Assembly (NCBI GenBank): GCA_037141675.1
Contig: JBAXCC010000002.1
Location: 1-50,403 of the forward strand
Direction of reading: 5' to 3'
From: a bacterium
GTDB lineage: Bacteria > Verrucomicrobiota > Kiritimatiellia > RFP12 > UBA1067
DNA: 50,403 bases
Under the pieces are notes generated by a model that was not told where the DNA came from, searched no databases, and was given only the letters and a program-made list of their open reading frames with translations. Both the position numbers and the translations under genes were made by a program. The first letter of the stretch is position 1. Each line of letters begins with the position of its first letter. Positions 1 through 50,403 of this stretch are shown here, one piece after another.

Positions 1-20
1 GAAATGAAAGGTACACCTGA

Positions 21-926
21 ATGACTGCCTTTAAAAAGTCCCCATGGGTGATCCACTACGATGCTTCGAGCTGCAACGGCTGCGATATTGAAGTGCTCGC
101 CTGCCTGATGCCCAACTTTGATGTCGAACGTTTTGGTATCATCAACACCGGCAATCCTAAGCACGCGGACATCTTTCTGGTGACTGGTTCGGTCAATGTT
201 CAGAACGCACCGGTTGTCCGCAACATCTACGCCCAGATGCCGGAGCCCAAAGTGGTTGTTGCCATCGGCATCTGTGGCACGTCTGGCGGTATTTTCCGCG
301 AATGTTACAATGTGCTGGGCGGTATCGACACGGTGATTCCAGTCGATGTGTATGTCCCTGGTTGCGCGGCGCGGCCGGAAGCAATTATCGATGGTGTGGT
401 CCGCGCCCTTGACGTTCTCGAGGAGAAGCGCCGCTTCATGCTCTCTTCCACGGATGCGGTCGGCGGTGGATTTATCATCAATCGTGCCAACCAGAAGGAT
501 ATCCCGGAAATTCTCGCCTTGCAGAAGATCGCGTATCGCAGTCAAGCCGAGATTTACGGCGATGACAGCGTTCCGGCTTTGGGGCAGACCATGGAAGATA
601 TCACCGCTGCCTTCGACCGGATGATTTTCCTCAAGGCGGTCGTCAACGGCAAGATTATCGGCTCGATTCGTGGCTACCGCGATGGTGACACCGCGTATAT
701 CAGCCGCGTCATTGTGCATCCTTATTTCCAGGGCAGAGGACTGGCAACCCGCTTGATTCGCCAGATCGAGCAGGAGGTCGGCGACGTTCGTATTTTTGAG
801 GCTTTCACGGGACATCAGAGCGCCCAGAATCTTCACCTCTACGGGAAGCTGGGGTACCGTCAGGTTCGCACCGAACCGTTTACCCCGACCGTGAATTGGG
901 TTTACTTGCAGAAGGAGCGGAAATGA
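21..926 (+). CDS. Group-4 (Ech-type) [NiFe]-hydrogenase small subunit (NuoB/EchC/HycG-like) fused to a C-terminal GNAT N-acetyltransferase domain
   Basis: 301 aa. Residues 1-~150 carry the NuoB-type four-Cys pattern for the proximal [4Fe-4S]: SSCNGCDIE, GICGTSGG, VPGCAARPE. Residues ~160-301 carry GNAT motif A (VHPYFQGRGLATRLI, i.e. Q-x-x-G-x-A) and YGKLGY. The stop overlaps the next start (ATGA at 923-926). A TGA at 18-20 just before the ATG suggests an upstream gene ends at the window edge. Confidence 0.85.
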   Translation: MTAFKKSPWVIHYDASSCNGCDIEVLACLMPNFDVERFGIINTGNPKHADIFLVTGSVNVQNAPVVRNIYAQMPEPKVVVAIGICGTSGGIFRECYNVLGGIDTVIPVDVYVPGCAARPEAIIDGVVRALDVLEEKRRFMLSSTDAVGGGFIINRANQKDIPEILALQKIAYRSQAEIYGDDSVPALGQTMEDITAAFDRMIFLKAVVNGKIIGSIRGYRDGDTAYISRVIVHPYFQGRGLATRLIRQIEQEVGDVRIFEAFTGHQSAQNLHLYGKLGYRQVRTEPFTPTVNWVYLQKERK

Positions 927-1315
927 TTGAAGAACAGACTATTATAGCCGTCATGCCGGAAACGCTGGTGGCCGAAACGCGCAAGATGCGCGATCAAGGT
1001 TATCGACTGGTCCAAATCTGCGTCACGCGGCTGGGCGAAGAACTCCAGCTGGACTACAGCTTTGACCTTAACCGTAAGTTCGTCAATTTCCGCTTCCTCC
1101 AGCCCAAAACAGGAGCGCGTGTTCCGAGCGTCAGCGGTATCTACTGGTGCGCCTTCACCTACGAGAATGAGATCAGCGATCTCTTCGGCGTTCAGGTAGA
1201 TGGCAATGCCCTCGATTTCAAAGGCACGTTCTACAAGACCGCTATGAAGCATCCGTTTATTCAAGACGCCGCGCCGGCATCCGTTCCTGCCCCGGCCAAA
1301 CCGGAGGTCAAATAA
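923..1315 (+). CDS. NuoC/EchD-like hydrogenase subunit (30-kDa family, short form)
   Basis: ATG at 923 is preceded by GGAG (914-917) and overlaps the upstream stop. 130 aa (MIEEQTIIAV...FTYENEISDLFGV...). It sits between the small and large subunits as in echABCDEF. The longer ORF-track start at 896 lies inside the upstream gene. Confidence 0.75.
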   Translation: MIEEQTIIAVMPETLVAETRKMRDQGYRLVQICVTRLGEELQLDYSFDLNRKFVNFRFLQPKTGARVPSVSGIYWCAFTYENEISDLFGVQVDGNALDFKGTFYKTAMKHPFIQDAAPASVPAPAKPEVK

Positions 1316-1317
1316 TT

Positions 1318-2397
1318 ATGGGTACCCGTACTATCATTCCATTCGGTCCGCAGCATCCGGTGCTTCCGGAACCGATCCATATTGACTTGGTGGTCGAAGA
1401 TGAAAAGGTCGTCGAGGCCGTTCCATCCATCGGCTTTATCCACCGCGGACTGGAAAGGCTGGTCGAGAAGAAAGACTTCATCGAGTACGTCTATGTCGCT
1501 GAACGCATCTGCGGTATCTGCAGCTTCATCCATGGCCAGACCTATTGCCAGGGTATTGAAGAGATCATGAAGATTGAGGTCCCGACGCGCGCCAAGTATC
1601 TGCGTACGATCTGGGGCGAGCTTTCCCGCATTCACAGCCATCTGCTGTGGGCTGGTCTGATGGCAGATGCCTTCGGTTTCGAATCCCTGTTCATGCATAG
1701 CTGGCGCGTTCGCGAACAGGTTCTGGATATCATCGAAGCAACGACTGGCGGACGCGTCATCTTTGGGTCCTGTCGAGTAGGCGGCGCCCGTCGCGACATT
1801 TCACCGGAACAGATGACTTGGTTGCTGAAGCAGATGGACGTGATCGAGAAGGAGATGCGCCTGATCGTCGATATCTTCATGAACGACAACTCGGTCAAGC
1901 ACCGTCTCTGTGGCGTCGGTGTTATTTCCAAAGAAGATGCTATTTCGCTGGGCGCTGTGGGTCCGACCTTGCGTGGTAGCGGCGTAGCAGATGATATGCG
2001 GCTGTTGAAGTACGCTGCTTTTGGCGAGCTTGAGTTTGCGCCGATTACGAGAACCGAAGGCGATTCCTATAGCCGTTGCGCAGTGCGCTGTGCCGAGCTG
2101 TTCCAGTCTGTTGACCTGATCCGTCAGGCAGCGGCGAAAATACCTGCAGGCGAAATTGCTGTCAAAGTCACCGGTAACCCCAACGGTGAATTTTTCTCGC
2201 GCGTTGAACAGCCCCGAGGTGAAGTGGTTTATTACATCAAGGGCAATGGCACCAAGAACCTGACCCGGTTCCGCGCCCGTACGCCGACGTTTGCCAATGT
2301 GCCGCCGCTGGTCAAGATGCTGGCAGGCTGCGAGTTGGCCGATGTTCCTGTTCTGGTACTGACCATTGACCCTTGCATCAGCTGCACGGAGAGGTAA
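1318..2397 (+). CDS. [NiFe]-hydrogenase large subunit, group 4 (NuoD/EchE-like)
   Basis: 359 aa. N-terminal Ni-Fe ligand motif RICGICSFIH (RxCGxCxxxH, ~1504-1533). C-terminal DPCISCTER (DPCxxCxxR) is the very end of the protein. Size and NuoD-like blocks are typical of energy-converting (Ech/Coo/Mbh) enzymes. Confidence 0.93.
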   Translation: MGTRTIIPFGPQHPVLPEPIHIDLVVEDEKVVEAVPSIGFIHRGLERLVEKKDFIEYVYVAERICGICSFIHGQTYCQGIEEIMKIEVPTRAKYLRTIWGELSRIHSHLLWAGLMADAFGFESLFMHSWRVREQVLDIIEATTGGRVIFGSCRVGGARRDISPEQMTWLLKQMDVIEKEMRLIVDIFMNDNSVKHRLCGVGVISKEDAISLGAVGPTLRGSGVADDMRLLKYAAFGELEFAPITRTEGDSYSRCAVRCAELFQSVDLIRQAAAKIPAGEIAVKVTGNPNGEFFSRVEQPRGEVVYYIKGNGTKNLTRFRARTPTFANVPPLVKMLAGCELADVPVLVLTIDPCISCTER

Positions 2398-2401
2398 ACT
2401 T

Positions 2402-2731
2402 ATGGCATTTTTCCAAATGAAAAAAATGATTCTGGCGTGGACGTTCCGTACGCCAGTCACGACCAAGTATCCGTTTGAGCCGAGGAAGATATGTCCTGGT
2501 TCGCGGGGTCGTCTCGATGTCAAAATTACTGATTGCATCTTCTGCACCTTGTGCGACAAGCGTTGCCCGACTCAGGCGCTGGATGTCGATAAGGCGAACA
2601 AGAAGTGGCACATCGATCGTCTGCGCTGCATCTCCTGCGGGTATTGCGTCGAAGTCTGCCCGAAAAAATGTCTGCACCTCACCGGTGATCATGGCATTCC
2701 GACTGTGACCAAGGAAATGGAGACCTTCTAA
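2402..2731 (+). CDS. 2x[4Fe-4S] ferredoxin-like hydrogenase subunit (NuoI/EchF-like)
   Basis: ATG at 2402 follows GGAGAGG (~2388-2394). Two CxxCxxCxxxCP motifs are present (CIFCTLCDKRCP, CISCGYCVEVCP). The ORF-track start at 2366 overlaps the large-subunit gene and is less likely. Confidence 0.88.
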   Translation: MAFFQMKKMILAWTFRTPVTTKYPFEPRKICPGSRGRLDVKITDCIFCTLCDKRCPTQALDVDKANKKWHIDRLRCISCGYCVEVCPKKCLHLTGDHGIPTVTKEMETF

Positions 2732-3076
2732 ATGCATGAGGACCACTTGATTGACGGCGTCATCGAGGATGTGAAGCTGCGGATAAAAGCCGCTGGAGCT
2801 ACGCGGGTCAGTCGTATTGTCCTTGAGTTGAGCCCTGATTCGCACATGGGTGAAATATCAGTGGAAATGCATCTGGAATCGCACCTGGCCGAAGAACCAG
2901 CAATGGCCGGCGCGAAAATCGAATATCGCCATGTACCGCCGCGTCTTTTCTGCCCCTCCTGTAATGCGGAGTTTGAACGCCAGCCCGGCGTCTTTACTTG
3001 TCCGCAATGTGCCAAACCCGGTCGTCCCTGTGGCCACCGTTCCGGCTTGCGGGTGCTTGAGGTGGACTTTAACTAA
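2732..3076 (+). CDS. hypA: Hydrogenase nickel-insertion protein HypA
   Basis: 114 aa. N-terminal MHE nickel-site motif and a CPSC...CPQC zinc site. It lies directly after the hydrogenase structural genes; its stop overlaps the next ATG (TAATG at 3074-3078). Confidence 0.9.
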   Translation: MHEDHLIDGVIEDVKLRIKAAGATRVSRIVLELSPDSHMGEISVEMHLESHLAEEPAMAGAKIEYRHVPPRLFCPSCNAEFERQPGVFTCPQCAKPGRPCGHRSGLRVLEVDFN

Positions 3077-4392
3077 TGTGCTATGCGCTTCCAGGTGTTG
3101 TGACAGAGATTAACGGTCGCAACGCCGTCATCAGCTACTTCGGCGAAATCCGGTCAGCCCTCTCCGAACTCACCAACATCCAGCCCGGCGACTATGTCTA
3201 TGCGCAGGGTGGTTATGTGATCGAAAAAGTCGATCCCGATTTCGCCCGCGAAATGCTCGATACCTGGAACGAACTCTTCGTGGTCTTACAGGAACGCGAT
3301 AACTCCATGTCGGAACGGCCCACGCCGGAGCCGAATGACCGTCCGCTCCAGGATATTCTTGATAAAGCCGGCGCAGGCCTGCCGATCTCCCGTGAGGATT
3401 TGCGCTATCTGCTGACTGTCGAGGAGCCGGATCGTCTCGAACGGCTCTACCGTACAGCCAATGCGGTCCGTCATCTGCATCATCGCAACTCCTGCTGTGT
3501 GCATGGCATCCTCGAAATTTCAAACTATTGCTCCAGTGACTGCCTCTATTGCGGACTGGCCGCCAACTCTACGCTGACCCGTCGCTACCGAATGACCCGC
3601 GACGAGATTCTTGAAGCAGCTAAAGAGGCGATCGAAGGTTTTGGCTTTAAGTCGCTGGTGCTCCAATCAGGCGAAGATCCTGCTTACACGCCGGCTTTTC
3701 TGGCTGAAGTCGTTGCTGAGATCAAACGCCGTCATGGTGTCTTCATCTGTGTCAGCTTTGGCGAAGTCGGCCTTGATGGCCTTGATATGCTTTACGCAGC
3801 TGGCGCCCGTGCCCTGCTGATGCGCTTTGAGACATCGGATGCAAAGCTTTATGCCACGCTCCATCCGGGCGCTACACTGGAGTCCCGGCTGAGTCATCTG
3901 CGTCACGCACTCAACACGGGTTGGCTGTTGGTGACCGGGGGACTGATCGGCTTGCCCGGGCAGACCGTTGATTCACTGGTCGACGACATTCTGCTGACTG
4001 GTGAATTGAGTGCTGAAATGTTTAGCTTTGGTCCGCTCCTGGCCAGTCACCGCCGCCGCGACATTGTTCCGGCGACTGAAGCGCAGATGCTTCGCGTCCT
4101 GGCTGCAGCCCGGATTGCCGCGCCTGCGCAGGCCAAGGTGCTGGTGACCACCGCGTTTGAAACCCTGTCGCCAAATGCCCGTGAACGCGGACTCATGGCC
4201 GGGGCCAGCTCGGTGATGTTGAATGTGACGCCGCTCCGTTATCGCGCCGACTATGCAATCTACGACGGACGTGCCCATGCCACCGAAAGCATTGCCGACC
4301 AGACCCGCGCAATCATCCAGCTCCTCGACCGTCTCGGCCGAGCTCCCAGCGACCTTGGCGTTGCCACTCCTTCGCTCTCTAAGCTGGGGTAG
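3076..4392 (+). CDS. Fusion protein: N-terminal HypC/HupF-type hydrogenase chaperone domain plus C-terminal HydE/BioB-class radical-SAM domain
   Basis: 438 aa. Residues 1-~75 (MCYALPGVVTEINGRNAVISYFGEIRSA...GDYVYAQGGYVIEKVDPDFAREMLDTWNEL) match the HypC pattern with the essential Cys2. From ~residue 130 there are HydE-like blocks: ILEISNYCSSDCLYCGL (CX3CX2C at 3529-3552), RYRMTRDEI, VLQSGEDP, SFGE, RFETSD..LY..LHP, GLIGLPGQT. There is no HydG-type C-terminal Cys cluster. Confidence 0.8.
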   Translation: MCYALPGVVTEINGRNAVISYFGEIRSALSELTNIQPGDYVYAQGGYVIEKVDPDFAREMLDTWNELFVVLQERDNSMSERPTPEPNDRPLQDILDKAGAGLPISREDLRYLLTVEEPDRLERLYRTANAVRHLHHRNSCCVHGILEISNYCSSDCLYCGLAANSTLTRRYRMTRDEILEAAKEAIEGFGFKSLVLQSGEDPAYTPAFLAEVVAEIKRRHGVFICVSFGEVGLDGLDMLYAAGARALLMRFETSDAKLYATLHPGATLESRLSHLRHALNTGWLLVTGGLIGLPGQTVDSLVDDILLTGELSAEMFSFGPLLASHRRRDIVPATEAQMLRVLAAARIAAPAQAKVLVTTAFETLSPNARERGLMAGASSVMLNVTPLRYRADYAIYDGRAHATESIADQTRAIIQLLDRLGRAPSDLGVATPSLSKLG

Positions 4393-4473
4393 GGGAGACT
4401 GAGGCATCACGGTAGCGCTTCGTTTATTCCCTGTCAGTCGCTGGTCTAAAAGTCCGTGTATCCTTCTGGAAGT

Positions 4474-6072
4474 TTAGCGCAGTTTGCCGCGGACAGCCAT
4501 GGAGAGGGCTTTGGCGAGTTCGGTCTCGTTCCACGGCAGGCAGAAATAAAATATTCCTTGTTGGCGATAAAGTTCGATGTCTGAACGTGCCAGGACCGCA
4601 TTTGCATACGCGATAATCGGCAGACGTTTTGTCTTGGGATTCTCGCGAAGCTGCATGACGAGTTCACGGATATCCATATCAGTGATTCTTCCGTCTAGCA
4701 TCAACAAGGCTGGCGGATGCTCGAAACAGGTGTCGCGCAACAGACTCGACCTTTCAAAGAAGGTCAGGCCATACCCGAGCTTCTGAATATGTTCCGTGAG
4801 GAAGACTGTGATGGCAGTATCTTGCGAAAGAGCCATGACCAGTGGAGCCTGTGCAAGGGGGAGCTCGACGTAGACAGCGGTGCCGCAGGTGGTTCCTTTA
4901 ACAGGACTTTCAAAGGTGATGCCTCCGCCATGAAGGTCGATGATTTCACGTGAGATCGCCAGCCCAAGTCCAGTTCCAGCCACATGGTCTCCGGCGCGGA
5001 CAAATCGTTGTGCCAGCTTGGGCAGCATCTCGGGGGAGACGCCCATGCCCGTATCACAGACAGACAAGAGCGCTGTGTTGGTTTTTGTTGGCGACCGGCT
5101 GAGGGAGATTGTGATGTTTCCCTTTTCCGGAGTGAATTTAATGGCGTTGCCTACGATGTTGAGCACGACGCGTTCCATTTTTTGTGCGTCACAGTGGCAG
5201 AACAATTCAGGGGTTGGGATGTTGAGCCGTATATCAATGTGCTTTGCGTCAGCCTGGATTTGAACAGGATTGAGGCCGTCATGAATGAAGGTGCTAATCG
5301 GAACGACCTGTTTGGTGAGCACGAGGCTCTTGTTCTCGATCTGGCTGACATCCAGGATGTCATTGATGGTTGCCAGAAGCCGTTGGCAGTCCGCCTGTAG
5401 TCGCTCCAGATAGCGCATCGCCTTTTCTGGCATGGCACCGACCACGCCGCGAATCATGTTGTTGACCGCGTAGACCATGGAGGTCAGTGGCGTCCGTAAT
5501 TCATGGGAGACATTCGAGACGAATTCCAGCCGAGCCCGGTCATGTGCCTGAAGGCGTTCATTCGCATCTTGAAGCGCGCAGATCGCATTGTGGCGGACCG
5601 TCATGTCGCGGATAAAAAAGCAGAGTTGCCCATGCGCGTCAAGTTCGACTTTGTTGATGGCGATTTCAGCAGGAAAAGAGGTGTTGTCCGACCGTTTGCA
5701 GTACGCATCGACGAGTGTATATTTCTGATCAGCCAGGTTGGTTTGAATTGTGGTGATCAGCGAGGGGGTTGCGCCGGAGATGAGCCTGACGATGGATTGC
5801 TCAATAAGGTCGTGAGACGGTTGAAGGAAAAATTCAGATGCGCGTTGATTGCACTCCAGAATTTTTCCTTCAAGGTCTGTAATCAGCACAGCATCATAAA
5901 CGCTCTCGAGCAGTTTAAAGAATGACGTGCTTCGTTCGGTTGCATGCAGACGCCACGAGCGACGGAAACGGACCTTTGTCGACTTTGTTTGTGTCGTGTG
6001 CGTATCGATCTCGCTGGGTGCGATATCGATACGCATGGTTCTGTTATCCTGAAGAATGGCGTCCGAAGACAT
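4474..6072 (-). CDS. Cytoplasmic PAS-domain hybrid sensor histidine kinase with a degenerate C-terminal receiver domain
   Basis: 532 aa with no obvious TM segment. PAS-like region (LLESVYDAVLITDLEGKILECNQRASEFF). H-box FVSNVSHELRTPL, N-box VLNIVGNAIKFT, G-boxes DTGMGV and GTGLGLAISREII. The C-terminal ~125 aa are CheY-like with the acceptor Asp context LLMLDGRI, but the N-terminal acidic pair and the conserved Lys appear to be replaced. The start overlaps the upstream stop (TAATG at 6070-6074). Confidence 0.88.
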   Translation of the reverse strand: MSSDAILQDNRTMRIDIAPSEIDTHTTQTKSTKVRFRRSWRLHATERSTSFFKLLESVYDAVLITDLEGKILECNQRASEFFLQPSHDLIEQSIVRLISGATPSLITTIQTNLADQKYTLVDAYCKRSDNTSFPAEIAINKVELDAHGQLCFFIRDMTVRHNAICALQDANERLQAHDRARLEFVSNVSHELRTPLTSMVYAVNNMIRGVVGAMPEKAMRYLERLQADCQRLLATINDILDVSQIENKSLVLTKQVVPISTFIHDGLNPVQIQADAKHIDIRLNIPTPELFCHCDAQKMERVVLNIVGNAIKFTPEKGNITISLSRSPTKTNTALLSVCDTGMGVSPEMLPKLAQRFVRAGDHVAGTGLGLAISREIIDLHGGGITFESPVKGTTCGTAVYVELPLAQAPLVMALSQDTAITVFLTEHIQKLGYGLTFFERSSLLRDTCFEHPPALLMLDGRITDMDIRELVMQLRENPKTKRLPIIAYANAVLARSDIELYRQQGIFYFCLPWNETELAKALSMAVRGKLR

Positions 6073-6491
6073 TACTCGTGTGACTTATTTTTAGCTTCGT
6101 TTACGCGAAGCTTTCGACCGAAGATATCCTTATCGTGAAGCGCCTTAATAGCGGCTTCAGCTTCAGGACGGTTCGGCATTTCGATAAAGCCATACCCTTT
6201 GGACTTGCTGTTGAAGCGATTGGTAATAATGCGTGAGGACTTGACTGCGCCATAACGCTCGAACTCCTTGCGCATTTGTGCTTCAGTCATGTCGTAGCTT
6301 AGGTTGCCGACATAGATTTCGACGCAGGAGCCATCGCCGTAGCTTTCGCTCTCGCCTCTGCTGCTGCGGCGGCCGCCTGATTTGGCGATGATGAGGCCGA
6401 TGACGAGGCCGAGAAGGCCTGTTGCGACTAAGATGCCTACGGATACGGGATCTGTAACCATGGCGGTTAATTTGGTCATTAGTTGATTCAT
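6072..6491 (-). CDS. RRM (RNP-1) RNA-binding protein with an N-terminal transmembrane anchor
   Basis: RNP2 IYVGNL and RNP1 KGYGFIEM in a ~80-aa C-terminal RRM. The N-terminus has one strongly hydrophobic helix (VSVGILVATGLLGLVIGLIIA) followed by a basic/Ser-rich linker. ATG at 6491 is preferred over the TTG at 6497 used by the ORF track; AAGGA lies upstream. Confidence 0.85.
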   Translation of the reverse strand: MNQLMTKLTAMVTDPVSVGILVATGLLGLVIGLIIAKSGGRRSSRGESESYGDGSCVEIYVGNLSYDMTEAQMRKEFERYGAVKSSRIITNRFNSKSKGYGFIEMPNRPEAEAAIKALHDKDIFGRKLRVNEAKNKSHE

Positions 6492-6540
6492 ACTCAAGAT
6501 TTTTCCTTGATTTATGTGTGTTGGATGAGGAAGGCTATGC

Positions 6541-8853
6541 TTAACGCGTTTCCAGGAAGCCTTCCAGTTTGCGCATACGGGTGGGATGTCTCAGCTTACG
6601 GAGCGCTTTCGCTTCAATCTGACGGATACGTTCACGCGTCACGTTAAACTGCTTGCCAACCTCCTCCAGCGTACGGGAATAACCATCGGTCAAACCGAAG
6701 CGGTAATCCAGCACCTGGCGTTCACGGTCGGCAAGGGTTGTCAGCACTTCCTGCAGACGTTCCTTCAGCATGCTATATGCGGTCATCTCTGAAGGACTCT
6801 CTGCGGACTTATCTTCAATGAAATCGCCGAAATAAGCGTCATCACCGTCGCCAACCGGGCTCTGTAAGGAGATCGGTTGCTGTGCCATGCGGTAAACCGC
6901 GCGCACACGGTCAACGGGAATATCCATTTCTTCTGCGGCTTCTTCAGGCGTCGGTTCACGTCCCAGTTCCTGCACCAACTTCTTTTGGACGCGGAGCAGC
7001 TTGTTGATGGTCTCAATCATGTGAACGGGGATGCGAATCGTGCGGGCTTGGTCTGCGATTGCACGCGTCGCTGCCTGACGAATCCACCATGTGGCATACG
7101 TGCTGAACTTATAGCCACGGCGATATTCGAACTTCTCAACGGCTTTCATTAGACCAGTGTTTCCTTCTTGGATCAGGTCGAGGAATGAAAGGCCACGGTT
7201 CATGTACTTTTTGACAATACTGATCACGAGTCGAAGGTTTGCTTCTACCATCTCAGTACGTGCTTTCTGTCCGTTGCGCAAGATATCGCGCAGGGATTCG
7301 AACTTCGTCATGAACTCTTGCGGGTCCATGGCGAATTCTTGTTCAATCGCGTTAATACGCGTTGAGAGATCCTGGACAATCTGGTCACGCTTCTTCGTCT
7401 GGCGTTGCTTTAATTGCTTCGCCCGTTCGTTCAGCATGCTCTTGTACGGACGGTAGATCTTTTCGTCTGCTTCCGTGCAAAGGCTTTCCAGGATTTTCTG
7501 TTTGAAATTTAAATTGTAAAATACTTCCACCAGGTCATGTCGCGACTTTTCAAGGCCCTTCGTAGCCTTTTTCAGCTTGTCTTCTTTTTTGCCGGCAGAA
7601 CAAACGTCCTCATACGCCTTCAAAAGTTTGGACTTGGCGGTATGGAGGCTCTTCTTGACCTTGTCGACACCTTCCATGTAGGCGTCACGGCTATCGACGA
7701 ACTTGTCAGTGACCACGCGGTCGAAACGTTCGACGCCTGTTTCGAGCCGGTCAATCAATTCGAGATAGAGCCGAGGCGTAAAGCCGAACTGGTTGAACAT
7801 TTCGCGCTCTTTGCTTTCGGCGTATTCAATGCGCTTGCAGATTTCAACTTCCTGTTCGCGTGTCAGCAAAGGCACTTGACCCATCTGATGCAGATACATG
7901 CGTATCGGGTCATCAAAGAAGTCCATCCGGCTGCCACGGCCGGCGCGATTGCCCTCGCTCTCGAGTTCGCTACGGAAACGTTCGACTTCTGAAGCGTCGA
8001 TGATTTCGATATCCATGCCGCGCAAAATAGCCAAGTAGGATTCGATGTCCGTATCGCGGATGAGGGAATTGGGTAGGGCCTCGTTAATATCGTCGTAGGT
8101 TAAATAGCCACCTTGATTTTCTGCACGCTTGATCAACGACTTAATACGCTCGCTACGTTCTTCGCGTTTTGCTTTTGCGTCTGCGGCGTCAGCATCGAGG
8201 ACAAGCTCAGTCTCATAACCGACGGAAAACTCGGTTCCGTCGGCAACCTCAAATCTCATCTCTTCCGAGTCGCTGGTGTCGGGCTCAGCTGTGAACGCAT
8301 CCGCGTCATCGATGATCTCGCCGTCCAGCGCCAAATCGTCATGGTATGGGCGAACGCGTTCGCTCTCCGCAGCTTGATTATAAAGCTCTTCGGCGTCAAA
8401 ATTTAAATCTTCGGCAGTGGGTTCTTCATTCTCCGCCCCCAAATCGAGTTCGCCACCTGGCTTCTTGATCTTTTCTTTGTCGGGAGACACATTCTTAGGG
8501 TTCTTTTTTTTGCCCTTTTCCGCTAAGGTTGCTACCGGCTTACTGGGGGTCGCGATGACGTCGTTTTTTGCTTTAGCTTGTTTCGTCGCATCCTGCTTCT
8601 TGGGTGCAACCGTTGCCTTTGCAGGCTTTGCGATCTTTGCAGGCGCTTTGACGGTTGTTTTTGTCTTGGCGGAAACCTTGACAGTCTTTGCAGGTGGATG
8701 AACAGGCTTCTTCGCCTTGGTTACCGGCTTGGCAGATTTCTTAGTTGCAGGAACGTGAGCCTTTGCAACTGGTTTGTGAATGGGCATGACCTTTTTAACG
8801 GGTTTTTTAGAATCAATCGCCTTCTTCTTTTGAGGTGTCTTTTTTGCTGCCAT
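6541..8853 (-). CDS. rpoD: Primary RNA polymerase sigma factor (sigma-70, RpoD) with a ~135-aa lysine/alanine/proline-rich N-terminal extension
   Basis: 770 aa. Region 2 ([27 protein letters not shown]), region 3, and region 4.2 ([30 protein letters not shown]) are present, plus an acidic region-1.1-like stretch. The N-terminus is [21 protein letters not shown]...[12 protein letters not shown]. Confidence 0.96.
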
Positions 8854-8948
8854 ACGTGCCCTTTATTCTCGTTTCCTAAAACCAAATAAAAATGACTTTT
8901 GCCAGTTTTCGACAAAGTTCACCTATTATAGAAAGAAAATGGAAACAT

Positions 8949-8977
8949 AATATATCTGTTTTTGGTGGGCAAGTCAA
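8949..8977 (-). promoter_or_regulatory. Putative sigma-70 promoter of rpoD
   Basis: Read on the minus strand: TTGACT (8977-8972), a 17-nt spacer, then TATATT (8954-8949), about 95 nt upstream of the rpoD ATG. Pattern match only. Confidence 0.45.
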
Positions 8978-9163
8978 CGGCCATTGCCTTTTTTCTGATT
9001 TTTTGGGGTGTAGGGGAATTTTGAGGACTTGAGACGCTAGACCAAGGGCGAGGGGTATTGTTGTGTGACGCTGGTGCTTGAAAAAGATCTGCTGTCCGTT
9101 GCCCAAGATGATGCGCTCGAACGGGACCTTCAGGCTGGCAAGCTTCTCGTTCGCCAACGTGCG

Positions 9164-9188
9164 CCAAAACAAACGGGGGGAGCCCCCC
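9164..9188 (-). terminator. Terminator-like GC hairpin plus U-tract on the minus strand, with no obvious upstream gene
   Basis: The minus strand reads GGGGGGCTCCCCCC followed by GTTTGTTTTGG. It lies between the divergent rpoD and GH16 genes. Confidence 0.3.
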
Positions 9189-9320
9189 TGAAAGTCCTCT
9201 ACCTTTTCGCATCTCCTTTGAACTTGATTTATGAGCGAAAACCGTAGAAACTGAGCATGACGTTGGTTCGTTTGCTGGCAGCAGACAGCGAACGTATTTA
9301 ATCAAAAAAAGGGAGAAGGA

Positions 9321-10121
9321 ATGAAGATGAAGAGCTGCTATAGGGGGTTGATGATGATCATGCTTGTTCTGGTTGGCACGATCGCGCAAGGGGTTGAAGA
9401 GCTGTCGAAGCTGCCAGAGGGCAAGTGGAAGTTGCTGTTCAAGGATGAGTTTGATGGGGCGAACAAGGAGTTGGACAAGGCGTGGGATTTCCAGAATGGT
9501 CCGAGCGGGCACATCCTGTGTAGCCGTTGGCGTGAGAACGCGCTGGTCACGAATGGTATCCTGCGGCTACAAGCCAAAAAGGAGACCCGCGGCGGACAGA
9601 GCTGGACTGCGGCGAGTATGTGGACCCAGAACAAGTTCAAGTATGGTTATTTCGAATGTCGTTATAAATATGCCAAGGCCAAGGGCACGAATAATTCGTT
9701 CTGGCTTATGACACGGGATCGCGCTGAAGCCAAGGCACAAGGCGCTAAGGATGTTGACGCCATTGACGGACAATTTGAGATCGACATCAACGAGGGGCAC
9801 TATCCAGACGAGATCAATATGAACATTCATAATTGGTCGGGAAAGCATTGGGCCAAAAGCAAAGAAAAGAAAGCGGATGGGGCTAATCTCGCGGATACGT
9901 TTCACACCTATGGTCTCGAATGGAACAAGGATGAACTCATCTGGTTCTTTGATGGCAAAGAGATCCGCCGGGAGAAGAATACGATCTGCCACAAGCCCGC
10001 TCCTGTCTGGCTGAGCCTCGCGATCATCAAGTGGGCCGGGCCTGTTTCAGATGCCATCGATGGGACGTCCATGGACGTCGACTACGTCCGCGTCTATCAG
10101 AAGGAATCAGCAGGACAATGA
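9321..10121 (+). CDS. Secreted glycoside hydrolase family 16 (beta-glucanase/laminarinase-like)
   Basis: Signal peptide (MKMKSCYRGLMMIMLVLVGTIAQG). GH16 catalytic motif EIDINE (ExDxxE, 9776-9793). Typical jelly-roll blocks are present (WTAASMWT, FKYGYFECRYK, NNSFWLM, HTYGLEW, VDYVRVY). Confidence 0.9.
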   Translation: MKMKSCYRGLMMIMLVLVGTIAQGVEELSKLPEGKWKLLFKDEFDGANKELDKAWDFQNGPSGHILCSRWRENALVTNGILRLQAKKETRGGQSWTAASMWTQNKFKYGYFECRYKYAKAKGTNNSFWLMTRDRAEAKAQGAKDVDAIDGQFEIDINEGHYPDEINMNIHNWSGKHWAKSKEKKADGANLADTFHTYGLEWNKDELIWFFDGKEIRREKNTICHKPAPVWLSLAIIKWAGPVSDAIDGTSMDVDYVRVYQKESAGQ

Positions 10122-10231
10122 CGCACAGGCTGTATTTATTACCACGAAACACAAAAAATAACAGATTCAACGCGTTCCTCTTCTGTGAGCTCGACGCCAC
10201 GGTGTGAAATATATTTTTCAAAACCCAAGCG

Positions 10232-10261
10232 TTGTCAGGGGGGAGAGAGATGTGATATAAT
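10232..10261 (+). promoter_or_regulatory. Putative extended -10 promoter for the methyltransferase operon
   Basis: TTGTCA (10232-10237), 18-nt spacer, then TGATATAAT (10253-10261, TGn + TATAAT). Pattern match only. Confidence 0.4.
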
Positions 10262-10382
10262 AAGACACTACGGAAATTAGGAGTTGAGCGTTAAAACGCT
10301 TAACGATGAACTCTGAAAGCCTAGCTTTTAACGCTGAAGTTATAGGCAGGCATGGACAGAAACGTATGAAAGAATATGAATA

Positions 10383-11273
10383 ATGCTCGAACACGAAATC
10401 AGACTTATCCGTGACCTTGTCGAGGCAGGCGGACCTCAGCCTTCGCAGTATCCATTCGTTCACATTTGGTTCCACGATATCATGCAACGTTATCGTCTGG
10501 GAGAGATCACGGCGGAGGATATTGACGCGCTAAGGGCATCCTTCGGCGAGGAGGTCTCGCTAAACACCATGCAGGGGTTCGTTGCCCGGAAGCCCCATGG
10601 TTATCATGGGGATTTTGAGGTTATAGACCGAATCTACACGCAATGGATATCTCCTGATCCAAAGCTTGCAAACTGGGATCTGTTCTTCCATTTGTGTGAT
10701 GCATCAACGGCTGTGCGCAATCGGAAGGATTTCCTGCATGCTGTTTTAGACAGCATGAAGAAGACCATCCCAGATCGAGATCTGAGCGTACTCTCTGTTG
10801 GGTGTGGACCCGGCCGCGATGTTGCCGAGTACCTCACGGCGGACAAAACGGGACGTTTTTATTTCACCTGTCTGGATCAAGACGCGCGTGCGATCGCGCA
10901 TGCACAGGCGCTCTGCGAACCATGGGCAGACCATGTGTCGTTTATCAAGACGGATGTCATTCGCCGCCTGCCTACGGAGACCTTCGATCTCGTCTGGGCG
11001 GCAGGGCTCTTTGACTACTTCTCCGACCGGATCGTTGTCTTGATGTTGAGGCGCCTTGCCAAACGCGTGCGCCCTGGTGGACAATTGATTGTCGGAAACT
11101 TCGGGCCTGAAAACTCCAGCCGCGATTACATGGAATTTGGAGGCTGGTATCTCATTCACCGGACACCGGCAGAACTGCTGACGCTTGCAATACAAGCCGG
11201 GCTACCGGAAGGAGCCTGTGTTGTCCGATCCGAATGCCAGGGGGTGAATCTTTTCCTCGAGGTGAAGTGTTAA
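10383..11273 (+). CDS. Class I SAM-dependent methyltransferase
   Basis: Motif I VLSVGCGPGRD, followed by an acidic loop (CLDQD) and the DLVWAAGLFDY block. The substrate is unknown. The start is uncertain because no clear SD precedes 10383. Confidence 0.8.
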   Translation: MLEHEIRLIRDLVEAGGPQPSQYPFVHIWFHDIMQRYRLGEITAEDIDALRASFGEEVSLNTMQGFVARKPHGYHGDFEVIDRIYTQWISPDPKLANWDLFFHLCDASTAVRNRKDFLHAVLDSMKKTIPDRDLSVLSVGCGPGRDVAEYLTADKTGRFYFTCLDQDARAIAHAQALCEPWADHVSFIKTDVIRRLPTETFDLVWAAGLFDYFSDRIVVLMLRRLAKRVRPGGQLIVGNFGPENSSRDYMEFGGWYLIHRTPAELLTLAIQAGLPEGACVVRSECQGVNLFLEVKC

Positions 11274-11274
11274 G

Positions 11275-11637
11275 ATGCGAAAAGGAGCGATAGGCCTCGT
11301 GACGATTATCCTGCTGGCAGGGTTTGCAATTCTGATGGAGGGCTGTGCCAGCACGCATATTAGACATCTCTCAGGAGATGCGTTCCTTGAACAGGCAAAG
11401 CAAACGGAGCAACTCGGTAGCTTCCAGTGGACAAGCTACATCGGGAAGGGTGGCGATCGAGTCTATTTGGAATATGGTCATCCGGCATACATTGGAGATG
11501 GCATGCGCGTCACTGTTTACTGGACAACATTAGCCGAACTCCCGTCGGCCATTGCCGAGCAGATCAAGCAAGGCCAGCGCCCCTGGAAAAATGTACTCGA
11601 CGAACAGAGCCGGTCGGCGAGAGGGACAAACAAATAA
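11275..11637 (+). CDS. Small exported protein or possible lipoprotein, function unknown
   Basis: N-terminal hydrophobic signal ending ...ILMEGCAS (weak lipobox). It starts 1 nt after the methyltransferase stop. No recognisable domain. Confidence 0.55.
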   Translation: MRKGAIGLVTIILLAGFAILMEGCASTHIRHLSGDAFLEQAKQTEQLGSFQWTSYIGKGGDRVYLEYGHPAYIGDGMRVTVYWTTLAELPSAIAEQIKQGQRPWKNVLDEQSRSARGTNK

Positions 11638-11647
11638 GGAGAGGATT

Positions 11648-11890
11648 ATGGCAAAGAAAGAGGATGTCTCCATTGGATTTGAGCAGGCGTTGAAACGCTT
11701 AGAGGAGATCGTTGCAAGCATGGAGTCCGGCACGCTAGATTTAGATAAGATGATCGCCACGTTTGAAGAGGGTCAGCACTTGTTGAAATTCTGTTCTGGG
11801 AAGCTGGATGAGGTTGAGAAGAAGATAGAGAAAATTGTAAAGGATAGCTCCGGGGCTGTGGGTGTCGAACCCTTTTCAATCGGGCAATAA
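11648..11890 (+). CDS. xseB: Exodeoxyribonuclease VII small subunit
   Basis: 80 aa (MAKKEDVSIGFEQALKRLEEIVASMESGTLDLDKMIATFEEGQHLLKFCSGKLDEVEKKIE), the classic XseB pattern. ATG at 11648 is preceded by GGAGAGGA. The ORF-track start at 11552 overlaps the upstream gene. Confidence 0.9.
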   Translation: MAKKEDVSIGFEQALKRLEEIVASMESGTLDLDKMIATFEEGQHLLKFCSGKLDEVEKKIEKIVKDSSGAVGVEPFSIGQ

Positions 11891-11894
11891 TCGC

Positions 11895-12761
11895 ATGAAT
11901 ACATCGCTTTTGAAGAAGGACCATGATTTCCTGGTCGGAATTGATTCGGACGGTTGCGTGTTTGACTCCATGCGCGTAAAGCAGTGCATCCATTTTCATC
12001 CTATCATCATTAAGTTTTGGGGACTCGAGGCTTTTGAAGGCCCGTTGCGGGCCTGTGCGGAATTTGTAAATCTCAATTCGAAGTCGCGTGGCAGCAATCG
12101 TTTTGCGGCGCTTGTCCGAGTGTTTGAATTACTGAAGGCCTATCCCGGTATACGGACTAACGATATTGATTTTCCTGATTTTGCGGCGCTTAAGACCTAC
12201 TTGGCCTCAGGCGTCCCGCTGGGCAATCCGACGTTGAAAGAGGCTGTGGCGAAAACGGGTGATCCCGAGTTGCAGCGCGTGTATGCTTGGAGCTTAGCAG
12301 TCAATGAAGAGATCAACACGAACATGAAGCCGATCCCGCCCTTTCCTGGCGCGGTGAAGGCTCTCCGGTTGATGCAGGATACCAGTGATGTCGTTGTGAT
12401 TTCCCAAACACCGGAGGATGCTTTGGTGCGCGAATGGGCGACGCACAGTATTCGTGATTATGCAGGCATGGTGGCTGGACTTGAGTTTGGAACAAAGGCG
12501 GAGCAGATCCGTGCGGCATCCGAAGGGCGTTATTGCCCTTCACGCATGTTGATGATTGGCGATGCAGTGGGCGACCAGAAGGCTGCGCAGGAGACGGGCA
12601 TTCTTTTCTTCCCGATTATGCCGGATCATGAGGAGACCTCGTGGGAGCGTTTCTGTTCCGAAGCCTATCCGCGTTTCTTGGCCGGCACGTTTGCCGGGGC
12701 GTATGCAGACTCGTTGGCTGCGGAGTTCCATGGCGCGCTTCCGGAGTCGCCCAGTTGGTAA
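11895..12761 (+). CDS. HAD-superfamily hydrolase (phosphatase-like)
   Basis: Motif I FLVGIDSDGCVFD (DxD), later VVVISQTP and MIGDAVGDQKAA (motif IV). ATG at 11895 is chosen because the 11862 start overlaps the end of xseB. Confidence 0.75.
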   Translation: MNTSLLKKDHDFLVGIDSDGCVFDSMRVKQCIHFHPIIIKFWGLEAFEGPLRACAEFVNLNSKSRGSNRFAALVRVFELLKAYPGIRTNDIDFPDFAALKTYLASGVPLGNPTLKEAVAKTGDPELQRVYAWSLAVNEEINTNMKPIPPFPGAVKALRLMQDTSDVVVISQTPEDALVREWATHSIRDYAGMVAGLEFGTKAEQIRAASEGRYCPSRMLMIGDAVGDQKAAQETGILFFPIMPDHEETSWERFCSEAYPRFLAGTFAGAYADSLAAEFHGALPESPSW

Positions 12762-12770
12762 TCACAAAAT

Positions 12771-15149
12771 ATGAAACCTGAATTATTAGCGCCTGCGGGT
12801 GGGTATGATGCCGCTCTCGCCGCATTCCAGTATGGTGCGGATGCCGTGTATGTTGGCTTGCCCCTGTTTTCGGCCCGCGCGGATGCGGATAACATGACCC
12901 CTGAACGGTTGCGCGTCTTGCTGGCATACGCGCGGTCGTTTAAGCCTGCCAAAAGAGTTTATGTCACCTTTAACACCCTTGTACCTGATGCGGATATGCC
13001 GACTGTGGTAGCGCTGCTGGAGCAGCTTGATGAGTTGGCGCCAGATGGCGTGATCGTGCAGGACTTGGGCGTGGCGCGGCTCATGCGCGACTATTTTCCA
13101 TCCCTCGAGATGCATGCCAGTACGCAACTGGCGGCGCACAACTTAGATGGCGTGTTAGCGCTGAAGGAACTCGGCTTCCGGCGCATTGTTTTAGCGCGCG
13201 AATTAAGTTGTGAAGAGATCAAAGAGCTGGTTGAAAAGAGTGGCGTGGAAATTGAAGTTTTCATCCATGGCGCGCTTTGTTACAGCACGAGTGGACTCTG
13301 TCTGTTTTCTGCGCGAATGCATGATCGCAGCGGCAACCGTGGACGTTGCGCCTATTGTTGCCGCGAAGGTTTTTCCTGCGACAGTGAAAAGGGCGTGCGG
13401 TATCCCTTCTCCATGAAAGATCTCGCACTTGCGTCCATGCTCAACAAGGTGGTGGCTACGGGTGCGCATTCCTTGAAGATTGAAGGCCGAATGAAGAGTC
13501 CGCTCTATGTGGCCTGCGTGAGCGATTATTATCGTAAAAAACTGGATGGAACATTGTCTGCGTCAGCAGAGTGGCAGATGGTTCAAGACTTGCAGACCGT
13601 CTTTAGCCGTCCGTGGACAACGCTTTATGCAGGGGGCCGCACAGCACCGAAGGAAACGATTATCGACCCTGTTTCCGTTGGTCACCGTGGCGCATTGATC
13701 GGCCACTCGGAGGCAGTCGTGCAAGACGGTCATGGCGTCCGTTGGTTGCGTTTTAAGACGAACCGCGCATTGGAAAAACATGACGGTATACAAGTCGAGC
13801 TTCCCGGGGGCGGCAAACCTTTTGGCTTTGCTGTTCATCAGTTGCGGATTATGGGGAGTGAACGCTCGGTTATCACCGCGCCAGCGGGGGGCACGGTCGA
13901 GATTGCAATGCCTGCGGAAGAGAATCCTTTTATACCGCGTGGAACCTCCATTTTTTGTTCGGCATCGCAAGCGGTACGCCGCGCGTATGAGCTCCATTCG
14001 TTGCGGGAATCTGAACTGACGATCGGGGCGACCGTTGATTTTGCCATTGCGTTAAATGCAGAGGGGATCAAGGTTTCAGCGAGGGTGCCCTACGTGGCGA
14101 CCTGTGAGCCAATCGATGTATGTATTCCCCTGGCATTGGGAAAAGCGCAACAGCCTGAACGCACAGAAGGTGCCGTGCGCAAGGCTTTTGAACGTCTGGG
14201 TGAATCAGCGTGGTCGCTAGGACGGCTGACGATAAGCGACCCTGAAGGACTGTATGCGCCGGCATCGAAGCTGAATGAGGCCCGTCGCCTGGCGCTTGCC
14301 GCGCTGGACGAGACCTGGGCGCGCATGCGGTCGGAGCGTCTGGCACGTATTACGCACGAGCTTGAGCAGGTGGTGCGTTCGAAGATGGTAGTAGCGGCCG
14401 GCGCTGATGTCTGCCCGTCTGAGAGGGGCCGGACGCTCAAGGTGCGCTGTTCGAGTAAGAACGCCTTTAATTCGGAGCAGATGCAACAGATTCGTACGAT
14501 GTTTGATACGCTTGTCCTTCTGCTCGAACATGTCTCCGGCGATGTGATGAAGGAATGGATTGAGGCGTGGAAGTCGGATTGTCCTGGGCTGAAGATTCGA
14601 CTGGCAATGCCGCTTGTCTCACGTGAGAAGGAACGGCATGGGTTAAAAGAGGCTGTTCGAGAGCTGATAAACGCGGGTTGGACCTCATGGGAATGCGCTG
14701 ATCTGGCGGGTGGACATTTTCTCGCCGAAAACGGGATCACTGCGATCACCGCTGACTGGAGCTTATATGCATTCAACCGTGTTGCGGTTGCAGAACTTGC
14801 GAGGCTGGGCATCACATCCTTTGTCGTCTCCCCGGAGTGTGATCTGCCGAACACCTGTGCCTTGGCAATAGCTCCGCTGCAGGCCGAAGTGTTGATTTAT
14901 CAGCATGTGCCGCTCTTCATCTCTGAGACGCCTCCTTGCGTGGAAGATGTCATGGCGGGGGAGGATATTGTCTTCACGGACAAGAGGGGCAACGCGTTTA
15001 TCACGCAGCAGTGTGATAAACGATGGATTACGACATCCTCTACTCCGTTAGACCGTTTCGGCGAGGAGTCTGGCTTGCCATTTTCGCGCACGCGTGTTGA
15101 CCTGTCCTGGTCACCCAGAGGAGGGCGTGACTGGTTAAGGCATGTTTAG
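12771..15149 (+). CDS. Long U32-family (collagenase-like/PrtC) Fe-S protein
   Basis: 792 aa. N-terminal U32 signature MKPELLAPAGGYDAALAAFQYGADAVYVG and E..VFIHGALCYS. Four-Cys cluster CYSTSGLC-x15-CAYCC (13278-13361). A second TIM-barrel-like region lies in the C-terminal third. Confidence 0.85.
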   Translation: MKPELLAPAGGYDAALAAFQYGADAVYVGLPLFSARADADNMTPERLRVLLAYARSFKPAKRVYVTFNTLVPDADMPTVVALLEQLDELAPDGVIVQDLGVARLMRDYFPSLEMHASTQLAAHNLDGVLALKELGFRRIVLARELSCEEIKELVEKSGVEIEVFIHGALCYSTSGLCLFSARMHDRSGNRGRCAYCCREGFSCDSEKGVRYPFSMKDLALASMLNKVVATGAHSLKIEGRMKSPLYVACVSDYYRKKLDGTLSASAEWQMVQDLQTVFSRPWTTLYAGGRTAPKETIIDPVSVGHRGALIGHSEAVVQDGHGVRWLRFKTNRALEKHDGIQVELPGGGKPFGFAVHQLRIMGSERSVITAPAGGTVEIAMPAEENPFIPRGTSIFCSASQAVRRAYELHSLRESELTIGATVDFAIALNAEGIKVSARVPYVATCEPIDVCIPLALGKAQQPERTEGAVRKAFERLGESAWSLGRLTISDPEGLYAPASKLNEARRLALAALDETWARMRSERLARITHELEQVVRSKMVVAAGADVCPSERGRTLKVRCSSKNAFNSEQMQQIRTMFDTLVLLLEHVSGDVMKEWIEAWKSDCPGLKIRLAMPLVSREKERHGLKEAVRELINAGWTSWECADLAGGHFLAENGITAITADWSLYAFNRVAVAELARLGITSFVVSPECDLPNTCALAIAPLQAEVLIYQHVPLFISETPPCVEDVMAGEDIVFTDKRGNAFITQQCDKRWITTSSTPLDRFGEESGLPFSRTRVDLSWSPRGGRDWLRHV

Positions 15150-15266
15150 GGGTAACTACCCAAAAAAAATGACCTTCGAAGGGGGATTCAGCTTGACCCT
15201 TTCAATGAAATAGGACAAAATACAAACATTCTGCACTAGTTTAGTGTGGTTTTGGCGTTTATTTAA

Positions 15267-16304
<1,038 letters not shown>

Positions 16305-16371
16305 GTGTCCTTAATCGTCCTGCGGAGAGCGCTTCGGTCGTAAGCCGTTATATGACGGTGGAGCGTGCCGG

Positions 16372-17226
16372 GTGAAGTCGAAATTGTGGATTATTTTGCT
16401 GGTAGTCTCGCTTGGAGCCTTTGTGTTCCTGCGTAGCGGCGTACGCATGTTTGCAAGCGAGACCCTTTATCCCTTCTCAAACGCCTATCTCTGGCTTGAC
16501 CAGACCGTGGGACTTCATGTGCGTGCTGCATTCACACGTGTGAATTATGCATCCCGTTATGCCAAGCAGGAGCGGGAATTGACGCGTCTTCAAGTCATGT
16601 TCGCCGAAGCGGAAACCCGCGAGGCGGAAGTCAAACATTTACGAACACTTCTGGAGTATGCCCCACCCGTGTCATGCCGTTGGATGGCGGCTCCTGTTAT
16701 TTCACGCGGGGGGACCGCAGGCATTTGGCAATCCGTCCGTATTGGGAAGGGGTCTGTTCATGGGGTGCGCAGAGGCGACCTGGTGATGGTGCCAGAGGGC
16801 GTTGTCGGACGCGTATCGGACGTCTCGTTACATACCAGCGAGGTCATGCTCATTACGGATCCGAACAGTCGTGTGGCGTGCGAATTAGATTTGCCTTCAG
16901 AGGAGGGCACGGGGATTGTCCGAGGCATTCTGTATGGTGGCGGAGTCCGTCCGGGCGGGAATCCGAAGCTGACGCTATTGTATGTGGTCGAGCCTTTGCG
17001 ATTGCGCTTTATGGCGCGTGAATTTGAACCTGCTCCTCGGACGCGTGTCATCACATCCGGGCTGGGCAATACCTTTCCTAAAGGGTTGACCGTCGGTTAT
17101 GTGCTTTCAAGTATGATGGAGCCTCAGAACCTCTCGCGTGAGGCCGAGGTCATGCCTGCTGTAGACATGGCTGCGTTACATGATGTCTTTATCTTGGCGG
17201 CAAGGGAGGGTCAGCATGCTCCCTGA
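16372..17226 (+). CDS. mreC: Rod-shape-determining protein MreC
   Basis: GTG start, N-terminal TM helix, coiled-coil segment, then the beta-rich MreC core (GDLVMVPEGVVGRVSDVSLHTSEVMLITDPNS, VITSGLGNTFPKGLTVG). Located after mreB. Confidence 0.9.
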   Translation: MKSKLWIILLVVSLGAFVFLRSGVRMFASETLYPFSNAYLWLDQTVGLHVRAAFTRVNYASRYAKQERELTRLQVMFAEAETREAEVKHLRTLLEYAPPVSCRWMAAPVISRGGTAGIWQSVRIGKGSVHGVRRGDLVMVPEGVVGRVSDVSLHTSEVMLITDPNSRVACELDLPSEEGTGIVRGILYGGGVRPGGNPKLTLLYVVEPLRLRFMAREFEPAPRTRVITSGLGNTFPKGLTVGYVLSSMMEPQNLSREAEVMPAVDMAALHDVFILAAREGQHAP

Positions 17227-17752
17227 TATGTCTCTCGTCCTTAGTTTGGTCTCCGTTCTGACCGCAACGATCCTTCAGGACATGATTCCGGCAACAGATA
17301 TCTTGCCGGTAAAGGGATATTTTTTAACGGCAGTTGCTGCGTATTATGTGTTGGCAAAGCCCAGGCTGATCAGTGTGGTGATTGTGACATGGGCAGGCAT
17401 ATTGACAGATGTGTTGGGCGGACTACCCCATGGATGTACGCTTGTTTTTCTATTCGTTAGTTATGCATTTTTATTGCTACTCAAGCGGATCCTTGTCGAA
17501 GCCACAATTTGGCACGGCATGGTGTTGATGGCGATCTTAAGCATGCTGCAGCAGGTCTGGACGCATGTGTGGGTGCGCCATACAGGTATCCAGATATTTT
17601 CAATGGATATGCTTAAGCTGGCAGGATGTTCGGCGCTTATGGGGCTCTTGACGGGTTTTTCAATGTTTGTGCTATGTACTTGGCTTGAACGGTTTAAGGG
17701 TGTTGTTGATCGCCCATCGAACGATGTTGAAGGAATGAATGGAATCGTATGA
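17216..17752 (+). CDS. mreD: Rod-shape-determining protein MreD
   Basis: Polytopic membrane protein of ~178 aa in the canonical position after mreC. ATG at 17216 is preceded by AGGGAGGG (17203-17210). Confidence 0.75.
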   Translation: MLPDMSLVLSLVSVLTATILQDMIPATDILPVKGYFLTAVAAYYVLAKPRLISVVIVTWAGILTDVLGGLPHGCTLVFLFVSYAFLLLLKRILVEATIWHGMVLMAILSMLQQVWTHVWVRHTGIQIFSMDMLKLAGCSALMGLLTGFSMFVLCTWLERFKGVVDRPSNDVEGMNGIV

Positions 17753-19562
17753 CGGACAGAAGTTAACGGATAGCTGGCGTATTGCGCTGATAGCGCTTCT
17801 CTTTAGCCTTGCTATTCTGTTTTTAGGAAATGCGATGTATCACGTGCAGGTGGTACAGGCGTCTGTGCTTTCCAATGACCAAGCACGGCAGAGTATCCGT
17901 CGCGTCCAGGTCCCGGGGACGCGCGGAAAAATAGTTGATCGCAATGGCGTTTGCCTGGCTGAGAATCGCGCCAGTTACTGCATTGCGTATTATGTCGAAG
18001 AATTACGCAAGCGCGGTAAATGGATCAACACCATTAACGCTATCAGTGAAAATATTGACAAGCTTGCAGATGTGCTCGGGGTGCCACGTGAAATCTCCTA
18101 TAGTGCAGTCTCGAATCATGTGATTCGAAGCTTGCCCATGCCGTTGATTGTGTGGAAGGATGTGGACCCTGTCACGCTAGCGCGTTGGGCAGAGAACGCA
18201 GACCAGTTCCCCGGAGTTGACGTCTATGTGCAACCTGAGCGATTTTATCCAGAGAAAACATTGGCGGTTCATTTGCTGGGGTATGTCCGCCGTGACCGTC
18301 CGCCGCGGCCGCGGCCGGGGGAAGAGGCTCATTTCTACTTGCCGGAAATGTATGGAGCCGTCGGTCTTGAGAGCTACTATAACGACTGGCTTACGGGGCA
18401 GCTAGGTGAACAGCTGATTCGCGTGGATGCCCGCGGGTATAAGCACAGAGTCTGGGAAGGCGAGCCAGCGGTTTCGGGACGTGATTTGGCGCTGACCTTG
18501 GACGTGGCCATTCAACGTGCGCTGGAGACCTCTCTTTACGAGAAGCGCGGCGCGGGTGTTGTGATCGATCCGCGTAATGGGGAGATTCTGGCCATGGCCA
18601 GCACGCCGAAGTTTGACCCGAATGAATTTATCCCCATGATTCGTCAGGGCGTCTGGAAACGGCTTATGGAGGATGAAACCCGGCCGATGCTCAATCGCGC
18701 CATCCAAGGACGTTACTCGCCGGGAAGCATCTTTAAACCCGTAACGGCTTTTGCAGCATTGGGTCTAAAAGACTTTGATCCAGAGGCGCCTCATACGTGT
18801 ACAGGGACATTCGAGTTGGGGACCATGCGCCTGAAGTGTTGGGATGTCTACGGACACCATGAGATTGCCTTGCGTCGCGCGATTGAGCAATCCTGCAACA
18901 GTTATTTTTGTAATCTGGGCAATACGATCGGCTATCCAGCCATTTATGCTCAGGCTGAAGCGATTGGGTTGGGCGCCAAGACAGGCATTGATCTGCCAGG
19001 CGAGAATACGGGATTGCTTCCGGATGCGCAATGGAAGCTTGACCGCATGAACGACAGGTGGCGTCCAGGGGATACCTGTCAGTTAGCCATCGGGCAGGGA
19101 TTATTGTTGGTCACACCCTTGCAGATGGCCCTAGTGGCAGCAGCGATTGCAAACGGAGGGAAGGTCTACCAGCCGCATCTTCTCAAAAAGGACACGGCTC
19201 AGGAACCTCTTCGAAAAATGAACTGGTCCGCGGCGGCATTGGCGATTGTGAAGGGCGGCATGCACGATGTCGCAACGCAAGGGACGGGGCGAAGGGTTCA
19301 GGTTCGTGGAACGAACGTCAGCGCAAAGACTGGCACTGCGGAAGTGGATGTGAATGGCAAACGCCATAAGAATACGTGGGTTATGGCATATGCGCCGTCG
19401 GAAGATCCACGAGTCGCTATTGCGATGGTGATTGAGGATGGCGAGTCGGGTGGCAAGACAGTCGCGCCGCTCGTAAAAGATGTACTGGTATCGATTTTCG
19501 GGGAGAGCACGAATATGCCACCTGTGAGCGTGGAAGCACCCTTGCCGACAGGAGGCGACTAA
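17739..19562 (+). CDS. mrdA: Penicillin-binding protein 2 (elongasome transpeptidase)
   Basis: 607 aa. N-terminal TM helix, PBP dimerisation domain, then transpeptidase motifs SPGSIFK (SxxK), SCN (SxN) and KTGTAE (KTG). Confidence 0.93.
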   Translation: MESYDGQKLTDSWRIALIALLFSLAILFLGNAMYHVQVVQASVLSNDQARQSIRRVQVPGTRGKIVDRNGVCLAENRASYCIAYYVEELRKRGKWINTINAISENIDKLADVLGVPREISYSAVSNHVIRSLPMPLIVWKDVDPVTLARWAENADQFPGVDVYVQPERFYPEKTLAVHLLGYVRRDRPPRPRPGEEAHFYLPEMYGAVGLESYYNDWLTGQLGEQLIRVDARGYKHRVWEGEPAVSGRDLALTLDVAIQRALETSLYEKRGAGVVIDPRNGEILAMASTPKFDPNEFIPMIRQGVWKRLMEDETRPMLNRAIQGRYSPGSIFKPVTAFAALGLKDFDPEAPHTCTGTFELGTMRLKCWDVYGHHEIALRRAIEQSCNSYFCNLGNTIGYPAIYAQAEAIGLGAKTGIDLPGENTGLLPDAQWKLDRMNDRWRPGDTCQLAIGQGLLLVTPLQMALVAAAIANGGKVYQPHLLKKDTAQEPLRKMNWSAAALAIVKGGMHDVATQGTGRRVQVRGTNVSAKTGTAEVDVNGKRHKNTWVMAYAPSEDPRVAIAMVIEDGESGGKTVAPLVKDVLVSIFGESTNMPPVSVEAPLPTGGD

Positions 19563-19563
19563 C

Positions 19564-20745
19564 ATGTTCAAAAATAGTGAAAAACTGACATGCTTCCGCC
19601 TGTTTAATCCGCTGATGCTGATGAGCATGCTGTGCCTTTCGGTTATCGGAGTCTTGTACATTTATAGCTCCTGTTCTATCCGTGATGATGCCGAACTGCA
19701 GCAGTTGTATATCCGTCACGCGGAAGCGATCCTGTTTGGGCTTCTCCTGTATGGCGTGGCGGCTTTCGTAAATTATCGGCGACTGCTTGCCTGGAGTTGG
19801 CTCGCGTATGGTGTGATCCTGGTGTTGTTGATCCTGGTGCCGATTATGGGTGATTCGCAGATGGGTGCAAAGCGTTGGCTCTTTGGTATTCAGCCCTCTG
19901 AGCCCGCCAAGCTGGCGATTATTATGATGTTGGCTTGGCTCTATAGTCGCCGGGGCGAGAAGCGTGGAACAGGCATGTTTTTTTTGACACTGCTTCTCGT
20001 GGGAATTCCGGCTATACTGATTTTGCTCCAGCCAGACTTGGGTACGGCAATGGTTCTTGTGCCCACGGTCTTTATGATGATGTTTGTAGCAAACGTGGCG
20101 CCGAAACTTTTATGGGGGGCTACCGCGATCGGTGTTGTTGTGGCAGGCCTGGTGCTGGGTCTTGTTTATGTCACAGAAACAGTCAAGATGCCGAAGGAAC
20201 GCCGTGAGGCGCTGATTCAGGCGACGGGGCTGCGCGATCATCAACTGAGGCGCTTGCAGGTTTTCATGTTCCCGGACAAGGATCTGCATGGCAGCGGATA
20301 TAATCGCCGGCAATCTGAAATAGCAGTCGGCTCTGGCGGCACCTGGGGCAAAGGTTATTTAAAAGGCGAACATTATATGCTGGGGTATCTGCCCCCCTCT
20401 GTTTCGTCAAATGATTTTATTTTCGCAGTGTTGGCCGAAGAGGCTGGTTTTGCGGGAACGATAATGGTGCTACTCCTTTTCCTGTCCTTGACATGGACAG
20501 GTTTGTGGGTGGCATTTCGATGTAGGGATGACGGAGGGCGGATATTCTGTGTGGGCGTGGTGACCTTGATGTTTAGTCATGCATTCATCAATATAGCCAT
20601 GACAATCGGACTGATGCCGATCACAGGGCTGCCGTTGCCGTTTATCAGTTATGGCCGAACATTTATGCTGACCATGATGGTCGCATTAGGTTTGGTCCAA
20701 AGTGTCTCCATGTATGGACGAGACCCGGAGACACGTTTTTCGTAG
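19564..20745 (+). CDS. mrdB: SEDS-family peptidoglycan polymerase RodA
   Basis: 393 aa, about 10 TM helices. Contains QPSEPAKL, LLQPDLGTA, SNDFIFAVLAEEAGF and GLPLPFISYG. Immediately follows mrdA. Confidence 0.93.
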   Translation: MFKNSEKLTCFRLFNPLMLMSMLCLSVIGVLYIYSSCSIRDDAELQQLYIRHAEAILFGLLLYGVAAFVNYRRLLAWSWLAYGVILVLLILVPIMGDSQMGAKRWLFGIQPSEPAKLAIIMMLAWLYSRRGEKRGTGMFFLTLLLVGIPAILILLQPDLGTAMVLVPTVFMMMFVANVAPKLLWGATAIGVVVAGLVLGLVYVTETVKMPKERREALIQATGLRDHQLRRLQVFMFPDKDLHGSGYNRRQSEIAVGSGGTWGKGYLKGEHYMLGYLPPSVSSNDFIFAVLAEEAGFAGTIMVLLLFLSLTWTGLWVAFRCRDDGGRIFCVGVVTLMFSHAFINIAMTIGLMPITGLPLPFISYGRTFMLTMMVALGLVQSVSMYGRDPETRFS

Positions 20746-20783
20746 AGGCTTGATTCGTCAAGCCACAAAAAGAGGAAAAGAGA

Positions 20784-22403
20784 ATGAATGTGTTGAAACC
20801 CCTAACGGATGGGATAAAGAAAGTGATGGGATGGATTAAGCGATCTGCGCCAAAGCGCGAGATTATTGTCAATGCGGAAAAACTGGAGACGCGCGTGGCC
20901 GTGGTGGAAAATGGCCGTGTCGAAGAGTACCTTGTTGAACATCCAGCCGAAGAACGCTTGGTTGGAAGCATATTTAAGGGACGTATTCAAAATTTGGAAC
21001 ATGACCTGCAGGCTGCCTTTGTTGATATTGGATTAAAGAAGAACGCCTTTTTGCATTACTGGGATATGATTCCGGATGATGATAGCCGACTGGATGAAGA
21101 TGACGAGAATGCACGTCCATCCCGGCGCAAACGCGTTTCGAATGAAGAGATCAACAAGCGGTTTCCGCCTGGAACGGAAATTGTTGTTCAGGTGACGAAG
21201 GGTCCCATCAGCACAAAGGGACCACGCGTGACTGCGAACTTGAGTTTGCCGGGACGTTATCTGGTGATGATGCCAGGGACGCATCTGCGGGGTGTTTCAC
21301 GAAAGATTGGCGATGCGAAGGAACGTCAGCGCCTGAAAAAAATTCTCGATCGGATGCCGTTGCCAGAGAATGCGGGATTGATTGTTCGCACGGTCGGCTC
21401 GAATGCGAACCAACGCTCCTTTGTGCGCGATTTGCGCAATCTGATGGAAGCATGGAATGAGCTGCAAGACAATATCAAGAACCTGACAGCTCCCGCGTGC
21501 GTTTATCAGGAACCGGACTTGGTCGAACGCGTTGTCCGGGACTGGCTGACCGAAGAGATCGAATGCGTGACTATTGACGACGCGGATGCGTATGAACGCA
21601 TCCGGAATGTCGCATCGCGTATTTCGCGTCGTGCAAAGAGCATGATCCGTCACTATGACGGACATTTGGCGATTTTTGAACACTATGGTGTTGAGCGCCA
21701 GATTGAAGAGACCTTCCGGCGAAAAGTGAATTTGAAGTCTGGGGCTTACTTGGTGATTGAAGAAACCGAAGCGCTGATCTCGATTGACGTCAACACGGGA
21801 CGTCATCGCGGCAAGGGGTCGCAGGAAGATGCCATTCTTGAAGTGAACTTGGAGGCGGTTGAAGAAGTTGCCCGTCAGTTGCGGTTGCGAAATATTGGTG
21901 GTCTGGTCGTGCTCGACTTGATCGACATGAAGTCCAGAAAGCACCAGAATACGGTTTACAAGGCGATGAAACAGGCATTAAGACGTGATCGTGCACGGAC
22001 AAACGTGCTTCAGATTTCCGAGTTGGGGCTTATGGAAATGACACGTCAGCGTCAGGAAGAGAGTCTGTTGTCCAAAATGTATTCGGATTGCCCATACTGC
22101 CGTGGACATGGCAGCGTGAAGTCTCCGCTTGCGTTGAGTGCTGACATCCAGCGGCAAATTGGGGCCTTGATGCGTAAGGGTGCCCAAGAGGGGCATGATG
22201 TCAATCTGCAAGTGATTGTGGCCCCGAGCGTGCTTGATCGTCTGCGTAAAGAAGATGAAGCCTTTCTTGTTGAACTTCAACGTCGTTACACCGGACGCCT
22301 GACCTTTAAGTCGGAGCTCTATCGTCATCCAGAGTCATTCTGTATTGTGGATGGAGATTCGGGCAAAGTTTTGTATTCCGTTGGCGAGTCAAAAACAGTA
22401 TAA
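20784..22403 (+). CDS. rng: Ribonuclease G/E family endoribonuclease
   Basis: S1 domain (VGSIFKGRIQNLEHDLQAAFVDIGLKKNAFLH) and catalytic core blocks (LISIDVNTGR, NLEAVEEVARQLRLRNIGGLVVLDLIDM). Zn-link CPYCRGHG. The true start may be the internal M at ~20826. Confidence 0.9.
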   Translation: MNVLKPLTDGIKKVMGWIKRSAPKREIIVNAEKLETRVAVVENGRVEEYLVEHPAEERLVGSIFKGRIQNLEHDLQAAFVDIGLKKNAFLHYWDMIPDDDSRLDEDDENARPSRRKRVSNEEINKRFPPGTEIVVQVTKGPISTKGPRVTANLSLPGRYLVMMPGTHLRGVSRKIGDAKERQRLKKILDRMPLPENAGLIVRTVGSNANQRSFVRDLRNLMEAWNELQDNIKNLTAPACVYQEPDLVERVVRDWLTEEIECVTIDDADAYERIRNVASRISRRAKSMIRHYDGHLAIFEHYGVERQIEETFRRKVNLKSGAYLVIEETEALISIDVNTGRHRGKGSQEDAILEVNLEAVEEVARQLRLRNIGGLVVLDLIDMKSRKHQNTVYKAMKQALRRDRARTNVLQISELGLMEMTRQRQEESLLSKMYSDCPYCRGHGSVKSPLALSADIQRQIGALMRKGAQEGHDVNLQVIVAPSVLDRLRKEDEAFLVELQRRYTGRLTFKSELYRHPESFCIVDGDSGKVLYSVGESKTV

Positions 22404-22405
22404 TA

Positions 22406-24706
22406 TTGGCACACATGAGAAAAGCTCTAATTTTTGTTGGAATAGGAGTCATGTCAGTGGTTTGTTTTGGGCAAGTTACGTCCAAGGCTCAATCATTTCT
22501 AGACATGAAGTCGGACATCGAAAAATTCGAGAGTACGGCTGATAAATTCGAGGTCAACCAGAAGACTGGCTGGATTATTTTGACAGGCAATGTCAAAGTC
22601 ATTACAGACAAGCAGGAAATGACATCGGATCAAGCGAAGATTCACCGCGAGAGTGGTGTTGTACAAGCCCTTGGGCACGTAGTGATCAAGCAGCCAGGCA
22701 TGGGCGATTGGCGTGGTGACTATGTCGAGTACAACTACAAGACAGGTAAAGGTCTCGCCTTGAATGGGTTTCTGAAGTCCAAGGATTTTGGAGTTTATGC
22801 CAAGCAAATGGCCCGTACGGAAGACGGGGTTTATCTAGCGGAGGACGTGTCGATTACGACCTGTACGAACGCCTTTGAGCATCTGCATTGGCGTATAGAT
22901 GGGGATGCCCGTCTAAAAGATGGAGACTATGCGGTAGTCTACAACGGGGTTCCTTATTTGTTTGGTGTTCCGTTCTTTTATTTCCCCTATTGGTACCGGG
23001 CGCTGGACGTTGATTACGGTGTCCGTGTCTATCCTGGCTACGTATCGCGCTGGGGTGGCTATGTGTTGCTGTCGTACAAGCTTAATATTTATAAGTCTGC
23101 ACAGCAGGATGGGCCGATTCTTGATGCGACATCTCATTTGGAGTTCCGGTCGAAGCGAGGCGTGGGCGTAGGTGAAACGTTGGAATGGAATCTCAAGCGG
23201 TGGGGCGAGGGAGAGTTCAGCGCATTCCACTATTGGGATACTGATCCGAGTGAGGGCCACGACTCACAAAACTGGTCGTCGCCCATACCCGCTGAGCGCT
23301 ACAAACTGGCGATTTTGCATTCGACAGACATTACGCCTCGCGACTTGTTCCTGTTACGTGCAAACTATCTGAGTGACTCGGAAGTCCTTGACGATTATTT
23401 TGAGAGAGGTAGTCGCGAGGAGAGCATCCCCATTAATTTTGCATCATATGAGCATCGCGAACATGCGTTAGCTGCAGGTGCGCTTGTGAGTGGCCCGCTG
23501 AACGAGTTTTATGGGGGCGTTGCTCGCTTGCCGGAAGTCTGGTTTGATATTGTACCCACTCCGATCTTTAATACTGGGATCAACTACGAAAGCCAGACCC
23601 GGGTCGGATATCTGGAGCGCCAGGCAGCTTATTATTCACAGGCAGCTCCCAATTTCAGATATTATCCCGGGGATTGGGCTGACTATCAGACTGCGCGTGG
23701 GAACACTGCGCATCGCTTGACCTATCCTATGAAGTTCTTTGATGTGGTCAGTCTTGTTCCACGGATGGGCTACCAGGGAACCTATTATCAGGATTCAGAG
23801 ACGGGCGACGCGCTTTACCGGCATGCTGGTGATTTTGGTGCAGAGGCTTCAATGCGCATTGTGTCGGGATGGCAAAATGGTTGGCGTCATACCATAGAAC
23901 CCTACATCGATTACAGTTGGCAACCCGTGGACTGGAGTGCAGATGCGCGGAACGGCACAGGGGAAAACAATGCCTATATGTTTGATAAGATTGACCGTTC
24001 CTTTGAGTGGCAGGACCAGTTTGGCATGGATGGTGTTTGGTTGCCGTACAACTGGCATGGCATACGTCCGGGTGTGCGCAATCTGTTCCAGACAAAAAGC
24101 GAAACAACTGGGGCACCGCGCACGTTTTTGGATATCGATACGTATGCCGCCATTCAGTTCCCAAATTCAGCCACGAGTGACGCGGAGCCGAACATCAATG
24201 AAAATGGTGCTCGCATGGTGGGCATGAAGACTATCTTCAGTCCGATCGAATCCTTTGAGTCGCGTGCGGTTGCGGAATGGGATACGGAACAGGAAAAATT
24301 CGCGTATGTTGATTTGAGCGCCCATTATAAGTTAAACAAAAGGCTCAGCGTGGGCGCAGGCTATTTGGCGCGTGACCAGGACCTATATGACTTTCGTTCT
24401 TCCTCTATATCCCAATGGAATCGGGCTGAGCAGAGTGTGTTTTATACTGGATTTTTCCATGAATTTACCGATGCCTGGGCTTGGAGCATGTTCGTGCGTT
24501 ATGATACGGATGTTGGGGCTCTGGATGAGGTTGGCGGATTTCTCCAATACAGTTTGGACTGTTTGGTGTTTCAACTGAGGACATCCTATCGTTCATCCTT
24601 TACTCGAAACGACGGGTCAGAAAGGGATAGCGATTTCCGCGTTTCGTTCATCATGTGGCTCCGGGCTATGGATCGGAAACAGCGGTATGAATGGGATCGT
24701 TTTTAA
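22406..24706 (+). CDS. lptD: LPS-assembly outer-membrane protein LptD (OstA family)
   Basis: Signal peptide. OstA_N-like jelly roll (ADKFEVNQKTGWIILTGNVKVITDKQEMTSDQAKIH). Long aromatic-rich beta-barrel region ending in an aromatic residue (...YEWDRF). Confidence 0.85.
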   Translation: MAHMRKALIFVGIGVMSVVCFGQVTSKAQSFLDMKSDIEKFESTADKFEVNQKTGWIILTGNVKVITDKQEMTSDQAKIHRESGVVQALGHVVIKQPGMGDWRGDYVEYNYKTGKGLALNGFLKSKDFGVYAKQMARTEDGVYLAEDVSITTCTNAFEHLHWRIDGDARLKDGDYAVVYNGVPYLFGVPFFYFPYWYRALDVDYGVRVYPGYVSRWGGYVLLSYKLNIYKSAQQDGPILDATSHLEFRSKRGVGVGETLEWNLKRWGEGEFSAFHYWDTDPSEGHDSQNWSSPIPAERYKLAILHSTDITPRDLFLLRANYLSDSEVLDDYFERGSREESIPINFASYEHREHALAAGALVSGPLNEFYGGVARLPEVWFDIVPTPIFNTGINYESQTRVGYLERQAAYYSQAAPNFRYYPGDWADYQTARGNTAHRLTYPMKFFDVVSLVPRMGYQGTYYQDSETGDALYRHAGDFGAEASMRIVSGWQNGWRHTIEPYIDYSWQPVDWSADARNGTGENNAYMFDKIDRSFEWQDQFGMDGVWLPYNWHGIRPGVRNLFQTKSETTGAPRTFLDIDTYAAIQFPNSATSDAEPNINENGARMVGMKTIFSPIESFESRAVAEWDTEQEKFAYVDLSAHYKLNKRLSVGAGYLARDQDLYDFRSSSISQWNRAEQSVFYTGFFHEFTDAWAWSMFVRYDTDVGALDEVGGFLQYSLDCLVFQLRTSYRSSFTRNDGSERDSDFRVSFIMWLRAMDRKQRYEWDRF

Positions 24707-24731
24707 TGTGCACTGTTAAGGAGGTCATTCC

Positions 24732-25253
24732 ATGACGATAACAAAGCATAAAAAAACCCAGGCTCGAGCGAGCAAAATGGCCACGAAGAAACCCGTTCAA
24801 AAGAAGCTTGCGTCCGCAAAAGCCACGTCGCCGAAGAAGTCGGTTAAAAAGACGGGGGCTGTGCGGAAGATAGCTGCCCCCCTCCAGAAGAAGACACCTG
24901 CGGCTGTTTCGCGTTCTCATGTTCAGAAAAAGGCTCCTCTGCCTGTCGTGCGTTCGATTCAGGCTGTTGTTCGGAAGGATGTCATCCCGCTTGCGACGAA
25001 GCCTAGCGCTCTCACCTGTCCTTTGGTGCTGGATGGCATTGTGCTGGCGGTAGATTTTTTGCCGCGTGACTGCTTCTCCTGCGACGAATTTGATTGCCGT
25101 TTCTATTCGGCGGAAGAACGTTCAGGTCCGTTGGGAAGTCGTCTTTTTGCAGGCGAGGAAGACGGTGAAGAGGATTTGGAAGATGCTGAACTCTTCGGTT
25201 TTGAGAGGGGAGAGGGCGACAGTGATCAGTGGGGCGACGAGGATGAGAAATGA
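24732..25253 (+). CDS. Hypothetical protein: lysine-rich N-terminus, Cys-containing core, strongly acidic C-terminus
   Basis: 173 aa. The N-terminal ~90 aa are K/A/P-rich (ATKKPVQKKLASAKATSPKKSVKKTG...). The core has C..DCFSCDEFDC. The tail is EEDGEEDLEDAELFGFERGEGDSDQWGDEDEK. No family recognised. Confidence 0.55.
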   Translation: MTITKHKKTQARASKMATKKPVQKKLASAKATSPKKSVKKTGAVRKIAAPLQKKTPAAVSRSHVQKKAPLPVVRSIQAVVRKDVIPLATKPSALTCPLVLDGIVLAVDFLPRDCFSCDEFDCRFYSAEERSGPLGSRLFAGEEDGEEDLEDAELFGFERGEGDSDQWGDEDEK

Positions 25254-26272
25254 TGGGAAAAAATATGCGAATGATTAAGTATGTTTTGTTATGTGTGCTA
25301 ATGGCCTGTATCTCTATTGCAGAAGACAAGCCATCAACGCCTAGCCCTTCTGCTGTCAAAGGGAAGAAGCCACAGGTCCTTGAGTTGATCAAGCCTGCAA
25401 ACGAATTAATGTCAAAGGCGCAAGAGGCCTATATAGGAGATGACTCGAAAAAAGCGATTACGTTGTTTCGGGATGCGCTTGCGGCGTTGATTAAAGTGGA
25501 GCAGGATAATCCTGTTTCTGCGGCATCGCCGGAATTTGCACCGGTCCGTTTTCGCAAGGCCATTTGTGAGACGGAAATTGAACGTATCCTCTTGGCGGAG
25601 GCGCAGGCTTCGTCTAGGACCATCGCAGTGACCGATACGCGCGAGTTGGAGCAAATGCGCGCCGATCGCAAACGTGCGGCTACGACGAATCATGTCATAG
25701 AGGTCACCCGGAAGCTTAATTCAAAGCAGAGCGGTGCGGAAGTGGATGCAGTGGCCGTTGCTGTGGATGCTGCTGCTACGAAACCTGATCAAAAGACTGT
25801 CCCGGAGGCGCCAGTAAAGGTCAGCGAGGAATTGGAGTGGGCCAAGGATATGGTGTTGGTTGAGCGTTTTGAGGAGGCGGAGCGGTCTTTGGTTAAGGTA
25901 TTGAAGAAAGAGCCTGAAAATAAAGAGGCTCGTTTTTTGATGGCGCTTTCGAAAGTGAAGCAGGGCAAGCCGACGGATGCGTTAATCGTGCTGGCGGATT
26001 TGCTGGAGGAATCTCCTTCGGATGAATCTAACCTTTTGCTGGCCGCAGGTGCACATTTAGCTGCAGGCGCTTATACAAAGTCGATGGAAATCTTGGACAA
26101 AGTCATGAAAACAAATCCGCGGCGGCCCGATGCCTATTTAAATATGGCTTGGCTTTTGTTGGACATGCGGCCGGATGCACTATCAGAAGCCGAAATGTAT
26201 TATCGGCAAGGCGTGAAGTTAGGGCTCACCCGCAATCGCGATCTGGAGAGACGCCTGGGTATTAAGCAGTAG
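25250..26272 (+). CDS. TPR-repeat lipoprotein
   Basis: Signal peptide with lipobox-like LMAC. The C-terminal half has TPR-like repeats (EAERSLVKVLKKEPENKEARFLMALSKVKQG; YTKSMEILDKVMKTNPRRPDAYLNMAWLLL). The start overlaps the upstream stop (ATGA). Confidence 0.7.
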   Translation: MMGKNMRMIKYVLLCVLMACISIAEDKPSTPSPSAVKGKKPQVLELIKPANELMSKAQEAYIGDDSKKAITLFRDALAALIKVEQDNPVSAASPEFAPVRFRKAICETEIERILLAEAQASSRTIAVTDTRELEQMRADRKRAATTNHVIEVTRKLNSKQSGAEVDAVAVAVDAAATKPDQKTVPEAPVKVSEELEWAKDMVLVERFEEAERSLVKVLKKEPENKEARFLMALSKVKQGKPTDALIVLADLLEESPSDESNLLLAAGAHLAAGAYTKSMEILDKVMKTNPRRPDAYLNMAWLLLDMRPDALSEAEMYYRQGVKLGLTRNRDLERRLGIKQ

Positions 26273-26315
26273 CCGGTGTCCCAGTGATGAAAGGTGGAAG
26301 GCGAAGGCCTTACGG

Positions 26316-27284
26316 ATGATGAAGCAGATTGATAGTTCTCAGTATTTGGATGTACTTGCCGCGACTCGACAGTCGTGGCATAATCGTTATTATGCCATGT
26401 ACTCCAGCATTCTCGATGGTGTTGTCGTAGACCCATTGTTGATGCAAGTGCCCGTAGATGACCATCTGGTGCATCGGGGAGATGGGGTTTTCGACACCTT
26501 CAAATGTGTGCGTCGTGGCGCCTATAACTTAGATCCGCATCTGAACAGACTGGTTCGTTCGGCTGGTGAAATAGGGCTGATTTGGCCGGGGGGCGTGGAG
26601 GATATCCGGATCAAGGCCATTCAGACGCTGGCTATTGCAAACAGGGACGACTGCTTGTGTCGTGTTATTTTAGCGCGTGGTCCTGGCGGATTGGGCGTGA
26701 GCCCATACGAGTCGCCGCATCCTTCATTGTATATCGTTGTGTATATGGCGGGGACCCCCTTCATGCAGGCTCATCCCGAGGGGGCGCGTGTGAACAAGAG
26801 TTGTGTACCCGTCAAGTCAGGCAACTTCGCGACCTATAAGCATTGTAACTATCTGCCCAATGTGATGATGAAGCGGGAGGCTGTTGATGCTGGCGTTGAT
26901 TTTGTTGTCAGTTATGATGTGAACGGTTTCCTTGCGGAAGGTGCGACAGAGAATGTCGGGGTCGTTACGGCTGCACGCGAACTTCTTTTTCCGAAGCTGG
27001 ATTATGTGCTCGACGGCACAACGATGCTGCGCGTCATAACGTTGGCGGCGGGATTGGTGAGAGACGGCACCTTGAGGCGCGTGGCTTATGAGAATATAAC
27101 GGAAGCAATGGTCTGCTCGGCGGCTGAACTTTTAATTATTGGAACGACACTCAATGTAGCCTCCTCCTGTACGTATAATGGCATTTCCGTTGGTGTGGCA
27201 TGCCCGGGCCCAGTTGGAAAAAGATTAGATAAAATGCTTGCTGATGATATAGCCGAAAATGAAGATATGCGGACGAGGTTTTAA
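26316..27284 (+). CDS. Class IV (fold-type IV) PLP aminotransferase / aminodeoxychorismate-lyase-like protein
   Basis: 322 aa. Contains HRGDGVFDT, HLNRL..SA, and a KxxNYL-type block (TYKHCNYLPNVMMKREA) carrying the probable PLP lysine, plus EGATENV. Specific activity cannot be assigned. Confidence 0.75.
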   Translation: MMKQIDSSQYLDVLAATRQSWHNRYYAMYSSILDGVVVDPLLMQVPVDDHLVHRGDGVFDTFKCVRRGAYNLDPHLNRLVRSAGEIGLIWPGGVEDIRIKAIQTLAIANRDDCLCRVILARGPGGLGVSPYESPHPSLYIVVYMAGTPFMQAHPEGARVNKSCVPVKSGNFATYKHCNYLPNVMMKREAVDAGVDFVVSYDVNGFLAEGATENVGVVTAARELLFPKLDYVLDGTTMLRVITLAAGLVRDGTLRRVAYENITEAMVCSAAELLIIGTTLNVASSCTYNGISVGVACPGPVGKRLDKMLADDIAENEDMRTRF

Positions 27285-27290
27285 AAGATC

Positions 27291-27773
27291 ATGAATGGTT
27301 TCAAAGAGGTTGTTCAACAATGTGTTGTGTGCTTGAACATGACAGAGACAAACGGCATGGACGTTATTGCCCGTTTGGTCCACGAAGCGATACGTCATGG
27401 ATTAATGAAGCCTGAGCATGAAGAAGATGCAGTTCGGTCCATCCTCAATCGTGAGCAAAGTGCGTCGACGGCCCAGCCAGAAGGGATTGCGCTCCCTCAC
27501 GGACGGGTCCCCTATGTGTCGGATCTTGTTTTTATGCTGGGGGTTCATCCACGCGGTGTTGATTTTGGGGCGCCTGATGGACGGACAACACATATTTTTG
27601 CCCAGATGCTTGCGCCGCAGTCTTGCGGGGCAAGCTATATTCAGTTTTTGGCACAGCTGTGTCAGCGGTTGCTGGACTCATCTGTTCTTGAACAATTAAT
27701 GTGTGCGACAACACGGGAAGAGATATGCGCCTCTCTCATAAAGGATGGAGAAAAATATGGAAAAAAAATATAA
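27291..27773 (+). CDS. PTS EIIA(Ntr)/fructose-type regulatory domain protein
   Basis: 160 aa PTS_EIIA_2 pattern with the phosphorylatable His in GIALPHGRV. No other PTS components lie nearby. Confidence 0.75.
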   Translation: MNGFKEVVQQCVVCLNMTETNGMDVIARLVHEAIRHGLMKPEHEEDAVRSILNREQSASTAQPEGIALPHGRVPYVSDLVFMLGVHPRGVDFGAPDGRTTHIFAQMLAPQSCGASYIQFLAQLCQRLLDSSVLEQLMCATTREEICASLIKDGEKYGKKI

Positions 27774-29088
27774 GAGCGGTTCCTGTTCGAAACATGTTGA
27801 AATCGTGACGTGGTCTGTTCAGAAACCCACGAAAGTTGTTGATCTCTTTTTGGGACGGCCTGCGTTTCCTGCTGCTGCAGAGGCTGTGGCAACAGAAGTG
27901 CTAGCTGCTGTTCGTGAACAGGGCGACGCTGCTGTGTTGGCTGCCGCGAAAAAATTTGATGGCGCGGTGTTGAAGGTGGGCGAATTGCGTGTTACGGATA
28001 CTGAACTTCGTGCAGCCGTCAAATCTGTTCCTGCTCAAACAAAGCGTGCTGTGCAGGAAGCTCATGACCGTGTCATGACATTTGCCAAAGCCGGATTGCG
28101 CGAGCCTTGGTATATCCAGACGCCGGAGGGCGGATACACGGGCGAATTTTATTCGCCAATGGAACGTGTCGGCATTTATGTGCCCGGGGGTACGGCGCCA
28201 CTCGCGTCGACGGCGATAATGACAGCGACGCTTGCAAAGGCTGCCGGGGTGGGGGAGATCGTCGCCTGTACACCCTGCGGAAAAGACAAGAGCCTTAACC
28301 CCGTGCTGCTCTACGCACTTAAGGTGGCAGGCGCGACAGAAATTTATCGCGTGGGCGGTATCCAGTCTATTGGCATGATGGCCTTTGGGACGAAGACCGT
28401 GAAAGCTGTCCAGAAAATCGCAGGTCCCGGGAATGCGTATGTGACGGCTGCTAAGCGGCAAGTTTATGGGCATGTGGCTATTGATCAGGTGGCAGGGCCG
28501 AGTGAGATTGCTGTTCTGGCGGATGCGTCGGCCAATCCTGCATGGGTTGCCGCAGACTTGCTTTCACAGGCAGAGCATGGCAGTGGTCATGAAAAGGCTC
28601 TCTTGGTTACCGATTCTGCGGTGCTTGCGCAATCAGTCTGTGATGAGCTCTCTTGGCAGGCCGGTAAATTGCCGCGTGCGGCAATGGTTGAGCGCGTGAT
28701 GGAGGCGGGAGGCATTTTATTGGTGGTTGTGCCTGATCTTAAACAGGGTATGGAACTGATTAACCGTTTTGCCCCTGAGCATTTGGAGATCATGACAAAG
28801 CATGCACGCCGTATGGTGAATGACGTGCGTGCGGCAGGTGCTGTCTTTGTGGGCGAATGGACACCCGAGTCAGTCGGGGACTTTGTCGCGGGGCCAAGCC
28901 ATGTCCTGCCAACAGGCGGGGCTGCGCGTATGTTCAACGGGCTAACAGCCGATGAATTTCGCCGCCGGCATAGTTTTGTAGAATTCACACGTGAGGATCT
29001 TGTTAAGACCTGTAAGACGATAGAAACTTTTGCAGAGGTCGAGGGGCTCGCCGCCCATGGACGCGCCGCAACAATACGCTTTTCGTAA
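27757..29088 (+). CDS. hisD: Histidinol dehydrogenase
   Basis: Contains GDAAVLAAAKKFDG, YVPGGTAPLASTAIM, GPGNAYVTAAKRQV, DQVAGPSEIAVLAD, AEHGSGHEKALLV, APEHLE and VGDFVAGPSHVLPTGG. ATG at 27757 has GGAG 6 nt upstream. ATG at 27745 is also possible. Both overlap the end of the upstream gene. Confidence 0.93.
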   Translation: MEKKYKSGSCSKHVEIVTWSVQKPTKVVDLFLGRPAFPAAAEAVATEVLAAVREQGDAAVLAAAKKFDGAVLKVGELRVTDTELRAAVKSVPAQTKRAVQEAHDRVMTFAKAGLREPWYIQTPEGGYTGEFYSPMERVGIYVPGGTAPLASTAIMTATLAKAAGVGEIVACTPCGKDKSLNPVLLYALKVAGATEIYRVGGIQSIGMMAFGTKTVKAVQKIAGPGNAYVTAAKRQVYGHVAIDQVAGPSEIAVLADASANPAWVAADLLSQAEHGSGHEKALLVTDSAVLAQSVCDELSWQAGKLPRAAMVERVMEAGGILLVVVPDLKQGMELINRFAPEHLEIMTKHARRMVNDVRAAGAVFVGEWTPESVGDFVAGPSHVLPTGGAARMFNGLTADEFRRRHSFVEFTREDLVKTCKTIETFAEVEGLAAHGRAATIRFS

Positions 29089-29121
29089 GTCACCAAAGTC
29101 GAGTTGTATGGAAAGTCTAAA

Positions 29122-29150
29122 TTGACCCAGCGCGAAATCTTTGGTACAGT
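29122..29150 (+). promoter_or_regulatory. Putative sigma-70 promoter of a ~230-nt leader/small RNA
   Basis: TTGACC (29122-29127), 17-nt spacer, then TACAGT (29145-29150), 34 nt after the hisD stop. Pattern match only. Confidence 0.35.
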
Positions 29151-29272
29151 ATGAATAATCTTTTTTGGGATCCGGGAGGGGTCTAAATCCCGGTGAGACA
29201 ACCGAAGTGGACCCTGCCTTGTTCGCGGATAAGCAGTATTTCTCTGACCTTCATTTTATTTTGGGAGTTTGA

Positions 29273-29326
29273 ATGCGGCGTAAGACGGAAACCTGTCTAG
29301 AGCAGGGACCTGAGGCCACCGACTAG
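29273..29326 (+). other. Candidate 17-codon leader peptide ORF (MRRKTETCLEQGPEATD)
   Basis: ATG at 29273 has GGGAG 5 nt upstream. The stop TAG (29324-29326) lies 4 nt before the 5' arm of the terminator stem. There is no evidence of translation beyond geometry. Confidence 0.25.
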
Positions 29327-29330
29327 AGCG

Positions 29331-29388
29331 CCCACCTCAACGGAGAGGTTTCAGGGGTCCTGCAATACGACAAGGTGGGGTTTTTTTT
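29331..29388 (+). terminator. Intrinsic terminator-like element 21 nt upstream of the 29410 start codon
   Basis: CCCACCT (29331-29337) pairs with AGGTGGG (29373-29379) and is followed by T8 (29381-29388). The 35-nt loop contains the 3' arm of a competing hairpin: GCAGG 29302-29306 pairs with CCTGC 29359-29363, flanked by TGA/TCA. Confidence 0.55.
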
Positions 29389-29409
29389 AGGGTAAAACGT
29401 GGAGTTTTC

Positions 29410-30285
29410 ATGTGCAAAACGTTTCCAAGTTTATCATATATGGTGCTTCTTTTCGTTGTTGTTCCTGTTTGCTTGGCACAACTGCCCGATGTTCCGGAAG
29501 AGGCTATTGAAGCCTTGGGTAAAACAGAAGGGACGCCGCAAAGCAATGGTTTTGTTTTTTTTGAAGGGCGCTACATTGCACCGCCTTATACGGTGACCCG
29601 CAAAGGAAATGGGATTTTTGTTAATCGTATTCAAGTTGAGCAACCTTTTGCATGGATGGCTGAAACCCTGACGCTTGCCGCCCTTCTTCCGACTAAGAAA
29701 CCAGAGGAAGCGGTGAAAAAAAGTGATGTTGATAGCGGGGATAGTGCTGTCGAGACGCCTGCGCAAAATACAGTAGAGGATTTCATGAGTGCTCCTGTCC
29801 TCCCAGCCGAGGCAAAGCCAGTTGATAAGCCGGCGGGCAAGGCGTTAGACTTGCTTTTTGGGGATGAATCCGCCAAACCAGCCACAGAAGAAAAGAGTGA
29901 TGCCGCTGTCGAAAAAAAGACAGTTCCTGTAGTTCTTACGCAAAAGCAAAAGACTGAACTTCGCACCAAGCTGGATGCGATCCGATTGCGCTTCGAGGTG
30001 GGACTATCGCAAGGCGAAATTTTTTTGTTCGATGACAAGAATGGCCGTATTAACGGAACGTATGGTACTGCAAAAGCATTGTTTGCTGTCTTGCCGGAAG
30101 CGGTGCGTTATTCAAAATCCCCTCAGGACTTGATGGCGCGGCTCAATCAGGGGGGCGTTAACTTTTTGGATATCAATGCCTGTACGGACTTATATCGGAA
30201 TAAGCTCAACTTTATAGTTCTGAACGAGCGTCGGAGAGCCATCGAACTCAACGAAGAAAAGAAGTACCAATTACGCTCAAAATAA
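29410..30285 (+). CDS. Secreted hypothetical protein
   Basis: 291 aa. GGAG lies 5 nt upstream of the ATG. Has a signal peptide (MVLLFVVVPVCLAQ) and a central low-complexity acidic/Lys/Pro region. No family recognised. Confidence 0.6.
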   Translation: MCKTFPSLSYMVLLFVVVPVCLAQLPDVPEEAIEALGKTEGTPQSNGFVFFEGRYIAPPYTVTRKGNGIFVNRIQVEQPFAWMAETLTLAALLPTKKPEEAVKKSDVDSGDSAVETPAQNTVEDFMSAPVLPAEAKPVDKPAGKALDLLFGDESAKPATEEKSDAAVEKKTVPVVLTQKQKTELRTKLDAIRLRFEVGLSQGEIFLFDDKNGRINGTYGTAKALFAVLPEAVRYSKSPQDLMARLNQGGVNFLDINACTDLYRNKLNFIVLNERRRAIELNEEKKYQLRSK

Positions 30286-30605
30286 TGGTTTTGATGCCTA
30301 ATATGAAACGCGCAACACATCAATGTCAACCCTCCGCGCGTCATGCGCTTGCCGCCGCGCTTGTGTCTATTTCCGACTTAAAAGAGATGGAGATTTTTTT
30401 AGAGGAGTTGTTAACGCGTGGCGAACTGTGTGACATTACGTTGCGCTGGCGATTGCTGGAGTTATTATCTCAAGGAGTCTCCCAGCGAAAAATTGCCGAG
30501 GATCTTCAAATCAGCCTCTGCAAAATTACGCGTGGTTCGCGCATCTTAAAGAACAAGAACTCGATGTCCGGAAAAATATTGAATGCGGCTCGTGAAAATG
30601 GCTGA
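30285..30605 (+). CDS. TrpR/YerC-YecD family DNA-binding protein
   Basis: Contains LEELLTRGELCDITLRWRLLELLSQGVSQRKIAEDLQISLCKITRGSRILKN, which matches the Trp-repressor-type HTH including ITRGS. The start overlaps the upstream stop (TAATG at 30283-30287). ATGs at 30297 and 30306 are alternatives. Confidence 0.75.
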   Translation: MVLMPNMKRATHQCQPSARHALAAALVSISDLKEMEIFLEELLTRGELCDITLRWRLLELLSQGVSQRKIAEDLQISLCKITRGSRILKNKNSMSGKILNAARENG

Positions 30606-30989
30606 CCGGGCCTGTTCGCGCGAGGGGCTTCACAGGTATTTCAGGCAAACCAAATTGAATCGTAAAAGGGTGTGTTTTGCTGCCTGCCCACGTATCACGA
30701 ACGCTCGGATGAATAGAGGGCCATGTCTCCCGGGGTGTTGACTTGCCAACAATGAAACGTACAGGCGTATGGATCGTCTTTTCATAACGTTTCCATCCTG
30801 GACCAGAAGCCAACAGGAACAATGCTGGACTTTGATCGTCCGTGCCAATAGAAAGAATGATGGCAGGAAGCTCGGCCAGGCAGGTGCTCGCGATAAGCAG
30901 GCTCGCGCACCCTGCGTATTGCCTCAGCCGTTGTCGAATAACCGCCGCAGGCGCACAATAGATCCCCGCCCCCTTTTTTTATTAATCAT
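30526..30989 (-). pseudogene. Homopolymer-interrupted ORF of unknown function (possible frameshifted, phase-variable or mis-sequenced gene)
   Basis: The minus strand reads ATG ATT AAT then A7 G5 (plus-strand T7 at 30974-80). As written, the ATG frame stops after 22 codons. One extra A joins it to a ~150-codon stop-free frame (KKGAGIYCAPAAV...PAIILSIGTDDQSPALFLLASGPGWKRYEKTIHTPVRFIVGK...) that has no start of its own. Its 3' end runs antisense into the TrpR-like gene. Confidence 0.3.
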
Positions 30990-31126
30990 GGTGCCCGCAT
31001 TCCCCCTAGCTCATTAATAACAGCCATAACGCTAGCGACATGATGGACTAAAGTAAAGTTTCTTTTCCCCGTTTTTAGGAAAAGAGGATATGGGGGTAAC
31101 TACTACCGAAATCTATTTCTTAGTAC

Positions 31127-31155
31127 TTGTCAGAAAAGGGAAAAAATGATAAATT
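31127..31155 (+). promoter_or_regulatory. Putative extended -10 promoter of the polysaccharide-export block
   Basis: TTGTCA (31127-31132), 17-nt spacer ending in TGa, then TAAATT (31150-31155). The surrounding region is AT-rich. Pattern match only. Confidence 0.35.
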
Positions 31156-31218
31156 GGGAACATGATTTCTTGGGAAGAACGATTTATTAGAAAAAGCAAG
31201 AGGGTGTCTTCTTTTCGA

Positions 31219-31881
31219 ATGGTGTCGATCAGCATGTTTCTTTTGATGGCAAGTAGCTTCAGCTTATTGTGCGGGTGTACAGCTTTTTTGGATATGTTTG
31301 CAGTTGGAAAGGAACCGGATGGCCCCCTGCCTGTGTTTTCAGACAATGGGGATCCGATGATCGTTCCTGGTTTGTATTTGCGCATTGGGGTGACGGCTTC
31401 TGGCGCGGTGACGGTTGAAGAGAGCCAGAAAGAAGTGGATATGAATGGTGAGATCGTGATGCCGATGATTGGGACGGTTAAGTGTGGCGGATTGACCGTG
31501 GTCGCCTTGCAGGAGAAGATTAAAGCGGCATATACGAAGTATTTTATTGATCCTCAGGTGTCCGTGGGTTTTGTTTATAATGAGGCCATGGGGATGAAGT
31601 CGCCGTGGGGTTCGGTGTTGGTTATGGGTTCTGTGCAACGGCCCGGCCCAGTGAATATGCCGCCGACACGGGATTTGACTGTGACGCGCGCCCTGATGGC
31701 CGCAGGCAATCCGACACCTTTAGCGGATAAGTCGCGTATTCGTGTGTCACGTCGGGAGAAGGATGGCAAGGTCACTCGATATTTTATTGATGTTGTTGAG
31801 ATTGGCAAAGGAGGCCGAACAGAATTGGACATCCAATTGAAGTCCGGCGATGTCATATGGGTTCCGGATACATGGTATTAA
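31219..31881 (+). CDS. Short outer-membrane polysaccharide export (OPX, Wza-like) lipoprotein: Poly_export plus a single SLBB domain
   Basis: Lipobox-like FSLLCGC. Poly_export block (GEIVMPMIGTVKCGGLTVVALQEKIKAAYTKYFIDPQVSVGFV). SLBB block (VLVMGSVQRPGPVNMP...LTVTRALMAAGN...GDVIWVP). The protein ends right after the SLBB domain. The ORF-track start at 31162 would sit at the predicted transcription start, so ATG 31219 is preferred. Confidence 0.85.
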   Translation: MVSISMFLLMASSFSLLCGCTAFLDMFAVGKEPDGPLPVFSDNGDPMIVPGLYLRIGVTASGAVTVEESQKEVDMNGEIVMPMIGTVKCGGLTVVALQEKIKAAYTKYFIDPQVSVGFVYNEAMGMKSPWGSVLVMGSVQRPGPVNMPPTRDLTVTRALMAAGNPTPLADKSRIRVSRREKDGKVTRYFIDVVEIGKGGRTELDIQLKSGDVIWVPDTWY

Positions 31882-31905
31882 CAGGGAGAATAAGGAGCAG
31901 GCGTT

Positions 31906-32847
31906 ATGAATAGCAAGCGTGCGCAATTTTATATTGTGTGTTCAGTTGTGTTGATTTGTGCAACGAGTGCGATAGCACAAAATGCTGCGGGTACACCTGT
32001 TTCAACGGAGAAGCAGAGCTCGGAGGTCGGGATGCTCACGCGGTCTCAGTGGCTAAAGAAGATCGGAGATGCAGCCAAGGATGTGAATACGGCCAAAGAG
32101 GTTATGAAAAAGGTTGCTGTGGGGCAGAAAGTTGAATTTACGCAGCGCTTGCTTAAGGCGATTACCCGGATGCCCTTGAGCCCGGAAGAAAAACTTACCT
32201 CCTTAACGCAGGCGGCAATCGCGTGTATTGGCGGTACGCCCATGTCGAATGACGGACGATATAAAGTCATTGCGGAAGTGATTGCTGTCGTACCTGTTGA
32301 ATATCTGCCAAGTCTTATGGGCGCGCTGGCAAAGCGGTTCAATCAGAAACTGAATAATTTAACTTCTGATCAATTCAAAGTAATGGCTGAAACGACAATC
32401 AAGCTTTCGGTTGAACGTAATAAGAGTACAGATGATCGTGCTGTTCGTAATACCTTTGCGATGTTGCTCTTTTTGACGGCGACAACACCTGCTGAGACTC
32501 CTGGCTTACAGGATCTTCTGATGAAACTTCTTCCGGATGATAGTAACCGCGAATTGGCGAAGAACTGGATCGATGAAGCGCAGAAGGGGAATTTCGAGCC
32601 TATGTTCATGGTCGCTGAAGTGGTTGATCGTGTGAGTGTGACTCCCCCACGCCCAGGAGTTCAGCGTGTCGGTGTTTCGCAGATGGAAGGTTTGTTATCC
32701 GATTCAGGCGGGTTAACCGGATCGTTTGGTGATGCAATCCGCCGGAACAATATGGCGCCGGGTATAGGTATATTTATTCCTGGAGATATTGGAATCCAAA
32801 CCGCGCCGCGTCCGCGTCCTTATCAGAATCAAGGGGACATCTTGTAG
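31906..32847 (+). CDS. Secreted hypothetical protein in the polysaccharide-export block
   Basis: 313 aa with a signal peptide (VVLICATSAIAQN), largely helical-looking. No family recognised. Confidence 0.55.
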   Translation: MNSKRAQFYIVCSVVLICATSAIAQNAAGTPVSTEKQSSEVGMLTRSQWLKKIGDAAKDVNTAKEVMKKVAVGQKVEFTQRLLKAITRMPLSPEEKLTSLTQAAIACIGGTPMSNDGRYKVIAEVIAVVPVEYLPSLMGALAKRFNQKLNNLTSDQFKVMAETTIKLSVERNKSTDDRAVRNTFAMLLFLTATTPAETPGLQDLLMKLLPDDSNRELAKNWIDEAQKGNFEPMFMVAEVVDRVSVTPPRPGVQRVGVSQMEGLLSDSGGLTGSFGDAIRRNNMAPGIGIFIPGDIGIQTAPRPRPYQNQGDIL

Positions 32848-32914
32848 GAACACTCAAACAGGTCCAACGACAAAATCAAACAGAAATGAAGTTCTTCTTT
32901 AAGGGAGAGGCAAA

Positions 32915-34105
32915 ATGATCACAGTAAATGATATGTATAAAGCAACGTTTTTCCTGTTGGCGGGGGTGTTGCCTATTAGCGTGTTAGCGCAAAGGTCGGA
33001 TGGATTGCGTTTAGGCCATCTCAAGATTTCTCCTTATGTCAGTCTCGAGGCAGCGTATGATTCGAACATTCGTCTGCAGGTCGATAACCAAGAAGATATC
33101 ATCTATCGTATTAATCCCGGTTTGGATGTGGAATATGCCGGCACAGATTGGGGTATTGTCGGTAATGGGTGGTATGCGTATGACCTGTATCAAAAATATG
33201 ACATCTTGAACGCCCATCGCTACGGCGAAGATCTTGAAATCTATGTTGAGTCGGTAAAGGGCTGGAAGTTTCGTGTTGGCGAACGATATAATTTCAGCAA
33301 CCAGAATGACACGATGTTATCGGGCGGAAGTGGTGTTTGGCGTAACCGTCACCAGTTTGATATTGATGCGGTTTTGGCGTATGAGATCAGCGAACGGTGG
33401 TCCGTCGGATTGAACGCTATGTACACGGATAACTGGTTTGATACAAAAACAGAGGAATATCAGCCCTTATATGGATTTAGTTCAGCTCAGATTGGCGCGG
33501 AAACGGATTATGCTCTTACCCCGAAGACGGGGTTGATTTTGAACGGATCCTATCAGCGTTATATGTCGGAAGGTGATGTTCAGGGCGCAAACGGTGAGAG
33601 CGACGGATATACACTCATGGGTGGTTTCGGGTCGCGTTTCACGGAACGGCTGAAATATCGTATCCTGGTTGGCGCGAATTTTTACTCTACTGAGGATGAA
33701 ACCTCGATTAGTCCCGCGCTGAATGCGAATATCAACTGGATGATGAGTCAGCGTTGGGCTCTGACAGTGGCGACGGCTACCTATTATCAGCCGAGTGAAA
33801 CGGTTAAGGGGCAGTCCAAAAACATTTGGTCACTCTCGGCAGGGGTGAGCTATAAGCCTACAGAGCGTATTGATATGTCTCTTGACGCTGTTTATCGCCG
33901 TGAGGATTGCCAGTCAATGTACAATCAAGGAGTCACAGCGCAGGATTATATTACGGATCAATATGTAGCCCGCTATCGTATTGCTTATTGGTTTATCAAA
34001 TACGCGAGTGTTTATGCGGCTGCGGAGTATACGCTCCAGACAGATGAGATTCTTGACGATTGGGAGCGTTATCGTCTCTCCATTGGTTGCTTATTCCGCT
34101 ATTAA
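32915..34105 (+). CDS. Outer-membrane beta-barrel protein (polysaccharide-locus associated)
   Basis: Signal peptide (FFLLAGVLPISVLAQ). Many alternating-hydrophobic, aromatic-girdle strands (YRILVGANFYS, WALTVATATYYQ, WSLSAGVSYKP, ASVYAAAEYTLQ). C-terminal ...IGCLFRY has the terminal aromatic typical of BAM substrates. Confidence 0.75.
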   Translation: MITVNDMYKATFFLLAGVLPISVLAQRSDGLRLGHLKISPYVSLEAAYDSNIRLQVDNQEDIIYRINPGLDVEYAGTDWGIVGNGWYAYDLYQKYDILNAHRYGEDLEIYVESVKGWKFRVGERYNFSNQNDTMLSGGSGVWRNRHQFDIDAVLAYEISERWSVGLNAMYTDNWFDTKTEEYQPLYGFSSAQIGAETDYALTPKTGLILNGSYQRYMSEGDVQGANGESDGYTLMGGFGSRFTERLKYRILVGANFYSTEDETSISPALNANINWMMSQRWALTVATATYYQPSETVKGQSKNIWSLSAGVSYKPTERIDMSLDAVYRREDCQSMYNQGVTAQDYITDQYVARYRIAYWFIKYASVYAAAEYTLQTDEILDDWERYRLSIGCLFRY

Positions 34106-34195
34106 ACCAGAAGGGTTTCGGAAAAGTGAACATGATTCTTGCCCACGCGAAAAAACACGAGCGTGGGCATTTTGTTGTAAAAGGGTTTTTGGGGC

Positions 34196-35617
34196 ATGAT
34201 GCAGAAGTTTTTCACGAAGTATTGGCTGGCTTTTCAGTTGCTTATTTTGTTTGGAGCAGTCAGCGTGGGCATTTTCAGCAAGGAGACAAACGGATCAATC
34301 TATTTGTTCTGGCTGTCGCTATTTGCTGTTGAGTCACTCGTGTTGTTGCCAACGGTTTTTAAGGATGAAGCTATTACGGAAGCGCGAAAGCGCGTGCTCC
34401 GTTCCATGGAAGGAGACTCCTTCACATACGTGGGGATTGTCCTTATGGGTATTGTATGTATACAGTGGCTGAACAGTGGGTGTAGTTTAGTTTATTTAAC
34501 AGATGCGGATGTCTGGAAGTTCAGTCTGCCCCCAGTCGAGTGGCTTCCGTACAGTGTTAAGCCTATCCCGGCACTTGCCGTACTTTCATTGGTTGTTTCC
34601 GTATTCGCTGGCGGGCTTGTCATTCGTAACGGGCTTGGGAAGGGTGGAAAGCGTTTCTTCTTGGAAGCGGCGACGATTATGAGTGGGATGATAGCTGCTT
34701 ATGCTGTTCTCCAGAGTCTCAAGGGGGTTCCTCTTTATGCCGCATGGGCAACTGACCCTGGCGCATGTAATCCGGGTACGTTCTTTGCTTTTTGGTTTTT
34801 GATCTCATTGGGACGTGATCTTAGTTCTGCGTCTTCGAAGTTTACGCCAGTGAAGACGGCTCTCTGGTGGGGTTTTGCTTTTGCGGGAAACTTGGTTGGC
34901 TTTCTACAATTTTCGTCTGCGTTAGGTCTGCTGATATATGGTGTTATAGGTGTGTTGCTCATCATCTATCGAATAAGCATACTGTTTTGCCAGCATGTTC
35001 AGGTGATCAAGCGATTCCGGTTTGTATTGGGAATCGGGCTTGCCGTGTCTCTTGTGACGTTTGCGATTGTGTTTTTAGTTCCTAAATCGCCGATTATTCC
35101 CAAAATAATGGAGTTGACGGATACGGCTTCCTTTGAGCAAGCGATAGCCAATCGAAATTTCAGGATGAAAGCGGCGCTTAAAATCTGGGAGGGGGTTCCT
35201 TGGACAGGTGTAGGTGCAAATGGATTTTCGCAGTATTTAGGCACAGTCATTGAGGACAGTGACTGGAAGCAGGCGAAAAAAGACAAGCAATTCGTATGGA
35301 GCGATGCTTACCAGTTCTTATGTGAATGGGGTGTTATAGGGTCAGGCGTCTTGATTGCAATGATTATTACGATGTTGATTCCTTTGTTTGTCAGGATGCG
35401 CAATATTTTAGGGAATCGGGATAAGAGCTTTTCGGTGTGGGGTGACTTTTTGGAGTTCGATGACTATGTTGTCCCCTGCCTGGTTGTGATCGTGGTGTTG
35501 CTCATAGAGGGCTGGTTTTCCAGCCCCTTCCAGTCCCCTGCGATTTTTATGAGTTGGTTTTGCGTGTTGGCTGTATTACCAGGATTGCTCCCGGCCCCAA
35601 AGAGGAGACATTTTTAG
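34196..35617 (+). CDS. O-antigen ligase / Wzy-like polysaccharide polymerase family membrane protein
   Basis: 473 aa, at least 10 TM helices. A large loop carries the Wzy_C-like block (KIWEGVPWTGVGANGFSQY). Confidence 0.7.
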   Translation: MMQKFFTKYWLAFQLLILFGAVSVGIFSKETNGSIYLFWLSLFAVESLVLLPTVFKDEAITEARKRVLRSMEGDSFTYVGIVLMGIVCIQWLNSGCSLVYLTDADVWKFSLPPVEWLPYSVKPIPALAVLSLVVSVFAGGLVIRNGLGKGGKRFFLEAATIMSGMIAAYAVLQSLKGVPLYAAWATDPGACNPGTFFAFWFLISLGRDLSSASSKFTPVKTALWWGFAFAGNLVGFLQFSSALGLLIYGVIGVLLIIYRISILFCQHVQVIKRFRFVLGIGLAVSLVTFAIVFLVPKSPIIPKIMELTDTASFEQAIANRNFRMKAALKIWEGVPWTGVGANGFSQYLGTVIEDSDWKQAKKDKQFVWSDAYQFLCEWGVIGSGVLIAMIITMLIPLFVRMRNILGNRDKSFSVWGDFLEFDDYVVPCLVVIVVLLIEGWFSSPFQSPAIFMSWFCVLAVLPGLLPAPKRRHF

Positions 35618-35632
35618 GAAGAAGGTAAGAAG

Positions 35633-38110
35633 ATGAGAGAGGAACACGAAGAGGCTCAAGGATCGAAAGAAGTTGAACGTCGCCGTCCAATTTATTATGG
35701 TGGCGCGTCGCGCCCAATGTATGGGGCATCAGTGCCTGCATATGGAGGGGGTTCCGATATTGGGGGTGCGTATGGTGGCAATGCGTATTATTATGGTTCA
35801 GGCGTTGGCTCAGGTCATACAGACGAAGAAGAATCGCTTGTTGGTTCGTTGACCATTGGTCGTATTTTGCGTGTGTGTTCGCAGAGTTGGATTACCATCT
35901 TGGTCTTTGTAATTGTCGGCGTGCTGACAGCGTTTGCGGTTTTTAAAGTCTCTCCGATCATCTATGAGGCGACCAGCAAGTTCGAGATGAGCATTCGGAA
36001 ACCGTCAATCGCCGGCAGGCCTAGCGCGATTATGGAGATGGATGTTGGCAACACCTTGGATGAAGTGTTTAACACGCGTTTGGCGCGTCTAAGAAGTCGT
36101 GATGTGTTCACTCAAATCATCACGCAGTATCGAAGCGAACACCCAAGCGCAAACTTTTCAACTGAAGAGTTGGGCCGTACGTTGGGCGGCTCAAAGATGA
36201 CGTTACAACGGCGTTCCAAACTGATCTTCGTTACAGTCCGCTCAACAGATTCCCAGCTTGCAGCGGACTTGGCCAATTCGTATGCAAAGGTTGCGGAGTT
36301 GTCTACAACCGATCAGAACAAGAATGAGTCTGATTCAGCCATTGCATGGCTCTCTTCCGCAACGGAACAGCAACGTCGGACGCTTGATCGTGCAGACCAG
36401 GTGATGCTTGCTTACCGTTCAGCCAATCAGATTGACTTGATGGCAAGTGAGGTTAAACTCGCAGAAGGCGCGCTTACCAGGATTACATCTGACGTGATTG
36501 AGATTGAAAGCAAGGTGCTGACCGCGACGGAACTCAGGAAGACCCTTGAAACCATCCAGGGCGACCCTGAAAAGTTTGGCACACTGCCAGACTCGATTCC
36601 ACGATCAATGGAGATCGGTGTCGCGTATCAAACGCTTCAGAAATCGTTAGCCGAGAAGAACTCGTTGTTGGCCCGATTCACCGCAAACCATCCTGAGGTG
36701 AAGGTAAGGGAACGGGAAGTCGAAATTTATAAGCAACAGTTCGCAGATGTTGTGTTTCGTGCGCTGGAGACATCAAAGGCCAATGTTGACTTATTGCAAC
36801 GCCAACTGGCCCAACTCACCCCACGTAAAGCCGAGTTGATGAAGACGATTTCGGAGCTGGAACTCAAAATTGTTTCATCCAAAATGCGTTTGGAACAATT
36901 GGAGCGCGATCGGAAGGTGGCTGAGGAGCAATATCAAGCCTTACGTCAACGGACGCAAGATGCGCTTCTGGCATCCGATGAAACGACAGCCATTATTAAG
37001 CAGGTAGAGCCTGCGTATAAGGCCGATTCCCCTGTTCTGCCCAATCCGCTCATTATTTTTTCGATAGGTCCTTTTTTCGGGTTGATATTGGGTGTCTTGT
37101 TCGTCTTGATTGTGGACCATCAGGAAGACAAGATTGTCGGCCTTGCGGATATTGAACAGCGTCTTCGCCTGAAGACGCTGGTTGTATTGCCACATGTCCG
37201 TCGTAAAAAACGTGAACAGATTGCACGGTTGGTCGTTAATGATAAGTTTTCGCAATTTGCGGAAGCCATGGCAAGTCTTCGCAACCTCTTGGACTCCCCC
37301 CGCTATATCGAATTATCAAAAGTGCTGTTGTGCGTAAGTACGCAACCGGGCGAAGGTAAGACCATTACATCATGTTCGATTGCTGAATCATGCGCATTGA
37401 GCGGACGCAAGACATTGCTCATTGACTTTGATATGCGTCGGCCGCGTATTGCCCGTATTTTCGAAAAGACGGCATCCGAGTTCAGAAGTTTGCCGCATAC
37501 GCTTGCTAAGGGGGACACCGCCGTGTTTGATTTATTGCCCGTCCCTTCCGGAGTTGAAAACCTTGACCTGATTTGTTCGAAGGCCTCATCGGAAATCAGT
37601 CCTGCAGCCTTAATGGGGAGCGGTGCGATTATTGAGCTGTTCAAGTGGGCACGTGAACACTATGAGCGTGTTATCGTTGACTCGCCGCCTTTTGGCATCG
37701 TGGGCGATGTGATGACGTTGTCGGCTCTTGTGGACTCGGTCATGATAATGTGCTGCGCAGACCGCACCCGCTATAATCTGTTGAAGCATGCGCATCGTCA
37801 GCTGACTGAATCTGGCGCACGTGTCATTGGTGTTGTGGTGAATGATGTGGACTTTGGTCGCCATCAGCATTTCGGCAAGTATGATTACCATTACAAGTAT
37901 GGCTCGAAGTATGGATACTCCTCGTATGGTTATAGTGCCGGGAAAAAGATGTCTACTGCTCCAGCAGTTGCGGTCGGATCCGATGCCGTGCGCCAGATAA
38001 CAGAGGAGGAAGACACAAAGAGTGATCCATTGACGAAGCAAGAGCAAGTTGCTGCGCAGCGCAATGCTCGTAAGGATGTGTTTGATTACTCTCTTTCGGA
38101 TGACGAATAG
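35633..38110 (+). CDS. Wzc-type polysaccharide co-polymerase / BY-tyrosine autokinase (PCP-2a)
   Basis: 825 aa. TM helix, Wzz-like periplasmic coiled-coil domain, second TM helix. Cytoplasmic P-loop domain with Walker A (STQPGEGKTITS), Walker A' (LLIDFDMRRP) and Walker B (VIVDSPP). Tyr cluster GKYDYHYKYGSKYGYSSYGYS. Extra Gly/Tyr-rich N-terminal extension. Confidence 0.9.
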   Translation: MREEHEEAQGSKEVERRRPIYYGGASRPMYGASVPAYGGGSDIGGAYGGNAYYYGSGVGSGHTDEEESLVGSLTIGRILRVCSQSWITILVFVIVGVLTAFAVFKVSPIIYEATSKFEMSIRKPSIAGRPSAIMEMDVGNTLDEVFNTRLARLRSRDVFTQIITQYRSEHPSANFSTEELGRTLGGSKMTLQRRSKLIFVTVRSTDSQLAADLANSYAKVAELSTTDQNKNESDSAIAWLSSATEQQRRTLDRADQVMLAYRSANQIDLMASEVKLAEGALTRITSDVIEIESKVLTATELRKTLETIQGDPEKFGTLPDSIPRSMEIGVAYQTLQKSLAEKNSLLARFTANHPEVKVREREVEIYKQQFADVVFRALETSKANVDLLQRQLAQLTPRKAELMKTISELELKIVSSKMRLEQLERDRKVAEEQYQALRQRTQDALLASDETTAIIKQVEPAYKADSPVLPNPLIIFSIGPFFGLILGVLFVLIVDHQEDKIVGLADIEQRLRLKTLVVLPHVRRKKREQIARLVVNDKFSQFAEAMASLRNLLDSPRYIELSKVLLCVSTQPGEGKTITSCSIAESCALSGRKTLLIDFDMRRPRIARIFEKTASEFRSLPHTLAKGDTAVFDLLPVPSGVENLDLICSKASSEISPAALMGSGAIIELFKWAREHYERVIVDSPPFGIVGDVMTLSALVDSVMIMCCADRTRYNLLKHAHRQLTESGARVIGVVVNDVDFGRHQHFGKYDYHYKYGSKYGYSSYGYSAGKKMSTAPAVAVGSDAVRQITEEEDTKSDPLTKQEQVAAQRNARKDVFDYSLSDDE

Positions 38111-38136
38111 AATTTACGCCATAAAGCACATGTGAA

Positions 38137-38167
38137 GGAGCAGGTCGCGAGGCCTGTTCCTTATTTC
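38137..38167 (+). terminator. Rho-independent terminator after the Wzc-like gene
   Basis: GGAGCAGG (38137-38144) pairs with CCTGTTCC (38153-38160), with one G-U pair and an 8-nt loop, followed by TTATTT. It abuts the convergent folK stop. Confidence 0.55.
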
Positions 38168-38651
38168 ATGTTGAAGAAGAGATGCTGTTCAGGAGTTGAG
38201 TAACCGTTTGCTGGTGTCCTGGTAAGACGTAATCCGGGAATAGTTCTGCAAGGGGTTGAAGGACAAAGGCGCGATAATGAGCATGCGGATGGGGGAGTGT
38301 TAAGCTGGGCGTGTTCATGATCGTGTCTCCAAACGCAATGATGTCGATATCAATCGTACGTGCTGCTCCATGTACGCCTGTCCGGGTGCGTCCGAGGCGC
38401 TCCTCAATCGCATGGATAGCTGTTGAAAATGTTTGAGGTGACAAGCTGGTTTGGAGCGCGACAACCGCATTGAGAAACAGGAACCTGCTTTCCGCTTCAG
38501 GCACACCCACCGGTTCTGTCTCATGTATAGACGAACAACGCAGGTGATGTGTGCCGAGTAATGCACCTAATTCCTGAACAGCCTTTTCAATGAAGGCTTT
38601 TCGTGGTTCGATATTGCTCCCCAACGAAAGGATGGCAGTTACAACGTTCAT
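38166..38651 (-). CDS. folK: 2-amino-4-hydroxy-6-hydroxymethyldihydropteridine diphosphokinase (HPPK)
   Basis: 161 aa with AILSLGSNI, ETEPVG, FLNAVVALQT, IEERLGRTR, ARTIDIDII and LTLPHP. Confidence 0.9.
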   Translation of the reverse strand: MNVVTAILSLGSNIEPRKAFIEKAVQELGALLGTHHLRCSSIHETEPVGVPEAESRFLFLNAVVALQTSLSPQTFSTAIHAIEERLGRTRTGVHGAARTIDIDIIAFGDTIMNTPSLTLPHPHAHYRAFVLQPLAELFPDYVLPGHQQTVTQLLNSISSST

Positions 38652-38685
38652 GATGAATCACCCGGCATGAGAGGGGTTGGGTCAT

Positions 38686-39468
38686 TTACGCTGTAAAGCC
38701 CAGCACGTCGCGCATGGTGTAGATACCAGGCTTGCGGTTTGCAAGCCAAAGCGCGGCTCGTAGCGCGCCAGTTGCGAAGGCCTCACGGCTGCTGGCCTTA
38801 TGCGTAATTTCAACGCATTCCTCATCGGCAATCAAAGAAACAGTATGGTCGCCGACAATGGCGCCGCCGCGTACGGCGTGGATACCAATTTCGCCTTTCG
38901 GACGTTCGCCGACAATGCCTTCGCGGCCATAGCATATGACATCCTTCAAGGCAACCTTTCGGCCCGCGGCAGCGGCCTCAGCAAGCATCAGTGCAGTTCC
39001 GCTTGGCGCGTCCTTCTTGAGACGGTGGTGCGCTTCGACAATCTCGATGTCGTAACTGGCGTCGAGGACTTCTGCAGCGCGTTTGACGAGTTCAAGAAGC
39101 AGGTTGACGCCAAGGCTCATATTCGCGGCCCATACAATCGAAATTTGTTTGGCAGCATGATGAACGCCTTGTTTTTCTTCTTCACTGAGTCCTGTTGTCC
39201 CAAGGACTAAGGCCTGTTTATGGTCAACAGCATTCTTGATGTTCGAGGCGACACAGGTATGGAACGTGAAGTCAATGACGACCTCCGCTTGTTTAGGCCA
39301 TTCCGAGGTGTAAACGAGGTCAGCAGGAAAATCTTTAACGCATGTCCCAAGCGCAGGAAAATCTGCGCGCTCAACGGCGGCGACAATTTCACAACCGCTG
39401 ATTTTCTGTGAACAACGCAACAGGTTTTGGCCCATGCGTCCGCCGGCTCCAAGAATGGCTATTTTCAT
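38686..39468 (-). CDS. dapB: 4-hydroxy-tetrahydrodipicolinate reductase
   Basis: MKIAILGAGGRMG Rossmann start, DFTFH, VLGTTG, EAHHRLKKDAPSGTA signature, HAVRGG..VGDHTV. Confidence 0.95.
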   Translation of the reverse strand: MKIAILGAGGRMGQNLLRCSQKISGCEIVAAVERADFPALGTCVKDFPADLVYTSEWPKQAEVVIDFTFHTCVASNIKNAVDHKQALVLGTTGLSEEEKQGVHHAAKQISIVWAANMSLGVNLLLELVKRAAEVLDASYDIEIVEAHHRLKKDAPSGTALMLAEAAAAGRKVALKDVICYGREGIVGERPKGEIGIHAVRGGAIVGDHTVSLIADEECVEITHKASSREAFATGALRAALWLANRKPGIYTMRDVLGFTA

Positions 39469-39469
39469 G

Positions 39470-40339
39470 TTAGATCAGATTGAGGGATGAAAGAGTCTTG
39501 TGTAATTGCTCGCGAATCTTATCTGAAGGCTCGCAGAGCGGAAGACGATACGTTGGGAGTATTCGTCCCATCATCGCCAGCGCTGCCTTGACAGGGATGG
39601 GGTTCGTATCAAGGAAGAGGTCTCGGAAGAGAGGATAGTACATGCGATGGAGGTCTCGCGCATCCGCGAACTTGTCTAAGCGCGCAAGCCGCACCATGTT
39701 AGACATCTCCGCAGGAATCACATTGGATACCACACTGATGACACCCGAAGCGCCCACGCTAATCATGGGGAGTGTTAAGCTGTCATCCCCGGAGAGCACC
39801 GTCATTTCGCACGCGTTAAGAATAGCGCTGACGCGGTCGACGTTTCCGGCTGCTTCCTTGATAGCGATGACCATGGGATTGCCAGCAAGGCGCACCACGG
39901 TTTCGAGCGGGATCTCCTTGCCGGCGCGGCCAGGCACATTGTAGAGTACCACTGGCAGTCCCAAATCAGCGACAGCCGTGAAGTGACGGAACATGCCTTC
40001 CGCATTGGGCTTGTTGTAGTAGGGGGTTACCTGCAATGTTGCATCAGCACCCATTTGCTTTGCTTCGCGTGTGAGGTCTAAAGCCTCAGAAGTGGAATTG
40101 GCCCCTGTCCCTGCAATAATAATTGCCTTTTTTGCGGCAGCTTCAATGGTTACTTCGATAACCTTGAGATGCTCTTCCATATCGAGCGTCGGCGACTCGC
40201 CGGTCGTGCCGACAGGAACGATACCCTCTACACCGCTTGCAATCTGCCAGTTTACCAGTTCGCGCAATGCGCCGTAGTCAACGCTCCCATTTGTGTTGAA
40301 AGGCGTGACCAATGCAGTGAATGTGCCATGTAACGTCAT
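39470..40339 (-). CDS. dapA: 4-hydroxy-tetrahydrodipicolinate synthase
   Basis: ALVTPF, VPVGTTGES, YNKP, YNVPGR and IKEA (active-site Lys context). 289 aa. The stop lies 1 nt before the dapB start. Confidence 0.95.
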   Translation of the reverse strand: MTLHGTFTALVTPFNTNGSVDYGALRELVNWQIASGVEGIVPVGTTGESPTLDMEEHLKVIEVTIEAAAKKAIIIAGTGANSTSEALDLTREAKQMGADATLQVTPYYNKPNAEGMFRHFTAVADLGLPVVLYNVPGRAGKEIPLETVVRLAGNPMVIAIKEAAGNVDRVSAILNACEMTVLSGDDSLTLPMISVGASGVISVVSNVIPAEMSNMVRLARLDKFADARDLHRMYYPLFRDLFLDTNPIPVKAALAMMGRILPTYRLPLCEPSDKIREQLHKTLSSLNLI

Positions 40340-40364
40340 AGTACTCCTTGAAACATCTCAATCA

Positions 40365-41438
40365 TTAACGCTGGACGCGGGCATTGCCCTTCCAGATGCT
40401 CCATACTTGATCTTCATCGGCAGGCAACGCGTAATCCACCAGCATTGTTGTTGCAAGTGCGCCGCTGGCCCAACCGAATTGAATCCATTTTTCAGGCGCC
40501 CATCCCTTCAGGATAGCGTAGAGCATGCCGCCTACAAACCCGTCGCCGCCGCCGATGCGGTCCATCACCGTAATGTGGCGGGGTTCGACAGTGAACCACT
40601 CGTTGCCAACAGACATGAGTGCGCCCCACAGGTGGTTGTTTGAATCTTCGACCTCGCGAAGGGTCGTGCCGTAAACCTGCGCATTTGGGAAAGCCTTCTT
40701 GACACGCTCGATCATGCCTTTGAATCCATCTATCTTTGCCTTGATGTCTTTGCCTCCGGCTTCAGGTCCCTGAATGCCGAGGCAGAGCTGGAAGTCTTCC
40801 TCGTTTCCGAGGAGGATATCCGAGACGCTGGCGATTTCCTTGAAGATCGCGGAGAGTTCTGCTTCGCGGCCCTTCCAGAATGAGGCGCGATAGTTGAGGT
40901 CGAACGAAATCTTTGTGCCATACTTCTTGGCGGACCGTGCGAGTTCTAGGCAGAACGTGCTGGTTTCCGGTGAGAGCGCGCCAATGAGCCCCGACAGGTG
41001 GACGATCTGTACTCCCTCTTTGCCGAAGATGCGGTCAAGGTCGAAATCTTTTACGTTCAACGTACGTCCGACTTCGCCTGCGCGGTCATTCCATACGCGG
41101 GGTCCACGTGAACCGAACCCGCTGTCCGCAATATTAAACTGGTGACGATAACCCCACGGGCCGCCCTGTGCCACTTCAACGCCTTCAAAATCCATGTGCC
41201 GACTACGCAAATCATCCTTCAAAAGTTGTGCAATAGGACTGCCCTTTACGAAGGTCGTCAACACCTTGACAGACAAGCCAAGATAAGCCGCGACGCTGGC
41301 GACATTTGTTTCCGCGCTGGTCGCCTGCATCATGAAGAGGCCGCCTCTGTGAACAGGCTGTCCGTTGACGGGCGTGATGCGCGCACCCATACTGGTTGGA
41401 ACTAAAAGAGAATACTTACAATCTGATCTAAGTTGCAT
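40365..41438 (-). CDS. PfkB-family carbohydrate kinase (2-dehydro-3-deoxygluconokinase-like)
   Basis: C-terminal PfkB signature DRIGGGDGFVGGMLYAIL and an N-terminal substrate-lid region. ATG at 41438 (MQLRS...) is preferred over the GTG at 41453. Substrate not assignable. Confidence 0.8.
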   Translation of the reverse strand: MQLRSDCKYSLLVPTSMGARITPVNGQPVHRGGLFMMQATSAETNVASVAAYLGLSVKVLTTFVKGSPIAQLLKDDLRSRHMDFEGVEVAQGGPWGYRHQFNIADSGFGSRGPRVWNDRAGEVGRTLNVKDFDLDRIFGKEGVQIVHLSGLIGALSPETSTFCLELARSAKKYGTKISFDLNYRASFWKGREAELSAIFKEIASVSDILLGNEEDFQLCLGIQGPEAGGKDIKAKIDGFKGMIERVKKAFPNAQVYGTTLREVEDSNNHLWGALMSVGNEWFTVEPRHITVMDRIGGGDGFVGGMLYAILKGWAPEKWIQFGWASGALATTMLVDYALPADEDQVWSIWKGNARVQR

Positions 41439-41559
41439 GCTTGGTATTTCCACGGGTTGTAAAATTAAATGACCTCTTGCTCTGATTCAAGCAATTCGGG
41501 ATAGTGTAACAAGACTAAGGCGCTTCCCGCAATAATTTTTCCACGCCATTTTTCTGATT

Positions 41560-41991
41560 TTATGTGTCGCTGGCGAGGAAAAGCTCAGGCTTTGGATTGG
41601 CCAGGATAGACTTGTCTTTAAGAATCTGGTAGGCGACAACCCCGGAGCTGCAGATGAGCACAGGGAGTAGTGACCATGCGTAGGAAAAACTTTTGTAGAT
41701 CAATAGGTTCCACGTGATGACGGAGGCATAGCCGACTGTGGTGCAAACCAGGAAAGACCAGGCGCTTCGGCGCTTTTCTCGATTGATAGACGTAATGACA
41801 AGATAGAGAATATAGAGGATCGGACCTGCTATGCGTGAGAGGGTCAGCCCGAAGATGACAAGCGATTTCATCATGCCCCATCCGTCAGCGCCATGAATCG
41901 TCGGCCAGAAGAAATACATGAAAACAAAAAGTTGCGGCACCAAAAGAATGACGGCCGCAGCTTCAAGAAGCGATTGGATGATGGCTTTCAT
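41560..41991 (-). CDS. Small polytopic membrane protein, function unknown
   Basis: 143 aa with four hydrophobic helices. The start overlaps the lipB stop (ATGA), suggesting co-translation with lipB. Confidence 0.55.
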   Translation of the reverse strand: MKAIIQSLLEAAAVILLVPQLFVFMYFFWPTIHGADGWGMMKSLVIFGLTLSRIAGPILYILYLVITSINREKRRSAWSFLVCTTVGYASVITWNLLIYKSFSYAWSLLPVLICSSGVVAYQILKDKSILANPKPELFLASDT

Positions 41992-42638
41992 TGGGGTTGT
42001 TCGTATTGGAACACCTGTTTGAAGGAGGAGACGACAGCCTGCTTGACGTCCTGCATGTCAACAGGCTTACCCAGCAGTTTGCTCATGGATGTCACACCGG
42101 CGTCTTGGATGCCGCAGGAGACAATGCCGCAGTAATCTGCCAGCTTTGTGTTCACATTCAGCGAAAAGCCGTGCATGGTGACATAATGAGAGACACGAAT
42201 GCCGATGGCTGCGAGCTTGTTGTTTCCCACCCACACGCCTCGGTTACGCGGGTCGCGCCCCGCTTTAATTCCGAATATGGCTAGCGCCTGAATTAATGTC
42301 TCCTCCAGTGCAGTGACATACTCGATAACCTTCAGGTTGGTCTCGCCAAGATGAATAATGGGGTAGCCAACCAGCTGCCCAGGTCCGTGGTAGGTGACAT
42401 CCCCGCCGCGTGAAGTCTCAAAACGTTCAATTCCCGTTTCCTGCAGGGTCTCTTGCGAATAGAGAATGTTATTGGCCTCTGCGGAACGGCCCAACGTATA
42501 GACACGTCGATGCTCGAGCAGCAGCAAGGTGTCGGGCACAGTCCCGTTACAACGCTCCGCATGCGTCTGCTCTTGAAGCGCTAAGACGTCGGCATATGGC
42601 TGATCCTTGCCTAGATCCTGTATAGAAAGCGTTCTCAT
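41988..42638 (-). CDS. lipB: Octanoyltransferase (lipoyl(octanoyl) transferase) LipB
   Basis: Contains LLLEHRRVYTLGR, RGGDVTYHGPGQLVGYPI, KLAAIGIRV (catalytic Lys context) and HGFSLNV. ATG at 42638 (MRTLSIQDLG...) is preferred over the GTG at 42671, which lies inside the rpsT terminator hairpin. Confidence 0.9.
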   Translation of the reverse strand: MRTLSIQDLGKDQPYADVLALQEQTHAERCNGTVPDTLLLLEHRRVYTLGRSAEANNILYSQETLQETGIERFETSRGGDVTYHGPGQLVGYPIIHLGETNLKVIEYVTALEETLIQALAIFGIKAGRDPRNRGVWVGNNKLAAIGIRVSHYVTMHGFSLNVNTKLADYCGIVSCGIQDAGVTSMSKLLGKPVDMQDVKQAVVSSFKQVFQYEQPQ

Positions 42639-42653
42639 GAAGGGGTTGAATAG

Positions 42654-42694
42654 AACAACAAAACCGGACACCTTACGACTGTACGGTGACCGGT
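42654..42694 (-). terminator. Rho-independent terminator after rpsT
   Basis: The minus strand reads ACCGGTCACC, a 12-nt loop, GGTGTCCGGT (one T-T mismatch), then TTTGTTGTT. It lies 27 nt downstream of the rpsT stop and only ~15 nt upstream of the lipB ATG, so lipB expression would need read-through. Confidence 0.55.
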
Positions 42695-42721
42695 CTTGCT
42701 TTTATCGATTACAAAGATGAA

Positions 42722-42985
42722 TTAACCCAGCTTTGAAATACTAGTCGCCATGCGGGATTTCTTGCGGCTAGCGTTGTTCCTCGCGATGATGCCTTTTTTC
42801 GCTGTCTTATCCAAAACGGACGTATAAGCGGAAAAAGCTTTTGTTGCCTCATCCTTGTTGCCAGACTCAATCGCCGCTAAAACTTTCTTGCGGGCGGTCA
42901 ACACGCGGCTCTTGCCGGCTTTGTTACGCTTGTGACTTGCGTCTGCCTGCTTGGCACGCTTAACTGCACTCTTAATGTTCGCCAT
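42722..42985 (-). CDS. rpsT: 30S ribosomal protein S20
   Basis: 87 aa: MANIKSAVKRAKQADASHKRNKAGKSRVLTARKKV...KKGIIARNNASRKKSRM. Confidence 0.96.
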   Translation of the reverse strand: MANIKSAVKRAKQADASHKRNKAGKSRVLTARKKVLAAIESGNKDEATKAFSAYTSVLDKTAKKGIIARNNASRKKSRMATSISKLG

Positions 42986-43031
42986 GAAACGTTGCTCCTT
43001 AATGCTCTAATCGTGGTAAAAAACGGAGATT

Positions 43032-43060
43032 ATATTACCTTCATTTTTCAGATTGGTCAA
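43032..43060 (-). promoter_or_regulatory. Putative sigma-70 promoter of rpsT
   Basis: The minus strand reads TTGACC (43060-43055), a 17-nt spacer, then TAATAT (43037-43032), ~45 nt upstream of the rpsT ATG. Pattern match only. Confidence 0.35.
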
Positions 43061-43190
43061 TTGCTAACCTTAAAAAATGAAAAATATTTTCTGGTCTGCC
43101 CTTGCCAATTCAAAAAAAATATGATACTTCCTTAAATTCTTTTGCGCCTTCGGGTACAGAGGAACTTGGGTTTCGGAGGAAAAGCATAGC

Positions 43191-44330
43191 GTGACTGAAC
43201 GAGAAGCATTGATAGCCTTTAATCGGGTCCAGGGCATTGGCTCTATGACGGCCCAGCAGATTATTGAAGCGCTGGGTTCGCTGGCCGCCGTATTTGAAGC
43301 TTCTGCGGAAACACTGCAGGGCATCCCTGGTGTTGGCGTAGAACGAGCCGCGTTATTGACGCAGGACTTGAGACAGGTCTCGGCTGATGAAGAGCTAGAA
43401 CGGGCGGCAAAGACAGGTGTGCAGGTGATCACGTGGGAGGATGAAACGTATCCGGCCTTATTAAAGGAAATAGCGGATCCGCCGCTTGTCCTGTATGTGG
43501 CGGGCGACGTGACGGCTTTGGATACGCCGTCCATTGCCATTGTAGGGACGCGGCATCCGACGGTTTATGGACGCGAGACTGCGCGCCGGTTTGCGTATCA
43601 GCTCGGAGTTGCGGGCTATACCATCACCAGCGGACTGGCGGAGGGCATTGATACAGAGGCGCATATGGGCGCGCTGAAGGCCAAGGGGAAGACCGTTGCC
43701 GTGCTGGGTGGCGCGCTCGACTGTCTCTATCCGAAGTCGAACACGAAGCTGGCACGTGAGATTGCGACCTCCGGCGGCGCGGTTATTTCGGAGTACGCCT
43801 TCGGACGGCAACCGGACCGACAGACGTTTCCGATGCGGAATCGTATCGTCAGCGGCCTTTCAAGGGGTGTGTTGGTCGTTGAGGCGCCTATCAACAGCGG
43901 GACGCTGATTACCGCCGGGCAGGGTATGGAACAGAATCGGTCGGTGATGGCGATCCCTGGACGCATTGATTCCGCGGCATCCCAGGGTTGCCATAAGTTG
44001 TTGAAGGAGGGGGTGCGGTTGGTGACCTCTCCAGAAGAGGTCATCGATGAAGTCCAGGATCTGTTTGTTGGCACGAGTGCACGTATCTCAGCCGAGATAC
44101 GCAAGCCTGTGAAAAAGACGGAGTTCAAGGCGGAGAAGAAGCCGGTACCAGTATTGACGGCTGAGGAGCGGTCAATTATGGCAGTAGGCGAAGAGGGTGG
44201 CACTCATATTGATACCATCATCCGTAAGACAGGACTGCCTGCGGGACGGGTGAATGCGCTACTGGTGAGTTTGCAGATTAAGAGGCTGGTGAAGCTGATG
44301 CCCGGTGGCATCGTGATGCGGGCGTCGTGA
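43191..44330 (+). CDS. dprA: DNA-processing protein DprA (Smf)
   Basis: GTG start with GGAGGA 10 nt upstream. SAM-like N-domain (GIGSMTAQQI). Rossmann core (AIVGTRHPTVYG, TSGLAEGIDTEAH, GKTVAVLG.G.D..YP, FPMRNRIVSGLS, GVLVVEA...SG). C-terminal winged-helix-like domain. Confidence 0.92.
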   Translation: MTEREALIAFNRVQGIGSMTAQQIIEALGSLAAVFEASAETLQGIPGVGVERAALLTQDLRQVSADEELERAAKTGVQVITWEDETYPALLKEIADPPLVLYVAGDVTALDTPSIAIVGTRHPTVYGRETARRFAYQLGVAGYTITSGLAEGIDTEAHMGALKAKGKTVAVLGGALDCLYPKSNTKLAREIATSGGAVISEYAFGRQPDRQTFPMRNRIVSGLSRGVLVVEAPINSGTLITAGQGMEQNRSVMAIPGRIDSAASQGCHKLLKEGVRLVTSPEEVIDEVQDLFVGTSARISAEIRKPVKKTEFKAEKKPVPVLTAEERSIMAVGEEGGTHIDTIIRKTGLPAGRVNALLVSLQIKRLVKLMPGGIVMRAS

Positions 44331-44381
44331 CCGCCTCGATCGAAGAAGTTAGAACGTGTTTTTTAGAAAGGAAGAGAAGTA

Positions 44382-46907
44382 ATGGGAAAGAAGCTTGTCA
44401 TTGTTGAGTCGCCTGCTAAGGCTAAGACAATTGGAAAAATTTTAGGATCTGCTTATGTTGTTAAGTCGTCAGTTGGACACATCCGAGACTTGCCTGAGCG
44501 CACCTTGGGCGTTGATATAGAACATAATTTCACACCTAAATATGTAGTCTCCGCGGATAAGACAAAGACGGTCGCGGAACTTAAAAAGGCTGCAAAGACC
44601 GCGGATGCCATATACCTGGCGCCTGACCCTGACCGCGAAGGGGAGGCCATTGCCTGGCATCTGCATGAAACGCTTGTCGGTGATGCGAAAGATACCCCGT
44701 TCTATCGCGTACAGTATAATGAAATTACAGCCCGGGCCGTAAAGGCTGCTTTTGACAATCCAGGCACCATCGACATGTGTCGTGTGAACGCTCAGCAGGC
44801 GCGTCGTGTACTGGACCGGATTGTAGGGTATAAGGTGAGCCCCATGCTGTGGAGCCGCATCAAGCGCGGACTAAGTGCCGGTCGCGTGCAATCGGTGGCC
44901 TTGCGCTTGGTTTCAGAACGCGAACGTGAAATTCAGGCGTTCAATATTGAAGAATATTGGGTGTTGGGTGCCAATGTCTGCCGTCAGACCCCCCCGAAGG
45001 ATCCTTTTGCGATCAAGCTTGTGAAAGTGGATGGTGAAAAACCGGCGGTTAATTCTGAAGGCGCTGCAAAGGCGTTGCTCTCAGAAGTCGAAGGCAGCCG
45101 GATGTGCGTCAAGGATGTCCGGGTGCGCGAGACATCGCGTCGGCCTCTCCCCCCGTTTATCACCTCAACGCTCCAACAGGCCGCCTCCAGTTTCTGCGGA
45201 TTCTCGCCGAATCGGACCATGAGCCTGGCTCAGAAACTGTATGAAGGTATTGAAATCGCTAATGCCGGCGCCGTGGGTCTCATTACCTATATGCGTACAG
45301 ACTCCTTCAATATTGCCCGTGATGCACAGGCCGCAGCCAAGGATTTTATTACGTCATCGTATGGTGCTGGCTATTATCCGGAGGCGCCGAACTATTATAA
45401 GAGCCGGAGCAATGCGCAAGAGGCACATGAAGCGATTCGTCCTACGGATGTCCTGCGCACGCCGGAAAGTCTTAAAAATGTCTTGGATCCGCAGTCGCTC
45501 AAGCTTTACGACTTGATCTGGAAACGCTTTGTCGCCAGCCAGATGGCTGCTGCGAAACTTGAGCAGAAAACGGTTGAAATTCAGCCGGATAAAGAGGGGC
45601 TTTCGCATGTCTACACATTCTTCGCCTCTGCCTCTGAAGTATTATTTGATGGGTTCTTGAAGGTGATGGCCATCAATATTCATAAGAAAAAAGAGGAAGA
45701 TGAAGACGAGGAGGTCGAGGAAGTCGATCACCTTCCGCCTTTGGCCACGGGTGATGTGCTTCAGGTGTTGCAGTGGTTGAGCGACCGAAAAGAGACCAAG
45801 CCGCCGTCACGTTTCAGCGAAGCATCCCTCATCCGCGCGCTTGAAGCAAATGGTGTCGGACGCCCTTCGACGTATGCGGCAATCATTGAGACGCTAAATT
45901 CCCGTGAGTATACGACGCGCGAAAAACGTCAGCTGACCCCGACGGAACTAGGATTGAAAGTTAACGATCTGCTGGTCGCTAAGCTCGAAGCGCTCTTTAA
46001 TGTGAATTTTACAGCCGAAATGGAAGAAGAACTGGATCATGTCGAGGAAGGTCGCACAGAATGGACCCACATGATGGAGCAGTTCTATAAGCGATTTACA
46101 ACGTGGATGGAACTGGCCAAGGAGCCACCGGTCGATATGGCGAAGGTGACCGGCGTCATGGCGTTGGTCAGTCAGATTAAGGAATGGGCCCCGGAAGTTC
46201 AGCGTGGTAAGCGCAAATATAGCGATGAACGCTTTGTGGCTTCCATCGTTGAGCAGCTTGAAACAAAAGAGAAGCCCGTGTCTGAAAAACAAGTTGAAGC
46301 GCTGGTGAAAATCGGCTTACGTTATCGTTCGCAGATTTCAGATCTGGAAGCCCATCTCGCAAACTTGGGTTATGAGAAGCTGGTCGTCTCGGATAACGCG
46401 ATGGCGACTACAGAGTCATCCATGACGCGCTTTCAGTTGCTGGATCAAGTCGAGCTCTCAGAGTCACAGGCTGGCTTTGTTGCTTCGCTTCGCAGTCAGG
46501 TGGTTAACGGACGCAAGCTCAGCGATAAGCAGGTTGCCGCACTGGAACGCATCATTGTTCAGAATGCGTCTCAATTTGAAAATTTTGATACCGTGCGTGA
46601 ACAGCTTGGCCTTTCCGCAGAACAGTCCAAGCCGGAACTGGATACGGAAAGTCCCGTCTTGTTGGAGATGTTAGGCCAGGTTGCGACGTGGCAGGAGCCT
46701 GTCACACGTGGCAAGATGGTCTTTAATGATAAGGACTTCTATGACAGCCTCGCAGGGCAATATGCTCGTCAGCAGTCGCTGACCTTCCGTCAGCGCGGCG
46801 CTATGAAGCGCATGGTCTTCCGCTATAAGGGTCAGATCCCGCAGTTTGATACATACGCGGCACAGTTAGGCTTGAATAAGAAAGCTGCTGACAAGAAGGA
46901 CGAATAA
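44382..46907 (+). CDS. topA: DNA topoisomerase I (type IA) with a Cys-free repeated C-terminal domain
   Basis: Toprim start (KKLVIVESPAKAKTIGKILG, HIRDLP, LAPDPDREGEAIAWH), active-site Tyr context (GLITYMRTDS), PPSRFSEASLIRALE and GVGRPSTYAAII. The last ~250 aa contain three related ~55-aa repeats and no zinc-ribbon cysteines. Confidence 0.96.
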   Translation: MGKKLVIVESPAKAKTIGKILGSAYVVKSSVGHIRDLPERTLGVDIEHNFTPKYVVSADKTKTVAELKKAAKTADAIYLAPDPDREGEAIAWHLHETLVGDAKDTPFYRVQYNEITARAVKAAFDNPGTIDMCRVNAQQARRVLDRIVGYKVSPMLWSRIKRGLSAGRVQSVALRLVSEREREIQAFNIEEYWVLGANVCRQTPPKDPFAIKLVKVDGEKPAVNSEGAAKALLSEVEGSRMCVKDVRVRETSRRPLPPFITSTLQQAASSFCGFSPNRTMSLAQKLYEGIEIANAGAVGLITYMRTDSFNIARDAQAAAKDFITSSYGAGYYPEAPNYYKSRSNAQEAHEAIRPTDVLRTPESLKNVLDPQSLKLYDLIWKRFVASQMAAAKLEQKTVEIQPDKEGLSHVYTFFASASEVLFDGFLKVMAINIHKKKEEDEDEEVEEVDHLPPLATGDVLQVLQWLSDRKETKPPSRFSEASLIRALEANGVGRPSTYAAIIETLNSREYTTREKRQLTPTELGLKVNDLLVAKLEALFNVNFTAEMEEELDHVEEGRTEWTHMMEQFYKRFTTWMELAKEPPVDMAKVTGVMALVSQIKEWAPEVQRGKRKYSDERFVASIVEQLETKEKPVSEKQVEALVKIGLRYRSQISDLEAHLANLGYEKLVVSDNAMATTESSMTRFQLLDQVELSESQAGFVASLRSQVVNGRKLSDKQVAALERIIVQNASQFENFDTVREQLGLSAEQSKPELDTESPVLLEMLGQVATWQEPVTRGKMVFNDKDFYDSLAGQYARQQSLTFRQRGAMKRMVFRYKGQIPQFDTYAAQLGLNKKAADKKDE

Positions 46908-46921
46908 CGGCAAGGAGTTTT

Positions 46922-48019
46922 ATGGGTTTTGATGCAGGCAATGTCAGCTTTCGGCTCTTCTATCTGACGCAACAATATACCTCTTCCATCGTCGAAGAGT
47001 TTGCTAGGCGTATTGCGCCACCGATTGAAAAATTGGACCGCGATCCGATCACGGGATGGGTGGGGCCGCGGCATCTCTTCGACCGTGAAATCACGGATGA
47101 AAAATGCATTGCGGGCCCCTTTCTGAGCGTGCAACTGATGAAGGCGGAGAAGAAGATCCCCACGTCGTTGTTGCGTGCGTATCAGAAATTGGAAGAGGAT
47201 GTCGAGATGAAGGCACGTGGCTTTGATACGCTGTCGCGCAAGGCCAAAGCGGAAGTGAAGGCGCGTGTGATCGCGATGCTTCAGCCCAAGATGCCGCCGA
47301 CGTTGCAAAGTATCCCCACGGTGCTGGATTTTCGCAATGATTTGCTGATTGCCAGTGCAATGTCCGACAAGCAGATCGATGCGTTTGTCCTAACTGCCAA
47401 GGACACGCTAGATTCGCTGCCGATTCTGGTGACGCCTGAGACCGCGGCCATGCGCCGCAAGCAAATCAATGCGAAAGACCTTGACCCTGTCATGTTTACT
47501 CCAGACGAGACCATCACGCCACCTGTCGAGGGAACGCTCGGCATGGACTTCATGACCTGGCTCTGGTTTGCCTGGGAAAAGGACGGCGGTGTCTATCATC
47601 TGCCGGATGGACGCGAATTCGGCATCATGCTGGAAGGGCCGGTCACCTTCTTCCGCGAAGGACAGGGCGCCCACGAAGTGGCGCTGCGCAAGGGCTTGCC
47701 CCTGAATAGCCGCGAAGCCGGCACAGCGCTCCTCTGCGGTAAGAAGCTGAAGCGTGCGAAGGTCACGATGGCCCATGCAGGTGCCTCCTATACTGCGACC
47801 ATGGATGCTGATTTCGCCTTCCGCGGACTCAAGCTGCCCAAGGGCGAGCAACTGGAAGAGATGGGCAAGGTCGAAGAGCGTATGCTCTCCATTGAATTCT
47901 TCTGGAGCGCCTGGCTCCATCTGTTTGATACCTTCCTGGATATCCGTATGGATTATAAGCAATGGCAGAAGACCCTCGACAAGATGCGTGACTGGATCGG
48001 CGCACTCTCAAATAAATAA
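46922..48019 (+). CDS. rdgC: RdgC-like recombination-associated protein
   Basis: 365 aa. Collinear resemblance to E. coli RdgC, recalled from memory: N-terminal ...FRLFYL, GWVGP (compare GWVPP), KAEKKIPTSLL.. (compare KEEKILPSPVI), a basic helical stretch, then LDFRNDLLIASAMSDKQIDAFV (compare [22 protein letters not shown]). Needs HMM confirmation. Confidence 0.6.
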   Translation: MGFDAGNVSFRLFYLTQQYTSSIVEEFARRIAPPIEKLDRDPITGWVGPRHLFDREITDEKCIAGPFLSVQLMKAEKKIPTSLLRAYQKLEEDVEMKARGFDTLSRKAKAEVKARVIAMLQPKMPPTLQSIPTVLDFRNDLLIASAMSDKQIDAFVLTAKDTLDSLPILVTPETAAMRRKQINAKDLDPVMFTPDETITPPVEGTLGMDFMTWLWFAWEKDGGVYHLPDGREFGIMLEGPVTFFREGQGAHEVALRKGLPLNSREAGTALLCGKKLKRAKVTMAHAGASYTATMDADFAFRGLKLPKGEQLEEMGKVEERMLSIEFFWSAWLHLFDTFLDIRMDYKQWQKTLDKMRDWIGALSNK

Positions 48020-48087
48020 ATGCTGGCTTGAAACGCTTCGCCTTTCAGCATATACTTCACACCTTAATGTTTTACTAAGGGGGAAGT

Positions 48088-50238
48088 ATGAAGTACACAT
48101 GGCTGGCAATAGGGTGTTTTTGTTTTGTCAATAGCGTCTCAACGAGTTTTGCTGAGACATCTTTTTATGTTTCAACGTCTGGACGTGCGGATGCTTCGGG
48201 TTCATGGCTGCATCCGTTGGCTACGCTGGAGCAGGCGCGCGATGCCATTCGCACAGCAAAAAAAGCAAATACTAATCAGGCCTTCACCGTGATCGTCAAG
48301 GACGGCGTCTATCTGCTGTCAGACTCCTTCAAGTTGGCAGAGGAAGACAGCGGCACGGAAGCCTGTCCTGTCATCTACAAGGCCAGCAAGCAGGGCAATG
48401 CCAAGCTATATGGCGGCGCTTTGTTGGACAAGAAGAATTTTAAGCCCATTGCGGATGAAAAAATCCTCGCCCGTCTGCAGCCGGAAGCCCGCAAAAATGT
48501 TCTGGTCTGTGACGTGTCACAGGAATTGAAGGGCGAGCTGCCACAAATCCCGCTGGCTTATAAGGGGTCTGTCGCGCCGCCGTTCCTCTATGTAGATGGC
48601 CTTCCTAAGACGCTGGCCCGCTGGCCGAATAAGGGCGAGTGGGTTACCTTCAGTAAGGTGGTTGATCCAGGTCGCGACAAACAGCCGGGTGCCTTTGAGT
48701 TCAAAGATGCACGCATGGCCAAGTGGAACATGGCGGACGGCGTCTGGCTCCATGGCTATTGGACGCATGACTGGTCGGATGAAGTGTTGAAGGTGGCAAA
48801 TTATGAGGCGGATACAGGGGTTGTCCGCCTCGCAGGTATCCATGGCTATGGTCTGGCAAAGGGCACGTGGGGAAAGAAGGAGCGCCGTTTTTATGCGTTG
48901 AATGTGCTGGAAGAACTTGACGCCCCCGGCGAGTGGTATCTGGACCGCAAAGCGAAACTGCTCTATTACTATCCTGAAGCCAATGCGAAGCATGAAGAGA
49001 TTGTGCTAGCCACGCTCCAGAATCCGCTCATCGTTGCGAAGCGCGTGAAGCATGTGCAGATACAAGGCATGACCTTTGCCTACAACCATGGAGAAGGACT
49101 CAGCCTGCAGGATTGCGAATCAATGACCATCGCGGGATGTACGGTGCGCAATGTCGCCCGTACCGCGATCTCGGTCCAAGGTAAGAATAATCGCGTCCAG
49201 TCCTGTGACATTTTTGATATTGGCGCGACAGGCATCTCATTGAACGGGGGAGACCGTAAGACGCTCGTGAAGGCTAACAATGTCGCGGAGAATAATCATG
49301 TGTATCGCTTCGGCCAGTTTAACCGGACTTATGCAGGCGCATTCGGCGTTCAGGGCTGTGGAAATATCGTGCGCAATAATGTGATGCACGATGCCCCGCA
49401 TACGGCCATCCTATATGGCGGCAATGAACAGCTGATTGAACTCAATGAGATTTATAACGTGCAGCAGGAGACCGGCGACGTGGGAGCTTTCTATACGGGT
49501 CGCGACTGGACGAGTCAGGGCAATGTGATCCGGTATAATTATTTTCATGACTTGGGTGGTGGCGGACAGGGGCAGAATGAACATCTCATGGGCATCTATC
49601 TGGATGATTGCGACTCCGGCGATACGCTGCATGGCAATCTCTTCCAGCGCGCCGGACGTGCACTCTTCATTGGTGGCGGACGTGATAACACCGTCACCTG
49701 CAATCTGGTCTTGGACAGTCTGATCAGCTTCCATTTTGATTCACGCGGCATGAACTGGAAACAATGGAACCAGGCAGGCGATGGATGGAATCTTGAGGAG
49801 AAGGCCGAGAAGATGAATTACAAAAATCCGCCATGGATCACGCGTTATCCGCGCCTTGCTGAAACGATGAACAATGCGCCGCGTGAACCGCTCGGTAATG
49901 TCCTCAAGAACAATCTGTTGATCGACTCCAAGAAGCGAGCGCTTGATTTTGACAAGCAGGTGCAGGCCGTCTTCCCGAAGCTCGTCAGCGAGAACAATCG
50001 CGTCGTGGATACTGTCGGGACGAACAAGGCCTCGCAGCTCTCCTCTGAACTCAAAGGCTTTGAAGGTGACGTTGCAAAGGCTGGCCAGCCCATAGACTTA
50101 GGGTTGCCCAACAGGGACATTCTTCAGTTCAAAAAGAGCGCCGCGATCATGCGCATGATGCCCGCCCTTGCTGAAATCCCGACCGAAAAAATCGGACTCT
50201 ATGTCGATGCCTTCCGCAAGACTAAACCGACGCGCTAA
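48088..50238 (+). CDS. Secreted right-handed parallel beta-helix repeat protein (pectate-lyase fold; probably glycan-active)
   Basis: Signal peptide (WLAIGCFCFVNSVSTSFA). Repeated ~22-25-aa N/G/I-V coils (CTVRNVARTAISVQGKNNRVQSCDIFDIGATGISLNGGD; NHVYRF..; NIVRNNVMHDAPHTAILYGGNEQLIELNEIYN; GNLFQRAGRALFIGGGRDNTVTCNLV). Confidence 0.75.
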   Translation: MKYTWLAIGCFCFVNSVSTSFAETSFYVSTSGRADASGSWLHPLATLEQARDAIRTAKKANTNQAFTVIVKDGVYLLSDSFKLAEEDSGTEACPVIYKASKQGNAKLYGGALLDKKNFKPIADEKILARLQPEARKNVLVCDVSQELKGELPQIPLAYKGSVAPPFLYVDGLPKTLARWPNKGEWVTFSKVVDPGRDKQPGAFEFKDARMAKWNMADGVWLHGYWTHDWSDEVLKVANYEADTGVVRLAGIHGYGLAKGTWGKKERRFYALNVLEELDAPGEWYLDRKAKLLYYYPEANAKHEEIVLATLQNPLIVAKRVKHVQIQGMTFAYNHGEGLSLQDCESMTIAGCTVRNVARTAISVQGKNNRVQSCDIFDIGATGISLNGGDRKTLVKANNVAENNHVYRFGQFNRTYAGAFGVQGCGNIVRNNVMHDAPHTAILYGGNEQLIELNEIYNVQQETGDVGAFYTGRDWTSQGNVIRYNYFHDLGGGGQGQNEHLMGIYLDDCDSGDTLHGNLFQRAGRALFIGGGRDNTVTCNLVLDSLISFHFDSRGMNWKQWNQAGDGWNLEEKAEKMNYKNPPWITRYPRLAETMNNAPREPLGNVLKNNLLIDSKKRALDFDKQVQAVFPKLVSENNRVVDTVGTNKASQLSSELKGFEGDVAKAGQPIDLGLPNRDILQFKKSAAIMRMMPALAEIPTEKIGLYVDAFRKTKPTR

Positions 50239-50251
50239 CATTATATTTGCA

Positions 50252-50403
50252 CTACTGACGCAAAAGAAACTTGCGAAGGAGCGCGGCCAGAAATTTTCTC
50301 CGCTCGTTGGACAGCATGTAGCCGAACCGGATGAGCTTTCCCTCCCGCGTTTCAATGATAATGCAGGTCTTCTGCTGGCGATCTCCGTCGCTGTCGCGCC
50401 ACA
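50252..50403 (-). CDS. 3' end of an unidentified CDS that runs off the window
   Basis: Stop-free minus-strand frame from the window edge to TAG (50254-50252): ...WRDSDGDRQQKTCIIIETREGKLIRFGYMLSNERRKFLAALLRKFLLRQ*. It is absent from the ORF track because it has no in-window start. Function unknown. Confidence 0.3.
   Translation of the reverse strand, partial: WRDSDGDRQQKTCIIIETREGKLIRFGYMLSNERRKFLAALLRKFLLRQ

Follow-up and report, generated by a model that had tools for sequence, protein, structure and literature searches.

The question raised by this locus was what a HypC-type iron chaperone might do when joined, in one polypeptide, to a radical-SAM enzyme at the end of a [NiFe]-hydrogenase operon. 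The window, meaning the whole stretch of DNA analysed (50,403 nucleotides from a member of the Kiritimatiellia), carries the fusion gene downstream of the genes for an Ech-like [NiFe] hydrogenase and of hypA, in the following arrangement:

21..926, + strand: [NiFe] small subunit (NuoB-like) with a fused GNAT acetyltransferase domain (Oxidored_q6, 101 bits; Acetyltransf_1, 52.6 bits)
896..1315, + strand: 30-kDa-like (NuoC/EchD-like) subunit (PF00329, 33.6 bits)
1318..2397, + strand: large subunit of a group-4 (Ech-like) [NiFe] hydrogenase, 359 aa (Complex1_49kDa, 198.9 bits; NiFeSe_Hases, 45 bits)
2366..2731, + strand: 2x[4Fe-4S] ferredoxin-like subunit (Fer4 family matches; start codon uncertain)
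2732..3076, + strand: hypA, 114 aa (PF01155, 55.3 bits; the alignment shows an MHE nickel motif and a CPSC...CPQC zinc site)
3076..4392, + strand: hypC::hydE* fusion gene (438 codons plus stop; single unbroken ORF)

The large subunit presented both cysteine-pair motifs (RICGICSFIHG ... DPCISCTER) and had no C-terminal extension. The fusion of the small subunit with a GNAT domain was also found in locus L006 and in Kiritimatiellia loci. The stop codon of hypA (TAA, 3074-3076) overlaps the start codon of the fusion gene (ATG, 3076-3078) in the sequence TAATG, and the initial annotation of one uninterrupted ORF of 438 codons coupled to hypA in this way was borne out. All the motifs quoted in that annotation were likewise located in the fusion protein (MCYALPG, GDYVYAQGGYVIEKVD, SNYCSSDCLYCGL with C152/C156/C159, RYRMTRDEI, VLQSGEDP, RFETSD, and GLPGQT), whose AF2 model reached a pLDDT of 90.1 and a pTM of 0.90.

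Conservation and distribution of the fusion

Full-length fusions were obtained in 80/80 of the best matches among the approximately 374 matching GTDB species genomes, with ORFs at the loci of relatives called by a simple longest-ORF heuristic, and the fusion was found in at least five phyla. Closed genomes (CP187957.1, NZ_CP189974.1, and CP070797.1) are among these ~374 matches. The reading frame was intact in 11 independent Kiritimatiellia assemblies, and dN/dS values of 0.05-0.19 in every region of the gene reflected purifying selection throughout. An assembly-made fusion was rejected on these grounds. Full-text literature searches returned no description of a HypC-HydE fusion, in keeping with the annotation, which did not recognise the architecture as characterised; it is not mentioned in the Cell 2024 archaeal hydrogenase paper nor in the Margulisbacteria paper and its supplements, and no maturase inventories are given in publications on Caldatribacterium, Kiritimatiella, and Margulisbacteria. 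The fusion gene is real, widely conserved, and uncharacterised.

The HypC-type domain and the linker

The protein was divided into the following regions:

3076..3240, + strand: HypC-type beta-barrel domain (residues 1-55; PF01455, HupF_HypC, 49 bits)
3241..3375, + strand: long helix and linker (residues 56-100; AF2 helix 54-78; pLDDT of 82-92 in the ten-residue blocks spanning 51-100)
3376..4350, + strand: HydE-like radical-SAM (beta-alpha)8 barrel (residues ~101-425; TIGR03956, phmmer, Foldseek)
3529..3552, + strand: CX3CX2C radical-SAM cluster motif (C152, C156, C159; from the sequence, invariant in the fusion alignment)

The assignment of the first ~75 residues to HypC/HupF held against the HypC models, with PF01455 matching residues 1-64 (49 bits vs. 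a cutoff of 28.5) and TIGR00074 matching on residues 1-90 (48.2 bits vs. a cutoff of 48); the nearest solved structure was the HypC of T. kodakarensis (E = 2.7e-11). Like the HypC/HybG/HupF chaperones, the domain displays an N-terminal Met-Cys and an OB-fold barrel with a helix C-terminal to it, and its gene is placed after hypA (or hypA-hypB) in hydrogenase operons. Cys2 (3079-3081) was retained and invariant across 38 fusions and, as the HypC domain is always N-terminal, it keeps a free amine. In contrast with these chaperones, the domain is covalently tethered to a 340-residue enzyme, hypD is not adjacent, and the conserved histidine is replaced. Thus, Gln44 (3205-3207), also invariant across the 38 fusions, stands where canonical HypC has His, and Thr, Ala, or Tyr occupies this position in divergent fused lineages; the canonical His was absent in 13/13 fused representatives examined, whereas it was present in three solved HypCs. 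This histidine (H51 in E. coli) and C2 are considered the iron ligands required for canonical HypCD function (PMC12134894).

In the region of the linker, W64, F68, and D75 were invariant in the fusion alignment and dN/dS was 0.06-0.17. Judging from these values and from the predicted structure, the connection between the HypC and radical-SAM domains appears to be rigid and under selection.

Identity of the radical-SAM domain

The HydE model TIGR03956 matched residues 103-421 of the fusion protein with 215 bits (E = 1.4e-63), under its equivalog cutoff of 254.6, and five other fusions scored 223-246 bits, also below the cutoff. A phmmer search of the PDB matched the HydE of T. maritima (TmHydE) end to end (E = 5e-55), and Foldseek of the predicted structure gave TM values of 0.90-0.95 to this enzyme, with an rmsd of 1.6 A to 7o1p; the structural ranking was HydE > PylB > BioB. 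The competing models scored considerably lower, and each was rejected: PylB (TIGR03910, 121 bits vs. a cutoff of 348; ranked below HydE in fold), BioB (TIGR00433, 77 bits vs. 225; structurally farther than HydE and PylB), HmdB/HcgA (TIGR03957, 46 bits vs. 321), and, from HMM scores and fold ranking, ThiH (68 bits) and HydG (58 bits). The domain, termed HydE* here, is thus a complete HydE-type barrel and not a BioB, PylB, or HmdB. This narrowed the initial assignment to a HydE/BioB/HcgA(HmdB) branch of radical-SAM enzymes, of which the HydE kinship stood and the broader branch did not, and it moved the start of the homology from around residue 130 to near residue 100, in the N-terminal helices. 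The protein lies outside the canonical HypABCDEF scheme, as had been suggested; a 2025 review of [NiFe] maturation never mentions radical SAM (PMC12134894).

As regards annotation, some relatives are named HydE by NCBI and many 'biotin synthase' by JGI. The latter name would favor a housekeeping enzyme of BioB or PylB type. Such an enzyme is effectively refuted by the model scores and the structural ranking, as is an assembly-made fusion by the intact frame in the best 80 of the ~374 genome matches and by the dN/dS values, and we give almost no credence to either; moreover, Caldatribacterium, a carrier of the fusion, is predicted to be a biotin auxotroph (PMC13408713).

Active-site residues and the C-x-H subclade

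Three positions of the barrel were of particular relevance:

3496..3504, + strand: Cys141-Val-His143, the signature of the clade, where strand beta1 begins (alignment; [H/Y/F]-x-Arg in canonical HydE, H52 and R54 in TmHydE)
4018..4020, + strand: Met315, equivalent to TmHydE M224 (phmmer alignment; invariant in fusions)
4216..4218, + strand: Met381, equivalent to TmHydE M291 (alignment; invariant in fusions)

M315, M381, T358/T359, and R250, corresponding to M224, M291, T268/T269, and R159 of TmHydE, were invariant in the fusions, and the equivalent of TmHydE E161 was also present. The roles assigned to M224, M291, T268/T269, and R159 were taken from PMC10114646, in which M224 is a ligand of the Fe(CO)2(CN) product species and M291 is a 'backflow valve'. 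By alignment, HydE* thus keeps the substrate-pocket, free-cysteine-binding, and Fe(CO)2CN-binding residues of HydE. With the solved HydE of T. maritima (PDB 3CIX, 7O1O, and 7O1T) it shares the full (beta-alpha)8 fold, the CX3CX2C motif, and a genetic partnership with HydG. Unlike that enzyme, HydE* scores below the TIGR03956 cutoff, carries HypC at its N terminus, lacks the auxiliary-cluster cysteines, and is encoded in [NiFe] operons, with HydF not nearby.

A further difference concerns strand beta1, where Cys141 and His143 replace H52 and R54 of TmHydE. Among 150 aligned sequences, 30 presented C-x-H at this position, 109 Arg, and 11 other residues, so that Arg was found in 109/119 HydE-family sequences outside the C-x-H clade (the 120 remaining rows include one HydG outgroup). 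From strand topology and the site reportedly described in a 2008 structure paper, rather than from coordinates, we take C141 and H143 to lie at the HydE product (S3) site. In neighbour-joining trees the C-x-H clade was monophyletic with a bootstrap of 160/200 once fragments and the rogue sequence P0209 were removed, and it appeared as an exact bipartition in 2/200 and 0/200 replicates with these included. The radical-SAM domains of the fusions thus seem to form a HydE subclade of their own, and the residue pattern points to a new subfamily of HydE whose product site is remodelled, even if the protein served both pathways separately.

Genomic neighborhood

Outside the Kiritimatiellia, HydG was encoded no more than 3 kb downstream of the fusion in 24/54 loci, and 25 of the 39 assessable loci had it within 10 kb. 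These neighbors are true HydG (428-545 bits vs. a cutoff of 312), and the three proteins even occurred as single-ORF HypC-HydE-HydG triple fusions (L045, P0123, and P0129). In the Kiritimatiellia clade of the window, HydG was found within 10 kb in 0/7 loci, and nowhere in the 50-kb window. At none of the ~90 loci did hypD, hypE, hypF, hydF, or a separate hypC occur within 10 kb, and unfused HydE*-HydG pairs without an adjacent HypC were also found.

The order large subunit, (HycI), HypA, fusion recurred beside group-3-like, Mbh-like, and Ech-like enzymes. At locus L032 the fusion was followed by HydG, periplasmic-type [NiFe] small and large subunits, a protease, TatA, TatC, HypA, and HypB; at L091 a triple fusion was lodged between group-3 hydrogenase subunit genes; and at L088 an unfused HydE* overlapped the end of a [NiFe] large-subunit gene and was followed by HydG. 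Fusion or HydE*-HydG genes were thus found within four kinds of [NiFe] hydrogenase cluster, and the fusion, besides being real and conserved, proved to be linked to [NiFe] hydrogenases, in line with the initial annotation. This position, directly after hypA or hypA-hypB, argues against a HypC-like domain recruited purely to [FeFe] maturation, where it would act as a carrier linking HydG, HydE, and HydF or HydA and have no [NiFe] role. The loss of the canonical His, suggestive of a role outside HypCD, the triple fusions with HydG, and the absence of HydF nearby would agree with such a carrier; at the Kiritimatiellia loci, which have a [NiFe] operon, no [FeFe] genes occurred within 10 kb, and we consider this explanation very improbable.

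A bifurcating [FeFe] hydrogenase operon (HydABC) and HydG lay just downstream of the fusion in seven loci (L033, L047, L066, L069, L071, L075, and L079), and no second HydE was seen there, so that the HydE* domain may serve [FeFe] maturation. The protein could accordingly be a dual-purpose maturase without any channelling, in which a HydE for the [FeFe] H-cluster (with HydG and HydF) and a HypC/HupF of the ordinary kind, specific to its operon and serving the [NiFe] enzyme, are fused only for co-regulation of hydrogen metabolism. The conserved HydE active-site residues, the adjacency of HydG, and the HydE names given by NCBI fit this possibility, as does Kiritimatiella glycovorans, a cultured member of the same class, which has [FeFe] hydrogenases (PMC5148204). 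Against it stand the clade-wide change of a near-invariant HydE Arg to Cys-x-His, the missing His, on which canonical HypC function depends, the rigid and conserved linker kept across at least five phyla, the presence of HydE*-HydG within [NiFe] operons even when unfused, and a HydF that is never nearby. On balance we regard it as possible but rather unlikely.

A proposed route from HydG to the [NiFe] large subunit

Domain identities, conservation, clade-specific residue changes, linkage to HydG, and embedding in [NiFe] operons are established, whereas the substrate, the hand-off to HypC, and the [NiFe] destination are inferred. The adjacency of HydG, the triple fusions, and the kept pocket residues make the HydG synthon the likeliest substrate, in preference to iron held by HypC. 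We favor, at a little under an even chance, that HydE* performs HydE chemistry on the Fe(CO)2(CN)-cysteine unit of HydG, after which the iron fragment is handed to the tethered HypC for use in [NiFe] maturation. The fusion product would then be a two-domain hydrogenase maturase, in which the C-terminal HydE* is a paralogue of HydE, the [FeFe]-hydrogenase maturase, that has become specialised. A SAM-derived 5'-deoxyadenosyl radical would hit the cysteine sulfur of the tyrosine-derived [Fe(CO)2(CN)(cysteinate)] synthon of HydG, and this attack would release an Fe-carbonyl-cyanide fragment to the bottom of the barrel, to a product site where C141 and H143, in place of the usual Arg, would lie beside the conserved Met315. 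The HypC domain, held on its rigid helix with the N-terminal Cys kept and the HypC-HypD histidine gone, would receive the fragment and ferry it to the [NiFe] large subunit, whose gene lies immediately upstream; CO (and CN) made by HydG would thereby enter [NiFe] cofactor assembly.

The initial annotation had proposed that radical-SAM chemistry acts directly on HypC-bound iron. The architecture and the [NiFe] linkage behind this proposal are upheld, whereas its substrate gives way to the HydG synthon as the likeliest one. Direct action at Cys2, whose free amine and thiol might for instance replace the free cysteine of a complex-B-like species, would suit the covalent and rigid connection of the domains, the constant N-terminal position of HypC with its free Cys2 amine, and the attack of HydE on the Fe-bound sulfur of a cysteine. 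It seems improbable, however, given the unfused HydE*-HydG pairs without an adjacent HypC and free-cysteine-binding residues as in TmHydE; moreover, a HydE-type attack on sulfur would consume Cys2 and thus allow a single turnover only. More probably, HypC accepts the product of HydE*.

The HydG synthon carries two CO and one CN, and the iron of [NiFe] hydrogenases needs one CO and two CN, so that ligand exchange or an input from HypE/F would still be required in the favored route. More broadly, HydG, HydE*, and the tethered HypC might constitute a tyrosine-based radical-SAM route through which [NiFe] hydrogenases receive an Fe-CO(-CN) unit in several anaerobic phyla, a hybrid of the [FeFe] and [NiFe] pathways that supplies the anaerobic CO ligand and might replace part of HypCDEF; we put this forward tentatively, as a possibility well short of probable.

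Relation to known systems and significance

A precedent for joining HydE to the protein that takes its product is the HydEF of green algae, in which HydE is reportedly fused to its scaffold partner HydF, as Posewitz et al. are said to have described in 2004. There the partner is a GTPase scaffold and the destination [FeFe], whereas here HydE* is joined to a HypC-type chaperone and in some cases to HydG as well. HypX supplies the [NiFe] CO ligand aerobically, from formyl-tetrahydrofolate. If the proposed reading is right, HypX and the fusion would each be an accessory means of giving CO to HypC-bound iron, but the two have no homology, and the present route would be an anaerobic one that relies on radical SAM and draws on tyrosine.

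To our knowledge, no enzyme other than HydG is known to assemble Fe-CO/CN units under anaerobic conditions, and it is thought to serve [FeFe] enzymes only. A HydE variant fused to a [NiFe] iron chaperone, partnered with HydG and encoded in [NiFe] operons, is thus a testable candidate for cross-talk between the pathways, and suggests that these anaerobes link two routes of cofactor assembly hitherto regarded as separate. Two fusion-carrying species, Caldatribacterium saccharofermentans and C. inferamans, are in pure culture as of 2026 (PMC13408713), which makes labelling and spectroscopic tests feasible. Even if the two pathways were served separately, the fusion would bring, besides the HydE subfamily, a HypC type without the canonical histidine; the hybrid route, if true, would supply, in these organisms, the long-sought anaerobic CO ligand of [NiFe] hydrogenases.

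Gene and Operon

The fusion gene, hypC::hydE* (HydE* being its C-terminal HydE-like radical-SAM domain), is one uninterrupted ORF of 438 codons whose start codon shares its first base with the end of hypA (TAATG), as the initial annotation described and as seen in the window sequence. It is the last gene of an operon that continues past the left edge of the window:

21..926: NuoB-like small subunit carrying a fused GNAT domain
896..1315: 30-kDa-like subunit
1318..2397: group-4 [NiFe] large subunit, 359 aa, both cysteine-pair motifs present, C-terminal extension absent
2366..2731: 2x[4Fe-4S] subunit
2732..3076: hypA
3076..4392, + strand: fusion gene

Gene order at the related locus L006 is as in the window, with NuoL-like and NuoH-like membrane subunits ahead, and the hydrogenase of the window is therefore Ech-like. 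The small-subunit fusion at 21..926 consists of a NuoB-like part (residues 1-135) and a C-terminal GNAT acetyltransferase domain (residues ~150-290), and is kept in 13 loci of Ech-like context, also at L006:6953-7867 and in the Kiritimatiellia loci L007-L019. HypA of the window retains its zinc-finger (CxxC...CxxC) domain. A sigma-70 factor with a Lys/Ala-rich N-terminal extension of ~300 aa is encoded at 6541..8853 (- strand), beside a gene (6072..6497, - strand) for a small protein which, by eye from the translation, has an RRM-type RNA-binding look with an N-terminal hydrophobic segment.

Domain Identities, Predicted Fold and Distribution

Both domains of the fusion come from known families. 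The N-terminus was recognized as HypC, as initially annotated, scoring above the cutoffs of Pfam HupF_HypC (residues 1-64, 49 bits; cutoff 28.5) and TIGR00074 (residues 1-90, 48.2 bits; cutoff 48); the nearest solved HypC-domain protein was T. kodakarensis HypC (E = 2.7e-11). Residues 103-421 scored 215 bits (E = 1.4e-63) on the HydE model TIGR03956, under its equivalog cutoff of 254.6, and 121, 77, 68, 58, and 46 bits on PylB, BioB, ThiH, HydG, and HmdB, respectively; the phmmer alignment with T. maritima HydE (TmHydE) ran end to end (E = 5e-55). The AlphaFold2 model, built on 38 homologues, was confident (pLDDT 90.1, pTM 0.90), and its top PDB matches were ten TmHydE entries (TM 0.90-0.95; rmsd 1.6 Å to 7o1p), followed by PylB (TM 0.87) and BioB (TM 0.83-0.85). 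From the HydE/BioB/HcgA(HmdB) branch originally suggested, the HydE part was retained whereas BioB and HmdB scored far lower. In the model, a 25-residue helix (54-78) extends the HypC barrel and a short non-helical stretch (79-88) leads to the HydE N-terminal helices, residue blocks over 51-100 averaging pLDDT 82-92; the connection is predicted to be rigid, with no floppy linker.

At least 120 protein-database clusters have both Pfam domains, under names such as 'biotin synthase', 'radical SAM protein', 'HydE', and 'HypC family chaperone'. A conservation survey, proposed in the initial annotation, placed these clusters in Kiritimatiellales MAGs (85-95% identity) and in Margulisiibacteriota, Saganbacteria/WOR-1, Omnitrophota, and Caldatribacterium (50-60%). 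Scanning one genome per GTDB species gave relatives in 374 genomes; in the best 80 of these, among them two complete Caldatribacterium genomes, Spirochaetota, and records with the label Planctomycetia, every match was a full-length fusion. A stop or frameshift between the domains, against which the initial annotation had cautioned, was absent from 11 Kiritimatiellia assemblies, and this intact frame together with the full-length matches excludes an assembly-made fusion. That the protein is a BioB-type enzyme or an artefact has a negligible probability, the BioB bit score and TM values lying below those of HydE. In Kiritimatiellia, dN/dS was alike in HypC domain, linker, and barrel (0.05-0.19, approximate values as dS was saturated). 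NCBIfam release 20 holds no model for the HypC-HydE fusion, and full-text literature searches found no paper describing it.

Divergence of the HypC and HydE Domains

The HypC-type domain tethered to HydE* has itself diverged. Cys2 is invariant and the domain is N-terminal in every fusion, so that the free amino group of Cys2 is preserved. Canonical HypC keeps a histidine (E. coli H51, 'VLVHVGF'; T. kodakarensis, 'VIVHTGF'; 3D3R, 'VLIHIGF') whereas all 38 aligned fusions have Gln44 instead, and a more divergent fused lineage ('MCLTIPG') has Thr, Ala or Tyr. HypC C2 and H51, with HypD C41, are taken as iron ligands, and their exchange abolishes activity (PMC12134894).

HydE* belongs to a specialised HydE subclade. 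When the radical-SAM domain alone was used as a HMMER query across the library, fusion-length proteins ranked first and canonical-length HydE next, and neighbour-joining of 150 domains clustered the HypC-fused proteins together, separate from TmHydE. Arg occupies the position of TmHydE R54 (motif V-[H/Y/F]-[L/I]-R-[G/A]) in 109 of 119 non-clade HydE-family sequences, as compared to Cys-x-His-Gly in 30 of 30 clade members (C141 and H143 in the query). This C-x-H clade was monophyletic in 160 of 200 bootstraps with signature columns, fragments, and the rogue sequence P0209 left out; the exact split was not recovered with these kept in. Query position 317 is Ser/Thr more often inside the clade than outside, without being limited to it. 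All other conserved barrel residues are common to HydE* and HydE, including the equivalents of M224, whose thioether binds the Fe(CO)2(CN)Cl species in TmHydE, and of M291, T268/T269, and R159 (roles from PMC10114646). The model puts C141/H143 and M315/S317 together at one end of the barrel, each at the N-terminus of its strand, and we infer that the Cys/His change probably remodels the bottom 'S3' product site of HydE.

Association with [NiFe] Hydrogenases

ORF clustering covered the window and 86 further loci. Fusion-family genes are integrated into four kinds of [NiFe] hydrogenase cluster, which bears out the hydrogenase linkage claimed at first. The upstream order [NiFe] large subunit - (HycI protease) - HypA - fusion recurred beside three enzyme classes: a group-3-like tetramer, Mbh/Mrp-like group 4, and Ech-like group 4 (in Kiritimatiellia and L006). 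At L091, a HypC-HydE-HydG triple fusion has diaphorase genes on one side and, on the other, those encoding the small and large subunits of a group-3 [NiFe] hydrogenase; HypA lies downstream. The order at L032, flanked by two-component regulator genes, is fusion - HydG - periplasmic-type small subunit - large subunit - protease - TatA - TatC - HypA - HypB. At L088, the gene for an unfused HydE* and the end of a [NiFe] large-subunit gene ('...DPCMSCAAHFLKVRWNEA') overlap. No HypD, HypE, HypF, HydF-like ORF or stand-alone HypC was present in the 10 kb to either side of any locus, and HypB occurred in two loci only.

The L032 small subunit (L032:12855-14837, 660 aa) carries bacterial Ig-like domains after its NiFe_hyd_SSU_C domain. 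In most non-Kiritimatiellia loci an 80-aa 'mini-HypA' precedes the fusion, with the MHE nickel motif kept and the entire CxxC...CxxC zinc-finger domain missing (L005:9722-9964, L001:9753-9995, L042:9745-9987, L091:18951-19205).

Association with HydG

The radical-SAM domain is a HydE-family enzyme that probably works with HydG. True HydG genes (428-545 bits; cutoff 312) follow the fusion directly or with a Rex repressor gene between. Of 54 non-Kiritimatiellia loci whose flanks were long enough, 24 have HydG no more than 3 kb away; for a distance of 10 kb the figure is 25 of 39 such loci. Single ORFs provide Rosetta-stone evidence for this link: HypC-HydE-HydG has 921 aa on the closed Omnitrophota chromosome CP070797.1 (L045:10001-12766), with independent triple fusions in P0123 (906 aa) and P0129 (881 aa; L091:10001-12646); P0138 (803 aa) is a HydE-HydG fusion without HypC. 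Two unfused C-x-H clade members (L088, L089) are each followed by HydG. Radical-SAM chemistry acting directly on HypC-bound iron, as first proposed, is improbable; the architecture as such does fall outside the canonical HypABCDEF scheme.

The L089 pair (4766-7208; HydG 545 bits) lies on a contig that looks archaeal (histone-fold protein, inositol-1-phosphate synthase), and the 13.8 kb examined contain no hydrogenase gene. The redox-sensing Rex gene is directly 3' of the fusion, before hydG or an [FeFe] hydrogenase operon, in 17 of the 54 non-Kiritimatiellia loci that could be assessed (e.g., L005:11321-11977). A HydG subtype (474-512 aa, >420 bits on TIGR03955) accompanies the fusion in Mbh-type [NiFe] contexts (L005:11981-13480, L052:11112-12611, L044:11970-13466, and 11 others); its C-terminal cluster motif SFCTAGYRCGRTGKC...(13)...FC (CX5CX5CX13C) replaces the canonical CX2CX22C.

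Proposed Role in Maturation

The most economical mechanism, which we advance tentatively as a possible one, is a hand-off from HydG through HydE* to HypC for [NiFe] maturation. HydE* would process the Fe(CO)2(CN)(cysteinate) synthon of HydG in the manner of HydE, keep a mononuclear Fe-carbonyl-cyanide product at the Cys/His/Met site, and transfer it to Cys2 of its own HypC domain, which would then supply the [NiFe] large subunit. In green algae HydE is fused to the acceptor scaffold HydF, a precedent for linking HydE covalently with the recipient of its product. The HydG synthon has two CO and one CN vs. one CO and two CN in the [NiFe] site, and this mismatch is a difficulty for the hand-off.

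Seven loci present, after Rex, a sensor kinase, a NuoF-like subunit, [FeFe] HydA (Fe_hyd_lg_C, 337 bits), a NuoE-like subunit, and HydG; the fusion is the sole HydE homologue in sight there and may thus mature [FeFe] enzymes. An uncoupled dual-purpose maturase is accordingly an alternative of some weight, albeit unlikely; a HypC-like domain serving [FeFe] maturation only is very improbable. In the window's own clade HydG or HydA was found within 10 kb in 0 of 7 loci, and neither in the 50-kb window; K. glycovorans, a cultured relative of the same class, has two [FeFe] hydrogenases (PMC5148204), so [FeFe] genes elsewhere in the window's genome are possible.

Radical SAM goes unmentioned in a 2025 review of [NiFe] cofactor biosynthesis, which singles out the anaerobic CO source as the key open problem (PMC12134894). 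Caldatribacterium isolates carrying the fusion exist, which makes the question experimentally approachable.
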